A program made the position numbers and the translations under genes. The notes under the pieces are model-generated. The model did no database searches and was not told the origin of the DNA. It worked only from the letters and a program-made list of their open reading frames with translations. A stretch of 64,000 nt of DNA, taken from contig NC_043002.1 in assembly GCF_006345805.1 (NCBI RefSeq), positions 43,090,001-43,154,000 on the forward strand, in the 5' to 3' direction. Shown here one piece after another: positions 1-64,000 of this stretch. This DNA comes from Octopus sinensis. Lineage: Eukaryota. How positions within the stretch are numbered: position 1 is the first letter of the stretch; the number at the start of each line of letters is the position of its first letter.

Positions 1-639
1 TATATATAGTCACGTGAGCGAGCAAACGAAAGTCACACTCAACACACTTTGTAGGAGTTCCATGTATCTTTGATAACAGTTTGTATGTACTCCTCATGAC
101 TAAAATTTCCTCTCTGATGAATATCCGTTACTGAGGCAGAATAAATAACTAGGAACGCGCTTCTAGCGGTCTAAGAGAGAGAATGTTGAGTTGATAATTG
201 TGCGTTTACACCTTTGACCAGTAAGTGAAAATTTTCTTCCATGGTGAACCGCAGCGACATTGCTTTTAGATATTGAAACATATTTGAACTAACCTACAGT
301 TTGCTTAATTTTTGTCACCGCTTCGCGATATTTCTTATGCATTTGATCAAATCGAGTGGTTTACTGGAGTAAATCAGTTGCTTGTATTGATTTATGATAA
401 GACTAAGGCTCCCTGTCAGTGACTGAAGACGGAATAACGAGCCAGATATGCGCATCTAGCGATCCACATAGGTTGCTTTGAGCTGAGCTGATGATAGTCT
501 AGCTAACGTTTTTACCATAGGTGGGAATTTTACTCCACAGACCTGCATTGAAATTGCATTTAGAAGTTGAAATATGTCCCAAATATATCAAAAAGGAAAC
601 ACTTATACTTACAAAGATCATAGAACAACTATTCATAGA

Positions 640-898
640 GGATGAATTTCAACAATATATACATACATACATGCATACATATATACATACACGCATACAT
701 ACATGCATATATACATACATGCATGCATACATACATACACAAACAGGCATAAATATATGCAACTATGTATAATTATATACATAATTACATTCAAGTATGC
801 ATACATTTACACATACATATCTATTCGCTTTTCTCGCTCTGATATATATATATATATGTATGTATGTGTGTGTGTGTGTGCGTGCGCGCGTGCGTATA

Positions 899-929
<31 letters not shown>

Positions 930-1030
930 CATGCATATGTGTATGTACACGCACAGCACACATTCACGTGCGTGCACACATACACAGACATACACACATA
1001 TATTCATACATGCACATACATGCGTATGCG
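640..1030. repeat. Compound microsatellite (TACA)n/(TA)n/(TG)n
   Basis: Visible simple repeats; the overlapping 'ORFs' are YI/HT/CV low-complexity artefacts. Confidence 0.95.
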
Positions 1031-1315
1031 TTTTATTGGACTAATCTGCAGTAATTTAATTGCTCATGTGCTTAATTTAGGAGCACGTTCCTTACTGCGA
1101 GACTTCAGATTATAACATTATCAAATAAGTTATCCCCGCGAGATAGTGCACTTCATAGAATTTGCTCAAAATTCCGATAATTTTCGTTGTGGTTAATGTC
1201 TGTTTGTCCCCACAGAGGAATTTGCTGTAGTTTTCTTTTAATAATGCTTCTCATATCATGGGTCTGCGTTAAGTTTTTACTATAGAACTAACTAGCTATA
1301 TATGGCTATTTCATA

Positions 1316-1703
1316 ATGATGGAAGCACTCCGTCGGTTACGACGACGAGGGTTCCGGTTGATCCGAATCAACGGAACAGCCTGCTCGTGAAGTTAACGTG
1401 TAAGTGGCTGAGCACCCCACAGACACGTGTACCCTTAACGTAGTTCTCGGGGATATTCAGCGTGACACAGAGAGTGACAAGGCCGCCCTTTGAAATACAG
1501 GTACAACAGAAACAGGAAGTAAGAGTGAGAGAATGTTGTGGTGAAAGAGTACAGCAGGGATAACCACCATCCCCTGCCGGAGCTTCGTGGAGCTTTAGGT
1601 GTTTTCGCTCAATAAACACTCACAACGCCCGGTCTGGGAATCGAAACCGCAATCCTATGACCGCGAGTCCGCTGCCCTAACCACTGGGCCATTGCGCCTC
1701 CAC
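1316..1703 (-). mobile_element. tRNA-derived SINE (octopus OR1-like)
   Basis: Minus strand starts GTGGAGGCGCAATGGCCCAGTGGTTAGGGCAGCGGACTCGCGG...GGTTTCGATTCCC (A-box/B-box tRNA head), followed by about 300 nt of non-tRNA body. Confidence 0.8.
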
Positions 1704-1904
1704 TATTTCATAATAGACATACAGTGAATCATTTGTACATTCACAATTATTGTTTGCATATGCGTACGCTATTTTCTATTTTTACTGAATTCATTCAGTA
1801 GAGTCTGGCCATGCTAAGGCACCGCATTCAATGTTATCAAATAAAATACTTGTTTCCGTCTACGACTTATTTCATTAAAACTATTTGTCGAACCGCCAAG
1901 TTAC

Positions 1905-2168
1905 AAATATATATATATGTATACACACACGTTTTATATGCTTGTATGTATGTATGTATGTATGTATGTATGTATGTATGTATGTATGTATGTATGTATG
2001 CATGTATGTATGTATGTATGTATGTACGTATGTATGTATGTATGTATGTACGTATGTATGTATGTATGTATGTATGTATGTATGTATGTATGTATGTATG
2101 TATGTGTGTATGTATGTATGTATATATGTAAATGTGGTGTGTGTGAATGTATGTATGTATGTTTATAT

Positions 2169-2214
<46 letters not shown>

Positions 2215-2300
2215 CATACACATATATACTTATATACACATATGTATATGCATATTACACACACACACACACACACATTCACACATATATATATATATTC
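1905..2300. repeat. (TATG)n, (TA)n and (CA)n microsatellite block
   Basis: Directly visible. Confidence 0.95.
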
Positions 2301-2473
2301 AGTGCAATTTAGTAAATAATAATGATGGTATTTTTTATAAGCTTAAAGCTTATAGCGACCGCCATGAAAATGACTTAGGAAAATAGTCTAATATTGGCCT
2401 ATATGCCTCATTATTAGACTATTTTCCTTAGTCATTTGCTCTGTGATCGGTATAAGCTTTAAACATACATACA

Positions 2474-2518
<45 letters not shown>

Positions 2519-2519
<1 letters not shown>

Positions 2520-3582
2520 ATGGCCCTCTTAGACATGCCCTCAGCCACGCAGAGAGCCACGATCACAAGTTATGCAGATGATACAAAAGTTTCACAGGCA
2601 ATACAGAACCCTGAAGACACTATGCACCTGCAATGTGAGCTGGACAAAATATACAAGTGGACTAAAAAGTATAGCATGCTGTTCAATGCTGAAAAGTTTC
2701 AAGCTTTATGCTATCAGCATGCAAAACTAAATGTAATACTCAATAAATACACTAGACCTGGAGGGATTGCAATCCCAGAGGCGCAATCAGTGCGAGACCT
2801 GGTATTTACATGAGTGATGATGCAACCTTTCATGTGCGTGTTGCTAAATTGGCAATGAAATGTAGGCGGCTGACCGGATGGATTCTTAGAACCTTTAGAA
2901 CAAGAGACCAGGAAACCATGATGGTCCTCTGGAGGACACTTGTCCTAAGCCACTTTAACTATTGCTCTCAGCTATGGTCACCATCCAGTGTCAAATTAAT
3001 CACGGAACTTGAGACGATCCAACGAAGCTACACGAAGATAACCTCTGTGCAGCATATAAGCTACTGGGAAAGACTCAAGAGATTAAGACTCTATTCCTTA
3101 GAGCGTAGGCGAGAAAGATATGTTATAATATACATCTGGAAGATCCTAGAAGGACTTGTCCCAAACTTTGGCATCGAGAGTTACACAAATACTAGAACAG
3201 GGCGCCACTGCATAGTGCCAAGGACTCCAAATTTGCCATCAAGATGTAGGACAAGATACTGTGATAGCCTGGGCTTCAGAGACTCACAGCTCTTCAATAT
3301 CCTCCCGAAGAACCTGAGAGACCTGCATGGGGTGGATGCAGATGTCTTTAAAATAAAACTGGATCTTTTCCTGTCAGGTATCCTAGATGAACCAACTTCA
3401 CGGCATGAGGTGCAGATGAGGGCAGCTGCATCGAACTCTCTCATGCACCAAATGGCAATTGCTAAAAAGCAATCGTGAAGTAAAATCATGTAGCAACACC
3501 AAATGGCGGTACCCCAGCATGGCCACAGCTCGTGAGCTGAAACTAGATAAAATAAAATAAAAAATAAATAAAAATAAAAAAT
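2519..3582 (+). mobile_element. 5'-truncated CR1-group (CR1/L2-like) LINE: RT C-terminal part, 3' UTR and (AAAAT)n tail
   Basis: SYADDTK catalytic motif (ORF 2520-2813), then LVLSHFNYCSQLWSP..LETIQRSYTK..LRLYSLERRRER (ORF 2810-3478), typical of the CR1/L2 RT thumb; one frameshift; 5' end abuts (TA)n. Confidence 0.9.
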
Positions 3583-3599
3583 ACTGTTGTGTCTGGGGA

Positions 3600-4870
3600 G
3601 AGTCATTTTCTTTTTGTGCCTTATAATTTAACACACTCACCGGTAAACTTTCCACTTATTTCTTATTGTTATTGTAATACTTTTGTGACAATCAGTACTT
3701 AACACAACAAAGTTTATACAAAGCTTTACATTTTACTTTTGACAATCTTTTTCTACAAAAGTGAAATCGGTCAAGTGAATAAACATCATAAAAATTGCAT
3801 TTTCAAACCTTCTTTCTTATATCCATCATAAAATTAATAACATTAATTTTATATGAATGTTTACAGACATAAGTTACGTGAGAATTTAGTATTTGTAAAT
3901 TTTTATTTCTTATTTGTATTTAAAAAAAAATTTTTTTTATTTTACATTTAAAAAATTTTTATTAATTTTATTTGAATTAAATTATGGCTTGCTCAGTAAC
4001 ATACTTATATGTTAAAATTAAAATTAAAATTAAAATATAGTATTTGGTATCGAACTATGATAAAGTTATTTAGAGGCCTGATGATTGGGGTTACATTTTA
4101 AGAAAGGTTCCTGTAAAACACTTCGTGCTTAAGGAACCGTAAAATGAACCTCAAGAAACACGTGTAGCTGAGAAATGAGTAGTATTAAATTAAATTAAAA
4201 CTCTTTTATATGGTGAGATGAAGGGAACTACTATCTCTAAATAACAGATATATTTTTCCTCATTGAGAATAATTTGAACTCCTGTGATGCCGGAATTTTT
4301 ATTCCCTAATAAGTAAAATTAAATATACATACATACATATATTTAAATATTGAGGGAGATAAATTAATATTAATTTTAATATCAATTTAAAACCAGTAGT
4401 CCAGCATTCAAAAAATCTGAGAAGTCAGAGAAAATTCAAATATATGTGTATATTGGCAGGGCTGGCCTGCTAGGTAGCCGGCCGAATGCTAGAAGAAGAT
4501 CATCAACGATCAAACTACAAGGGAAATTCTCTAGAGGAAGAATTCAGCGAATACCAGAACCAAATTTGGCGGGCAGGACATATGAAAATTTAAATAAAAA
4601 ACAAACTTAAATGCATACCTCGGTTTCGGTCTTTAACAAAAGAATTACTTGCATAATTCAAATGTCCGTGACTTCATCAGTACATTCGGTCATCGAGATG
4701 CAAACTGAAAAACTAACGCGAAGCTTAATCAATGTTGTTATCGTGCAATGCCTGTGCAAGAAGATTTTTTTTTTAAGTGAGGAAAGGCTGTGCACTGAGT
4801 CAATCCCAATCACTAAGCAACAGCAGCCATAATCCGAAAAGAAGGACAAGTCAACATCATCGGTAACCAC
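3600..4870 (-). mobile_element. Decayed Penelope-like terminal-repeat (pLTR) remnant
   Basis: AT-rich noncoding segment containing a hammerhead motif (4613-4683); TTGAGGGA(G)ATAAAT at about 4350 recurs at about 6010. No ORF; boundaries approximate. Confidence 0.4.
4613..4683 (-). ncRNA. Type I hammerhead ribozyme motif
   Basis: Minus strand: GUA-CUGAUGA-A-GUC(long loop with GAAUUA/UAAUUC hairpin)GAC-C-GAAA-CC(GA)GG-U-A-UGC. Intact core, helix I GUA/UGC, GUA cleavage triplet. Confidence 0.7.
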
Positions 4871-4879
4871 TGAGTCGCA

Positions 4880-5245
4880 GGTCTTATGTCGGAGTTATCC
4901 CAGTTACCTGAGTTACCTTCTCCTAGAAGGATGCCCTAACAAAGGCTAGGAGTCCTTCACTCCCAATGGTTTAACCGCGCGATCGGGTATTCAGTCCGAT
5001 TATTTCTATGTCCCCGCGCATGATATAGCCTTAAGACATTTATTGGATGGCCGTTGACTCTCAAGAGTTCCTCCGCCCTTTGACGGGTTTTGTTTTTCAT
5101 CCCGAAGGGTGTCCCATAAACACCCTTCTCACCAAGCAAGCTTGGTGGGTGGGGTTGCCGGTTTAGTCGCCGACGACCCGACCATGCAACAGGTTGTAAT
5201 GGGTTACATGTTACCAGTAGCACTCGAACGTGACCTGACACTAAC
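4880..5245 (-). mobile_element. Probable 5' UTR fragment of an RTE-clade LINE
   Basis: GC-richer island ending (minus strand) GGGCATCCTTCTAGGAGAAGGTAACTC, resembling RTE 5' UTR motifs; recognised from memory only, no coding part. Confidence 0.4.
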
Positions 5246-5964
5246 ATACATACATACATACATACATACATATGCTCAAGCGAATGAAAGTAACCCTGGA
5301 TACATTTACATTGAGCAGGTTGTATTAAATAATTTAACTTAGCTCTACACTATTCAAAATTTCTTAGGGGTAGAATACAACCACATTCTCAGATGTATGA
5401 AATCGAACGGAAGAGATTTTTTAAATTCAAAAGAAATTTATAAATAGCTTAGGGTGAGAATATTTAGCCTTCCATTAGTCCTTTGAAGTTAAGTGCATAT
5501 TTTAGTTTAGCTGCGACAGCGAGTCATTCCCCCATTAGTCAGTGTGTCAAGCACAACTGCATGGTATAAGCCATAGTGATAGTACGCGAAAGGAGGAAAT
5601 GATTCCATTGTAAGCCAACAGAAAACATATACCGTTCAACTGTGAATGAGTGCCTGACATCAATATCAGATGGAGCAATTATGGAACGAATTGTGGTCAC
5701 TGCTTGACAAAGTATTCACGTGACCCGAACTGAACACTGGAGGCCCGAATATTCTTATCTATAATCGATTTCTAATTTTTCTTTCTGTATTCTCTTCACA
5801 CCGACTCCGCACATCTGAGGATGTGGGCATGTCCTGTCCTCCCAATACTGATGTGGAGCTAACTCAGCCTATTATACATACACACATACATACATACATA
5901 CATACATACATACATACATACATACATACATTTAAATATATATATATATGTTGCCTTTCGGTTA

Positions 5965-6006
<42 letters not shown>

Positions 6007-6095
6007 TTATTTGAGGGAATAAATCCAAACTTACAAGGAAAAAAGAATTCAATTTAGAAATACTAAATCAAATTCCACACAATATAATATATATT

Positions 6096-6293
6096 AAATA
6101 TTAGAAAAAAAACACCTTTTATCAATTCAAAATGAATAATTAAATTACACCATCTAGAAAATTACATTTAATAGAAAACTTTAAAATAAAATAATAATTG
6201 TTATTTTATTTTTAAGTTTTCTATTATATGTAATTTTCTAGATGCTGTAATTTAATTATTCATTTTGAATTGATAAAAGGTGTTTCTTTTCTA

Positions 6294-6299
<6 letters not shown>
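6096..6299. repeat. Near-perfect ~100-bp-arm palindrome (foldback), probably an inverted PLE terminal repeat
   Basis: 6096-6194 is the reverse complement of 6201-6299 with a few mismatches; 6-nt centre; abuts (TA)n. Confidence 0.9.
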
Positions 6300-6389
<90 letters not shown>

Positions 6390-6512
6390 CACTGCTGTCT
6401 ATATTAATTTCCGGTGTACACATTAGCGAGTTGCTAAATCATCCATAGATTTTACATGGTGTAAACCTATATACTGACAGAGAATTCAGTCCGGAATCAG
6501 CCGGTCGAGCGG

Positions 6513-6565
6513 TCCTTACTGATGAAGTAACGAAAATTGCCGAAACTGACCGGTTGGTATAATGA
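6513..6565 (+). ncRNA. Minimal type I hammerhead ribozyme motif
   Basis: UUA-CUGAUGA-A-GUAA(CGAAAA)UUGC-C-GAAA-CUGACCGGUUGG-U-A-UAA. Intact core, quasi-palindromic helix III, GUA cleavage site after 6559, short helix I UUA/UAA. Confidence 0.6.
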
Positions 6566-6765
6566 AATCTCGATCAGTGTTTCGGGCGATTATAGTCCCT
6601 GTTAGTATATATGTATACAATTAAGTGCTTTGACTACAGCATTAGAGCATTTTAGCTCTTATTTCTAGCAATGTAGGTGTTTCTAACACCCGAGTCATGT
6701 TTGGTGACAATTATAGTTTTCCTTTTTGGTAAAACATTGTACATCGCTGTCTGTATAAATTTTAT

Positions 6766-6872
<107 letters not shown>

Positions 6873-7738
6873 TATGTGTATGAGTGTGTGTTCCAGTTTG
6901 TGTGTTCATGCTTATTTCCTGGTGTAAACGGGTATGTACTTTATATCAAAATATATCGATTGTAATAACTAAAATAAGTATTTGGTGTCGATATGATCGC
7001 GTAAAAAGTTTAAGTTTGTGCTCCAGCAAAGCCGCACTCGAGTAGATGAATCCAATAAAATGTATATTAGAAACAAAGGACACTTCATTCAACTTCCATT
7101 CATGTGAAATCATCTTAATTTCGTTTGCTTTCCTGTATTACTCAACCCATATATCAGCTAGGTAAAAAAATAAAAAAATATTTGTTGGTGGATGAGATTA
7201 GCAATGACAGAGGCAGTTGAATGAACTTTATTTGAACTAATAGCTATGTATAATCAATTTTGTCTTTCTTTTTAGCCCTAGGTCATTCCAGATCGAGCTA
7301 GCGCATGAGCCAAAGATTTCTAGCTGTGTCAATGTGTAGTTTTTCAGGTATTATGCATCTAGGAATTTATTATCGAATATAACCTTCCTTTACAAAAATG
7401 TAAATTCAAAGGTAATTTGGTCGATACGTTTTTGCAATTGGGATAACCTAGAGGTGCTCTCTGTAGACGTGGCGTGTTGGTGCTGTTTTTTAATTACATT
7501 TTACAGTATAAACTGAGCTCAACAATCCGATGAGAGAGAGACACTGTTGGTCGTTCGACAGGCTAGAAATGACCTGCAAATCTCCCTCAAATCACACCTT
7601 ACAGTCTTAAAAAGGGAAGCTACAGTGGATGATGTACTCACTGATATCTTTTGTCCTTTTTTAGTTATAGTCACTGGAATGTGGCCATGTTGGGGCACCG
7701 CCTTGGAGAATTTAGTCGAAAAAATCGAACTCAGTACA

Positions 7739-7779
<41 letters not shown>

Positions 7780-7783
<4 letters not shown>

Positions 7784-7931
7784 CGAGCTTTCACATAGTT
7801 TCCGTCTACCAAATGAACTCACAAGGCATTGATTGGCACAGGGCTACAGTAGAAGACACTTGCCAAAGCTGTATAGTGTGACTGAACCCGAAACCACGTG
7901 GTTGTAAAGCATGCTTCTTAACCACACAGCC
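7780..7931 (-). mobile_element. Partial CORE-type SINE (OR2-like), 5' half
   Basis: Same head and body as the fuller copies at 33960, 41930 and 49673 (GGCAAGTGTCTTCTACT...TTGGTAGACGGAAACT). Confidence 0.75.
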
Positions 7932-8340
7932 TTATGCATGGTCAAGGCTTTAAAATATCTTTCGTTCTAGGCCTGCTCCATCAGTGCTGTGCATCAACTC
8001 TAACAACAAAAGTAGCACTCGCATTATGTATTTGCAACCCAGTACGTCATCTATTCCTCTCCGCGACGGTCTCTTTGTATAGGTAGTAACAAAACAACGT
8101 ATTGGAGTTGATATAAAAACAGCCATAACAACAACAGTCGCAACTGCAATATCATCATCATCATCAACAATATCTGACACAATGAAGATGTTTCTGCAGG
8201 GTCAAATGCCTCAACGATAGCGCTACTACACTTACGAGAAAAGAACAGCGAAATTTTTCTCAAATCCTAGCTAACAGCTTTAAAAAAATAGAGTGGGCAC
8301 ACGGGATAACCTAGTCACAGATACCTCTAAAGCAGTCATA

Positions 8341-8595
8341 GTGGAGGCACGTGGATTAGTGGTTAGGGTGTTGGACTCATGATCGTAAGATTGTGGTTTC
8401 GATACCGGGAACAAAACACTTCTTGAGCAAAACACTTCATTTCATGTTGTTCCAGTCCAATCAGCTGGTAAAAATGAGTTATCCTGCGACGGAACGACGT
8501 CCCGTCTAGGTGGAAATTTTATACGCCATGAAAACCGAGAAACCGGCTCTTATGAGTCGGCATAACTCGAGAAGATAATTTTTTTTTTTTTTTAC
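8341..8595 (+). mobile_element. tRNA-derived SINE with target-site duplication
   Basis: GTGGAGGCACGTGGATTAGTGGTTAGGGTGTTGGACTC...GGTTTCGATACC head; CTAAAG(C/T)AGTCATAG duplicated at 8327-8341 and 8596-8610. Confidence 0.8.
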
Positions 8596-8840
8596 CTAAA
8601 GTAGTCATAGATATCACTAAAATGTGGGATACTCACACGGCAGGGTTGATCTGAGACTAAACATCAACAATAATAATAACAAGAACGACAACAGTAATAG
8701 CAATGATACATTTGCTTTAGAATGTCTTAATTTACAAATATTTCACCCTCTAAAATTTGTTTTACAACAAATGAATTTTTCTCTTTCTTTAGTTGTTGTG
8801 TAAGCGCTGCAAGATAATGATGATGATGATGATGATGAAT

Positions 8841-8970
8841 AATTCTTTGTACTTCGGAAGGACGAAAGATAAAGTCGACCTCGGCGGAATTTGAACTCAG
8901 AACGTAGCAACAGGCGAAATACCGCTCAGCATTTCGTCCAGCGCGCTAACGATTCTGCCAGCTCATCGCC

Positions 8971-8973
<3 letters not shown>
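8841..8973 (-). mobile_element. SINE fragment with Deu/Nin-like central domain
   Basis: Minus strand TAAGGCGATGAGCTGGCAGAATCGTTAGC...GTTCTGAGTTCAAATTCCGCCGAGGTCGACTTT; same family recurs at about 13870, 14130, 22910, 31600, 33500 and 45070-46330. Confidence 0.7.
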
Positions 8974-9034
<61 letters not shown>

Positions 9035-9040
9035 TAATAA

Positions 9041-10209
9041 AATGCCCCGATGCAGTACCAGGCAGTGGCTCTCATGGCTTCTGATCTTAACTGATTGGAA
9101 GTGTTATCACGTACATTGTTTTGTCTTGGTATAAAAGATGGGCTACAGCAAATATTCTGCTCAATACCACAGATTTGCTTGTCAGTTGTTTGACCTTAAC
9201 CAGTTGAGCATGTCCCTTAGTGGCTGACGATATGTGCATCTCTGATCACGAGCAGAAGTAGTGGGGGAGCATCATAGCCATGTGTTGAGAGGGATTCTTT
9301 GGGGTTTGAATAGTTCACCTCTGGAAACATGGGTGGTTCTTTCAACATCCTTAAACAACCTTATTCAGGGACCGTTTGAGCGGGATGGGCTACTCAACCT
9401 GAAGAAAATTCTAACTGGGCCCCACCTGCAAGGTCATGTGCTGTTTATCTTGATATGAGATCACCATGTCGCGCACATATGGTTATGATGCATGTGTCTG
9501 GTGTACCCTTATCAGACGGGTAGTCATGATGGGTATATTGGGCTTCGTATATTTTACCCCAGTGTCACTTTGATGGCATGAACTGCTCTCTCACTCAATA
9601 ATAATAATATAATAATAATAATAAATAATAATAATAATAATAATGATAATAAAATGCCCCGATGCAGTACCAGGCAGTGGCTCTCATGGCTTCTGATCTT
9701 AACTGATTGGAAGTGTTATCACGTACATTGTTTTGTCTTGGTATAAAAGATGGGCTACAGCAAATATTCTGCTCAATACCACAGATTTGCTTGTCAGTTG
9801 TTTGACCTTAACCAGTTGAGCATGTCCCTTAGTGGCTGACGATATGTGCATCTCTGATCACGAGCAGAAGTAGTGGGGGAGCATCATAGCCATGTGTTGA
9901 GAGGGATTCTTTGGGGTTTGAATAGTTCACCTCTGGAAACATGGGTGGTTCTTTCAACATCCTTAAACAACCCTTATTCAGGGACCGTTTGAGCGGGATG
10001 GGCTACTCAACCTGAAGAAAATTCTAACTGGGCCCCACCTGCAAGGTCATGTGCTGTTTATCTTGATATGAGATCACCATGTCGCGCACATATGGTTATG
10101 ATGCATGTGCCTGGTGTACCCTTATCAGACGGGTAGTCATGATGGGTATATTGGGCTTCGTATATTTTACCCCAGTGTCACTTTGATGGCATGAACTGCT
10201 CTCTCACTC

Positions 10210-10277
<68 letters not shown>
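9041..10277. repeat. Tandem duplication of a ~560-bp element plus (TAA)n tail (period 612 bp); probably a retroposon 3' end
   Basis: AATGCCCCGATGCAGTACC at 9041 and 9653; copies almost identical and each ends in (TAA)n. Confidence 0.9.
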
Positions 10278-10279
<2 letters not shown>

Positions 10280-10518
10280 TGGACGTGATACTAAGAGTGA
10301 CTGGCGCGTTTGGAAGTATCAATACTCAACTACAAAATTAGCTCCAAAAAAATGGGTAGAAATGTAAAGATAGAATGCCTACAAAAAGTATTATTGCTTG
10401 GAACTGCAATGTTCTTCAAGCATGATCAGTAATCAAGTGTTACCTTAGTCTATTGGCTGTGGACAGCTGACACTTTCCAGCACATCCTGTAAAATAAACT
10501 GAGAGTTCATTTATCAAC

Positions 10519-10520
<2 letters not shown>
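10278..10520 (+). mobile_element. Decayed 3' end of an R4/Dong-type LINE
   Basis: Reads V..VTGAFG...LQKVLLLGTA, matching the intact C-terminus at 15080-15210, followed by (TAA)n. Confidence 0.55.
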
Positions 10521-10567
<47 letters not shown>

Positions 10568-11369
10568 TAATAATAATAATAGAAGAAACAAAGAAAGAAC
10601 GAAAGAAAAAAGAAAAGACGAAAGAAAAAAGAAAAGACGAAAGAAAAAATGGAGAAAGAAAGAACGAAAGAAAAAAGAAAGATAGAAAATAGAAAGAAAG
10701 GACGAAAGAAAACGAAAAAGAGAAAGAAAGAACGAAAGAAAACAGAAGGAAAGAAAGAAAGAAAAAAAGAAAGTCAGCATCAGGAGAAAGTTTTTTCAAA
10801 CTTTATTGTTGAAACATATGTACTCAGCTACTTGTATTCATACATTATGCGCACATTTGGGTATGTGCGTGTGTGTGTGTCTGTGTGTAGATATGTGCAT
10901 TCATTAGATTTCATTGAATTAGTAATTATAGTAAATAAAGAGAACAGTGTTTTAAATTTGCAATAGGATCACAGTTAACAACCATGCCAGTTACCCCCCA
11001 AAAGAGCGCTAAATAACCGTAGAAAGAACAGATCGTCACACAAAATACCTTGTCATAATCTTTCTACGGCTGATAGAAGGTATACCAGTAAGGTACTAGA
11101 GCCCATGAAATCGACGACATCTCTTTCTACAAAGTGTTAGAAATTCGGTGAAATTAATTAGAGCAATAAGTTTGTACAATTTTATTTTCTCTCTTTTACA
11201 TTCTGAGTTCAAAATCTATAGAGGATGACTTTATATTTTTTCTTGTGGGTTCAGTGAAATAAAGTGCCAGTAAAGAAAAAAAAAAAAAACGAAAAGAAAA
11301 AAGAAAGAAAGAAAGAAAGAAAGAATGATTGGGCTTGTCCCTATGTAAGAAATCCTTATATTAAACTAT

Positions 11370-11390
11370 TTTCTCCTTTTTGTTTTTCAG
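11370..11390 (+). promoter_or_regulatory. Splice acceptor of the neuropeptide coding exon
   Basis: TTTCTCCTTTTTGTTTTTCAG|GTTTG: strong polypyrimidine tract plus CAG, 70 nt before the ATG; implies an upstream noncoding exon (not located). Confidence 0.75.
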
Positions 11391-11460
11391 GTTTGTCTCG
11401 TTTCGAACGCTCTCGCTCTCTCTTTTGACTGTGCTGAAGATTCACCAATCCTGCCAAGCA

Positions 11461-12123
11461 ATGGTGGGACATAAGAATTACAGTTCCTTGTTATTTGCTT
11501 TGTTTCTTACTCTCTCCATCCAAATTTGCCGCAGCTATAATAGCGGAAATTACAACAGCAGGCAGCTTCTATCATTGCACAATCATGAAGAAGCTAAAGA
11601 ACTCAACAAAGACAGACTACTTACCATGGAAAAAGCGCTCAAGTCTGGCATCATTGGAAGGAGTCTAACTACCAAACGCGGTTTCGGAGATAAACGAGAT
11701 GGGAATATTCGACCCATTTTATTAGAAACTAGAGGATTCGGTGACAAACGTTTAGCTGAAATAAGCTACGAGAGAGAAGGATCACCTGAAATACAAGGAA
11801 TTGAACTCTTCGCTCGCGGATTTGGAGATAAAAGAGGGCTTGATGATAATCAATTACTGGAAAAATCAATTTTTTCTAACCCTGACTACCTTGAACTTTT
11901 AGACAGAAGTATCGATGACAAAAGGGGATTTGGTGATAAAAGGGGATTTGGCGATAAAAGAGGATTTGGTGACAAACGATTCATGGTTGTTGGGAGAGGT
12001 TTTGGTGATAAACGTGGATTTGGAGATAAACGTGGATTTGGTGACAAGAGAGGCTTTGGTGATAAACGTGGCTTTGGTGATAAACGGGGTTTTGGAGACA
12101 AGCGTGGATTTGGTGACAAATAA
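11461..12123 (+). CDS. Achatin-family neuropeptide precursor (220 aa) with 13 GFGD copies; precursor of octopus cardioactive peptide Ocp-1/Ocp-2 (Gly-D/L-Phe-Gly-Asp)
   Basis: Hydrophobic signal peptide MVGHKNYSSLLFALFLTLSIQICRS, then 13 GFGD units flanked by KR or R on the left and KR (last: K-stop) on the right; repeats vary at synonymous codon positions. The in-frame start at 11380 in the ORF track lies in the intron. Confidence 0.92.
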   Translation: MVGHKNYSSLLFALFLTLSIQICRSYNSGNYNSRQLLSLHNHEEAKELNKDRLLTMEKALKSGIIGRSLTTKRGFGDKRDGNIRPILLETRGFGDKRLAEISYEREGSPEIQGIELFARGFGDKRGLDDNQLLEKSIFSNPDYLELLDRSIDDKRGFGDKRGFGDKRGFGDKRFMVVGRGFGDKRGFGDKRGFGDKRGFGDKRGFGDKRGFGDKRGFGDK

Positions 12124-12266
12124 ATTAGATTGCTTTTCTGGACAGACATTAAAATTTTAACTTTTAGATGTTTACTTTGAGGCATAAATGTATGACTATA
12201 TATAATTATGTTTCTTACGAAAAAACTAAAACTAAAAATATATGTCCATGAAAATATAAACTGAAC

Positions 12267-12288
12267 AATAAAACAAAAGAAAAATAAA
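12267..12288 (+). terminator. Candidate polyadenylation signals of the neuropeptide gene
   Basis: Two AATAAA hexamers about 145-165 nt after the stop; AT-rich context makes chance matches possible. Confidence 0.4.
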
Positions 12289-13867
12289 TTTGATACAACT
12301 GGACTTCAGTTCTCTTTTTTTAAATAAGAAAAAGCAATCCGCTGACTATCTGCTAAGCATTGGGTAGCAGTAGAAAAAGACCTAAATAGAATGGTTGCTT
12401 GCTTTAAAAAGGAGATACGAAAATATCTACATAAAATGTAAGATATGTCACGATCTCAGAAATCTAAAGAAAAAAAGATGCTTTTTTGTTTTTTTATTGA
12501 TTAAAAAAATTATAAAAATACAGGCTGGAATAATGTTTCTATGAAACCAGTTTCATTGTTAATAAACAGATGACTTTTGCAAAAAAAAAAAAGTTGTTGG
12601 TTAATTTATGTTAATTTTCTTATTATTCGGACAAGGTAGTTAATGAGATAATTAATGACGATGTTTTAATAGCAATTTATCTTCTGTAATAATAAGATCT
12701 TGCTAGGGCATCAATGCTTCAATGATGTATGCAGCAGAAATCCATATTACGAAGTGGGTATTAACATGTTCATTGTGATCATAAAAGTGTTATCTCTTTA
12801 ATTATATCGAAAATATCCAGAAAAATAAAAATAAAATTCAACTGTTGTGCTATTGCATGTTCCTAGCAAATCATCATCACTATCCGATTCTTATTCCAAG
12901 TTGGAATACCTCAATTTATATTACTAATAATCTTCTGAAAGTTATGAATACAAAAACATCACGTTTTCTACCTCAAAATTTATATGCCTCATGCTCCGTT
13001 AGGACGCATTTGTCACATAGGCAATTATAGGTGATATATTGTGATAGTATAAATCGTAGATTAACTGAGTCTGCAAACCATTTTAAATTTGAACCTCATC
13101 ATTTCACTTATATTTCAAGAACATCATTGCTCATTACAGGTATCAAAACGTTTTTTTTCCCCAAAATTATCTTAGATAAACTTGATATTCAGTACCTAAG
13201 CTTAATTATTTTAAAGTCTCAGAGAATTCGTTTTGTTTCATTCTCCTTTCTGTCTTTTACTTCATTTCTTACTATATTTTCTTTGATATTTAAAAAAAAA
13301 AAACCGAGAACAACAAAACAAAACAAATTAAGCTAATGGTTCTTGTGTCAGTAGATAGAATAATATTTCATTAACAGATGCACCCAGATCACAATCTATA
13401 AGTTTAAAACGCCCCCAAAAGATATATTTTTGAAATTCAAAATGATTACTGACAAATAGAAGCTATTGAACCAATTTTACAGCAAGGTTTCAGTTTCCCG
13501 TTGGAATAATTTTATTTAACCTACTTCGTTAGAGCAGTTACTAAGCAGCTGTATATTTGTATATATGATTATTCTCTCCAATGATCCTAAAACCTAGAGC
13601 ATAACTAGAGAATCGGATTTGATGATGATTAAATAATATTAATTTTTCGCGCGTGTAGGGTCACAGATGTGTTGAAGAGTGATATTGTGAACTGATTCGG
13701 CTGTGTTTATATCATCTGTAAGGGCGTAAATGGGAAATCAAATATCGGTCGCGTTTTAATTCAGAACAAGAGTGTTAATACTATTCCGGATTTAATCAAG
13801 CGTCATATAACACTAAAAGGTAATAAAGATGATGATAATAATTGCTTTTTAATCTAAGTACAAGGCC

Positions 13868-14300
13868 AGCAATTTTGAAATGTCAATACTATCGATCGCC
13901 GTGCGTGATTGGTACTTAATTTTATCACTCCGAAACGAAGAAAGGTAAAGTTGACCTCGGCGGTATTTGATTTCAGAATGTAAAAACCAGAAGAAATATC
14001 GCAAAACATTTTCCCGATGATGTAATGATTCAGACAAGACACCACATTGACAACAATAACAACCACAACAATATTAGTAATAATAATTCTTTCTAATTTT
14101 CTCACAAAATCATTAAGTTTGAAAGAAGGCAAGTTGATTACATTGATTCTAGTACTTAACTGGTATTTATTTTATCGATCTCAAAAGGATGGAAGGCAAA
14201 GTCGATCTTGGCGAGATTTGAACTCAGAATGTTAAGAGCCGGAAGAATTCCACATCGCATTTTTGTTCGACGCTGCAACGTTTCTGCCATCTCGCAACTT
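13868..14300 (-). mobile_element. Two adjacent Deu/Nin-domain SINE remnants
   Basis: GGTACTTAATTTTATCACTCCGAAACGAAGAAAGGTAAAGTTGACCTCGG and a second diverged copy from about 14150. Confidence 0.6.
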
Positions 14301-14642
14301 TAATATTACTAATAACAGCAACAGCGACAACAACGAAACTAATAATAATGGCGCTTGGTCCCACAATCCACCCATAAAATGTTGGTTAATTCATCCTTAA
14401 ATTTAATTAAAACATTATACATTCTTTAACAACGTATTTAACGGGTCTTTTAAAAATAATGTCACTTCTATAGTAATAGGAGCTTGCTAGGATATCATGG
14501 CTTGAAGCTTTAAAGAGCAGAAATCCATGTTATTAAGCAGATATTCACATGTTCGTTATGGAGATCAGATTATTGATCAAACGTCATAACACACTGCGAG
14601 TTAAAAATGAAAAAAAAAAAAAATAATAATAATAATAATAAT

Positions 14643-15330
14643 TACAAGTAACTGCAGAATATGTGGAGATGGACAAGAAACAATAAATCATATTATCTCT
14701 AGCTGCCCAGTCCTGGCTAAGAAGGAATATATTCACAGACATGACAGAGTTGGAACCTATATACATTGGAAGCTATGCCAACATTATGGAATAACAACAG
14801 AAAAAAGATGGTATAGGCACACACCAGAAAAGGTCACAGAAAACGAGAAAGCAACCATACTCTGGGATATGCCGATACACACAGATAGAGAAATTAAGGC
14901 CAACAGACCAGATATAGTTGTCAGAGATCATGAAGAAAAAAAATGCTTTCTAATTGATGTATCAATACCGGCAGATGACAACGTGTCTCTAAAAGAAATG
15001 GAGAAACTCTCAAAATACAAAGACCTGGAAATAGAGATAACTAGAATGTGGAACCTGAAAACAGAAACAATTCCTATCATAGTAGGTGCATTAGGCATGA
15101 TAAAAAATATTCAGACAAATACATAACAAAAACACCAGGACTTACAAACACATATAACATACAGAAAATTGCACTACTAGGCACTGCACACATCCTACGC
15201 AGAGCACTTTCCATACAATAACCATCAGAGCATCACAAAAAATCACAGCACATACCCAAGGCACACAGAGCTGCGCTCGGTAGTGAAGTGAAAGCACGCT
15301 ATAAAAATAAAATAAAACTACTGAATAATA
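14643..15330 (+). mobile_element. 3' part of an R4/Dong-clade LINE with restriction-like endonuclease
   Basis: HIISSCPVLAKKEYIHRHD..IHWKLCQHYG..ILWDMPIHTDREIKANRPDIVV..LIDVSIP..EKLSKYKDL..IVGALG..LLGTAHILR; (TAA)n tail. Confidence 0.9.
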
Positions 15331-15347
15331 ATAATAATAATAGAATA

Positions 15348-15379
<32 letters not shown>

Positions 15380-15409
15380 AATAATAATAATAATGATAAT
15401 AACAACAAC

Positions 15410-16380
15410 AATAATCCTTTCCTTATTGGCCACAAGGGCCGAACACAAAAATATATAAGGAGAAAATAAAACAAGGGACAGGTAGACTTTAAAACAGAAA
15501 ACGTGTAAACAGTAAAAAAACCAAAAAAAATAGCAAAGCATTAAACAACAAAATTCCTCAATAGCGGAGAGTTCCACCTAGGGCCACCCAGTGCACTCCA
15601 CACAGCCTGGTCACCCCGACTGTCAAGGGCACGCTACGTAGGCACCTGTCTCCTGCTTAAGTGTTTCGGCTTACAGACGAATATTCAGAGTAGGCCCATT
15701 CACACGAGTCATTTTCGCAACATTCAGCCACCTTTCAACAAAATTACTGCGGAACAGTGCTTACTTCTCTACCATCACTTTCATTTTCAAGTGGAACTTG
15801 AAAAAGTCGACGAGGGCTCGGCTGAAGAGGAGAGTGTCTTTCTTGAGTCCTTTCAGCCTCATCCACCACACTACCGCTTTCGCTGTAGCCACCTGGCAGA
15901 GGAAAACTGCCTTACCCAACCGGCCAAAAGAAGGCAGCGGGGCGATCCTCACAATGGATTCGGCTGATAATCGGATCCGTCCTACACGTGGCAAAGCTGT
16001 ACGACAAAGCTCCACAGGTCAGTAATGCACGGATACTGGACGAGTGCATGCCGGACGGCTTCATCGCCCTGCGCACACCTCGGACAATTCCGTTTGACAT
16101 CACCTCCATGTCTGTGGAGCTTGTCTCGAACCGGCAGAGATCCCCGGTAGCACTGCAAGGCCAGGGATTTCTGGAAGTTATCCATAGTGCCTGGCCCGAA
16201 AGTCCTCCAGGAAAGACCAGTTAGTTGATCCCTCTCGACGTCCAGAGTCTCCCCGAGTACGTCGTCGCTCTTTCTCTCCAGTAATCCTGTATAGAACGCC
16301 ATGGTAGAACTTTCACCGGCCGCGTTGCCCGACTAGCAGAAAACCGTGAACACTTGCTGACTGGAATCGTTGTCTGTGGT
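15410..16380 (-). mobile_element. 3' end of a Tx1/L1-type LINE (C-terminal Cys/His domain and 3' UTR)
   Basis: YRGSLPVRDKL..NCPRCAQGDEAVRHALVQ.PC..DLW and AVAKAVVWWMRLKG; frameshifted. Confidence 0.8.
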
Positions 16381-16760
16381 AGTGGAAGTGACCGTTGGCC
16401 GTAATAGCAGCAGTAGTAAAGACCGTTGGTCGTAGTAGTAGTGACCATGGTCGTAGTGGTGGTTGGAGTTGAAGCAGCAGTCCATTGGCTGTAGTAATAG
16501 TAGTAGTAGTAGTAGTAGTAGTAGAAGTGGAAGAGACCGTTGGTTGTAATAGCAGCAGTAGCAGAGACTGTTGGTCGTAGTAGTAGTAGTGACCGTGGTG
16601 GTAGTGGTGTTTGGAGTTGTAGCAGTAGTTCATTGGCTATAGAAGTAGTAGTAGTAGTGGAAGTGATCGTTGGCTATAATAGCAGCAGTAGCAGGGACCG
16701 TTGTTTGCAGTAGTAGTGATCGTGGTGGTCGTGGTTGTAGTGGTGGTTGGAATTGTAGAA
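16381..16760. repeat. Composite minisatellite: 3 units of about 130-145 bp built on (GTA)n/(GCA)n with GACCGTTGG anchors
   Basis: Unit starts visible at about 16389, 16535 and 16663. Confidence 0.8.
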
Positions 16761-16812
16761 TTGTTTTTTGTATATTTTTGGATAACCAATATATGGTTTT
16801 AATGTTCCTGGC

Positions 16813-16864
16813 CCAGGGTGTTTAAACTTGATCCGAAAATTCGGATCAAGTTTAAACACCCTGG
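16813..16864. repeat. Perfect 52-bp palindrome (25-bp arms, 2-nt loop)
   Basis: CCAGGGTGTTTAAACTTGATCCGAA-AA-TTCGGATCAAGTTTAAACACCCTGG. Confidence 0.95.
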
Positions 16865-17577
16865 ATTGCGTTGGCTCACCTGATAGGAGGAAAAACTTAC
16901 GCCTCATCGATCTGCTTATGCGATTCCAGCTGGCAGTTCGCTATAGATAGGATAATGATACGCACTAGAGTTAAGCCTAGTTTTAGTTGTCCACAGTTTT
17001 TCTGGTCTCCTTCACGGATCACAAGCTAGTGGCGTGTAGGATGAACATAAATAGAGTTCATAAACAGGTATCCGGCTACTGGAAGCTTAACAAGTCTATT
17101 TTGACTTGCGAGACATACCGTAGCCGGATTAAAAAGTTAGTCATGAGGGCATTAACCGACACTGTGGTAAATAACAGATGGTGGTTTGTCCCCAAGCGAG
17201 CCATTCGACTCAAGTCGATTAGATTTAGCCAGCAGCTAAGTTTAGATAAGGCCAGAATAGAAGGGAACCTAGACAAGACTTAGAAGAGGCGTGAAAACTG
17301 GGCTCTGCATCCCAAGTGCTGGCAGCAAGATCGGCCTTACAGCGGCACCTCAAAGCCAAACACGTGGGGTGTAGGTTTCGAACTAAAGTTTGTGCATTGA
17401 GCTGCGAGGAAATTAACGTAGCCAGGTGGGCCCGTTCGGTAGAGACCCAGCGTGGCAATGATGCCACAATTAGGTCTTTGGTTGACGAACACGATCGTTT
17501 GATCGAAGGACAAAACGAGATGTGTGAAGTCTTTTACAAGCACTTTGCCCAGTTGTTCGGGAGGGGTGATGCGTAGG
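16865..17577 (+). mobile_element. Tx1/L1-type LINE fragment: end of APE endonuclease and following linker
   Basis: LDCVG..IDRIMI..SFTDHKLV..GYWKLNKSIL motifs; opposite strand to the Tx1 3' end at 15410-16380. Confidence 0.75.
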
Positions 17578-17847
17578 AATTATTGTATAGAGATGTCATG
17601 GAGTGCTTGTTGAAGATACACAGTTGGCGAGTAATAAGAGAACATCAGGAACGTTTGATATTATTACAGTTCAGATATAAAAGTACAACGAGAAGCCAAC
17701 CTCAAACCTGAAGGTATCATCGAAAATGGGATTTTATAATTCAGTGCGACCATGAGGTAGAGAATAGGAAGTCGGACATAGTGTTAATTGAGAAAGAAAT
17801 CAAACTATGCTGGATCATAGATATAGCATGCCCAGCTGACAACAAAG
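17578..17847 (+). mobile_element. Decayed R4/Dong LINE endonuclease fragment
   Basis: KPEGIIEN..QCDHEVENRKSDIVLIEKE.KLCWIIDIACPADNKV. Confidence 0.75.
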
Positions 17848-17849
17848 TA

Positions 17850-20250
17850 GGGGAGACCGGGGTTAGTTGACTATATTTTTCACATTTTCACAGACAGTAA
17901 TACTATTTAAGACCACTATAATGGGGTATGTTGACACATGAATGCATTTTCTTGGAACATACATGTTAGTGGACAGAAACACATGATATAAGCTTGTTGG
18001 TTTGCTGAAGGGCTTTTATTACGGTTTCATTACATATCATCATCTGAGTCACAATATGGGCATGTGAATATTGTCAGATTTGGAGTGCATGCCTCGTGAA
18101 CCCAACCTTTGCAATCAGAGCATTGAAGCCACACTTCCCTTCCTTTGCTGTTGAAAAAAGGCTCGCAGCACACTAAGCAATAGCACTCTTCCTCATCAGA
18201 GGTATCACTTTCTTGAATTTGAACTTTTTTCTTAACAGTTGGACCTTTTCCCTTCGTTGACCTGCCCTTACTGAGTTCCTTTCCTATCGTTCCTTTATCA
18301 ATGTTTGTCTTCTTTTTACTTTTACTTTTTGTCTTTTCTTCTATGATTGCTCTTTTAACCGGCGAGTCAGTGACGGTTTCAGAACAACGTTTCTTTCTTC
18401 TTCTGGTTGATTCTTTCCTAGGCCTGCTTTGGGTAGTGGACGGGTTTGAAATGGTAAAAGAAAAAACCTGGCAACTATGTTGCTTGAAGGCCCATGTGTT
18501 GCAGGTGCTGAAGGCCTAGGTGCTGAAAGTGCAGGATCAGGTCGGTCAGTGACATGGCTTGGTGCAAAGTCGCTGTCTGTAGAAATGTTGCGATCAAAAG
18601 GGCATATTCCTGTAGTTGGCCATGCAGTTTTGACAATATACGGAATGTCATAAATGGTCATGGTCTGGCCAGGATGGTTGATATGCCAGTCATCAATGGC
18701 AGTGTTTTTGTATTCTTCAGTGGTCCATTGACCGCTTTGTCCAACGGTTGTAACCTGTGTGTGCAGTGAGGTGGGAAAGAAAGCATGGTGATGCCATTGT
18801 CTGATGCATAAGTCAGCCCCTCGATACTAAGGTGGGAATCGCAATTGTCCAACAAGAGAAGGCACGGTGACTTCTTTGAACATTTCACATTCCTCATAAA
18901 GTGTTGAAGGAATTTCACAAACTGCTCCTCACACATCCAACCAGATGGATTAGTACCTCCATCGCTGCCTGATGGTCCATTGTTCAGGAAATGTGACCTA
19001 AGGTTCTTCCGGGGAAAAACAAAAAAACGATGGTATGCTGTTTCCAGCGGCATTTACACAGCATGCCAATGTGACCAAAGTTCCCCTCTCCGAACATGTC
19101 CTTTTTCCCACTTGCTTTTTCTGGCAATAATTCTGTCGGGGCGGGTTGTTACACCAGTTTCATCCATGTCATAAATGGTCATGGTCTGGCCAGGATGGTT
19201 GATATGCCAGTCATCAATGGCAGTGTTTTTGTATTCTTCAGTGGTTCATTGACCGCTTTGTCCAACGGCTGTAACCTGTGTGTGCAGTGAGGTGGGAAAG
19301 AAAGCACGGTGATGCCATTGTCTGATGCATAAGTCAGCCCCTCGATACTAAGGTGGGAATCGCAATTGTCCAACAAGAGAAGGCACGGTGACTTCTTTGA
19401 ACATTTCACATTCCTCATAAAGTGTTGAAGGAATTTCACAAACTGCTCCTCACACATCCAACCAGATGGATTAGTACCTCCATCGCTGCCTGATGGTCCA
19501 TTGTTCAGGAAATGTGACCTAAGGTTCTTCCGGGGAAAGACAAAAAACTATGGTATGCTGTTTCCAGCGGCATTTACACAGCATGCCAATGTGACCAGAG
19601 TTCCCCTCTCCGCACATGTCATTTTTACCACTTGCTTTTTCTGGCAATAATTCTATCGGGGCGGGTTGTTACGCCAGTTTCATCCATGTTGTAGATATTG
19701 AATGGATCAAATTTATACCGAAGCATCACCTCAGCAAGTTGGTTGAAAAACAGCAACATTTGTCTTGCTGAAACTTGTTGCTCGTGCCAAGCTTGTTGCC
19801 TGTGGACTTATGGATAAATTCTTGTGTCATTGAAGATATCCAGAGAACCAGTCTTCACCTGCCATTTCTGGCTCCTGTCAGGCTGGAGGGATATTACATC
19901 CATGTGCCTTTGCCATCTGAAAAGCCAATTTCCGCACATCCTTTGGAGCAAGCCCATAGTAAATTTCTGCGGCAGCCAAAACATAAGCCTCTAACTGATT
20001 CTCGAACTCGTCGGTGAGAACTTGCCGTGGCTTTTTGTATTCATTAAGACTGTGATCGTTGTTGTTTGCTTCGGAAGCCTTGGAGCAGTAGCGAGACAGA
20101 AATGCCAAATGTCCTCGAAGCTTCCCGCAAGGAGCTGACACGAGCTCGGACCTGTTGAATAGCCTGTTGGATTACATCCTGTGGAAGGGTTGCCCTCTCG
20201 CTTTTGCGTTTGTAGTGTCGCACCATGACAATTGCAGATTTAGGTCTGTA
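17850..20250 (-). mobile_element. pogo-like DNA transposon (psq-HTH, CENP-B HTH, DDE_1, C-terminal PHD-like Cys/His motif), inactivated
   Basis: TA followed by TIR-like GGGGAGACCGGGGTTAGTTG at 17850; MVRHYKRKS..SLREASRTFGI; LLLLDNCDSHL..SFPPHCTHRLQPLDK; C-terminal HEACT..FTCPYCDSDDDM-stop (18030); stops and frameshifts; second TIR not found. Confidence 0.85.
18645..19689. repeat. 521-bp tandem duplication inside the pogo DDE region
   Basis: ATGTCATAAATGGTCATGGTCTGG at 18645 and 19166; ATGT microhomology at the boundaries; few substitutions. Confidence 0.92.
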
Positions 20251-21169
20251 AAGAGAGAGAGAGGGGGAGAAAAAAGCAATTTAGCTCATTGCATAATCCA
20301 ACAGTGAAAGCAAAACGAAGCTCTGAGCGTTTACCTACTTTTTAGTTTCAAGAATGCCTGGTCACGGTATAACTTCATGCTTATATATCAGTGGTACAGG
20401 TTACAAAGCTGAGGCAGTATACAAGCTGTTGACTAAGTAGGTAGCAGTATGAAGATAGAATAGGTTGGTACAGATAAATATAGCTGATCTAAAACTATAG
20501 CAAGCAATACATAAATTACTCAATGAATTGATCCAATGTACCAGACATGAATCAAATAGCAAACACTGTACTATTTGAAAGGAAGAGTTATGAATTATAC
20601 GAATGTTCGCTTGGGTGTGATAAAATAATAAAGAAAACGGATATAGCAAAAATGTAGGTAATGGGATATTATCTATATATTACTAAGTAAATAAGGTTTA
20701 ATGATTAAAGTTATAGATATAAATTCAGATTTTAATAAGTATCTAATTAATGGAAATTCATGTTTAGTAAATTATTAATGATAGATATTAAACCAGAATG
20801 TAAGTGAAATAAATGATTGTAAGGAGTGTGTAAGTGAAGATTATATCGATGTTCTCATTTAAAGATGATTTACTATAAAAATATTTAATATTTAATATGT
20901 GCACCGGGTATGATATTTAGATTGAAAATAACAAAAGTGAAAAAGAAACTGAAAAGGAAATATACGACAATTTACTTTATATATATATGTTTATATATTA
21001 TTGTCGATTGGATACTACAATACATTGGAATTATTTAATGTGTTCCGAGTTTAATATATAAATACAAAAAAAAAGACTAAAACGGTAATGAGATACACAC
21101 CAGATGAATTTAGTGAGGACAAGTAGTAAATGAATAACGGATAAGGTTATGGATACAAATTCAGGTTCT

Positions 21170-21400
21170 AATAGGTATCGCCCACGTACGCGTGGACGTA
21201 GCCGCGACCGATGCTGCGAGGTACAGGCGTTCGATATGGCGACGTGGTCCGTCCCGTAAATTCCCGAAAGATGACAAACTGCGGCCAGTGCAGGTATCGG
21301 CCGATAGCGGCGGGCCTGCGCCCGCCTTCTCCCGCCTTCTCCCGCCTTCGCCCGCAGCTCCGGCGCGCTACCGTGAGGCTGAAGATGGGGGCTTTAAGCT
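21170..21400. other. Short CpG-rich island of unknown origin
   Basis: About 230 bp of high GC with many CpG and CCCGCCTTCT repeats in a very AT-rich context. Confidence 0.7.
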
Positions 21401-21876
21401 TAGTAAATTATTAATGGTAGATATTAAAACAAAATATGATACTAGCTTAAGGTGACCCGCTCTACGCGCGGGTGCGGGTGTGGTTGTTACTTTCTGTTGC
21501 TTCCTTTCTGTTTCTTATCGCCACATTCTCCCTCTTTGTTTCTCTATCCTTTCTCTCCCATTTTCACCCTCTCTTACTCTTCCTTTCTCTCGGACTCTCC
21601 CTCGCTTTCTCTTACTCTCTATCTTTATCTATCTCTCTCCCATTTATAAAGAACAAAAGATCTTGAGTAAGTTGAAAAAGAAAATATTTTGAAAGATCAA
21701 TCATAAATATCAGGCAGCGACAACGGGAAGGTCTGCTTCAAGGCGGAGAGCAAAACACTAACATTTAAAAGGGACAGACGAACTTGCGAGCTGAATAAAA
21801 ATTTTAAAATATTGGAAACCAAAGTTTGAAGGGATAGAATCTGAGGATAGTAGACTCATCATGGCTGGCATTCAAA

Positions 21877-22580
21877 ACTTCCTGGAAAGTTCCGAGGATT
21901 AGGGTATTTCCTGGAAAGTTCCGAGGTAGAGGGTACTTCCTGGAAACTTCCGAGGATTACAGAAAATTACTTCCTGGAAAGTTCTAAGGATTATGGTACT
22001 TCCTGGAAAGTTCCGAGGATTAGGGGGAATTATTTCCTGGAAAGTTCCGAGTTTATGGTATTTCCTGGAAAGTTCCGAGGATTACGGTAAATTAATCCCC
22101 GAAAGCTCCGAGGATTAGGATATTTCCTGGGAAGTTCCTAGGATTATGGAAAATGACTTTCTGGAAAGTTTTGAGGATTATGGTACTTCCTGGAAAGTTC
22201 CAAGGATTATGGAACTTCTTGGAAAGTTCCGAGGGTTAGAGTACCCGGAAAGTTCTGATGATTGGCGAAAATTTCATCCGAGAAAGTTCCGAGGATGACG
22301 GTAAATTACTTCCTGGAGAAGTTCCGAGGATTAGGTATTTCATGGAAAGTTCCGAGGATTACGTTAAAATCTTTCTTGGAAAGTTCCGAGGCTAGGGAAA
22401 ATTACTTCCTTGAAAGTTCCGAGGCTTAGGGCATTTTCTGGAAATTTCCGAGGATTAGGGTATTTCATGGAAAATTCTGAGGATTATGGTAAATTACTTC
22501 CTAGAAAGTTCCGAGGATAAAATATTTCCTGGAAAGTTCCGAGGATTATGGTACTTCCTGGAAGTTTCCGAGGATTAGGG
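21877..22580. repeat. Minisatellite, about 23 units of 28-35 bp, consensus (C/T)TTCCTGGAAAGTTCCGAGGATTA(G/T)GG(TA/AAATTA)
   Basis: Units counted by eye; short and long unit variants are interspersed. Confidence 0.95.
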
Positions 22581-22910
22581 AACCCTAACCCTTAAACCTT
22601 AAAGCTAAAACAAGTACAAACGCCCGAACGATGTCATAAATAACAGTGACAAACGAAAAATACACCGCCAATAGTTGTTGACAAACAACGGCAGTAATTT
22701 TATTCAGCTGAATACACGTCATTGATTGGTTGAAATTACCGAAATACAACAACTTTAAAATGAAATAACTTCGTAAATATAAGTTTTTCTCAAAGATGCT
22801 AAGAGTAAAATATGTTTATATATGACACATTCTACAAGTGTCCGAAGTTTGAAAGTGTTTAGTTACAAAAAATTATTTTAAAAATCTGTCGGTCAAAAGG
22901 TAAAGATCCG
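22581..22910. mobile_element. Probable end of a non-autonomous DNA transposon adjoining the minisatellite
   Basis: Starts ACCCTAACCCTTAAACC and ends AAAAGGTAAAGATCC; the style resembles satellite-bearing non-autonomous elements; family not identified. Confidence 0.4.
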
Positions 22911-24089
22911 CGGCATTTCGTTGTCTTTATGTTCTGAGTTCAAATGCCCCCGTGGTAGGCTCTGCCGTTCGTCCTTTTAGGCTCAATAACATAAGTACCT
23001 GTTGAACACTGGGGTCGATGTAACCGACCTACACCCTCCCTTGAACTTGCTAACCTTGTGCTGAAATTGGAAATTAATACTAACGAAAGATTTTTACACG
23101 CGCACACATACACATGTGTGTGTGCGTGTTTTAATAACTTTTGAAACTATGGACACTGCACTAAATCCAGTCTTCTTCAATACAAGTTCAAATTTCAGTA
23201 GAGTTGCTTTATTTTCCAAGATACATAAAATAAACAACAGCAACATACTGTTGTCATCATAAGATTCCCTGACAAATGTTAAACCTTTTAGATATTTAAA
23301 TATCACTGCTCTGATGTTTACATGTTCCTCTGCTGTCAATTGAACAAAGTATACTTCAGAACATTCTTGTACACATGACTGAGCATGCCCAATGGCAACA
23401 ACTAAGCTGATATGAAACTACATGTGTACTTACTGATATTCCACTAAAGAAAGAAAAAAAGAGAAAAGGAAGGGCGGACCGACTAAAAAGAAGTATAGAA
23501 ACAGCGCATTGAATGCTGAGGTGTAATATATGTTGTATAACTAGAAAACTATTTAGAGCAATAAATAAATGACGCATTCGTTTTTTATTTGTTGGCAGTA
23601 GAGAAAACTGTATCGATAGCTCTAGCCCGTCTTTCAAAACTGTTGCATTTAGAAAAACAGGAATAACAACTTAAATTAAACAAGTCGTCGCAGTGCAAGG
23701 AGAGACGTAGAAGCACCACACCAATAAACAAGAAAAAACAAAACAAAAACAAAATAAAAACTCTTCATTTAAGGGAGGTTATTTCTATAACATTACCTGG
23801 TTGGGTTAGTCCTGTAATTAAAAATGGATCTACGTCGTTTTCGACGGTGAATTTTCAGGCTGCTTGATCAACTGAACAATCAGGTCATTTAATTAATGTG
23901 TATGTGGCTGAGTGTTCCTCAGATGCGCATAGCCTTAGCAAATTTATAAGGCAGAAAAAGCGTGACAGAGGAAGTGGTAAAATTTATCCTTCGTATTATA
24001 AGAACAATCCACCTAGCTGGTTTCTATCCAGTTTCTGTCAACCCGCAAGAACTCAAGAGATCATGATAACAAAGTGATCTTTATTTTTT

Positions 24090-24245
24090 TAACTAATTGG
24101 TAATTCACGCATTCTAGACTTTCAATCTTCCTTTTAAGGTCACCCTTGCCGAGCCACGTCCATGACACTTCCTGGTCTTTTAAGCTGTTAGTTCCACGGT
24201 AAAACTGACCATGTAATTCCATGCGGAGTGGAGTTTCTTACCTCT
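24090..24245 (-). mobile_element. R4/Dong-type LINE fragment
   Basis: LRMELHGQFYRG...SWTWLGKGDLKRKIESL, matching the LHGQF..W.WL..GDLK.ETE region. Confidence 0.65.
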
Positions 24246-24819
24246 CGTTGGTTATTGGTGATCAGAATTCATTAGCACTCTCAATTCAGTTGTTGATAAA
24301 TTCTTCTGCATTGGCAGTATACTTTAGCGGGTCCTCTTTGCTGTTTACCAAATACTGTGTCATGTACTCTTCTTTTCTACCTTTTTACACTATAACTGTG
24401 TAGTAACTATAAAATATATAACGAAGCAGGGTAACAACAACGTAACAATCCAATAAACTCTTCACGAACTATATACGAACCAACAAACGTTATTCCGACA
24501 AACTACTAAAACGACTCCCTGCGATTAACGCCTACCCTCTGTCATCTCACTTAGACCGCTACTATTTAGAAGTAGTTTGGTCAGTCTGTTCTCGCAGGGG
24601 GTATCATGATTCTCGTCACACAAAAGTGCTGTCCCCATAAAGCATCACACAGAGCCCGTCGTCCCTTCCCTCATTATCTACACTACCGATATATTGCATT
24701 GCTTACTCGGTCCGTCAGGAGTATCTTTGTCATTTCTACTGTACGTGCTGGCTTTTGAGCCACTACAGTGGAAGTTGAACCTAACCGGTGATCAGGTACA
24801 TCTCATCGCAGCTCGTCCC

Positions 24820-25000
24820 TGAGTCAAGCAAAAACTGAAATTGGGCACCTGGAAACCAGAATGTCGTAGAACGCTCATTGGTCTATGTCAAACGAGAGAC
24901 GTGAATAGTGAAAGCTCCAGAACTCTAGAGATGATTGATGACGGAGAAAAGTAACGACGTTCTCGAGGAAGCTCCGAGCATCTACTGAAACGAAATAACT
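24820..25000 (+). mobile_element. Highly decayed RTE endonuclease start
   Basis: LKLGTW..NV.RTL (GTWNVRTL motif with an insertion). Confidence 0.4.
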
Positions 25001-25849
25001 AATCTGTTCTAGAGTACTTTCGAATGGGGTACTACTATGTATAATATCTAGAAGTCTGTGGAGCTATATCGAACAGCTACTGTTGTGAGTGAAAAGGATT
25101 CCGTTATCAGCTGAGTACATCGTGATAAATTGTTCCGCTATCCTCCTTTAATAGGTTAGAGAAGATTGTTTACATCTGGTGGTTAGAGCGAAAGCGATAT
25201 GGTGAACGAGCCGAAAACAGGGACTGGTTTAGTAAAGTGCGCATAGGCTAGTAACACCTGCCAACGGCTACCCAATGTAATTTTATACTGACGTAATTTG
25301 ATCATTGTAAGAGAAGTAGTTTGATTGATATACCTTATTTTTACCGTCCTCACTCAATCAGTTTGTCTTTCACTTGTTATTTACTCTCTGAATCTATTTC
25401 TCTTTGTTTCTGGTAACATATCACCTTACATTGTCTAAGAATATTTCCTTTCGTTGTCGAGCAAATAAAATTGGAGGAGTGAAACCCTTTTCAAGATATT
25501 CCCACAAGAGGTGTTGAAATGAACACTGAAAGCTAGTCAGTCTTACAGAGCTGTTTTCAAATTTTTGTTATTGCCTCTGATTCTAGAATCATAACCTAGC
25601 ACTATCATAGAAATGCCATGGTTCTAATATTCAAACGCAATCCTAACAATCTTTTACATTGTCATAAGTCGAAAATGTTAGTGAAATGTTGACCCATCAA
25701 ACCAACTTACGAACTCGACTTTTTCTAATTTTATCCATTTTAGGAGGCTGAAAAGCAAAGAGAAGTACAATAACGCATAGTATTTTCTCCGGCGCTCTAC
25801 TGATTTTGTCATCCTAATCGAAATCCTAATTATTTTAATTTAACATAAG

Positions 25850-26790
25850 CAAAATCTATTTCATCTGACCGCTACCTTGGGCATGCAGTTCTATTAAAGA
25901 ATAGAAATCAACCTGTTAGCTGTTAAGATACCGTAATTGTCAAAGTATTGATCTACTTTACTCTTGTGTTGATAATAAAATACCATGCCTGTCCTGGTGT
26001 TTATTTCATTCACTCTAAGTTAGTGTGAGAAGTCAATAATATTAAATGTTCTTTACACCCACCCTAAGAAAATTAACTTTATTTTCTATGAAATTTACTT
26101 GATTGCTAGATGTTGTAAAGACTGTTACAGGCACCCTAGCCTTGTCTCTTGCGTTTCAAGAAGTCTTTCTTAGTCAGCAGCATACAACTATAGTTACTTG
26201 AAGTGACTAATCTCCTAGAATCAGATATCATCGTTGGACTAAATTGGAGAGTGGCCTTCATCTTCATTGGTGGTCATGTACTCAGTCTTCTTTGCATTGA
26301 GAAACTCACGGACTTTGCAATATTTTCGAAAGAAGATAATTAGTCTTGCGCTTCATACAGTTGATTGGCTTTGAGTGCAGAATCTTTAGTGTAGTCAAGT
26401 TCAGCAAGATATAGGTTCTACTGGCACCTTAATCTCTTCTGTTTCTGTTTCTGGAGAGGTCCATGTCTTGGATGTGAGGAAGTCTACTCGAGGGTGCAGG
26501 CTACCATAACAATGAAATAAAAAAAGCTAGAGTCTCATCTCAAAGAATCCTTGCTGTTGCTGGAAACAATTTAGTTGAATAGTCTGTACTTCGCACACAA
26601 CTTGATGGGGTTACATACATGATGATGATAGTTTTGGCAATTTAGCAAGACGTGTAACTTGGCCTATCTGTTGACATTCCAAATCCATTGAAGTCCACAA
26701 ATGCAAATAATACCTTTCGCCAGGAGTTTCTGACTTAGTTTATGATTCTTGTAAGGTCAATGTATTGATCTGCTTTTGCGGAAGTTATAT
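25850..26790 (-). mobile_element. Decayed RTE-clade LINE reverse transcriptase
   Basis: Remnants of FVDF, GVLQGDTLA.FLF and LAELDYTKDSAL..EAQD.L..ENIAKSV..LNAKKTEYM (cf. LDYADDIAL..LNAKKTEYM); may extend to about 27800. Confidence 0.7.
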
Positions 26791-26799
26791 TGATTCCAT

Positions 26800-26935
26800 A
26801 GTGAAGACACACGGCCTAGTAATTAGGGTGTTGTACTTACGATCGGGCAGTTGTAGCTTCAATTCTTAGACCGGGTGGTGCGTTGCATTCTTCAGAAAAA
26901 CACTTCATCACGTGGTGCTCTGCGATCACTTTGGT
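26800..26935 (+). mobile_element. Decayed tRNA-derived SINE (family of 8341)
   Basis: GTGAAGACACACGGCCTAGTAATTAGGGTGTTGTACTTACGATCG head. Confidence 0.55.
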
Positions 26936-28951
26936 AGTACAGGGTGCACCTACTCAGGAAACGTCGATTTGATGAAAGGAGTGAGCTAATGAACGGTACA
27001 AACATTTGATCACTATAAGCAAATCGTTTGTGCAGGTTGTTTAGCAAGAAATTGCAGACCTGTCTTTCTCAGAGTACGAGAGACTACCCTCATTGGTTCT
27101 GTCTTATGATGTGATAACTATGAGGGAATTCTATCCAAGAGAATAAAGTGTTAGATTTTTTTAGACTAACCTCGAATGTGTTATTCTTCTGTAGTTCTGA
27201 GGCAGGTGAAATCATTGAAGATTTCAAAGAGACCCGTTTCCTAAAAAGGTCTCGTTACAGAAGTCAAAGAAATATTTGTGGAAGAGTGAACTTATGTTAG
27301 CTGGCATGTTAATTAAACTTGTTGTCTTTATCATTCTTAATTTCTTTTTTTGGCATTTTCAAACCTAAATGGGCTAGCCTGGATCGGCAGCCGATCTGCT
27401 ACTTGCTACTGAAGAAAGGATCGTTGTCAAATACACTTCAGAGTAGCTCGGTTTTACCAAAAAATCAATCTGAAGATCTGAAACCAGGCACGTAGACGTC
27501 GGTCCATATCTTGCCCTACAATGTAGACCCCCACCTCCCCGAGGAATCTTACTTGTTGGAACGTTCTCTTACAGTTCCTCGAGTGGCAGTATTTTGTTTT
27601 CATTCTGGAGGGTGTTAAATTCTTCAGTTCTTAACTAGGATTTGATGTTTTCTTGTAATACTTCCTTTACTAGTGGATCAAGATTGTTGTCTGCGCACTG
27701 CATTCTTCAAATCCACCCTGGTCCTTTTTACCTTTATCTTGGAGTCGAAACCTGAACTATAAAAAAAAGAGCTTCAAGATCGTTCTGATAGTAGGCGTAC
27801 TAGGGTTCTATAAAGGAATCAAATATTTTAAGATGTTAGAACATGACAAAAGAAATGATATATTGACTCACCCCACTGTCGTACTGAACATTATATCATA
27901 CCAGGTGTTGTATTTATGATACTCCTGGATATCAACAGAAGGCGAAGATCACTCAACTACATGAATATTATTGGCTTATGTACATAACATGAAACTGAGG
28001 ACCTAACAAACAAAGCTATTGTGGGACTAAGACATATGGCGCAGCGTGATGAAACGCAACTATGTTGCGAACGATTGAAGAAGAAGAAATTAGACTCTTC
28101 TAATGTTATACCAGGACACTCAGCTTATGTAAAAAATTAATTTCATTTTTGGGTTTGAAATAAGTATATAATTATTTCTATTAAATTCATCGAGTCAGCT
28201 TTTATCTCATGCATTTTCAAAGTTATCTAAACTACAGGTTTACAGACTCAATTTGATTATTTTTTTCTTTTATCTAGAAACAATATCAACCATTTATAGA
28301 AAAGGGTAACAAAATTGATGGAAGTTGACGTTCTTTTTAATGAACTAACTGAATTAAATTCAGTTGAAGATTGAAAATGGCTTACAAATTTGTTTTCCTT
28401 CAGCTTAACCTGAATTATTGTTCGATAATATCAACCATTCTCCAGACGCCACATTAAATGCACCAATAGTTCATGAACATTTAATCTATGGCTGCTATTA
28501 TGAACTGCGCCCTTCATTAGTGACTACAATAATTACATATAAGTATTGTGAATAGAAATACATATACAGGTTTCATCATACGTGAATAGCTTCCTTTTTG
28601 ACACTTTTCTAAAAAAAAAAAACAACTATACAATTTAATATTAGAAATAGTCTAAACGCAAATCAGTTGAAATTATATATACTATATACTATTAGTTAGC
28701 ACGACATATTAAAAAAAAGATACAGTTGGCTGCACATGGTTCCGGGTTCATTCCCACGGCGTATATGTATGGGTATGTGCGTGTGTGTTTGTATGTGTAT
28801 GAGTGTATCTATTGTGTGTGTTTTTGTGTCTGTGTTTGTGCTCCAATCACCTGTCGACAGCCAGTGTTAGTGTGTTGGTATATATGTATATATGCACACA
28901 CACATACCAATATACGCGCGCGCGCACAACACAAATACACGCACTGACACA

Positions 28952-28986
<35 letters not shown>

Positions 28987-29536
28987 ACACGCACACACTG
29001 ACACACACATACACAAAAACTCATACATATATTAACTTTAGGAAATTCTAACTAATAAATTATTCCTACTGAATATCCTTGTGCTTTTACGAGGGTGTGT
29101 TTTCCATGCGTCACTTCCTTCTAGATTTTGACATTTATATAACCTAAGTGTTGATAAAAAAAAATGTATTTTAAATTTATGGTGGTCAGTTTATATTTCC
29201 TTCTCGATATGTTGATCCTGTAACTTCATAAGTAGCATGATTTTGTTTTGGAGTCATGGTATTTCATAGGAAGATTTTATTTTTTACAATTCTTAGATCT
29301 GTTTTGTAATCTTCTGTATTTAATTTATAATTTTAAGCGATACAACAAAAATAATACACTAATAAAAATGTCATTGACCTATAAAGAAAGAATAGTATAT
29401 TGAGAATTTCATGTCTTACTAATTACACACAAAACTGTTCATGCACGTGTTGTATACGTAAATTCGTTCCAAGGATAGTCGTGGTGAATGCTAAAAAATA
29501 TAGAGCTATTCATTACCATGGATACATTGGAATGTA

Positions 29537-30445
29537 TTGGGCCATCCCATGAATAATGCGGTTTTTTCAATTGCATGTAGCAAAAGTCGGAGGGGAACGG
29601 GATAAACTACCTGTATCAGTTGCTTTAAAAGCAAGTAGTAATTTTACCTTTTATTTCTCTTAGTGCTAGTTTTGAAGAGTGCAGTTCGATTTTAACAGTT
29701 ATTTTTTCAAAGCTATAATGGAAGTGACAAAGGAGCATATTCTGTATATTCTTTCCTGTTACGTCTCATGATTGAACCTTTTTGGACTGAATAGTGACTG
29801 GTGATGAGAAATGGGTTTTCTATAAAAATGTCAAGCGCCGAAAACAGTGGGTAGGGAAAAGAGAAACACCGGCACCTCAGGCTAAAGAAAGTCTTCACCC
29901 ACTTAAGGTGTTGTTATCTGTTTGGTGGGATATGAAAGGTTTAGTCTACTTTGAACTTTTAAATGCAACCCAAATGATAACAAAGGAGATCTACTGCGAG
30001 CAGCTTGAACAACTTAAGTCAACTCTGGAAGAAAAACGACCATCTTTGGTTTAAAGACGGAAAGTGTTCTTCCATCAAGTAATGCTCGGCCACATACAGC
30101 GAGGATGACATTTCAAAAGCTGGAGCAGTTTGAGTGGGAAACGATGCTCCACCTACCATATTCACCGGACATTGCCTCATCTGATTATCATTTATTCCGC
30201 AGTCTTTAAAATTATTTGGACGAATTACATATGAATTCTGTAGACAAGGTCAGAAAAGTAATGGAGGAGTATTTTTCGCCACGGACGAGTGAATTTTGGA
30301 AGAGGGGCCTTGCAAGTCTATCAAATAGGTAGAAGAGTATTGAAGGAGATTATATTTTAGATTAAATCTTTTTTAATCTTTGTTTATCTTGATATTGAAA
30401 ATAAAAGAAGTATAATAAAAGCGCATTATTTATGGTATGGCCTAA
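29537..30445 (+). mobile_element. Internally deleted mariner (DD34D) transposon
   Basis: TIRs TTGGGCCATCCCATGAATAATGCG and CGCATTATTTATGGTATGGCCTAA, each flanked by TA; TGDEKWVFY..LHPLKVLLSVWWD..NARPH..HPPYSPDIASSDYHLFRSL with stops and frameshifts. Confidence 0.92.
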
Positions 30446-30851
30446 TAGCTTCAAATAACAACTGAAATTAATTCATAGCACTAACATAGCTAATGTCTTA
30501 GATCAACCTATTTTGAGAAGCGGGCCGCATGAAACATGACTCATCATCAGGCTGGCCGCACTACTAAAAAGATTATTTTCATTAGAAGTGCCCTTCAGAA
30601 AGTCCTGCGAGCCGCAGTTAGCTCATAACTCTTCTCGACAAAGGCATTAACATAATTTTCTCATCTCCTTTCTTAAAATTCAGCGTGTGTATTTCTTCAA
30701 TAGAAACTAATATCTAACGAGTTTTGTTGGCAGTCCATTATCTACTCTGAATTTTCGTTTGAAGCCAATTGTTGTGACTTAGGCTTCTAATTCTTTTCAA
30801 AAAGGCATGACCATTATGCAATCTTATCTTTCTTTCCTACATGCCTAAAGC

Positions 30852-31224
30852 TTTATTACCTCTGCCTTAGCGAAGGCAGAGGTATTATTTTCAGTCGTGT
30901 TTGTTTGTTTGTTTGTTTGTCTGTGGACAAGATATCTCAAGAACCTCTGAATGGATGCGGATGAAACTTCCTGAGATGTTTGTGACTGGCACGAACTGAT
31001 TAGATTTTGTGATCGATCCGGTACCGGACAAGGATTCTGGATTATTTTTTCTGTTTTTTTTACTTAACTTTTGAGAGCGGTCGGGTTCATTCTTAGTATT
31101 CTCGTTTGTGAGAGCAGTCGAGTTTATTTCAGATATTCTCATTTTATAAATCACCTCTGTCTAATCTTTGAGAGGAAGATGGTGTTGCTTTGGCGGAAGT
31201 TTGCACTCTCTGATTCCTCTTGTT
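30852..31224 (+). mobile_element. Helentron-type non-autonomous element (HINE/DINE-1-like)
   Basis: 5' ATTACCTCTGCC..hairpin..GGCAGAGGT, (GTTT)n(GTCT) microsatellite, GATGAAACTT core and 3' GGCGGAAGTTTGCACTCTCTGA subterminal repeat. Confidence 0.7.
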
Positions 31225-32154
31225 ATATTTATAATTTATTTTGTTTTATTTTTATTCCTTGCGGTATTTAGTTGCGTCCCTTTACTTTTTGAGTTCAAAC
31301 CCTACCAAGACTTAACACTTCGGTCTTTCAGAGTTAATAAAATTAAGTATCTGTCAAAAAGCAGGGGTGATACAATCGATTATCTTTTTCCTCTCTAATA
31401 AATTTGCTGTCTTCTGTCTAATTTTAGAAATTACTATGTTAACAGTTAGAGTAGATTCCAGACGGCTGGGTTAGGCTATCAGTGAGCATTTTTTTTTCTT
31501 ATGGAATCTCTGTACAAGATACTGTATTCTATGTACACTGTACTGTTAACTGTTAGGCATACAGGTCAATATTGAGGGAGAAATTAAGGCGGGGTGTTGG
31601 TAGAATCCTTAGTACGCAGGGCAAAATGATCTGCGTGATTTCGTGATTTCGTCCGTCTTTATGTTCTAAGTTCAATTTCCATAGAGGTCGACTTTGCCTT
31701 CATCCTTTCGGGGTCGATATAATAAGTACCGGTTGATAAGTGGGGTTCGATGTAATCGACTTACCTCCGGCTCCGAAATTGCTGGCCTTGTGCCAAAATT
31801 TGAAACCAATATTATTATTACCAAGTAAGGTGGCGAGCTGACAAAATCGTTAGTAGGCAGGGCAAAATGCTTAGAGACATTTCGTATGTTTTCAAGCACT
31901 GGGGTCAATGTAATCGATACGCCCTCACCCCAAACTTTCAGGCCTTGTGCCTATTGCAGAAAAGAATATTAACACTATGTTATTACCATCAATTGGTGCT
32001 TTAGATTCGCAAATGCTATATTCCTAGAAATAAATTCATTAAATTTCGTTAGAAACTTATGTAATTTATGTATATACATATATATGTATACATACATACA
32101 TACATGTATGTATGTATGTATGTATGTATATACCACACAGCCACTCCTAATAAA

Positions 32155-32290
32155 AATTAGGAGTGGTTGTGTGGTAAGTAGCTTGCTTACCAACCACATG
32201 GTTCCGGGTTCACTTTGGGCAAGTGTCTTCTACTATAGCCTCGGGCCGACCAAAGCCTTGTGAGTGGATTTGGTAGACAGAAACTGAAAT
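32155..32290 (+). mobile_element. Partial OR2-like CORE SINE
   Basis: GGAGTGGTTGTGTGGTAAGTAGCTTGCTTACCAACCACATGGTTCCGGGTTCA head. Confidence 0.75.
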
Positions 32291-32505
32291 TTCGTTAAGG
32301 TAAAATTCAGAGGGTGTTATGCTATGGGAGTGATTAGACATAACACGCAAGAGCCAACATATTCACAGCCAACTGTTTTGGGTGAATATAAAATATAATA
32401 TAAGGGTGTGTTATGTATAAAACGTTTATAAACCGGACAGGATTCATGGTGAATTTGTTAAATACTGAAAGAGGCGAAGAGAAATAGGGTGAGGTTACAA
32501 GCAGG

Positions 32506-32513
32506 TATAAATA
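32506..32513 (+). promoter_or_regulatory. Candidate TATA box of the myosin-domain gene
   Basis: GGTATAAATACAG about 200 nt upstream of the Kozak ATG; weak evidence on its own in AT-rich DNA. Confidence 0.3.
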
Positions 32514-32713
32514 CAGAAGCAGAAGCCGAAAAGAAACAAACAATGAAAAGTGGAGTAGGTATGCATACAAAGAAAGCATACCAAACAAATAAATAAAGAA
32601 AAATGATTTGAAACGTGTTACGATATCAACCAGATATATCAAAGTAATAATTTTCTTTCTCGAAAGTTTTAGAACGTATATTATAGCAGTTGAACTTTCA
32701 TGATATATCCACC

Positions 32714-32809
32714 ATGAGTGACTTTGATAATTTAAACAAACTCGACAACTTTAAAATTGAAACTATACAAGATATCATTAAAAAAAGATTTGAGGATGAC
32801 ATAATATAC
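32714..32809 (+). CDS. First coding exon of a protein beginning with a myosin motor domain (MSDFDNLNKLDNFKIETIQDIIKKRFEDDIIY)
   Basis: CCACCATG Kozak; 32 codons matching the myosin-head start D.L..L....E..I...L..RF..D.IY; ends at a perfect phase-0 GTAAGT donor just before the expected TYIG. Later exons not found in the window. Confidence 0.6.
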
Positions 32810-32901
32810 GTAAGTACTTATCTTTCACTATCTTTTTAAGACATTAGAAGGGCAGAAACAAACACCATTTGACTTAACCCAACTAAACACACACACACAC
32901 A

Positions 32902-32942
<41 letters not shown>

Positions 32943-33323
32943 CACACACACACATACAAACACACACACATCTATGTGTGTGTATATATATATTTAAATA
33001 TATACAAATATATATACATATGTATACACATATGTATAAGCATTCCTGTCACAATCTGAACCTGATGAATGCTTAAATGCAAGAAAGTATACTAGTTCAA
33101 TGAGAATAGACATGATATTTAATTTTCAATATTTCATTTGCTCAATAAGACAATCAATACTTCATTTCGTTTCTTTCTTACTATATATTCAATATTCTAT
33201 ATCCTATATTAATATTATAAGAATACAAATAAAACAAAAAACAGTTGTAATTCCTTTGAGTAATATATTCTTCTATACACAATCATACAACCCCTTTGTA
33301 TATATACATATTTATATATATAC

Positions 33324-33413
<90 letters not shown>

Positions 33414-33959
33414 TACACACACATGTATGTATGTATGTATGTATGTATGTATGTATGTATGTATGTAGGAATAGTTTAGTTTGTTCCATATTTTTATATC
33501 ACGTTAAGGTGGTGATCTGGCAGAATCCTAAGCACGACGGACAAAAATGTTTAGCAACATTTTGTCCGTCTTCAAGTTCTGAGTTCAATTTCATCCGAGG
33601 TTGGCCCCCCCCCCATCTTTTATCGTTTCGGGGCGATAAAATAAATAGCACTTGAATACTAGAGTGTGTTAAATCAGCCTAAACTCCTTTCCTGAAATTG
33701 CTTGCTTCCTACCAAAATTTGAAACCAATATATTTTTATCTCATGTTAATTATATTCCTTACGCAAAAAGAACGTATCGGTATATACTGAATTATATCAG
33801 AACAAGGGAAAAGAATGATCGAGAAATTAAACTCTTGACTAAGCAGTAATTTAAGAATGAACAATGGTTTTAATTACTGAGCTTGTATCTGAATTATTCA
33901 TACCTTTTTAATGTACTTTGTCTTTCGTTGTGCAGTCTTTTGTTCTTGTTCCTCCCTTA

Positions 33960-34128
33960 AAGGCGTAGGAGTGGCTGCGTGGTAAGTAGTTTGCTTACCA
34001 ACCACATGATTCCGAGTTCAGTCCCACTTCGTGGCACCTCGGGCAAGTGTCTTCTACTATAGCCTCGGGCCGACCAAAGCCTTGTGAGTGGATTTAGTAG
34101 ACTGAAACTGAAAGAAGCTCGTCGTATA

Positions 34129-34198
<70 letters not shown>

Positions 34199-34411
34199 CA
34201 TATTTGTGTGTCTGTGTTTGTCCCCCAACATCGCTTGACAACCGACGCTGGTGTGTTTATGTCCCCGTAACTTAGCGGTTCGGCAAAAGACACGATAGAA
34301 TAAGTACTAGGCTTACAAAGAACAAGTCCTGGGGTCGATTTGCTCGACTAAAGGCGGTGCTCCAGCATAGCCACAGTCAAATGACTGGAGCAAGTAAAAG
34401 AGTAAAAGAGT
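33960..34411 (+). mobile_element. Full OR2-like CORE SINE with internal (TA)n(TG)n
   Basis: tRNA head, GGCACCTCGGGCAAGTGTCTT CORE-like block, internal microsatellite, 3' GGTGCTCCAGCAT.GCC.CAGTCAAATGACTG and (GTAAAAGA)n tail. Confidence 0.85.
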
Positions 34412-34457
34412 ACTCTCATTCACTCATTCTATCTCTCACACAAACATTCCTTCTATT

Positions 34458-34507
<50 letters not shown>

Positions 34508-34648
34508 CAAACATAAATTGAAAACAGAACACGATATCCTTTGTGTTCTGTTTTCAGTTTATGTTTGATATATTCTCTCACCTCTGCCTCTATCTGGCAT
34601 ATACTGGTGCTTGCACTTATCAAGTATTCCCTCTAAACTTACAGTACC

Positions 34649-34715
<67 letters not shown>

Positions 34716-35033
34716 ATGTACATTTAAACACAAGAGAAACTGCCTTCAACACACAGTTTTACACGCTAGAAGTAGTCAAAACGACCAAAAACCACATTAT
34801 CTATCTATCTACCTATCTACCTTTCAAAATGTGACCTCGTGTGTACCGTTGGCGATTTTTTCCCCTCTGTCTTCCCTTCTCTGGATCTTTCCTTCTCCTA
34901 TGTTTCCGACGAAGAACTCCGCTCGAAACGTTAAGCCCTCCTTCTTTCCTTCTTTCCTGAGCGTCCAATAATGCTATATTTGTTCCACGTCCTCGCGTTG
35001 TTGTTTTTTTGTGCTTTCTTGTTTGGATTAACT

Positions 35034-35130
<97 letters not shown>

Positions 35131-35173
35131 CGTAACTATATGTGAGTGCGAACGTGCGTGTGTGCGTGCGTGC

Positions 35174-35206
<33 letters not shown>

Positions 35207-35464
35207 TATTTGTGTGTCTGTGTTTGTCCCCCAACATCGCTTGACAACCGACGCTGGTGTGTTTATGTCCCCGTAACTTAGCGGTTCGGCAAAAGACACC
35301 GATAGAATAAGTACTAGGCTTACAAAGAACAAGTCCTGGGGTCGATTTGCTCGACTAAAGGCGGTGCTCCAGCATAGCCACAGTCAAATGACTGGAGCAA
35401 GTAAAAGAGTAAAAGAGTACTCTCATTCACTCATTCTATCTCTCACACAAACATTCCTTCTATT

Positions 35465-35510
<46 letters not shown>

Positions 35511-35651
35511 CAAACATAAATTGAAAACAGAACACGATATCCTTTGTGTTCTGTTTTCAGTTTATGTTTGATATATTCTCTCACCTCTGCCTCTATCTGG
35601 CATATACTGGTGCTTGCACTTATCAAGTATTCCCTCTAAACTTACAGTACC

Positions 35652-35712
<61 letters not shown>

Positions 35713-36034
35713 AAATAATGTACATTTAAACACAAGAGAAACTGCCTTCAACACACAGTTTTACACGCTAGAAGTAGTCAAAACGACCAAAACCACATTA
35801 TCTATCTATCTACCTATCTACCTTTCAAAATGTGACCTCGTGTGTACCGTTGGCGATTTTTTCCCCTCTGTCTTCCCTTCTCTGGATCTTTCCTTCTCCT
35901 ATGTTTCCGACGAAGAACTCCGCTCGAAACGTTAAGCCCTCCTTCTTTCCTTCTTTCCTGAGCGTCCAATAATGCTATATTTGTTCCACGTCCTCGCGTT
36001 GTTGTTTTTTTGTGCTTTCTTGTTTGGATTAACT

Positions 36035-36131
<97 letters not shown>

Positions 36132-36174
36132 CGTAACTATATGTGAGTGCGAACGTGCGTGTGTGCGTGCGTGC

Positions 36175-36207
<33 letters not shown>

Positions 36208-36465
36208 TATTTGTGTGTCTGTGTTTGTCCCCCAACATCGCTTGACAACCGACGCTGGTGTGTTTATGTCCCCGTAACTTAGCGGTTCGGCAAAAGACAC
36301 CGATAGAATAAGTACTAGGCTTACAAAGAACAAGTCCTGGGGTCGATTTGCTCGACTAAAGGCGGTGCTCCAGCATAGCCACAGTCAAATGACTGGAGCA
36401 AGTAAAAGAGTAAAAGAGTACTCTCATTCACTCATTCTATCTCTCACACAAACATTCCTTCTATT

Positions 36466-36511
<46 letters not shown>

Positions 36512-36652
36512 CAAACATAAATTGAAAACAGAACACGATATCCTTTGTGTTCTGTTTTCAGTTTATGTTTGATATATTCTCTCACCTCTGCCTCTATCTG
36601 GCATATACTGGTGCTTGCACTTATCAAGTATTCCCTCTAAACTTACAGTACC

Positions 36653-36713
<61 letters not shown>

Positions 36714-37041
36714 AAATAATGTACATTTAAACACAAGAGAAACTGCCTTCAACACACAGTTTTACACGCTAGAAGTAGTCAAAACGACCAAAACCACATT
36801 ATCTATCTATCTACCTATCTACCTTTCAAAATGTGACCTCGTGTGTACCGTTGGCGATTTTTTCCCCTCTGTCTTCCCTTCTCTGGATCTTTCCTTCTCC
36901 TATGTTTCCGACGAAGAACTCCGCTCGAAACGTTAAGCCCTCCTTCTTTCCTTCTTTCCTGAGCGTCCAATAATGCTATATTTGTTCCACGTCCTCGCGT
37001 TGTTGTTTTTTTGTGCTTTCTTGTTTGGATTAACTTTATCT

Positions 37042-37127
<86 letters not shown>

Positions 37128-37170
37128 CGTAACTATATGTGAGTGCGAACGTGCGTGTGTGCGTGCGTGC

Positions 37171-37200
<30 letters not shown>
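34190..37200. repeat. Three tandem copies of a ~1.0-kb unit (SINE 3' half, PLE terminal-repeat piece, STRs)
   Basis: GCATATTTGTGTG at 34198, 35204 and 36205; differences almost only in STR lengths; breakpoints in (GT)n. Confidence 0.95.
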
Positions 37201-37206
<6 letters not shown>

Positions 37207-37379
37207 GTGTATGCGTATGTGTGTGTGAGCAAACATTTTTATTAGATATTAAGTATTCGTTTGAAAAGTGATACATGCCGTGTTGTCGCTGTTTCGATTT
37301 TCTTTTGTTTTGGCCGAAAGAACTCGCAAAAATGAGTTACTCAAAACAGCGTGAAAATGGAAAAATTAACTATATACTT

Positions 37380-37429
<50 letters not shown>

Positions 37430-37458
37430 GTGTGTATATATACATATATTATATGTAT

Positions 37459-38160
37459 ATTATATACTAGCTGAGTATCCCATCGTTGTCGGATAATTTT
37501 CGGAATAGCACACCCACATAAGTTGGATATTCTCCGTTTAGACGAGATTTTTGCAAATTCTTTTTCACTACACCCTTGGAAATGATAGTGGGAAGGAGAG
37601 GGGGGCTTTTTCTTAAAAAAAATTTGGAAAGTTTATGACCACCACTTCCCATCTTCCGGACCGTTATTGTCCATTTTTTTTCATTTTTGTACTAAGCATT
37701 TAAAAATGATGGAAGACGCATTTTCGGTAAAAAGAATGAAATTCAAAATTTATTAATTTATAAATTTTTTCAATCAACTGTTCGGCACTCATTACCAATT
37801 TGAACTAATTTTGTTTTTGCAACACGCACTTAAAATGATGATAGAAGCATTGAAATGTGATAAAAAAAAATCTGGAAACCAGTGATCCCCACTTCCTATA
37901 TTTTCAGACACTATTTTAAAAACAATAGCGAAAAAAAAAATTATTAATCCAGTACCCCACCCATAAATCCTAAAATTTCGGCTTTTCTTCGAAATATTTT
38001 TTATCATAGTTTTAAAATGTGGGCAATCAGAACCTGCAATATTTCTGTTTGTAACTTCAAAATAATTTTCAGGCGAAAATGTGTGTGATTTTAGGGATAT
38101 TTAGCTGTTGTTTCTAGCACATCTCCCGACCATCTGATACCTTGTTCGTTTCTTTCTCAC
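37459..38160. mobile_element. Possible non-autonomous Helitron-like element
   Basis: Starts TATACTAGCTGAGTATCCCATCGTTGTCGG and contains diverged internal subrepeats (CCACTTCC..TTTCC/AGAC); family uncertain. Confidence 0.35.
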
Positions 38161-38329
38161 TTTGATATAAATTGATGTTTTTTAATAGTTTTCTCCTCAT
38201 TAACACATTTTGTGCAATGATGATGCAGTGATCCATTGCTGGTATTTAAACAACAAAAATTAAATGTGTGTGTGTGTGTGTGTTTATTCCCCTACTTAAT
38301 ACTCATTACAAAGGGTTGAAAACCATAGA

Positions 38330-39130
38330 TGCATGCACTATCACTCTCTGTCGATTCCTGCCTCATATTTGTGTATTCTGTTAGAGATATCCCGGTCCAT
38401 TTTCTGATGTCGTCTAGTATCTTCTCATTCTCCCCTTCCCTCCTTTTTCATTGACTCTTCCCTCTAAGATGTAGATGCTGAGATTATGTTCCCTGATGAC
38501 ATGACCAAAATATTGCAGTCTTCTCCTCTTGGCAGTTGCCAAAATTCTCTTTCTGTTCTCTTTTCAAGTAGTTCGTTCACTGGTCAAGTCCTCCATACTC
38601 CTCGGTAGCAGATTGTTTCAAATGCTTTGAGTTCAGCATTCGTCGTTTGCTCTCAGGGTCCAGATTTTACATCCACACACAGCAACAAGTCAACATCAGT
38701 CCTTGTTTTAACTGTTAAGAGGTTTAACTGTTAAATGCCATGTCTTTCCAGATTATATTACGTAATTTCAAGCTTGATATTGCTGCCACAAATTTTGCTC
38801 TTATTTTATAGTCTCCGTCTCATGATTATTCTACTAGGGTATCACCTACGTATTTGATTTCTTCTAATGTTACTCCTTGGTACTGGAGCTGTTCTGTAGA
38901 GTTGCTCTGGTGTTTTGGCGCTACTATGAATCTTGTATTGATTTTCAGCTGATATTCACTCGATATACTTTGTACGTTATCCAGTCATTTATGTAGACTC
39001 TCTGGTGATGCTGATAAGAACTCTCATCAGCTCAATGCAGATTGTTGATGTTCTTTTCTTTGACGGCGATTCTTTCCCATCTAAATTCCTTAACTGATTT
39101 ACTCATTGCATCTTCAGAGCACTGACAGAA
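38330..39130 (-). mobile_element. Decayed RTE LINE, RT C-terminal part
   Basis: INNLH*AD (cf. INNLRYADD) and KRRRLQYFGHVIR....ILEGRV..GGKGR. Confidence 0.75.
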
Positions 39131-39148
39131 ACGAATTTGAGCTTCTTT

Positions 39149-39730
39149 CTGCTTTGCAAATATATAAGAGTTTTTCTAGTGACGTCTGCCACTGATTTCG
39201 AAAAACTGACTGTAAGCATTATTAAATCTCAGAGCGAGATGTAAACAGCAACCGCTCAAGCCATCTCAATATGGCTAACCACAAAGTGGGGGTGTTACTG
39301 TAGCTTTTTAGCTCCAGGAGATCATCGTCTCCAGCTGGCTTTAGACACCCTTTCAGTGCCCTTGAAGTATGCTTACAGTCAGTTTTTCGAAATCAGTGGC
39401 AGACGTCACTAGAAAAACTCTTATATATTTGCAAAGCAGGCCTTGTCTTTCATCGTGACCTGGTGGTTACCGCCCGTTGATAAGAGACAATAATCTCGAA
39501 ACCGGTCCGTGCGTATCACTCAGGCTTGCGAGGAAAGGATGGCCTCCCTTTGCAAATACTTCAAGGGCACTGAAATGGTGTCTAAAGCCAGCTGGAGACG
39601 ATGATCTCCTGGGGCTAAAAAGCTACAGTAACACCCCTACTTTGTGGTTAGCCATATTGAGATGGCTTTTATACTTTACATTGTCGAGCGGTTGCTGTTT
39701 ACATCTCACTCTGAGATTTAATAATGCTTA
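39149..39730. repeat. Interlocking inverted repeats A-B-A'-x-B'
   Basis: 39149-39219 is the exact reverse complement of 39369-39439 (71 bp); 39213-39370 is the reverse complement of 39556-39730 with one ~17-nt insertion and few substitutions. Confidence 0.92.
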
Positions 39731-41660
39731 TTTATGAATACTTTTTAGTATATATCAAATTTTACCACAATAGAGGGAGGAAAAGAAAAAAATAGAAATA
39801 GTTTAATATTTATGAACTTAAATACTAACTTAGATATCTGTGAATATTGATTAAATGATATTTACTGGTATTGATAAAGGAGTATTGAGGTAAAAGAACA
39901 TGCTAATTATATATTAAAAATTTTTAGTCTAAGCAGATTTTTTATTATAAGTAGTGAATATATCAGCATGGCTTTATATAAGCTGAGTATGAAATTTATA
40001 GAGATACAAGACTTAGAATGATTTTATAAATAAATAAATAAAGGTTAATTTTAAAAATAAAATAAAATAATCATAGAAAAGGGATAAAATGGTTTAATTA
40101 CTAATACTACGGTAGAGTATATTTAGCTTGTTAACACCAATAGAGAAGATTTTTAGAAAAAGTTTGATAATTCAAAATATATTAAACTAAAAATTATATT
40201 TACTTGTTAAGATAATATCTATAAAAGACTGCTGTTTGGTATCGGCTAAAGGAATAATTAAGTTATGGAACAATTCTACTTTCAACTAATCTTTTTGTAA
40301 AATTAAGGGTTATATTATAGGTTTAAGAAGTTATTATTATTAAACCCTACATGATACTTATATTTTCTAATTGGTAGTTATTTAGAAAGATTATTTATAT
40401 AAAGGTCATTATAAATACTAAGATCAGGAGGGTGGAGCTATTTGAGAAAAAGAAAAATCAAGTAATTTTTAAAAAGATCATTTCAAACAATGTTATCATA
40501 CTATATAAGGTTAAAAAGTTTTTTAGGGTAATCAAGAAGATTATTAAGAATGAGAATTTTAACAAACAGGATACCACTTTTGAGTATATACCAAATTCTT
40601 TAAACCACAGTAGAGGTAGGTAAAAGAAAATTGCAAAGAAATAGATTAATATTTATATACTTATTACTTATCTAAAATATTCACTTATAAGGTTTTTACG
40701 GAGATTGATCAAATGGATTTAACTAATATTTAATAAGGGTAACTGAGGTGAAAAAACATGTCAACTGTATACTGATTTAATTAAAGTTGAACTAATTTAA
40801 AGTTGTGGAGATAACAGTATTAACTTATATAAGTTGAGTATGAATTAATAAAGGTACAAGGATTATATTTATTTAAGGCTGTAATAAAAATAACAATAAC
40901 AACAATAACAAAATGATCAGTTAGGGTAGAGCATCTTAGAAAAGGAATAAATAGACTAATCACTAAAAACCAAAATAAAAAATAAAATATTCATACCTTA
41001 TTAACTCTAATAGCAAGTTTAAATTGAAAACGTATAATAATTTATGAGCTAGAAAATTAGCTTATTTAGTTTACTATAATCAGGGCTGAAACTCGGTATT
41101 AGTTGAAAAGATAATTTCTGTTAAAAGGACAAGTTAACCATATATTACTATTAAATTAAGATGTATAATATAGATTACGAAAGTTATTTGTGTTAATCTA
41201 TAAACAATATTACAGTTTCTAAGGAGTACTTAATTGGAGGGGCTATCTAATACCAATATAAATATCAAAATTAAGCGGATGGAACATTTTAAGAAAATTA
41301 CTTAAACTATTTTGAACAATATGTTATTAATTTTATTTTGTATAAGGTTAAAATATCATGGAGATTTAACATTTAGGTGAGCGAACAAATATATTACAAA
41401 TTAGTTAAATCTTAATTTAGGTAGTTAAATTTTGGCATTTAAATTTTAAAATTTTGAAGATGTCTACATTGGTTTTATAAGCTAAGTATGGCTTTATAAG
41501 GGTACAACAATTTAGGTTTATATAAAGGTAATTATAGAGTATTGAAATGATTAGATAGAGTAGAAACATTATAGAAAAGGATGTGAAAATAGCTTAATCA
41601 CTAAAACCATAATGAAGTACGTATACAACTTAGTAACTTCGATAGAGAAGATTTATGGAA
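39731..41660. repeat. Degenerate AT-rich tandem repeat, period about 830-850 bp (2 units plus part of a third)
   Basis: Colinear anchors: TTT.AGTATATA.CAAATT (39744/40578), TTATATAAG.TGAGTATGAA (39974/40825; third variant at about 41473), AATAG..TAAT.ACTAA (about 40088/40950/41588). Confidence 0.65.
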
Positions 41661-41889
41661 CATATGCAGTAATTCTAGAAATTAAAAATTGTTTATTTAC
41701 TCAATTAGCTTGTGTTTTAAATTGATGTAATGAAATGATTGCATTGATCAATTAAATGGAGTCGCATGAAACGATCGTACTGCATTACCTCTGGATATTC
41801 TTTGCTTATTTTGATTAGCGTCCAATAATACTATACTTTTTGTTCCACGTCCTCGCGTTGTGTTTTTTTTTGTGCTTTCTTGTTTGGAT

Positions 41890-41929
<40 letters not shown>

Positions 41930-41932
<3 letters not shown>

Positions 41933-42152
41933 TTTACTCTTTTACCTTTTACTCTTTTACTTGTTTCAGTCATTTGACTGCGGCCATGCTGGAGCACCAC
42001 CTTTAGTCGAGCAAATCGACCCCGGGACTTATTCTTTGTAAGCCCAGTACTTATTCTATCGGTCTTTTTTGCCGAACCGCTAAGTGACGGGGACGTAAAC
42101 ACACCAGCATCGGTTGTCAAGCAATGCTAGGGGGACAAACACAGACACACAA

Positions 42153-42183
<31 letters not shown>

Positions 42184-42333
42184 CATATATACGACAGGTT
42201 TCTTTCAGTTTCCGTCTACCAAATCCACTCACAAGGCTATAGCAGAAGACACTTGCCCAAGATGCCACGCAGTGGGACTGAACCCGCAACCATGTGGTTG
42301 GTTAGCAAGCTACTTACCACACAGCCACTCCTT
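41930..42333 (-). mobile_element. Full OR2-like CORE SINE
   Basis: Reverse complement of the 49673 copy including tail repeats. Confidence 0.85.
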
Positions 42334-42898
42334 AGATGGAATTTATAACCATTAAATGCATTGCTACGCCCGTTTTATTCATCAGATGCTGACTGAATAG
42401 AAAAATAAGTCCATCACCAAACACACCTCCATCCCCCATACAAATACCATCCCTTCCTTTCTTTCTATCACCTTCTCCTCCCCCCCCCCCACCAAATGCA
42501 CACAGAAGTACCCACATAACTCAGTCACTCTTCATAGTGGTCGAAAGGGATAAGCATCCCTATGTTGTACATCCATTAATGTTATATCGTCTGAAGAAAA
42601 GAATCCATTAAGATGATCAACCCAATAGCCACGGATAGTATGGACTACACAGTAATCATCCTAGGAATACTGACTGTGATCTTAAGAAACATGTGATTTG
42701 AGGAAACAGGCTTAGCAATGCATTAAATGTTTATAAATCCCATCCAAAAGTTATTGTTATTATTATTATTATATTTATCCTACATTTATCGTACTTTGAT
42801 GCAAACCTCCAAAGCTGGTTCACCAGTCAGCATCATTAGACCGTAGCCGGCATAATGGAATAGGAGCTTTATTTGCATATTCGTTTCCCGTAAACATG

Positions 42899-42940
<42 letters not shown>

Positions 42941-43464
42941 CTTTGGGGGGAATATTAGAGCTTGAAACACTTCACATAAGTCTATATTATTTATAGCTTT
43001 ATGTGATATGCTCCGAAATCCAATGTCTCAAAATAGAAATATTTTGATTTGTCTCGAAAGCTTATGAAATTCCTATGACGTCAACATATACACACACAGC
43101 AACACATATTAGCAAATAATAATTTCAGCTCATATTAAAGACCAAATGAGAAATTAATATACATTCATTGGCAATTAAATCACCTGTCCAGCATATTAAG
43201 GAACTCAGTGAACAAGATTTGTTAACGTGTATTCTCGATAATTTCTGATGAAAATTCTTTTATGGGACGTTCAGAATAGTTCAATCTCTGATAAAATTAT
43301 TTGCCAAAGTAGCATTTAGAGTATACAGTATAAGAATAGAAATAGAAAAGGGAATATTTACTGCAACAGTAAGAACTGATATACCTAAGAATTTTTATAG
43401 ACTAATAGTACAATTTCAGTAGGAAGTGTGTTAAGGTTTGTTACTCAACTAGTATTTCTGTTGT

Positions 43465-43548
<84 letters not shown>

Positions 43549-43562
43549 CATACATATATATA

Positions 43563-43604
<42 letters not shown>

Positions 43605-43664
43605 GTACGACGGTCTGCTCAGTTTCCGTCAACCAAATTCAGTCATAGGGCCATAGTATAAGAC

Positions 43665-45494
43665 ACATGCCAAGGTTTAGCGCTGTGGTACTTACTTTGA
43701 AACCACGCTGCTGCAAAGCAAACTATTTAACCACGCAGCCAACGCAATTTCATAATGCGAGTTGTTAGAGTGACCATTTTATAAACTGAATGCAATGATC
43801 AGTAATAAAAAACAAAAAAAAAACAACAAAAACAAAAATTCGTTTGAAGTATTATGTTTAAGCGTGAAATTCAGGCTGGTATATATTTCACAATAGCATG
43901 CTTTTACATACTGAGTTCTGTAATATATCACTTCTTGGGGAATCAAAACAAATTAATGCAGACACGCATACATACACACACACGTGCGCGCACACACTCA
44001 TACGCACACACATACATGCACAGACACAGACACACAAATACACGCACATAAACACACACACGCGCGATGGGATGCACTCAGCACTTGGCCTTCATTCCAT
44101 TCAGGTTTCGTCTCTTATCGTTAATCACTTTCAACTCCCACGAGAACATGTGTAGTTTGATGTGAGCTGTAACGTAATATAAAGCCCACATCAACGAGAG
44201 GAAAGAACATGGCCTTGAACTTTGACTCTCCTTTATTTCATCTGTAACTTATGTTTCAGTATTCGGTAATGCATGATGTCACACTATAGATGCAAAATTT
44301 ATACCTCAAAATGACAGCATGCATAGCTAAATAGCATAAATTAGAAATTTCCGATACATAAATGAGAAATACACGCCAGAGAGATGCGGTAACAAAATGT
44401 AAACATCCTAGAGGTAGAAGGGTAGAAGGGATGGGGAGAGTAGGAAAAGGTGGCTTCCAGAACCACAAATATGGACTGGTGTTGGGGTGAATCGGAGTGA
44501 ACTGCTGACCAATTTTGGGACACAATTCGCACTTATGTGACCTTAGGGGAAGGGAGACAGATGAACGAGTAGGTAAAACGTCGGGTAGCCAGCAAGACAT
44601 TTTGGGCGTAATAAACGAACACCGCTAGGTGAAGTAGGGATAAATAATGTTGTTGATAGGGTATGATGTACGATGAGGGATGTTGGAGTGGCTAAATTTT
44701 ATAACCATATGTCATGCATATGTGTATGGGCTTGTATATCTCACAGTTGAGTTGGAGACTAACATTTCATCCTCTTATTGCGGTGAGAGGAACACTGAGG
44801 GGTGGGGAAGAGCCAATCTTTATGTCTATGATGCAATTATAAATATAAACATCAGTTTCCTAGGGTGTATGGGATCTCTGAGAAAAGGAGCAAAAAATTA
44901 ATGTTTAAATTGTAAGTAGATGCCTGGGCGAAAGGAGATGTTCATTATTTACTCAGTCAAGAATAGCCTGCAATTTCTACAGCTGCTTCAGTAATTTTGC
45001 ACTTTTCCAGTATTTTATAACCATATGTCATGCATATGTGTATGGGCTTGTATATCTCACAGTTGAGTCGACCTCGGAATATATTTCTTTACTGCCCACA
45101 AGTGGCTAAACATAGAGGGGGCAAACAAGGACAGACAAAGGGATTAAGCCGATTACATCGACCCCAGTGCAAAACTGGTACTTAATTTATCGATCCCGAA
45201 AGGATGAAAGGCAAAGTGATATATTACAGAACTCAGTATGTAAAAGCATGCTATTGTGTAATATATACCAGCCTGAATTTCACGCTTAAACATAATACTT
45301 CAAACGAATTTTTGTTTTTGTTGGTTTTTTTTTTGTTTTTTATTACTGATCATTGCATTCAGTTTATAAACTGCGCACAAAATGGTCACTCTAACAACTC
45401 GCATTATGAAATTGCGTTGGCCGCGTGGTTAAATAGTTCGCTTTGCAACAGCGTGGTTTCAAAGTAAGTACCACAGCGCTAAGCCTTGGCATGT
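43665..45494. repeat. Inverted duplication of about 270 bp (43665-43933 vs 45214-45494)
   Basis: The arms are near-identical reverse complements and include non-SINE flanking sequence; one ~11-nt insertion. Confidence 0.9.
44250..44900 (-). pseudogene. Strongly decayed Penelope RT/GIY-YIG remnant
   Basis: HKCELCP..FYPSTSRMFTFCYRISLACISHLCIG resembles CRTCP..FTCTSSNIIYCISCSLCNSLYIG of the 47-kb element. Confidence 0.5.
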
Positions 45495-46330
45495 CGTAAT
45501 ACACAGTGCTGCTGTTTTTTTTCAATGTCCATACATGTCACGTTAAGTTTGTGATATTACAACTCTCTTGGATATTCTTTCCTACTCTCGGCACAAGGCC
45601 CGAAATTTTTTGGGGGTGGGGGGGCCAGTCGATTAGATCGACCCCTGTACGCAACTGGTACTTAATTTATCAACCACGAAAGGATGAAAGCAAAGTCGAC
45701 CGCGGTGGAATTTGATCTCAGAACGTAAAGACAGACGAAATACCTATTTCTTTATTACCCGCAAGGGGTTAAACATAGAGAGGACAAACAAGGACAGACA
45801 TAGGTGTTAGGTCGATTAGATCGACCCCAGTACGTAACTGGTACTTAATTTATCGACCCCGAAAGGATGAAAGGCAAAGTCGACCTCGGAATATATTTCT
45901 TTACTGCCTACAAGTGGCTAAACATAAAGGGGACAAACAAGGACAGACAAAGGGATTAAGCCGATTACATCGACCCCAGTGCAAAACTGGTACTTAATTT
46001 ATCGCCCCGAAAGGATGAAAGGCAAAGTCGACCTCGGCAGAATTTGAACTCAGAACGTAACGGCAGACGAAATACTGCTAAGAATTTCGCCGCTAACGTT
46101 TCTTATTTCTTTATTGCCCACAAGGAGCTAAACATAGAGGGGACAAACAAGGACAGACAAAGAGTTTCACTTGATTACATTGACCCCAGTGCGTGACTGG
46201 TACTTATTTAATCGACCCTGAAAGGATGAAAGGCAAAGTCGACCTCGGTGGAATTTGAACTCAGAGCGTAAAGACAGGCGAAATACCGCTAAGCATTTCG
46301 CCGCTAACGTTTCTGCCAGTTCGCCGCTTA
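45069..46330 (-). mobile_element. Cluster of about 6 head-to-tail Deu/Nin-domain SINE pieces
   Basis: Repeated TTTCTTTA(C/T)T.CC.ACAAG..GCTAAACATAGAGGGGACAAACAAGGACAGACA...GAAAGGATGAAAGGCAAAGTCGACCTCGG. Confidence 0.85.
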
Positions 46331-46751
46331 TCCTTCTTGGATATTAAACGAGGACGTGGTTGTTAAATTTGATCCTGAAGGGACTTTCGTAGTGCCAACA
46401 TAAGTTTGTACATTCGTCGCTCCAATGAAATCCTCCCACACCACCTCCATCTCTTATCTAACAGTGTCTATATTTCATTGACCGTTTAAGGTGCATATAA
46501 ATGTACCTCTGCATGAGCAATCTGCTTCTCTTCTAGGTTTCTGGGTCCGTATTCATGTTTTCTTAATGGCAAGTGTACCGCTAAAAAGGCCTTCACCGTG
46601 TCTCTTAAATAATTTTCTGCATATATTTGTTTGGGGCAAATGCTTATCGACTAAACTGAGGAAGATCCTACCTACACAAGTTTTGACAATGGCATGAAAC
46701 ATTTGGTAATTTAGCTTTATCGAGACTATAATATAGTATTATACTAACAGA

Positions 46752-46782
<31 letters not shown>

Positions 46783-48287
46783 ACGGGAAGCTTTATGAAA
46801 ATAAACAAAAGACGAAGGCAGGTGGAAAACAAACGAACAATTGTATTAGTATGGCGCTCAGGAAATATAAATAAAACAAGTCTTTAACGTTTCGAGCCTA
46901 CGCTCTTCAACAGAAAGATACACAGAGAGAGAAAAACACAGAAAGAAGGAGAGAAAAAAAATGCGTGCAGTAGCTAACGAATCAACATGGCGATCTGATT
47001 TCGGCCAGAGGTCAAAGATCAAACATGAGACGCGAGAGCGAAATAAGGGGAGATAATAAGGTTGATAAATGGGTTGAGGGACCAGCTAATAGTGCGTGGG
47101 AGGGGTCTGGATGTGTGTATGTATAGGGTTGGTGTATGTATTAGTATGTATAAGGGTGTGTGTGTGTGTGTGTGTATGAGAGAGTATTAGTGCGTAGGAT
47201 TGGTCTGGACGTGCGTATGTATTAATTCCTGTTCACGGCGCAAACGGGAATCCGGATGGCCTCTGTGTAAGGACAAACCGAACACAGATAGGTGTTGCAA
47301 GGAGTGACTGGTGGAGCGGAAATGGCGTGAGACCGGTGTGTCGTTCGCAAGGTGGATGTCACGAAGGTGTTCCGCGAACCGGTCAGCCAAGCGGCGTCCC
47401 GTTTGTCCGATGTACAAGGAATTGCAGAGAGAGCAAGAGATGCAATAGATAATATTGCTGGAGGTGCAGGTGAAGGAGTGGATGATGGGATAGGGTCGAT
47501 GGTGGGTGCTAGTGAAGCGGGTGGTGTTGGAGAGGTAAGGGCAAGTGCGGCAACGTGGGCGGGAGCAGGGGAACGAGCCGGGTTGGGAGGTAGGGTCAGG
47601 GAAGGAGCTATGGACCAAAGGTCTCGAAGGTTGTGGGCTCGTTTGAAAGAGGGGAGGGGTCGGTTAGGGAAGAGGTGTGAAGTGGACGGGTCGGACTGGA
47701 GATGACGGAAAGCTCGAAGAATGGTGCGTTGGAGACGTAGGGTCGTGGGGTGGTAAGTGAGGGGAAAAGGGAGGCGGGAGACTACAGGGCGGGTTCGGGG
47801 AGAGAGAGCAGATACACGGTCCACGGACCGTGCTCTGGCAAGGGCGGTGTGGATAGTGGTGAGGGGGTATCCACGTAGGGTGAAGTGGTGAGCCATACGT
47901 TGAGACTGAGTCTCAAAGTCATGGTCGTCACTACAGAGCCTACGTAGACGGAGGAATTGGGAATAGGGGATGGAAAGCTTGGTGTGTTCTGGGTGGGAGG
48001 AAGAGAAGTTGAGGTATGAGTGTGAGTCTGTGTGTTTGTAGTGAATGGAGGTGGTAAGAGTGAAGTGAAGAATGCTAACCGAAATGTCGAGGAAGGAGAC
48101 AGAGGTGTTGGAGATAGTGGAAGTGAAGTGGAGGGCTGGATGGAAAGATTGGACGAAAGAGAGGAAGGAATCTAGATGTTCGCGGGAGAGTGAGGTGGCA
48201 CCGATAATGTCGTCAATATAACGACCATATAGTTCAGGAGTGGGACCAGTGAAATTAGAGAATATTTGGGCCTCAACATAGCCAACG

Positions 48288-48290
<3 letters not shown>
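46783..48290 (-). mobile_element. 5'-truncated Penelope-like element (RT C-terminus, Cys motif, GIY-YIG, pLTR), Neptune-like
   Basis: YGRYIDDII, SFLDI, YKHTDSHSYL..SSHP, CSRPRCRTCP, IIYCISC..LYIGQT; frameshift at about 47620; both ends abut (TA)n tracts. Confidence 0.9.
46882..46917 (-). ncRNA. Minimal hammerhead motif in the pLTR, core mutated (A6 to U)
   Basis: CUUU-CUGUUGA-A-GAGC(GUAG)GCUC-GAAA-CG-U-U-AAAG; helices intact, palindromic ACGU helix III. Confidence 0.55.
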
Positions 48291-48326
<36 letters not shown>

Positions 48327-48354
48327 TATATATATATATATATATATAATATAT

Positions 48355-48417
<63 letters not shown>

Positions 48418-48594
48418 ATATATATATAATATATATATTATATAATATATATATATATATATATACATACATATATATATCAGCCACAGCAGGAAATGTA
48501 TCAGGACATGAAATATAAAAGCCGGACTAGACTACTTTATGCGCAACACCATTGTCTCCCGAGACAGAAAGGATGCCAACAACCAATATATATA

Positions 48595-48626
<32 letters not shown>

Positions 48627-48672
48627 GTGAGAAAGTTGGTGTGTGAAAGTACTTGGTTGGATGTATAAAAAA

Positions 48673-48983
48673 ATAGAAAAGAGTGAAAAAACTACAGAAG
48701 GCTTGTGTTATAAGGTTAAAGAATATATTTAAGTCGTTACGTTAGAAAAATGTTATAAGATTTTGTGTATAGTGACATAGTTTTGGGAGACATAACCGGT
48801 TTCGTGTTAACTTTTCAAATTTCTCAAATTTCTTTACCTACATTGTGTCACGTCTTCGTTATCTAGTGAAAAGAAGAGAAATCTTCTTTTCACTTCTTTC
48901 ACACAAAATTTTTCTAACATAACGACTTAAATATATTCTTTAACCTTATAACACAAACCTTCTGTAGTTTTTTCACTCTTTTC

Positions 48984-48986
<3 letters not shown>
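48673..48986. repeat. 79-bp inverted repeat around a 156-bp spacer
   Basis: 48673-48751 vs 48908-48986 with about 2 mismatches; the spacer contains CACGAAACCGGTTA (minus strand), a hammerhead-like remnant. Confidence 0.88.
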
Positions 48987-49029
<43 letters not shown>

Positions 49030-49113
49030 TGTGTGTGTGTGCCTGTATGCGTGCGTTTGTATCTATCTATCTATTTATCTGTCTATCTACTTCTCTCTCT
49101 CTTTCCCTCTGTA

Positions 49114-49183
<70 letters not shown>

Positions 49184-49420
49184 TATATATATATATATTA
49201 TATATATACACATATATATATACATGTATATGTATAAATAGGATCCAAGAATCGAGGTGTAGAAAGTTAGCATCAAGCAATCCGTAGTAAATATGAAAAA
49301 TAACTTTCAGGTACAATAGTGGTTGTGGATTTCTTCTTATCGAATTATGATAAATTGAAAAAAAGTTCTCTTTATATTTCACGGTATGAAACCAGAGTTC
49401 ATAGGTATGCGAATAAGGAT

Positions 49421-50600
49421 ATAAGAGTTAAGGGGCGGAGTAGAAAAAATCCGGGTTACATATGTTTCATAGCGAGCGGAACCTCGGAAGTGGTAAATAA
49501 AACGAAGTGTATACCGCAGGCTACTCTTCATGCCAAGGATATCTTGATTAAATGAAAGTTTATATTGTCGCAAGGAGGTACATGTTGACACTTGGAAGTT
49601 TCAATCAGAATGTGTAGGGACCACAATAGGAGTGGAAAGTATAACTGTAGAGAGAAATTAGGATTAAAAGAAGGAGCGCAGGAGTGGCTGTGTGGTAAGT
49701 AGCTTGCTAACCAACCACATGGTTCCGGGTTCAGTCCCACTGCGTGGCATCTTGGGCAAGTGTCTTCTGCTATAGCCCCGGGCCGACCAATGCCTTGTGA
49801 GTGGATTTGGTAGACGGAAACTGAAAGAAGCCTGTCGTATATATGTATATATATGTATATGTATGTATATGTATGTGTGTTTGTGTGTCTGTGTTTGTCC
49901 CCCTAGCATTGCTTGACAACCGATGCTGGTGTGTTTACGGCCCCGTCACTTAGCGGCTCGGCAAAAGAGACCGATAGAATAAGTACTGGGCTTACAACGA
50001 ATAAGTCCCGGGGTCGATTTGCTCGACTAAAGGTGGTGCTCCAGCATGGCCGCAGTCAAATGACTGAAACAAGTAAAAGAGTAAAAGGGTAAAGAGTAAA
50101 AGGTAAAAGACACAGAGAGAAGTATGTAAATGACAATAAGGTGAGGGGTTATTGTTATTTGTATTTTGAGAATAGATTTAGTGATCGATGCTTACAGGTA
50201 AAAATCATACTGCTGCGTTCATTAAGACAATCCATGGATTGCAAAATAGCTAGACATCGGCTGTACAGATATTACATTTGTTATTATAGCTGCTGTATGG
50301 TTTGGCGTGGATGACTATGGACCACTTGAGAGTGTAAAGAATTGAATCAATCTTTAGTTTATTGACCAGCTGAGATAACGATGTACTGTTGGATTTTTCT
50401 ACACATTCTGATTGAATCTTCCATATGTTAACACGTACCTCCTTGCGACAACGTAAACTTTCATTAAACCAAAATATCCTTGACTTGAAGAGTAGTCTGC
50501 GGTATACACCTCGCTTGGATATTTACCACTTTCGAGATTCCGCTCGCTTTGAAACGTATGTAAGCCGGATCTTATCTACTCCATTCCTTAACTCTTGTAT
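49421..50600. repeat. Diverged ~180-bp inverted repeat (49421-49598 vs 50418-50600) enclosing a SINE
   Basis: Reverse-complement alignment is obvious by eye, with scattered substitutions. Confidence 0.8.
49673..50105 (+). mobile_element. Full OR2-like CORE SINE
   Basis: AGGAGCGCAGGAGTGGCTGTGTGGTAAG head through (GTAAAAGA)n tail. Confidence 0.88.
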
Positions 50601-50744
50601 GTGTGTGTGTATACACACACACATTTATATATGCGTATAAATCCACTTATATAGTATATATCAATTCATGTAAGAAACTTTGAATGTATGTATATATGTA
50701 TATATATTCTGGTATGTATGTATATATATATCTGTATATCAATT

Positions 50745-50863
<119 letters not shown>

Positions 50864-51609
50864 GTCTGTCTGTCTGTTTGTCTATCTGTCTGTCTGTCTG
50901 TCTGTCTGTCTGTATGTATTTATGTATTTATGTTTGTGTGTAAATACGTATGTATGGTCTCTTTCTCTTTTTAAATTTAGAATGCATTTTAACAAGGTCT
51001 GTGCAAGAAAGAACGTTGTTTTGTTCATCATCCTTTAAATCTTTTTGTAGTCTCAGATATCGTAATCATTTGAAGTTTATGAATTAAAGATTTGCGTTCT
51101 CTTCCCAGGGATCCAAATTCAGCCATGCTTTGCTCCAATGACAATAGGTATGAAGCTGAAAGTGTATATTGGGCACTGGATTTGCAAACACCTTATCAAT
51201 GGTCCTTAGATGTACTCTTTCTCTTGTACTTTTGTACTTTTCTAACTACATTGGTGTCCAGGAGACTATCTGATTTCCATAATAGAACATATCTTTTCTT
51301 TGTTGTCCCACAACAATATCTGGCAGTATGTGATTGGAAAATATTTATCCTTAAAAGTTAAGTATTTTTAGAAATGTTAGACTTAACATTTATGAAAAAA
51401 AGAGCTGCAGAATAGCTGATAGTGTAGCGTCTCTTAGAATAAAATGGATATATATGAGTTTATCTTTGAATCTACTGGCTCTTAATACTTTATTGTATCA
51501 TACTTCAAACTTGTATCAGTTTGTATATGTACGTAAATGTACACGAATATGTACGCTCGTTTCTATCGCAGTCCGAGATATTTGTTTGTAAATGTGTATG
51601 TATGTACAC

Positions 51610-51679
<70 letters not shown>

Positions 51680-51863
51680 CAATAATAATAATAATCCTTA
51701 GATGGAATTTATTATTATTTTAATGCATCTCTACGTGCGTTTCCACAAATCTCATCTTTCTCAAGATCATAGATTTGACATCATTAGGTTATTTATAGCC
51801 GGCATAATAGAATAGGATCTTTAGATGCATATTCAAAACGTTTCCCGTAAACGAACTTAAAGG

Positions 51864-51896
<33 letters not shown>

Positions 51897-51903
51897 CATG
51901 TAT

Positions 51904-51938
<35 letters not shown>

Positions 51939-52377
51939 TAATGCTCTTGGTTGTATAGGCGAGTCTTCAGACTCGTTGGCCGGAGGTGTAGAATCTCTCT
52001 ACAGCTGGAGTAATGAAAACCTTATGGCCAGTTAAAGTTGTAAAAAAAAAAATCCTGAACTAAATTTTACTGGCAGTTAATGTGGGTGAGGTGGAGTTGT
52101 CCACCTTAGATTGGTTGCAGTTGCGTCTAAAACGGGTCAACGTAGCATAGTTTCTTGCTTTCCCCTAGTCGGCATACAGGAAATCTTGTGCTTCTTTTCG
52201 GATATATGAACTACTGACTGATATATATATTGATACTCCATGTAATGGTTATGCTCATTATTTTATAAGTGACTCTTACTGCCTTTCAGTTACATTCCTA
52301 GAGAACTCATTAGTGAAGCAGCGTTTTCTCATATTCACAAGAAATGTAATAACTCTTTAAAGTCATTAATCGTGAAA

Positions 52378-52411
<34 letters not shown>

Positions 52412-52427
52412 GGTATGCTTATATATA

Positions 52428-52508
<81 letters not shown>

Positions 52509-52557
52509 AAACAAGTAAAAAATAGAAAATGCTAAAATAATTTTATAGTGAACATTT

Positions 52558-52595
52558 CAGTACCGGTTTCGGTCATTTTGAGACCTTTTCAACTG
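52558..52595 (-). ncRNA. Minimal type I hammerhead ribozyme, U3-A8 variant (pLTR copy 1)
   Basis: CAG-UUGAAAA-GGUC(UCAAAAU)GACC-GAAA-CCGG-U-A-CUG. Confidence 0.75.
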
Positions 52596-52944
52596 TAACG
52601 ATTAAATAATTAAATTTAGAAAAATTAGAAGAAAAGTTTTTTTAAAAAAAAATTTTTTATAGTAGTGTTCAGATTTAAGTGGCATTCTGCCTTTCTCTGA
52701 CTCCCTTGTTTGCACTTGTGTGTTCGAGGTAGTTGTGAGCTCTTGGTAGGGTAGTAGAGAGAAGGCTGGTGAGGAAAGGGGGGTGGGAGAATCTGGGAGT
52801 GCCCTGATGGTCGTATTTTGAATGGTCAGTGGCGGCTGGCAGTCTCAGTTCAATTCAGGAGAATATTTATATTGACAGGCTTCTTTATAGAATTAGCGTA
52901 GGTGTTATACTAAAAAACATTAGTGACAACTTAAGGGGTAGGGG

Positions 52945-53215
52945 GTGGAGAAGAAGAAAAAGAAGAAGAAGAAGAAGAAGAAGGAGAAGGAGAAGGAGAA
53001 GATGACGATGATGGTGATGGTGGTGATGATTATGACGACGATGATGATGATAACGATGATGATGAAGAAGAAGAAGAAGAAGAAGGAGGAGAGGGAGAAG
53101 ATGGTGTGTGATGATGGTGGCGATGATGATGATGCCGATGATGATGATAACGATGATGATGAAGAAGAAGAGGAAGAAGAAGAAGAAGAAAAAACAGAGA
53201 AGGGAGAATATGAAT
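52945..53215. repeat. Compound (GAA)n/(GGA)n/(GAT)n tract inside the PLE 3' region, present in all three units (also 57350-57600, 61765-62005)
   Basis: The same internal layout is copied in each unit. Confidence 0.9.
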
Positions 53216-53321
53216 GAATGGGTAAATATAGCTATGAAGGGCTGATAGTAATGGATTCTATGGAGTGTAGTATTTGTGTGTGTATATATATTTTTTTCTT
53301 TTATTCTAAAGTTGAGGTATA

Positions 53322-55633
53322 TTAATTATTTGTCGTAGACCCGTTAAGAAGTGGCTTGTATTTTGTAATAAAGAGATTTTCTTTACTTATTCGTTGTCTC
53401 CAGGTTGTATCGTCCCTAAATTGGTAGAGGGGGAAAATTCTGAAGTTTGGTGTTTTTTGTTGGCGCAAGTATCTATGTGTTGGCTAAAAGCTATTTTTCT
53501 GTTTTGGGGAATTTTTATCTGGGATCTGTGCAGGGCCATTCGTTTACGCAAACCATTTTTTGTTTGGCCTATGTACTGCTCTTGACACCCGAGCAGGTTA
53601 GTGAGTATATTAGGTTCTCCGAAGCACATGTGAAGTTGCTTTTCACTGTAAAACGTTGTCCCTGTTTGAAGGAGAACTCAGAACCCTCGATTAGATAGTC
53701 GCATATCCCGCAATTGGGTCTTCCACATTTTTTTACTGTCGGCTTCTGTGCTGAAGAGTGAATTCGGGCTTGTGTAAGGAGACTTTTCATGGATCTAGGC
53801 TGTCTTTTGCTTTTTATGATCGTGTGTGTTTGGAGGATTGTGTTCATTCTGTGGTCTTTTTTTAGGAGGGGTATGTTGTGGAGGATGGTGTCGAAGGCTT
53901 CGTTATTGAGAGGGTGTGTGTGGAGATGTATGGTAAGGCTTTTGGTTGTAAGTTTTTCTTTGATTTGGGATGTCTCAGTTCCTTGATGTTAAGTTGAAGG
54001 GCACGTTGAATGCATTTGTCAATAAGTGAAGGTGGATAGTTCCTGGTGATTAGGGTATCTTTTAGTTCTTGTAGTCGTGTGTCTCTGGTGTTTGCGTTAG
54101 AGACTATAGTGCATATCCTTTTTGCTAGATTGAAGGGGATATTCATCCTGGTGTGTCTGGGGTGGCATGAATTGAATGGAAGATATTGCTTGGAGTCTGT
54201 AGGCTTATAGTATATGTCTGTTTCTATTATATTATTAGCTTTCTTAATGAGGATATCGAGGAAGGGGAGTTGTTGTTGGCTATATTCCATCGTGAATTGG
54301 ATGTTTACGTCCAGTCCGTTTAAAATTTTCTGGAATTCTATGAGTTTTTCTATATTTTTATGCCAAAGGATGAAACAGTCATCTAGATATCTCTTCCAGT
54401 TGTTTTCTATGTAGATGGAGAAAGGGCTGCCATATCTTTCTAGAACCTTACGATACAGACTGATCTCTAGGTATCCTATGACTAGGTTGGCAAAGGAGGG
54501 GGCCATTCGTGTACCCATCGCAGTCCCCGATTTTTTTCGGTAGAAGTTGTCATTGAAGGCGAAGAAGTTATTTTCCAGGATGAATTTAACCCCTTCTATC
54601 ACAAATTCTTTTTTGATGCGGTGTGGTAGTTCGTTGGCGTGATTCTCTAGCCAGAATTGGATTGCCTCTAGTCCTAGGTTGTGGGGGATATTGGAGTAGA
54701 GGTTGACTACATCGAAGGATACCAGTATGGTGTTTTTGTTTATAGTATTCGGTAGGTGATTGAGCATATCTAAGTCGTCCCTTATATAGCTTTTGACATG
54801 TTTGAGGAGTGGTTTTAACAGGGTGTCTAAAGTTACTGAGGCGGTGGGTTTCGCATGCGGGACCTGCTATTATGGGTCTCAATTTGAGGTCATTAGGATT
54901 AGGGACTTTAATTATTTTGTCTGTAGCCTTGCATGCGTTGCTTATTTTTTCACTTTTGTGGATCTTAGGTATACCGTAGAATTGGCTAGTTTTACTTGTG
55001 AAATTGGTCATATAATCATATTCTTTGTCGGTTAGCCCTGCTTTGTATGGGTTTAATATGGATTTTAGTTCCCTCATTATTTTTTGTTGACTGTAGTTTT
55101 GTGCCTTTTCATAGTATGTTGTGTCTTCCAGCATAGAAAGTACCAAAGTTATGTAAAATGTCGTATCCATTAAGACAACAGCACTCCCTTTATCGGCCTC
55201 TTTGATTGTTATTGTTTTATCTAGTTTTAATTTGTTCAACTCAGCCCATTCTTTTTTGCTGAAGTTTGGTTTGTGTTTTGTTGTGTGCATATGTTGATAT
55301 GGGTAATTTGATATGTGGTCACAGAAATCATCAAGTGTTTTATTCTTACCTTTCGAGGGGGTGTAGTTACTCCTATTTCTGGCTAACGATTCGTCCTCGT
55401 TGTATTTATCGTATAGCTTCTCAGTAAGTCTTAATTTTCTGCAGAATTCTGCGATGTCTTCTTCATTTCATTGTAGTTGGGGTGTTGTGGGGTGGGTGTA
55501 AACTTGAGTCCTTTGGAAAGTATGTTTATTTGGTTGCTGTTAGTTCCTTGTGAGTTAGATTAATAATTTTTATTACTTTTGGTTCCTCCTGCTTGTTTGG
55601 TGCTATCTTGGTCTCTGTGTTTGCGTATTGGGT
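53322..55633 (-). CDS. PLE pol, unit A (about 770 aa; RT, Cys motif, GIY-YIG), broken by 1-nt indels
   Basis: INL..LSKGLKFTPTP, IKEADKGSAVV, FYGIPKIHK, LRPII, SFDVVNLYSNIP, GTAMG..MAP, RYLDD, PFLD, CGRPNCGIC, LIY..C..C..QYIGQT. Confidence 0.88.
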
Positions 55634-56843
55634 CTAAAAAATGAATGCGGTGGTTGGGACGGTAGCTAGTATATAGTTGTTCTTTGTTGATTAGGGGTCT
55701 CCTGTTGTGATTTATGGTGTGTGTTCTTGGAGCAGTATTGAGGAGAGCATCCCGATATCCCATATTCGGGTGTGGTGTTCTAGGAGGCCTTCGTTGGTAA
55801 TCATTGCAAGTGGTGTGGGTTTGTTGTGCATGGTTGTTTAACCGGTTAATGGGACGAAGATTTCGTTGGTAACTCCTTTGGGTGGGGATGAGGTTGCAGT
55901 GTCTATGCTGTGGGTGTTGATTTATCCTTTCTCTGCTTGAAGTGGGGGTATTCCTGATATTGTATCGCTGGCTGCTTACAGAGTTAGGGTTAGGTCCTGT
56001 ATTCTTTTTTTGATAGTAGTGAAGGTTCCGATTTTTAGAGAGGTGTGTATCGGTGTTTGGGTGTTGTTTTGGTTTTCTTATTTTCTGGAAAGGGTTGTTG
56101 GAGGCGTGCTCTGTTTGAAAGACGGCTTCATAGTCTGAGAACCAGTGGCGCTTTTCTCCCAGCGTTGGAGAGATTTTAGTTCTTCTTTTTCACAGTCCTC
56201 TTTCCATAGTTTGGAGAACTTCTCTTGATCTGGGCCTTGGGTCATTTTGCGAATTTCTTCGTTGATATCTTCATCGGTGGATTTTATTTTATCCTCATTC
56301 GTTTGGGGGCTCTCAATTTCAGAAGTTCTATTTCCATTTTCATTTTTTCCAGTGCCATTCTCTCCCTGAGGTGTCTTTGTGTTTCAGGTTCTTCTGTAAT
56401 AGCTTTGAACTGGAATTTACGTGGGAGGATTAACGGGGTCCGGTTGAGCCATTTTTTCGTATATATCCGCTTTGTTGTTGTTTTGGATCATCTTCCAAAA
56501 GGCGAACTTTCTATCTCTGAGTGATTTGTTCCATTGTGGTATTATGTGGTGTTTCATTTGGTATGTTGTTAGAGTATATTGATCCCATATATTGACTCGT
56601 TTGGAGGTCCTTGGTTAGCGTTGTTAGAGAAAAATGTTCTAATTGTTTCGCATAAGTTTCCAAGGTTTTCGATAATTTCGGAGGTTGTATTTTTCGTATC
56701 TGTTTCTTCATTGTTCTCTCTCGATTGGGTTGAAGTGTCGAGTCGAATTTGTTCAAAAAAGTTGACAAATTTGTGTTGATTTTCTTGAGTTCTTTCAGTA
56801 TTTCTTCGTTTATGGAGGTGATTGTGTCTGTTTTTGTCGGCAT
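55560..56843 (-). CDS. PLE ORF1, unit A (about 430 aa; helical/coiled-coil N-half, basic low-complexity tail), broken by indels
   Basis: Reconstructed from both units; ends KSNKNY-stop and overlaps the pol frame by about 75 nt. Confidence 0.65.
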
Positions 56844-56963
56844 TTTCTGTATCTCGTGTGGGTTAATGATATGTATAAGGGTGAAAAGGAACACACGAGT
56901 TGATATATATGAAAAAACAAGTAAAAAATAGAAAATGCTAAAATAATTTTATAGTGAACATTT

Positions 56964-57001
56964 CAGTACCGGTTTCGGTCATTTTGAGACCTTTTCAACT
57001 G
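56964..57001 (-). ncRNA. Minimal type I hammerhead ribozyme, U3-A8 variant (pLTR copy 2)
   Basis: Identical to 52558-52595. Confidence 0.75.
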
Positions 57002-57730
57002 TAACGATTAAATAATTAAATTTAGAAAAATTAGAAGAAAAGTTTTTTTAAAAGAAAATTTTTATAGTAGTGTTCAGATTTAAGTGGCATTCTGCCTTTC
57101 TCTGACTCCCTTGTTTGCACTTGTGTGTTCGAGGTAGTTGTGAGCTCTTGGTAGGGTAGTAGAGAGAAGGCTGGTGAGGAAAGGGGGGTGAGAGAATCTG
57201 GGAGTGCCCTGATGGTCGTATTTTGAATGGTCAGTGGCGGCTGGCAGTCTCAGTTCAATTCAGGAGAATATTTATATTGACAGGCTTCTTTATAGAATTA
57301 GCGTAGGTGTTATACTAAAAAACATTAGTGACAACTTAAGGGGTAGGGGTGGAGAAAAAAGAAGAAGAAGAAGAAGAAGAAGAAGGAGAAGGAGAAGGAG
57401 AAGATGACGATGATGGTGATGGTGGTGATGATTATGACGACGATGATGATGATAACGATGATGATGAAGAAAAGAAGAAGAAGAAGAAGGAAGAAGGAGG
57501 AGAAGGAGAAGATGGTGGTGATGATGGTGGCGATGATGATGATGCCGATGATGATGATAACGATGATGATGAAGAAGAAGAGGAAGAAGAAGAAGAAGAA
57601 AAACAGAGAAGGGAGAATATGAATGGGTGTAAATATAGCTATGAAGGGGCTGATTAGTAATGGATTCTATGGAGTGTAGTATTTGTGTGTGTATATATAT
57701 TTTTTTCTTTTATTCTAAAGTTGAGGTATA

Positions 57731-60053
57731 TTAATTGTTTGTCGTAGACCCGTTAAGAAGTGGCTTGTATTTTGTAATAAAGAGATTTTCTTTACTTATT
57801 CGTTGTCTCGAGGTTGTATCGTCCCTAAATTGGTAGAGGGGGGAAAATTCTGAAGTTTGGGTGTTTTTTTGTTGGCGCAAGTATCTATGTGTTGGCTAAA
57901 AGCTATTTTTCTGTTTTGGGGAATTTTTATCTGGGATCTGTGCAGGGCCATTCGTTTACGCAAACCATTTTTTGTTTGGCCTATGTACTGCTCTTGACAC
58001 CCGGAGCAGGTTAGTGAGTATATTAGGTTCTCCGAAGCACATGTGAAGTTGCTTTTCACTGTAAAACGTTGTCCCTGTTGAAGGAGAACTCAGAACCCTC
58101 GATTAGATAGTCGCATATCCCGCAATTGGGTCTTCCACATTTTTTTACTGTCGGCTTCTGTGTTGAAGAGTGAATTCGGGCTTGTGTAAGGAGACTTTTC
58201 ATGGATCTAGGCTGTCTTTTGCTTTTTATGATCGTGTGTGTTTGGAGGATTGTGTTCATTCTGTGGTCTTTTTTAGGAGGGGTATGTTGTGGAGGATGGT
58301 GTCGAAGGCTTCGTTATTGAGAGGGTTGTGTGTGGAGATGTATGGTAAGGCTTTTGGTTGTAAGTTTTTCTTTGATTTGGGATGTCTCAGTTCCTTGATG
58401 TTAAGTTGAAGGGCACGTTGAATGCATTTGTCAATAAGTGAAGGTGGATAGTTCCTGGTGATTAGGGTATCTTTTAGTTCTTGTAGTCGTGTGTCTCTCT
58501 GTGTTTGCGTTAGAGACTATAGTGCATATCCTTTTTGCTAGATTGAAGGGGATATTCATCCTGGTGTGTCTGGGGTGGCATGAATTGAATGGAAGATATT
58601 GCTTAGAGTCTGTAGGCTATAGTATATGTCTGTTTCTATTATATTATTAGCTTTCTTAATGAGGATATCGAGGAAGGGGAGTTGTTGTTGGCTATATTCC
58701 ATCGTGAATTGGATGTTTACGTCCAGTCCGTTTAAAATTTTCTGGAATTCTATGAGTTTTTCTATATTTTTATGCCAAAGGATGAAACAGTCATCTAGAT
58801 ATCTCTTCCAGTTGTTTTCTATGTAGATGGAGAAAGGGCTGCCATATCTTTCTAGAACCTTACGATACAGACTGATCTCTAGGTATCCTATGACTAGGTT
58901 GGCAAAGGAGGGGCCATTCGTGTACCCATCGCAGTCCCCGATTTTTGTCGGTAGAAGTTGTCATTGAAGGCGAAGAAGTTATTTTCCAGGATGAATTTAA
59001 CCCCTTCTATCACAAATTCTTTTTTGATGCGGTGTGGTAGTTCGTTGGCGTGATTCTCTAGCCAGAATTGGATTGCCTCTAGTCCTAGGTTGTGGGGGAT
59101 ATTGGAGTAGAGGTTGACTACATCGAAGGATACCAGTATGGTGTTTTTGTTTATAGTATTCGGTAGGTGATTGAGCATATCTAAGTCGTCCCTTATATAG
59201 CTTTTGACATGTTTGAGGAGTGGTTTTAACAGGGTGTCTAAAAAGTTACTGAGGCGGCGGTGGGTTTCGCATGCGGGACCTGCTATTATGGGTCTCAATT
59301 TGAGGTCATTAGGATTAGGGACTTTAATTATTTTGTCTGTAGCTATCTTGCATGCGTTGCTTATTTTTTCACTTTTGTGGATCTTAGGTATACCGTAGAA
59401 TTGGCTAGTTTTACTTGTGAAATTGGTCATATAATCATATTCTTTGTCGGTTAGCCCTGCTTTGTATGGGTTTAATATGGATTTTAGTTCCCTCATTATT
59501 TTTTTGTTGACTGTAGTTTTGTGCCTTTTCATAGTATGTTGTGTCTTCCAGCATAGAAAGTACCAAAGTTATGTAAAATGTCGTATCCATTAAGACAACA
59601 GCACTCCCTTTATCGGCCTCTTTGATTGTTATTGTTTTATCTAGTTTTAATTTGTTCAACTCAGCCCATTCTTTTTTGCTGAAGTTTGGTTTGTGTTTTT
59701 GTTTGTGCATATGTTGATATGGTAATTTGATATGTGGTCACAGAAATCATCAAGTGTTTTATTCTTACCTTTCGAGGGGTGTAGTTACTCCTATTTCTGG
59801 CTAACGATTCGTCCTCGTTGTATTTATCGTATAGCTTCTCAGTAAGTCTTAATTTTCTGCAGAATTCTGCGATGTCTTCTTCATTTCATTGTAGTTGGGG
59901 TGTGTGTGGGTGGGTGTAAACTTGAGTCCTTTGGAAAGTATGTTTATTTGGTTTGCTGTTAGTTCCTTGTGAGTTAGATTAATAATTTTTATTACTTTTG
60001 GTTCCTCCTGCTTGTTTGGTGCTATCTTGTGTCTCTGTGTTTGCGTATTGGGT
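57731..60053 (-). CDS. PLE pol, unit B, broken by indels different from unit A
   Basis: Same motifs as unit A (ORF pieces 59435-59710, 58894-59532, 57796-58059). Confidence 0.85.
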
Positions 60054-61258
60054 CTAAAAAATGAATGCGGTGGTTGGGACGGTAGCTAGTATATAGTTGT
60101 CTTTGTTGATTAGGGGTCTCCTGTTGTGATTTATGGTGTGTGTTCTTGGAGCAGTATTGAGGAGAGCATCCCGATATCCCATATTCGGGTGTGGTGTTCT
60201 AGGAGGCCTTCGTTGGTAATCATTGCAAGTGGTGTGGGTTTGTTGTGCATGGTTGTTTAACCGGTTAATGGGACGAAGATTTCGTTGGTAACTCCTTTGG
60301 GTGGGATGAGGTTGCAGTGTCTATGCTGTGGGTGTTGATTTATCCTTTCTCTGCTTGAAGTGGGGGTATTCCTGATATTGTATCGCTGGCTGCTTACAGA
60401 GTTAGGGTTAGGTCCTGTATTCTTTTTTTGATAGTAGTGAAGGTTCCGATTTTTAGAGAGGTGTGTATCGGTGTTTGGGTGTTGTTTTGGTTTTCTTATT
60501 TTCTGGAAAGGGTTGTTGGAGGCGTGCTCTGTTTGAAAGACGGCTTCATAGTCTGAGAACCAAGTGTGCTTTCTTTCTCCCCAGCGTTGGAGAGATTTTA
60601 GTTCTTCTTTTTCACAGTCCTCTTTCCATAGTTTGGAGAACTTCTCTTGATCTGGGCCTTGGGTCATTTTGCGAATTTCTTCGTTGATATCTTCATCGGT
60701 GGATTTTATTTTATCCTCATTCGTTTGGGCTCTCAATTTCAGAAGTTCTATTTCCATTTTCATTTTTTCCAGTGCCATTCTCTCCCTGAGGTGTCTTTGT
60801 GTTTCAGGTTCTTCTGTAATAGCTTTGAACTGGAATTTACGTGGGAGGATTAACGGGGTCCGGTTGAGCCATTTTTCGTATATATCCGCTTTGTTGTTGT
60901 TTTGGATCATCTTCCAAAAGGCGAACTTTCTATCTCTGAGTGATTTGTTCCATTGTGGTATTATGTGGTGTTTCATTTGGTATGTTGTTAGAGTATTGAT
61001 CCCATATATTGACTCGTTTGGAGGTCCTTGGTTAGCGTTGTTAGAGAAAAATGTTCTAATTGTTTCGCATAAGTTTCCAAGGTTTTCGATAATTTCGGAG
61101 GTTGTATTTTTCGTATCTGTTTCTTCATTGTTCTCTCGATTGGGTTGAAGTGTCGAGTCGAATTTGTTCAAAAAAGTTGACAAATTTGTGTTGATTTTCT
61201 TGAGTTCTTTCAGTATTTCTTCGTTTATGGAGGTGATTGTGTCTGTTTTTGTCGGCAT
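59979..61258 (-). CDS. PLE ORF1, unit B (open for over 330 codons from MPTKTD)
   Basis: ORF 60257-61309 in the track; QWNKSLRDRKFAFW..ALEKMKMEIELLKLRA..LWKEDCEKEE. Confidence 0.7.
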
Positions 61259-61377
61259 TTTCTGTATCTCGTGTGGGTTAATGATATGTATAAGGGTGAA
61301 AAGGAACACACGAGTTGATATATATGAAAAACAAGTAAAAAATAGAAAATGCTAAAATAATTTTATAGTGAACATTT

Positions 61378-61415
61378 CAGTACCGGTTTCGGTCATTTTG
61401 AGACCTTTTCAACTG
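61378..61415 (-). ncRNA. Minimal type I hammerhead ribozyme, U3-A8 variant (pLTR copy 3)
   Basis: Identical to 52558-52595. Confidence 0.75.
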
Positions 61416-62136
61416 TAACGATTAAATAATTAAATTTAGAAAAATTAGAAGAAAAGTTTTTTTAAAAGAAAATTTTTATAGTAGTGTTCAGATTTAAGTG
61501 GCATTCTGCCTTTCTCTGACTCCCTTGTTTGCACTTGTGTGTTCGAGTAGTTGTGAGCTCTTGGTAGGGTAGTAAGAGAAGGCTGGTGAGGAAAGGGGGG
61601 TGGGAGAATCTGGGAGTGCCCTGATGGTCGTATTTTGAATGGTCAGTGGCGGCTGGCAGTCTCAGTTCAATTCAGGAGAATATTTATATTGACAGGCTTC
61701 TTTATAGAATTAGCGTAGGTGTTATACTAAAAAACATTAGTGACAAACTTAAGGGGTAGGGGGTGAAGAAGAAGAAGAAGAAGAAGAAGAAGAAGAAGGA
61801 GAAGGAGAAGGAGAAGATGACGATGATGGTGATGGTGGTGATGATTATGACGACGATGATGATGATAACGATGATGATGAAGAAGAAGAAGAAGAAGAAG
61901 AAGGAGGAGAAGGAGAAGATGGTGTGATGATGTGTGCGATGATGATGATGCCGATGATGATGATAACGATGATGATGAAGAAAAGAGGAAGAAGAAGAAG
62001 AAGAAAAAACAGAGAAGGGAGAATATGAATGGGTGTAAATATAGCTATGAAGGGGCTGATTAGTAATGGATTCTATGGAGTGTAGTATTTGTGTGTGTAT
62101 ATATATTTTTTTCTTTTATTCTAAAGTTGAGGTATA

Positions 62137-63020
62137 TTAATTGTTTGTCGTAGACCCGTTAAGAAGTGGCTTGTATTTTGTAATAAAGAGATTTTCTTTA
62201 CTTATTCGTTGTCTCCAGGTTGTATCGTCCCTAAATTGGTAGAGGGGGAAAATTCTGAAGTTTGGTGTTTTTTTGTTGGCGCAAGTATCTATGTGTTGGC
62301 TAAAAGCTATTTTTCTGTTTTGGGGAATTTTTATCTGGGATCTGTGCAGGGCCATTCGTTTACGCAAACCATTTTTTGTTTGGCCTATGTACTGCTCTTG
62401 ACACCCGGAGCAGGTTAGTGAGTATATTAGGTTCTCCGAAGCACATGTGAAGTTGCTTTTCACTGTAAAACGTTGTCCCTGTTTGAAGGAGAACTCAGAA
62501 CCCTCGATTAGATAGTCGCATATCCCGCAATTGGGTCTTCCACATTTTTTACTGTCGGCTTCTGTGCTGAAGAGTGAATTCGGGCTTGTGTAAGGAGACT
62601 TTTCATGGATCTAGGCTGTCTTTTGCTTTTTATGATCGTGTGTGTTTGGAGGATTGTGTTCATTCTGTGGTCTTTTTTTAGGAGGGGTATGTTGTGGAGG
62701 ATGGTGTCGAAGGCTTCGTTATTGAGAGGGTTGTGTGTGGAGATGTATGGTAAGGCTTTTGGTTGTAAGTTTTTCTTTGATTTGGGATGTCTCAGTTCCT
62801 TGATGTTAAGTTGAAGGGCACGTTGAATGCATTTGTCAATAAGTGAAGGTGGATAGTTCCTGGTGATTAGGGTATCTTTTAGTTCTTGTAGTCGTGTGTC
62901 TCTGGTGTTTGCGTTAGAGACTATAGTGCATATCCTTTTTGCTAGATTGAAGGGGATATTCATCCTGGTGTGTCTGGGGTGGCATGAATTGAATGGAAGA
63001 TATTGCTTAGAGTCTGTAGG

Positions 63021-63026
<6 letters not shown>
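62137..63026 (-). CDS. PLE pol C-terminal part, truncated unit C
   Basis: YKPTDSKQYLPFNSCHP through GIY-YIG to YKPLLNGSTTNN-stop. Confidence 0.85.
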
Positions 63027-63059
<33 letters not shown>

Positions 63060-63061
<2 letters not shown>

Positions 63062-63460
63062 ATTTAATAAATAAAACATATGCATACATACATATATGTA
63101 CATACCTACATCTATATGTATATTTACATGCATATGTGAGTACAGGACACCACAAATAAACGTAGAACACAACGAGAAACGAAAACATAAAATCAAACAA
63201 GGAAACAGACTTTTTTTAACAACGAAAAAACAGAGTACAAGACAAACAATACAAGGAAAATTCCCCTTCATCAGCTGCCCCTGTTTCGACCCAATGCATG
63301 TTTGTAAATTTAGGGTGAATACTTGATAGGTGTAAGCACCTGTATATGCCAGATAGTGGCAGAGGTGAGAGGGAAAATATCAAATAAAATCAAAAACAGA
63401 ACACAAAGGATATCGCGGTACACGTGTTTCAAGCTTTTTACATCAGTGTATAATTGATAT
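63060..63460 (-). mobile_element. PLE terminal-repeat remnant related to the piece in the 1-kb repeats
   Basis: 63340-63415 is the diverged reverse complement of 34533-34620. Confidence 0.55.
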
Positions 63461-64000
63461 AAAAGATAGTTTAAAGCTCTCTACAGCCACAAACATTGTT
63501 ATTCCAAAGAGTTACATCACACTATAAAAAATATGAAAGATACATGTAGTATTACCCATTATAATAGATATATCATATCTCCTTGAGAAAGTGCATTTGT
63601 AAAATTTCGTAACTGTATAACTGTATAAAGATTCATTGGATTTTGAAAATCTGCCCATACTGTATCACCAGACAACATAGAGGGAATGTTAAATAGATTG
63701 GAATGTGTTTATATTCACTTCCCTTGTAAAGATAGGAAGGAAAGAAATAGAAAGAAAAAAGATAGAAAGAAAGAAAAAAGAAATAAAGGAAAAGGAAAGA
63801 AAAGAAAAGAGAATACAGAGGAAAAGAGAGAAAAATAGAGAGAACAAAAAGAGAGTAAAAATAGAGAGAAAGAAATAAACGTTAAAAAATAACGTTAAAA
63901 TAAGGAATAAGGGGCAGGGTCACTTGATGTAAAAGACAATGGAAGCAAAAGACAAGGGTAATAGAATAAAAAAAACGCAATAAAAGTAAAAATAAGGATA

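What the first reader, a model, noticed from the sequence alone, without database searches (positions are those of the whole stretch)
11461..12123. Precursor of a D-amino-acid neuropeptide: 13 GFGD copies
Seen: signal peptide plus 13 GFGD units between basic sites. Established: Gly-D-Phe-Gly-Asp (Ocp-1) and its L-form (Ocp-2) were isolated from octopus brain as cardioactive peptides, related to achatin-I (GdFAD) and Aplysia GdFFD. Position-2 Phe is isomerised post-translationally by an enzyme that, to my knowledge, has not been identified in molluscs. A single-sequence, high-copy precursor is an ideal marker for cells expressing that isomerase. Unlike mixed achatin precursors, it encodes no GSWD (Ocp-3/4), so those need another gene.
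Basis: partly seen in the sequence, partly recalled or inferred. Interest (0 to 1): 0.72.

Follow-up and report, generated by a model that had tools for sequence, protein, structure and literature searches.

The report
Octopus achatin (GFGD) neuropeptide precursor gene
This is a real, intact octopus gene whose product would be cut into up to 13 identical copies of the tetrapeptide GFGD, but it is an ordinary member of the well-known achatin neuropeptide family.

Summary
Window 11461-12123 (+) is an ATG-to-TAA reading frame of 220 codons. It has a signal-peptide-like N-terminus and exactly 13 GFGD units. Ten units follow Lys-Arg and three follow a single Arg; twelve are followed by Lys-Arg and the last by Lys-stop.

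The 12 complete GFGDKR units all differ in DNA, yet every difference is synonymous (P about 6e-7). Selection therefore keeps the peptide and its cleavage sites.

The window is identical to an Octopus chromosome assembly (GCA_006345805.1). A second assembly (GCA_951406725.2) carries the same coding sequence.

GFGD is the standard achatin peptide: it is the Platynereis peptide, whose receptor responds only to G-D-Phe-G-D, and it is predicted in oyster and abalone precursors. Similar precursors turned up here from Capitella, a chiton and a mantis shrimp.

This includes the point that the mollusc isomerase is still known only as an enzyme activity, and the point that GSWD-type peptides come from a separate gene, as reported in squid.

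What differs from the six relatives compared is degree: more copies, and no variant units. D-Phe content, transcription and expressing cells cannot be tested with these tools. Interest is modest.

The parts
11357..11390 (+). Upstream boundary of the exon. It holds a TATA-like TATATTAAA (11357-11365) and a pyrimidine tract ending in AG (11389-11390). Either a splice acceptor for a 5'UTR intron or a promoter placing the start near 11390.
   Evidence: Read from the sequence. An in-frame TAA at 11362-11364 closes the frame upstream. Which reading is right cannot be decided without transcripts; this is inference.
11391..11460 (+). Putative 5' untranslated part of the exon. The start codon context is G at -3 and G at +4.
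   Evidence: There are no differences between the two octopus assemblies over this stretch.
11461..12123 (+). Complete coding sequence of the precursor: 220 codons plus TAA.
   Evidence: The same protein is encoded in GCA_006345805.1 and GCA_951406725.2, with an identical CDS.
11461..11535 (+). Signal-peptide-like N-terminus (residues 1-25; cleavage after S25 or possibly S19).
   Evidence: Hydropathy and the -3/-1 rule. Heuristic only.
11536..11679 (+). N-terminal propeptide (residues 26-71) ending in the first Lys-Arg.
11680..11691 (+). GFGD unit 1 (Lys-Arg on both sides).
11734..11745 (+). GFGD unit 2. It is preceded by a single Arg, with an Arg at P8, and followed by Lys-Arg.
   Evidence: Monobasic cleavage is inferred, not shown.
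11818..11829 (+). GFGD unit 3. It is preceded by a single Arg with no basic residue at P4, P6 or P8, and followed by Lys-Arg.
   Evidence: Release of the free tetrapeptide is least certain for this unit.
11926..11979 (+). Tandem block of GFGD-Lys-Arg units 4-6.
   Evidence: 18-nt period.
11980..11997 (+). FMVVGR, an 18-nt interruption in register with the repeat. It is possibly a decayed unit, and it supplies the single Arg before unit 7 (Lys at P8).
   Evidence: The 72-nt period, 2.8 copies, aligns it with a GFGDKR unit. Inference.
11998..12120 (+). Tandem block of GFGD units 7-13. The last is followed by Lys and then the stop codon at 12121-12123.
12267..12288 (+). Two AATAAA polyadenylation-type hexamers (12267 and 12283), about 145-165 nt after the stop.
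   Evidence: There are no differences between the two assemblies from the stop to here.

Best explanation
This is the octopus achatin-type prepropeptide gene, which is the genomic source of the tetrapeptide GFGD.

Shown from the sequence:
- One exon carries the whole reading frame.
- The protein starts with a signal-peptide-like segment.
- It holds 13 identical GFGD units next to basic residues.
- Selection has kept GFGD-Lys-Arg unchanged while the DNA of the units drifted.

Inferred from how such precursors are known to be processed:
1. The protein enters the secretory pathway and the signal peptide is removed.
2. Prohormone convertases cut after Lys-Arg, and probably after the three single Arg residues.
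3. A carboxypeptidase trims the basic residues. This leaves 10 to 13 copies of free-acid GFGD per molecule, because no Gly precedes the cleavage sites and so nothing is amidated. A few acidic spacer peptides are also left.

Inferred from other species:
4. A secretory-pathway L-to-D peptide isomerase then converts Phe-2 in part of the pool, giving G-D-Phe-G-D. That is Ocp-1 of Octopus minor, and the unconverted peptide is Ocp-2.
5. The D form is the agonist of an achatin-type G-protein-coupled receptor.
For: Anatomy: complete ATG-TAA frame, 13 GFGD units and the listed basic flanks; signal-peptide-like N-terminus; start codon in a good context, and AATAAA about 150 nt after the stop.

Selection within the gene: the 12 complete 18-nt units are all different in DNA. 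Their 10 kinds of variant are all synonymous in this frame, whereas 24% of possible single changes would be (P about 6.5e-7). The other five frames are not conserved between units.

Selection between assemblies: the roughly 900-nt exon has no difference between the two octopus assemblies. The flanks show 0.48% mismatches and 0.18% indel openings, so P for no change in the CDS alone is about 0.012.

Relatives with the same architecture:
- Capitella teleta CAPTEDRAFT_204894, E = 9e-8.
- P0002, P0012 (Oratosquilla oratoria), P0034 and P0077.
- A chiton precursor with 6 GFGD units (supplement of PMC6425005).

Literature:
- Oyster and abalone achatin precursors yield GFGD.
- Platynereis achatin is GFGD and its receptor needs the D-Phe form.
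- Aplysia CNS extracts isomerise the free tetrapeptide GFFD and need an aromatic residue or Leu at position 2. The enzyme behaves like a secretory-pathway protein.
Against: - No transcript or peptide evidence could be obtained. The exact-protein look-up returned only the two genome assemblies and no transcriptome contig.
- No cephalopod orthologue is present in either protein library, so there is no comparison across cephalopods.
- Similarity to relatives is confined to the short repeats. Such glycine-rich repeats attract spurious matches: most of the 61 hits are bacterial KSFGDKP-type tails, and PMC8557429 reports a mis-assigned 'achatin' for the same reason.
- The two octopus assemblies are too close for a strong test.
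- D-Phe content cannot be read from DNA. The original Ocp paper was not available to me.
Confidence: 0.9

Rival explanations
1. The gene is a genuine GFGD precursor, but in this species the peptide stays all-L. Alternatively, the D form is a minor by-product and signalling is by L-GFGD or by the spacer peptides.
For: Nothing in the DNA specifies isomerisation. The spacers (for example the 28-residue GLDD...SIDD peptide) are also released by the same cleavages.
Against: In Platynereis the identical peptide activates its receptor only in the D form. In Aplysia the D form of the related GFFD is the bioactive one and CNS extracts carry out the conversion. Within the gene, conservation is demonstrated for the GFGDKR units; the spacers have no internal replicates to test.
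Confidence: 0.15
2. It is a chance or decaying open frame in a tandem repeat (a minisatellite), or a glycine-rich non-neuropeptide protein that only resembles achatin precursors.
For: The region is a tandem repeat at the DNA level with 18- and 72-nt periods. It lies in repeat-rich, transposon-rich DNA. Glycine-rich repeats are known to mimic achatin precursors in similarity searches. Pfam finds no family.
Against: All variation among units is synonymous in one frame only. Three further GFGD units lie outside the tandem block, each next to basic residues. The N-terminus resembles a signal peptide, the frame is complete, and polyadenylation-type hexamers follow it. The architecture matches precursors from annelid, chiton and crustacean.
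Confidence: 0.03
3. The coding strand is the minus strand: the 99-codon frame 11886..12185 (-), which encodes LSPNPR/LSPKPR repeats.
For: This frame is open and starts with ATG.
Against: Its repeat units change amino acids wherever the plus-strand units change silently. It has no signal peptide and covers only the tandem block. It is the expected mirror image of a repeat without stop codons.
Confidence: 0.01

Closest known systems
Platynereis dumerilii achatin and its receptor (Bauknecht and Jekely 2015, as described in PMC5747525)
   Same: The mature peptide is identical, GFGD. The D-Phe form G{dF}GD is the receptor agonist and the L form is inactive.
   Different: It is an annelid. I did not see the precursor sequence, so copy number could not be compared. 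No octopus receptor was examined.
Ocp-1 / Ocp-2 of Octopus minor (Iwakoshi, Hisada, Minakata 2000, Peptides 21:623)
   Same: The paper is cited among reports of D-amino-acid peptides in PMC11277431 and PMC4721866.
   Different: That work isolated peptides from a different octopus species. I could not read it, so I cannot say whether a precursor cDNA was reported there.
Capitella teleta CAPTEDRAFT_204894 and the Acanthochitona crinita precursor
   Same: Both have a signal peptide, dispersed and then tandem GFGD-Lys-Arg units, and a C-terminus ending in GFGDK in Capitella, exactly as here. E = 9e-8 to Capitella.
   Different: They carry 4 and 6 GFGD units mixed with variants (GLGD, FYGD, GFAD; DFGD, GFGN, GFGQ). 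The octopus has 13 of 13 identical units.
Achatin-I precursor of Achatina fulica and the achatin-like precursor (ALNP) of Aplysia californica
   Same: The same family and logic: G-aromatic-X-D tetrapeptides between dibasic sites, with position 2 isomerised after translation.
   Different: The third residue differs (GFAD; GFFD and GYFD). These precursors were not retrieved by the sequence searches here.
Squid (Todarodes pacificus) 'achatin-related' precursor
   Same: It is a cephalopod brain transcript encoding 4-6 acidic tetrapeptides between cleavage sites.
   Different: It encodes GSWN/GSWD, not GFGD, and is a separate gene. It is the likely counterpart of the source of Ocp-3/4. I did not find such a gene in the window or in the protein library.

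Membership tests
Achatin-type neuropeptide precursors | N-terminal signal peptide | tested here: met
   K5, a hydrophobic core at residues 9-20 (hydropathy 2.67) and small -3/-1 residues at S19 or S25. This is a heuristic, not a trained predictor.
Achatin-type neuropeptide precursors | Several copies of a tetrapeptide Gly-aromatic-X-Asp | tested here: met
   13 copies of GFGD; shuffles give at most 1.
Achatin-type neuropeptide precursors | Units flanked by dibasic processing sites, with no C-terminal Gly for amidation | tested here: met
   Lys-Arg follows 12 units and Lys-stop follows the last. Lys-Arg precedes 10 units and a single Arg precedes 3. Asp is the last residue of every unit.
Achatin-type neuropeptide precursors | Sequence similarity to accepted family members beyond chance | tested here: inconclusive
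   E = 9e-8 to the Capitella protein, and matches to four more proteins of the same build. All of them are labelled hypothetical or uncharacterised in the sources. Similarity is limited to the repeats, and most other hits are spurious low-complexity proteins. The family name rests on the literature.
Achatin-type neuropeptide precursors | Purifying selection on the peptide and its cleavage sites | tested here: met
   10 of 10 variant types among 12 units are synonymous, P about 6.5e-7. The CDS is identical in two assemblies.
Achatin-type neuropeptide precursors | Expression in neurons and detection of the mature peptide | not testable with these tools
   No transcript or peptide data were reachable. 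The exact-protein look-up returned genome assemblies only.
D-amino-acid-containing peptides (Ocp-1 type) | D-Phe at position 2 of the mature peptide | not testable with these tools
   Chirality is not encoded. Phe at position 2 fits the specificity of the Aplysia activity, which accepts Phe, Tyr, Trp and Leu.
D-amino-acid-containing peptides (Ocp-1 type) | A receptor selective for the D form | not tested
   No receptor gene lies in the window. Selectivity is known for Platynereis.

The most novel reading that the evidence does not exclude
The precursor yields a single substrate in up to 13 copies. The neurons that express it should therefore also hold the still-unidentified secretory-pathway L-to-D peptide isomerase. 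Adding this gene to the reference used for the existing octopus brain single-cell atlases, and ranking the co-expressed secreted proteins, could single out that enzyme. Candidates would be serine-protease-like or cysteine-dependent proteins, as the Aplysia inhibitor profile suggests.
Probability: 0.25. Interest if true: 0.75.

Novelty: new member of a known kind. Interest (0 to 1): 0.28.

Why it matters
The gene links a peptide long known from octopus brain to its locus. It shows that octopus has pushed the usual achatin design to a uniform, high-copy form: 13 of 13 identical units, against 0-6 GFGD units mixed with variant units in the six relatives seen here.

Its practical value is as a probe. 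The gene behind L-to-D peptide isomerisation in nervous tissue is still unknown (PMC11277431). Cells that express a precursor with a single substrate are a reasonable place to look for it.

That value is not unique to octopus. The Aplysia ALNP gene and the Platynereis achatin gene offer the same handle in better-developed systems.

The two octopus brain and visual-system atlases I checked do not mention achatin at all. The gene may therefore be missing from, or unnamed in, the annotations they used.

Tried and rejected
- Protein search of 5.8 billion sequences, full precursor: only 4 proteins at E <= 10, none named achatin and none from a cephalopod.
- Exhaustive HMMER search of 1.84 billion representatives: 61 hits. 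Nearly all are low-complexity repeats unrelated to neuropeptides, namely bacterial KSFGDKP-type tails and GDA[RQ]V[FY] repeats. Only P0001, P0002, P0012 and P0034 have precursor anatomy.
- Synthetic GSWD/GSWN repeat query, to find the presumed second octopus gene: nothing.
- Pfam: no family.
- Exact look-up for transcript contigs: only the two genome assemblies. This says nothing either way about expression.
- Cluster look-up: the protein is not in the protein collection.
- Iwakoshi et al. 2000 and Bai et al. 2013 are not held.
- Supplements of PMC6425005: they gave a chiton precursor, but the files are cut, so no octopus achatin entry could be seen.
- Minus-strand frame 11886-12185: considered and rejected.
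- Structure prediction and RNA-family searches were not run, because they do not bear on a repetitive secreted propeptide.

Full report
**1. The observation**

Window 11461-12123 on the plus strand runs from ATG to TAA, 663 nt and 220 codons.

The product contains GFGD 13 times. Three units are dispersed, at 11680, 11734 and 11818. Three are in tandem at 11926-11979. Then comes an 18-nt interruption encoding FMVVGR (11980-11997). Seven further units follow in tandem (11998-12117), ending GFGD-Lys-stop.

Ten units are preceded by Lys-Arg. Three are preceded by a single Arg (Thr-Arg, Ala-Arg, Gly-Arg). Twelve are followed by Lys-Arg. Shuffled versions of the CDS never gave more than one GFGD.

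The N-terminus, MVGHKNYSSLLFALFLTLSIQICRS, has a basic residue, a hydrophobic core and small residues at -3/-1.

**2. Is it a gene?**

The strongest evidence is internal. The 12 complete 18-nt GFGDKR units are all different at the DNA level. Relative to their consensus they carry 10 kinds of change, and all 10 are synonymous in this frame. Only 24% of possible single changes would be synonymous (P about 6.5e-7). Arg codons even switch between the CGN and AGR families. In the other five frames the units differ in amino acid sequence. This also disposes of the 99-codon minus-strand frame at 11886-12185.

Tandem Repeats Finder reports an 18-nt period and a better-scoring 72-nt period. I infer that the array grew by duplication of four-unit blocks and that FMVVGR is probably a decayed unit.

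Upstream, an in-frame TAA (11362-11364) closes the frame. A pyrimidine tract ends in AG at 11389-11390, and a TATATTAAA lies at 11357-11365. Either a 5'UTR intron ends here or transcription starts here. The CDS is the same in both cases.

The ATG has G at -3 and +4. AATAAA hexamers lie at 12267 and 12283.

**3. Where it comes from**

The exact protein is encoded on chromosome-scale records of two NCBI assemblies, GCA_006345805.1 (CM016864.1) and GCA_951406725.2 (OX597819.1). The window is base-for-base identical to the first. From my own knowledge these are Octopus sinensis and Octopus vulgaris; the tools did not name the organisms.

Between the two assemblies, the roughly 900-nt putative exon (5'UTR, CDS and 3'UTR to the polyadenylation hexamers) has no difference. 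The 9 kb of flanks have 0.48% mismatches and 0.18% indel openings. The probability of no change in the CDS alone is about 0.012. This is weak support for constraint, as expected for such close genomes.

**4. Relatives**

Two very large protein searches gave no cephalopod orthologue and no protein named achatin.

Most of the 61 hits of the exhaustive search are unrelated low-complexity proteins, such as bacterial helicase or methyltransferase tails made of KSFGDKP repeats. PMC8557429 describes the same artefact for a mis-assigned brachiopod 'achatin'.

Five hits do have the precursor build, meaning a signal peptide and G-aromatic-X-D units between Lys-Arg sites:
- Capitella teleta CAPTEDRAFT_204894 (E = 9e-8; it also ends in GFGDK).
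- P0002 and P0034, from environmental assemblies.
- P0077, from a sequencing-run assembly.
- XP_076053535.1 of the mantis shrimp Oratosquilla oratoria.

A chiton precursor printed in the supplement of PMC6425005 has six GFGD units.

In a unit census, the octopus protein is the only one of the seven proteins compared in which all units are identical, and it has about twice as many GFGD copies as the next.

**5. What the literature adds**

- Oyster achatin precursors are predicted to give GFWD and GFGD (PMC4200219).
- The abalone achatin precursor gave the peptide GFGDKRGFGD by mass spectrometry (PMC6523705).
- That paper also cites an achatin transcript in the cuttlefish Sepia officinalis, so the family is already recorded in cephalopods.
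- Platynereis achatin is GFGD. Its receptor is activated by G{dF}GD and not by the L form, and only the D form changes neuronal activity in larvae (PMC5747525).
- A squid brain transcript called 'achatin-related' encodes only GSWN/GSWD (PMC10172372).
- For the isomerase, PMC11277431 (2024) shows an activity in Aplysia CNS extracts that converts free GFFD, GYFD and NWFa. It accepts Phe, Tyr, Trp or Leu at position 2, but not Ala, Ser, Asp or Lys. It is independent of pyridoxal phosphate and sensitive to AEBSF, DEPC, cysteine alkylation and disulfide reduction. The authors name identification of the enzyme as future work.
- A search from 2024 onward found no paper that identifies the enzyme.
- The octopus brain and visual-system single-cell papers do not contain the word achatin.

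**6. Mechanism**

Shown: the precursor anatomy and the selection on GFGD-Lys-Arg.

Inferred from general prohormone processing:
1. The signal peptide is removed.
2. Convertases cleave after Lys-Arg.
3. A carboxypeptidase trims the basic residues, giving non-amidated GFGD.

The single-Arg sites before units 2 and 7 have a basic residue at P8, which favours monobasic cleavage. The site before unit 3 has no basic residue at P4, P6 or P8. The yield is therefore 10 to 13 copies, and N-terminally extended forms are possible.

Inferred from other species: part of the pool is isomerised at Phe-2 in the secretory pathway, and the D form acts on an achatin-type receptor.

**7. Comparison, novelty and verdict**

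The gene meets every structural criterion of the achatin family that can be tested on sequence. Expression, peptide detection and chirality could not be tested.

It works like, and most probably is, the octopus orthologue of the lophotrochozoan achatin gene. It differs in degree only, in copy number and uniformity.

I found no paper describing this octopus locus, so I file it as a new member of a known kind. It may nevertheless be present in genome annotations under an uninformative name.

A specialist would not be surprised by it. Its use for finding the isomerase is reasonable but shared with Aplysia and Platynereis. Interest is 0.28.

Noticed in passing
window 52500-64000: A tandem array, with a period of about 4.4 kb and nearly three copies at 96-100% identity over many segments. 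The repeated element has minus-strand frames, one of which matches reverse transcriptase (RVT_1, 53865-54767). Head-to-tail retroelement copies are unusual and may be a Penelope- or DIRS-like arrangement, or an assembly effect.
   Followed up: partly
window 18661-19053 (-): An open frame matching the DDE_1 transposase domain (E = 3e-12). It is a fragment of a DNA transposon.
   Followed up: partly
window 10212-10279, 10521-10580, 10580-10770 and 11272-11325: Long (AAT)n microsatellites and purine-rich (GAAA)n-type tracts lie within 1.3 kb upstream of the precursor gene. The last ends about 65 nt before the putative exon start. Whether they affect transcription is unknown.
   Followed up: no
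P0012 = XP_076053535.1, Oratosquilla oratoria (not in the window): A mantis-shrimp protein annotated as uncharacterised has a signal peptide, four KR-GFGD-KR units and one GFWD. It looks like an unannotated crustacean achatin-type precursor with a long, unrelated C-terminal extension.
   Followed up: partly
window 11886-12185 (-): A 99-codon ATG-initiated frame encoding LSPNPR/LSPKPR repeats lies antisense to the tandem block. It is the mirror image of a stop-free repeat and shows no conservation of its own.
   Followed up: yes
window 11916-12120: The repeat scores better with a 72-nt period (four units) than with the 18-nt period. This suggests the array expanded by duplication of four-unit blocks, with FMVVGR as a decayed unit.
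   Followed up: partly
window 47222-48487 (-) and 2810-3478 (+): Long open frames (421 and 222 codons) with no Pfam match at E <= 0.001. They lie in G+C-richer DNA and are probably remnants of further mobile elements.
   Followed up: partly
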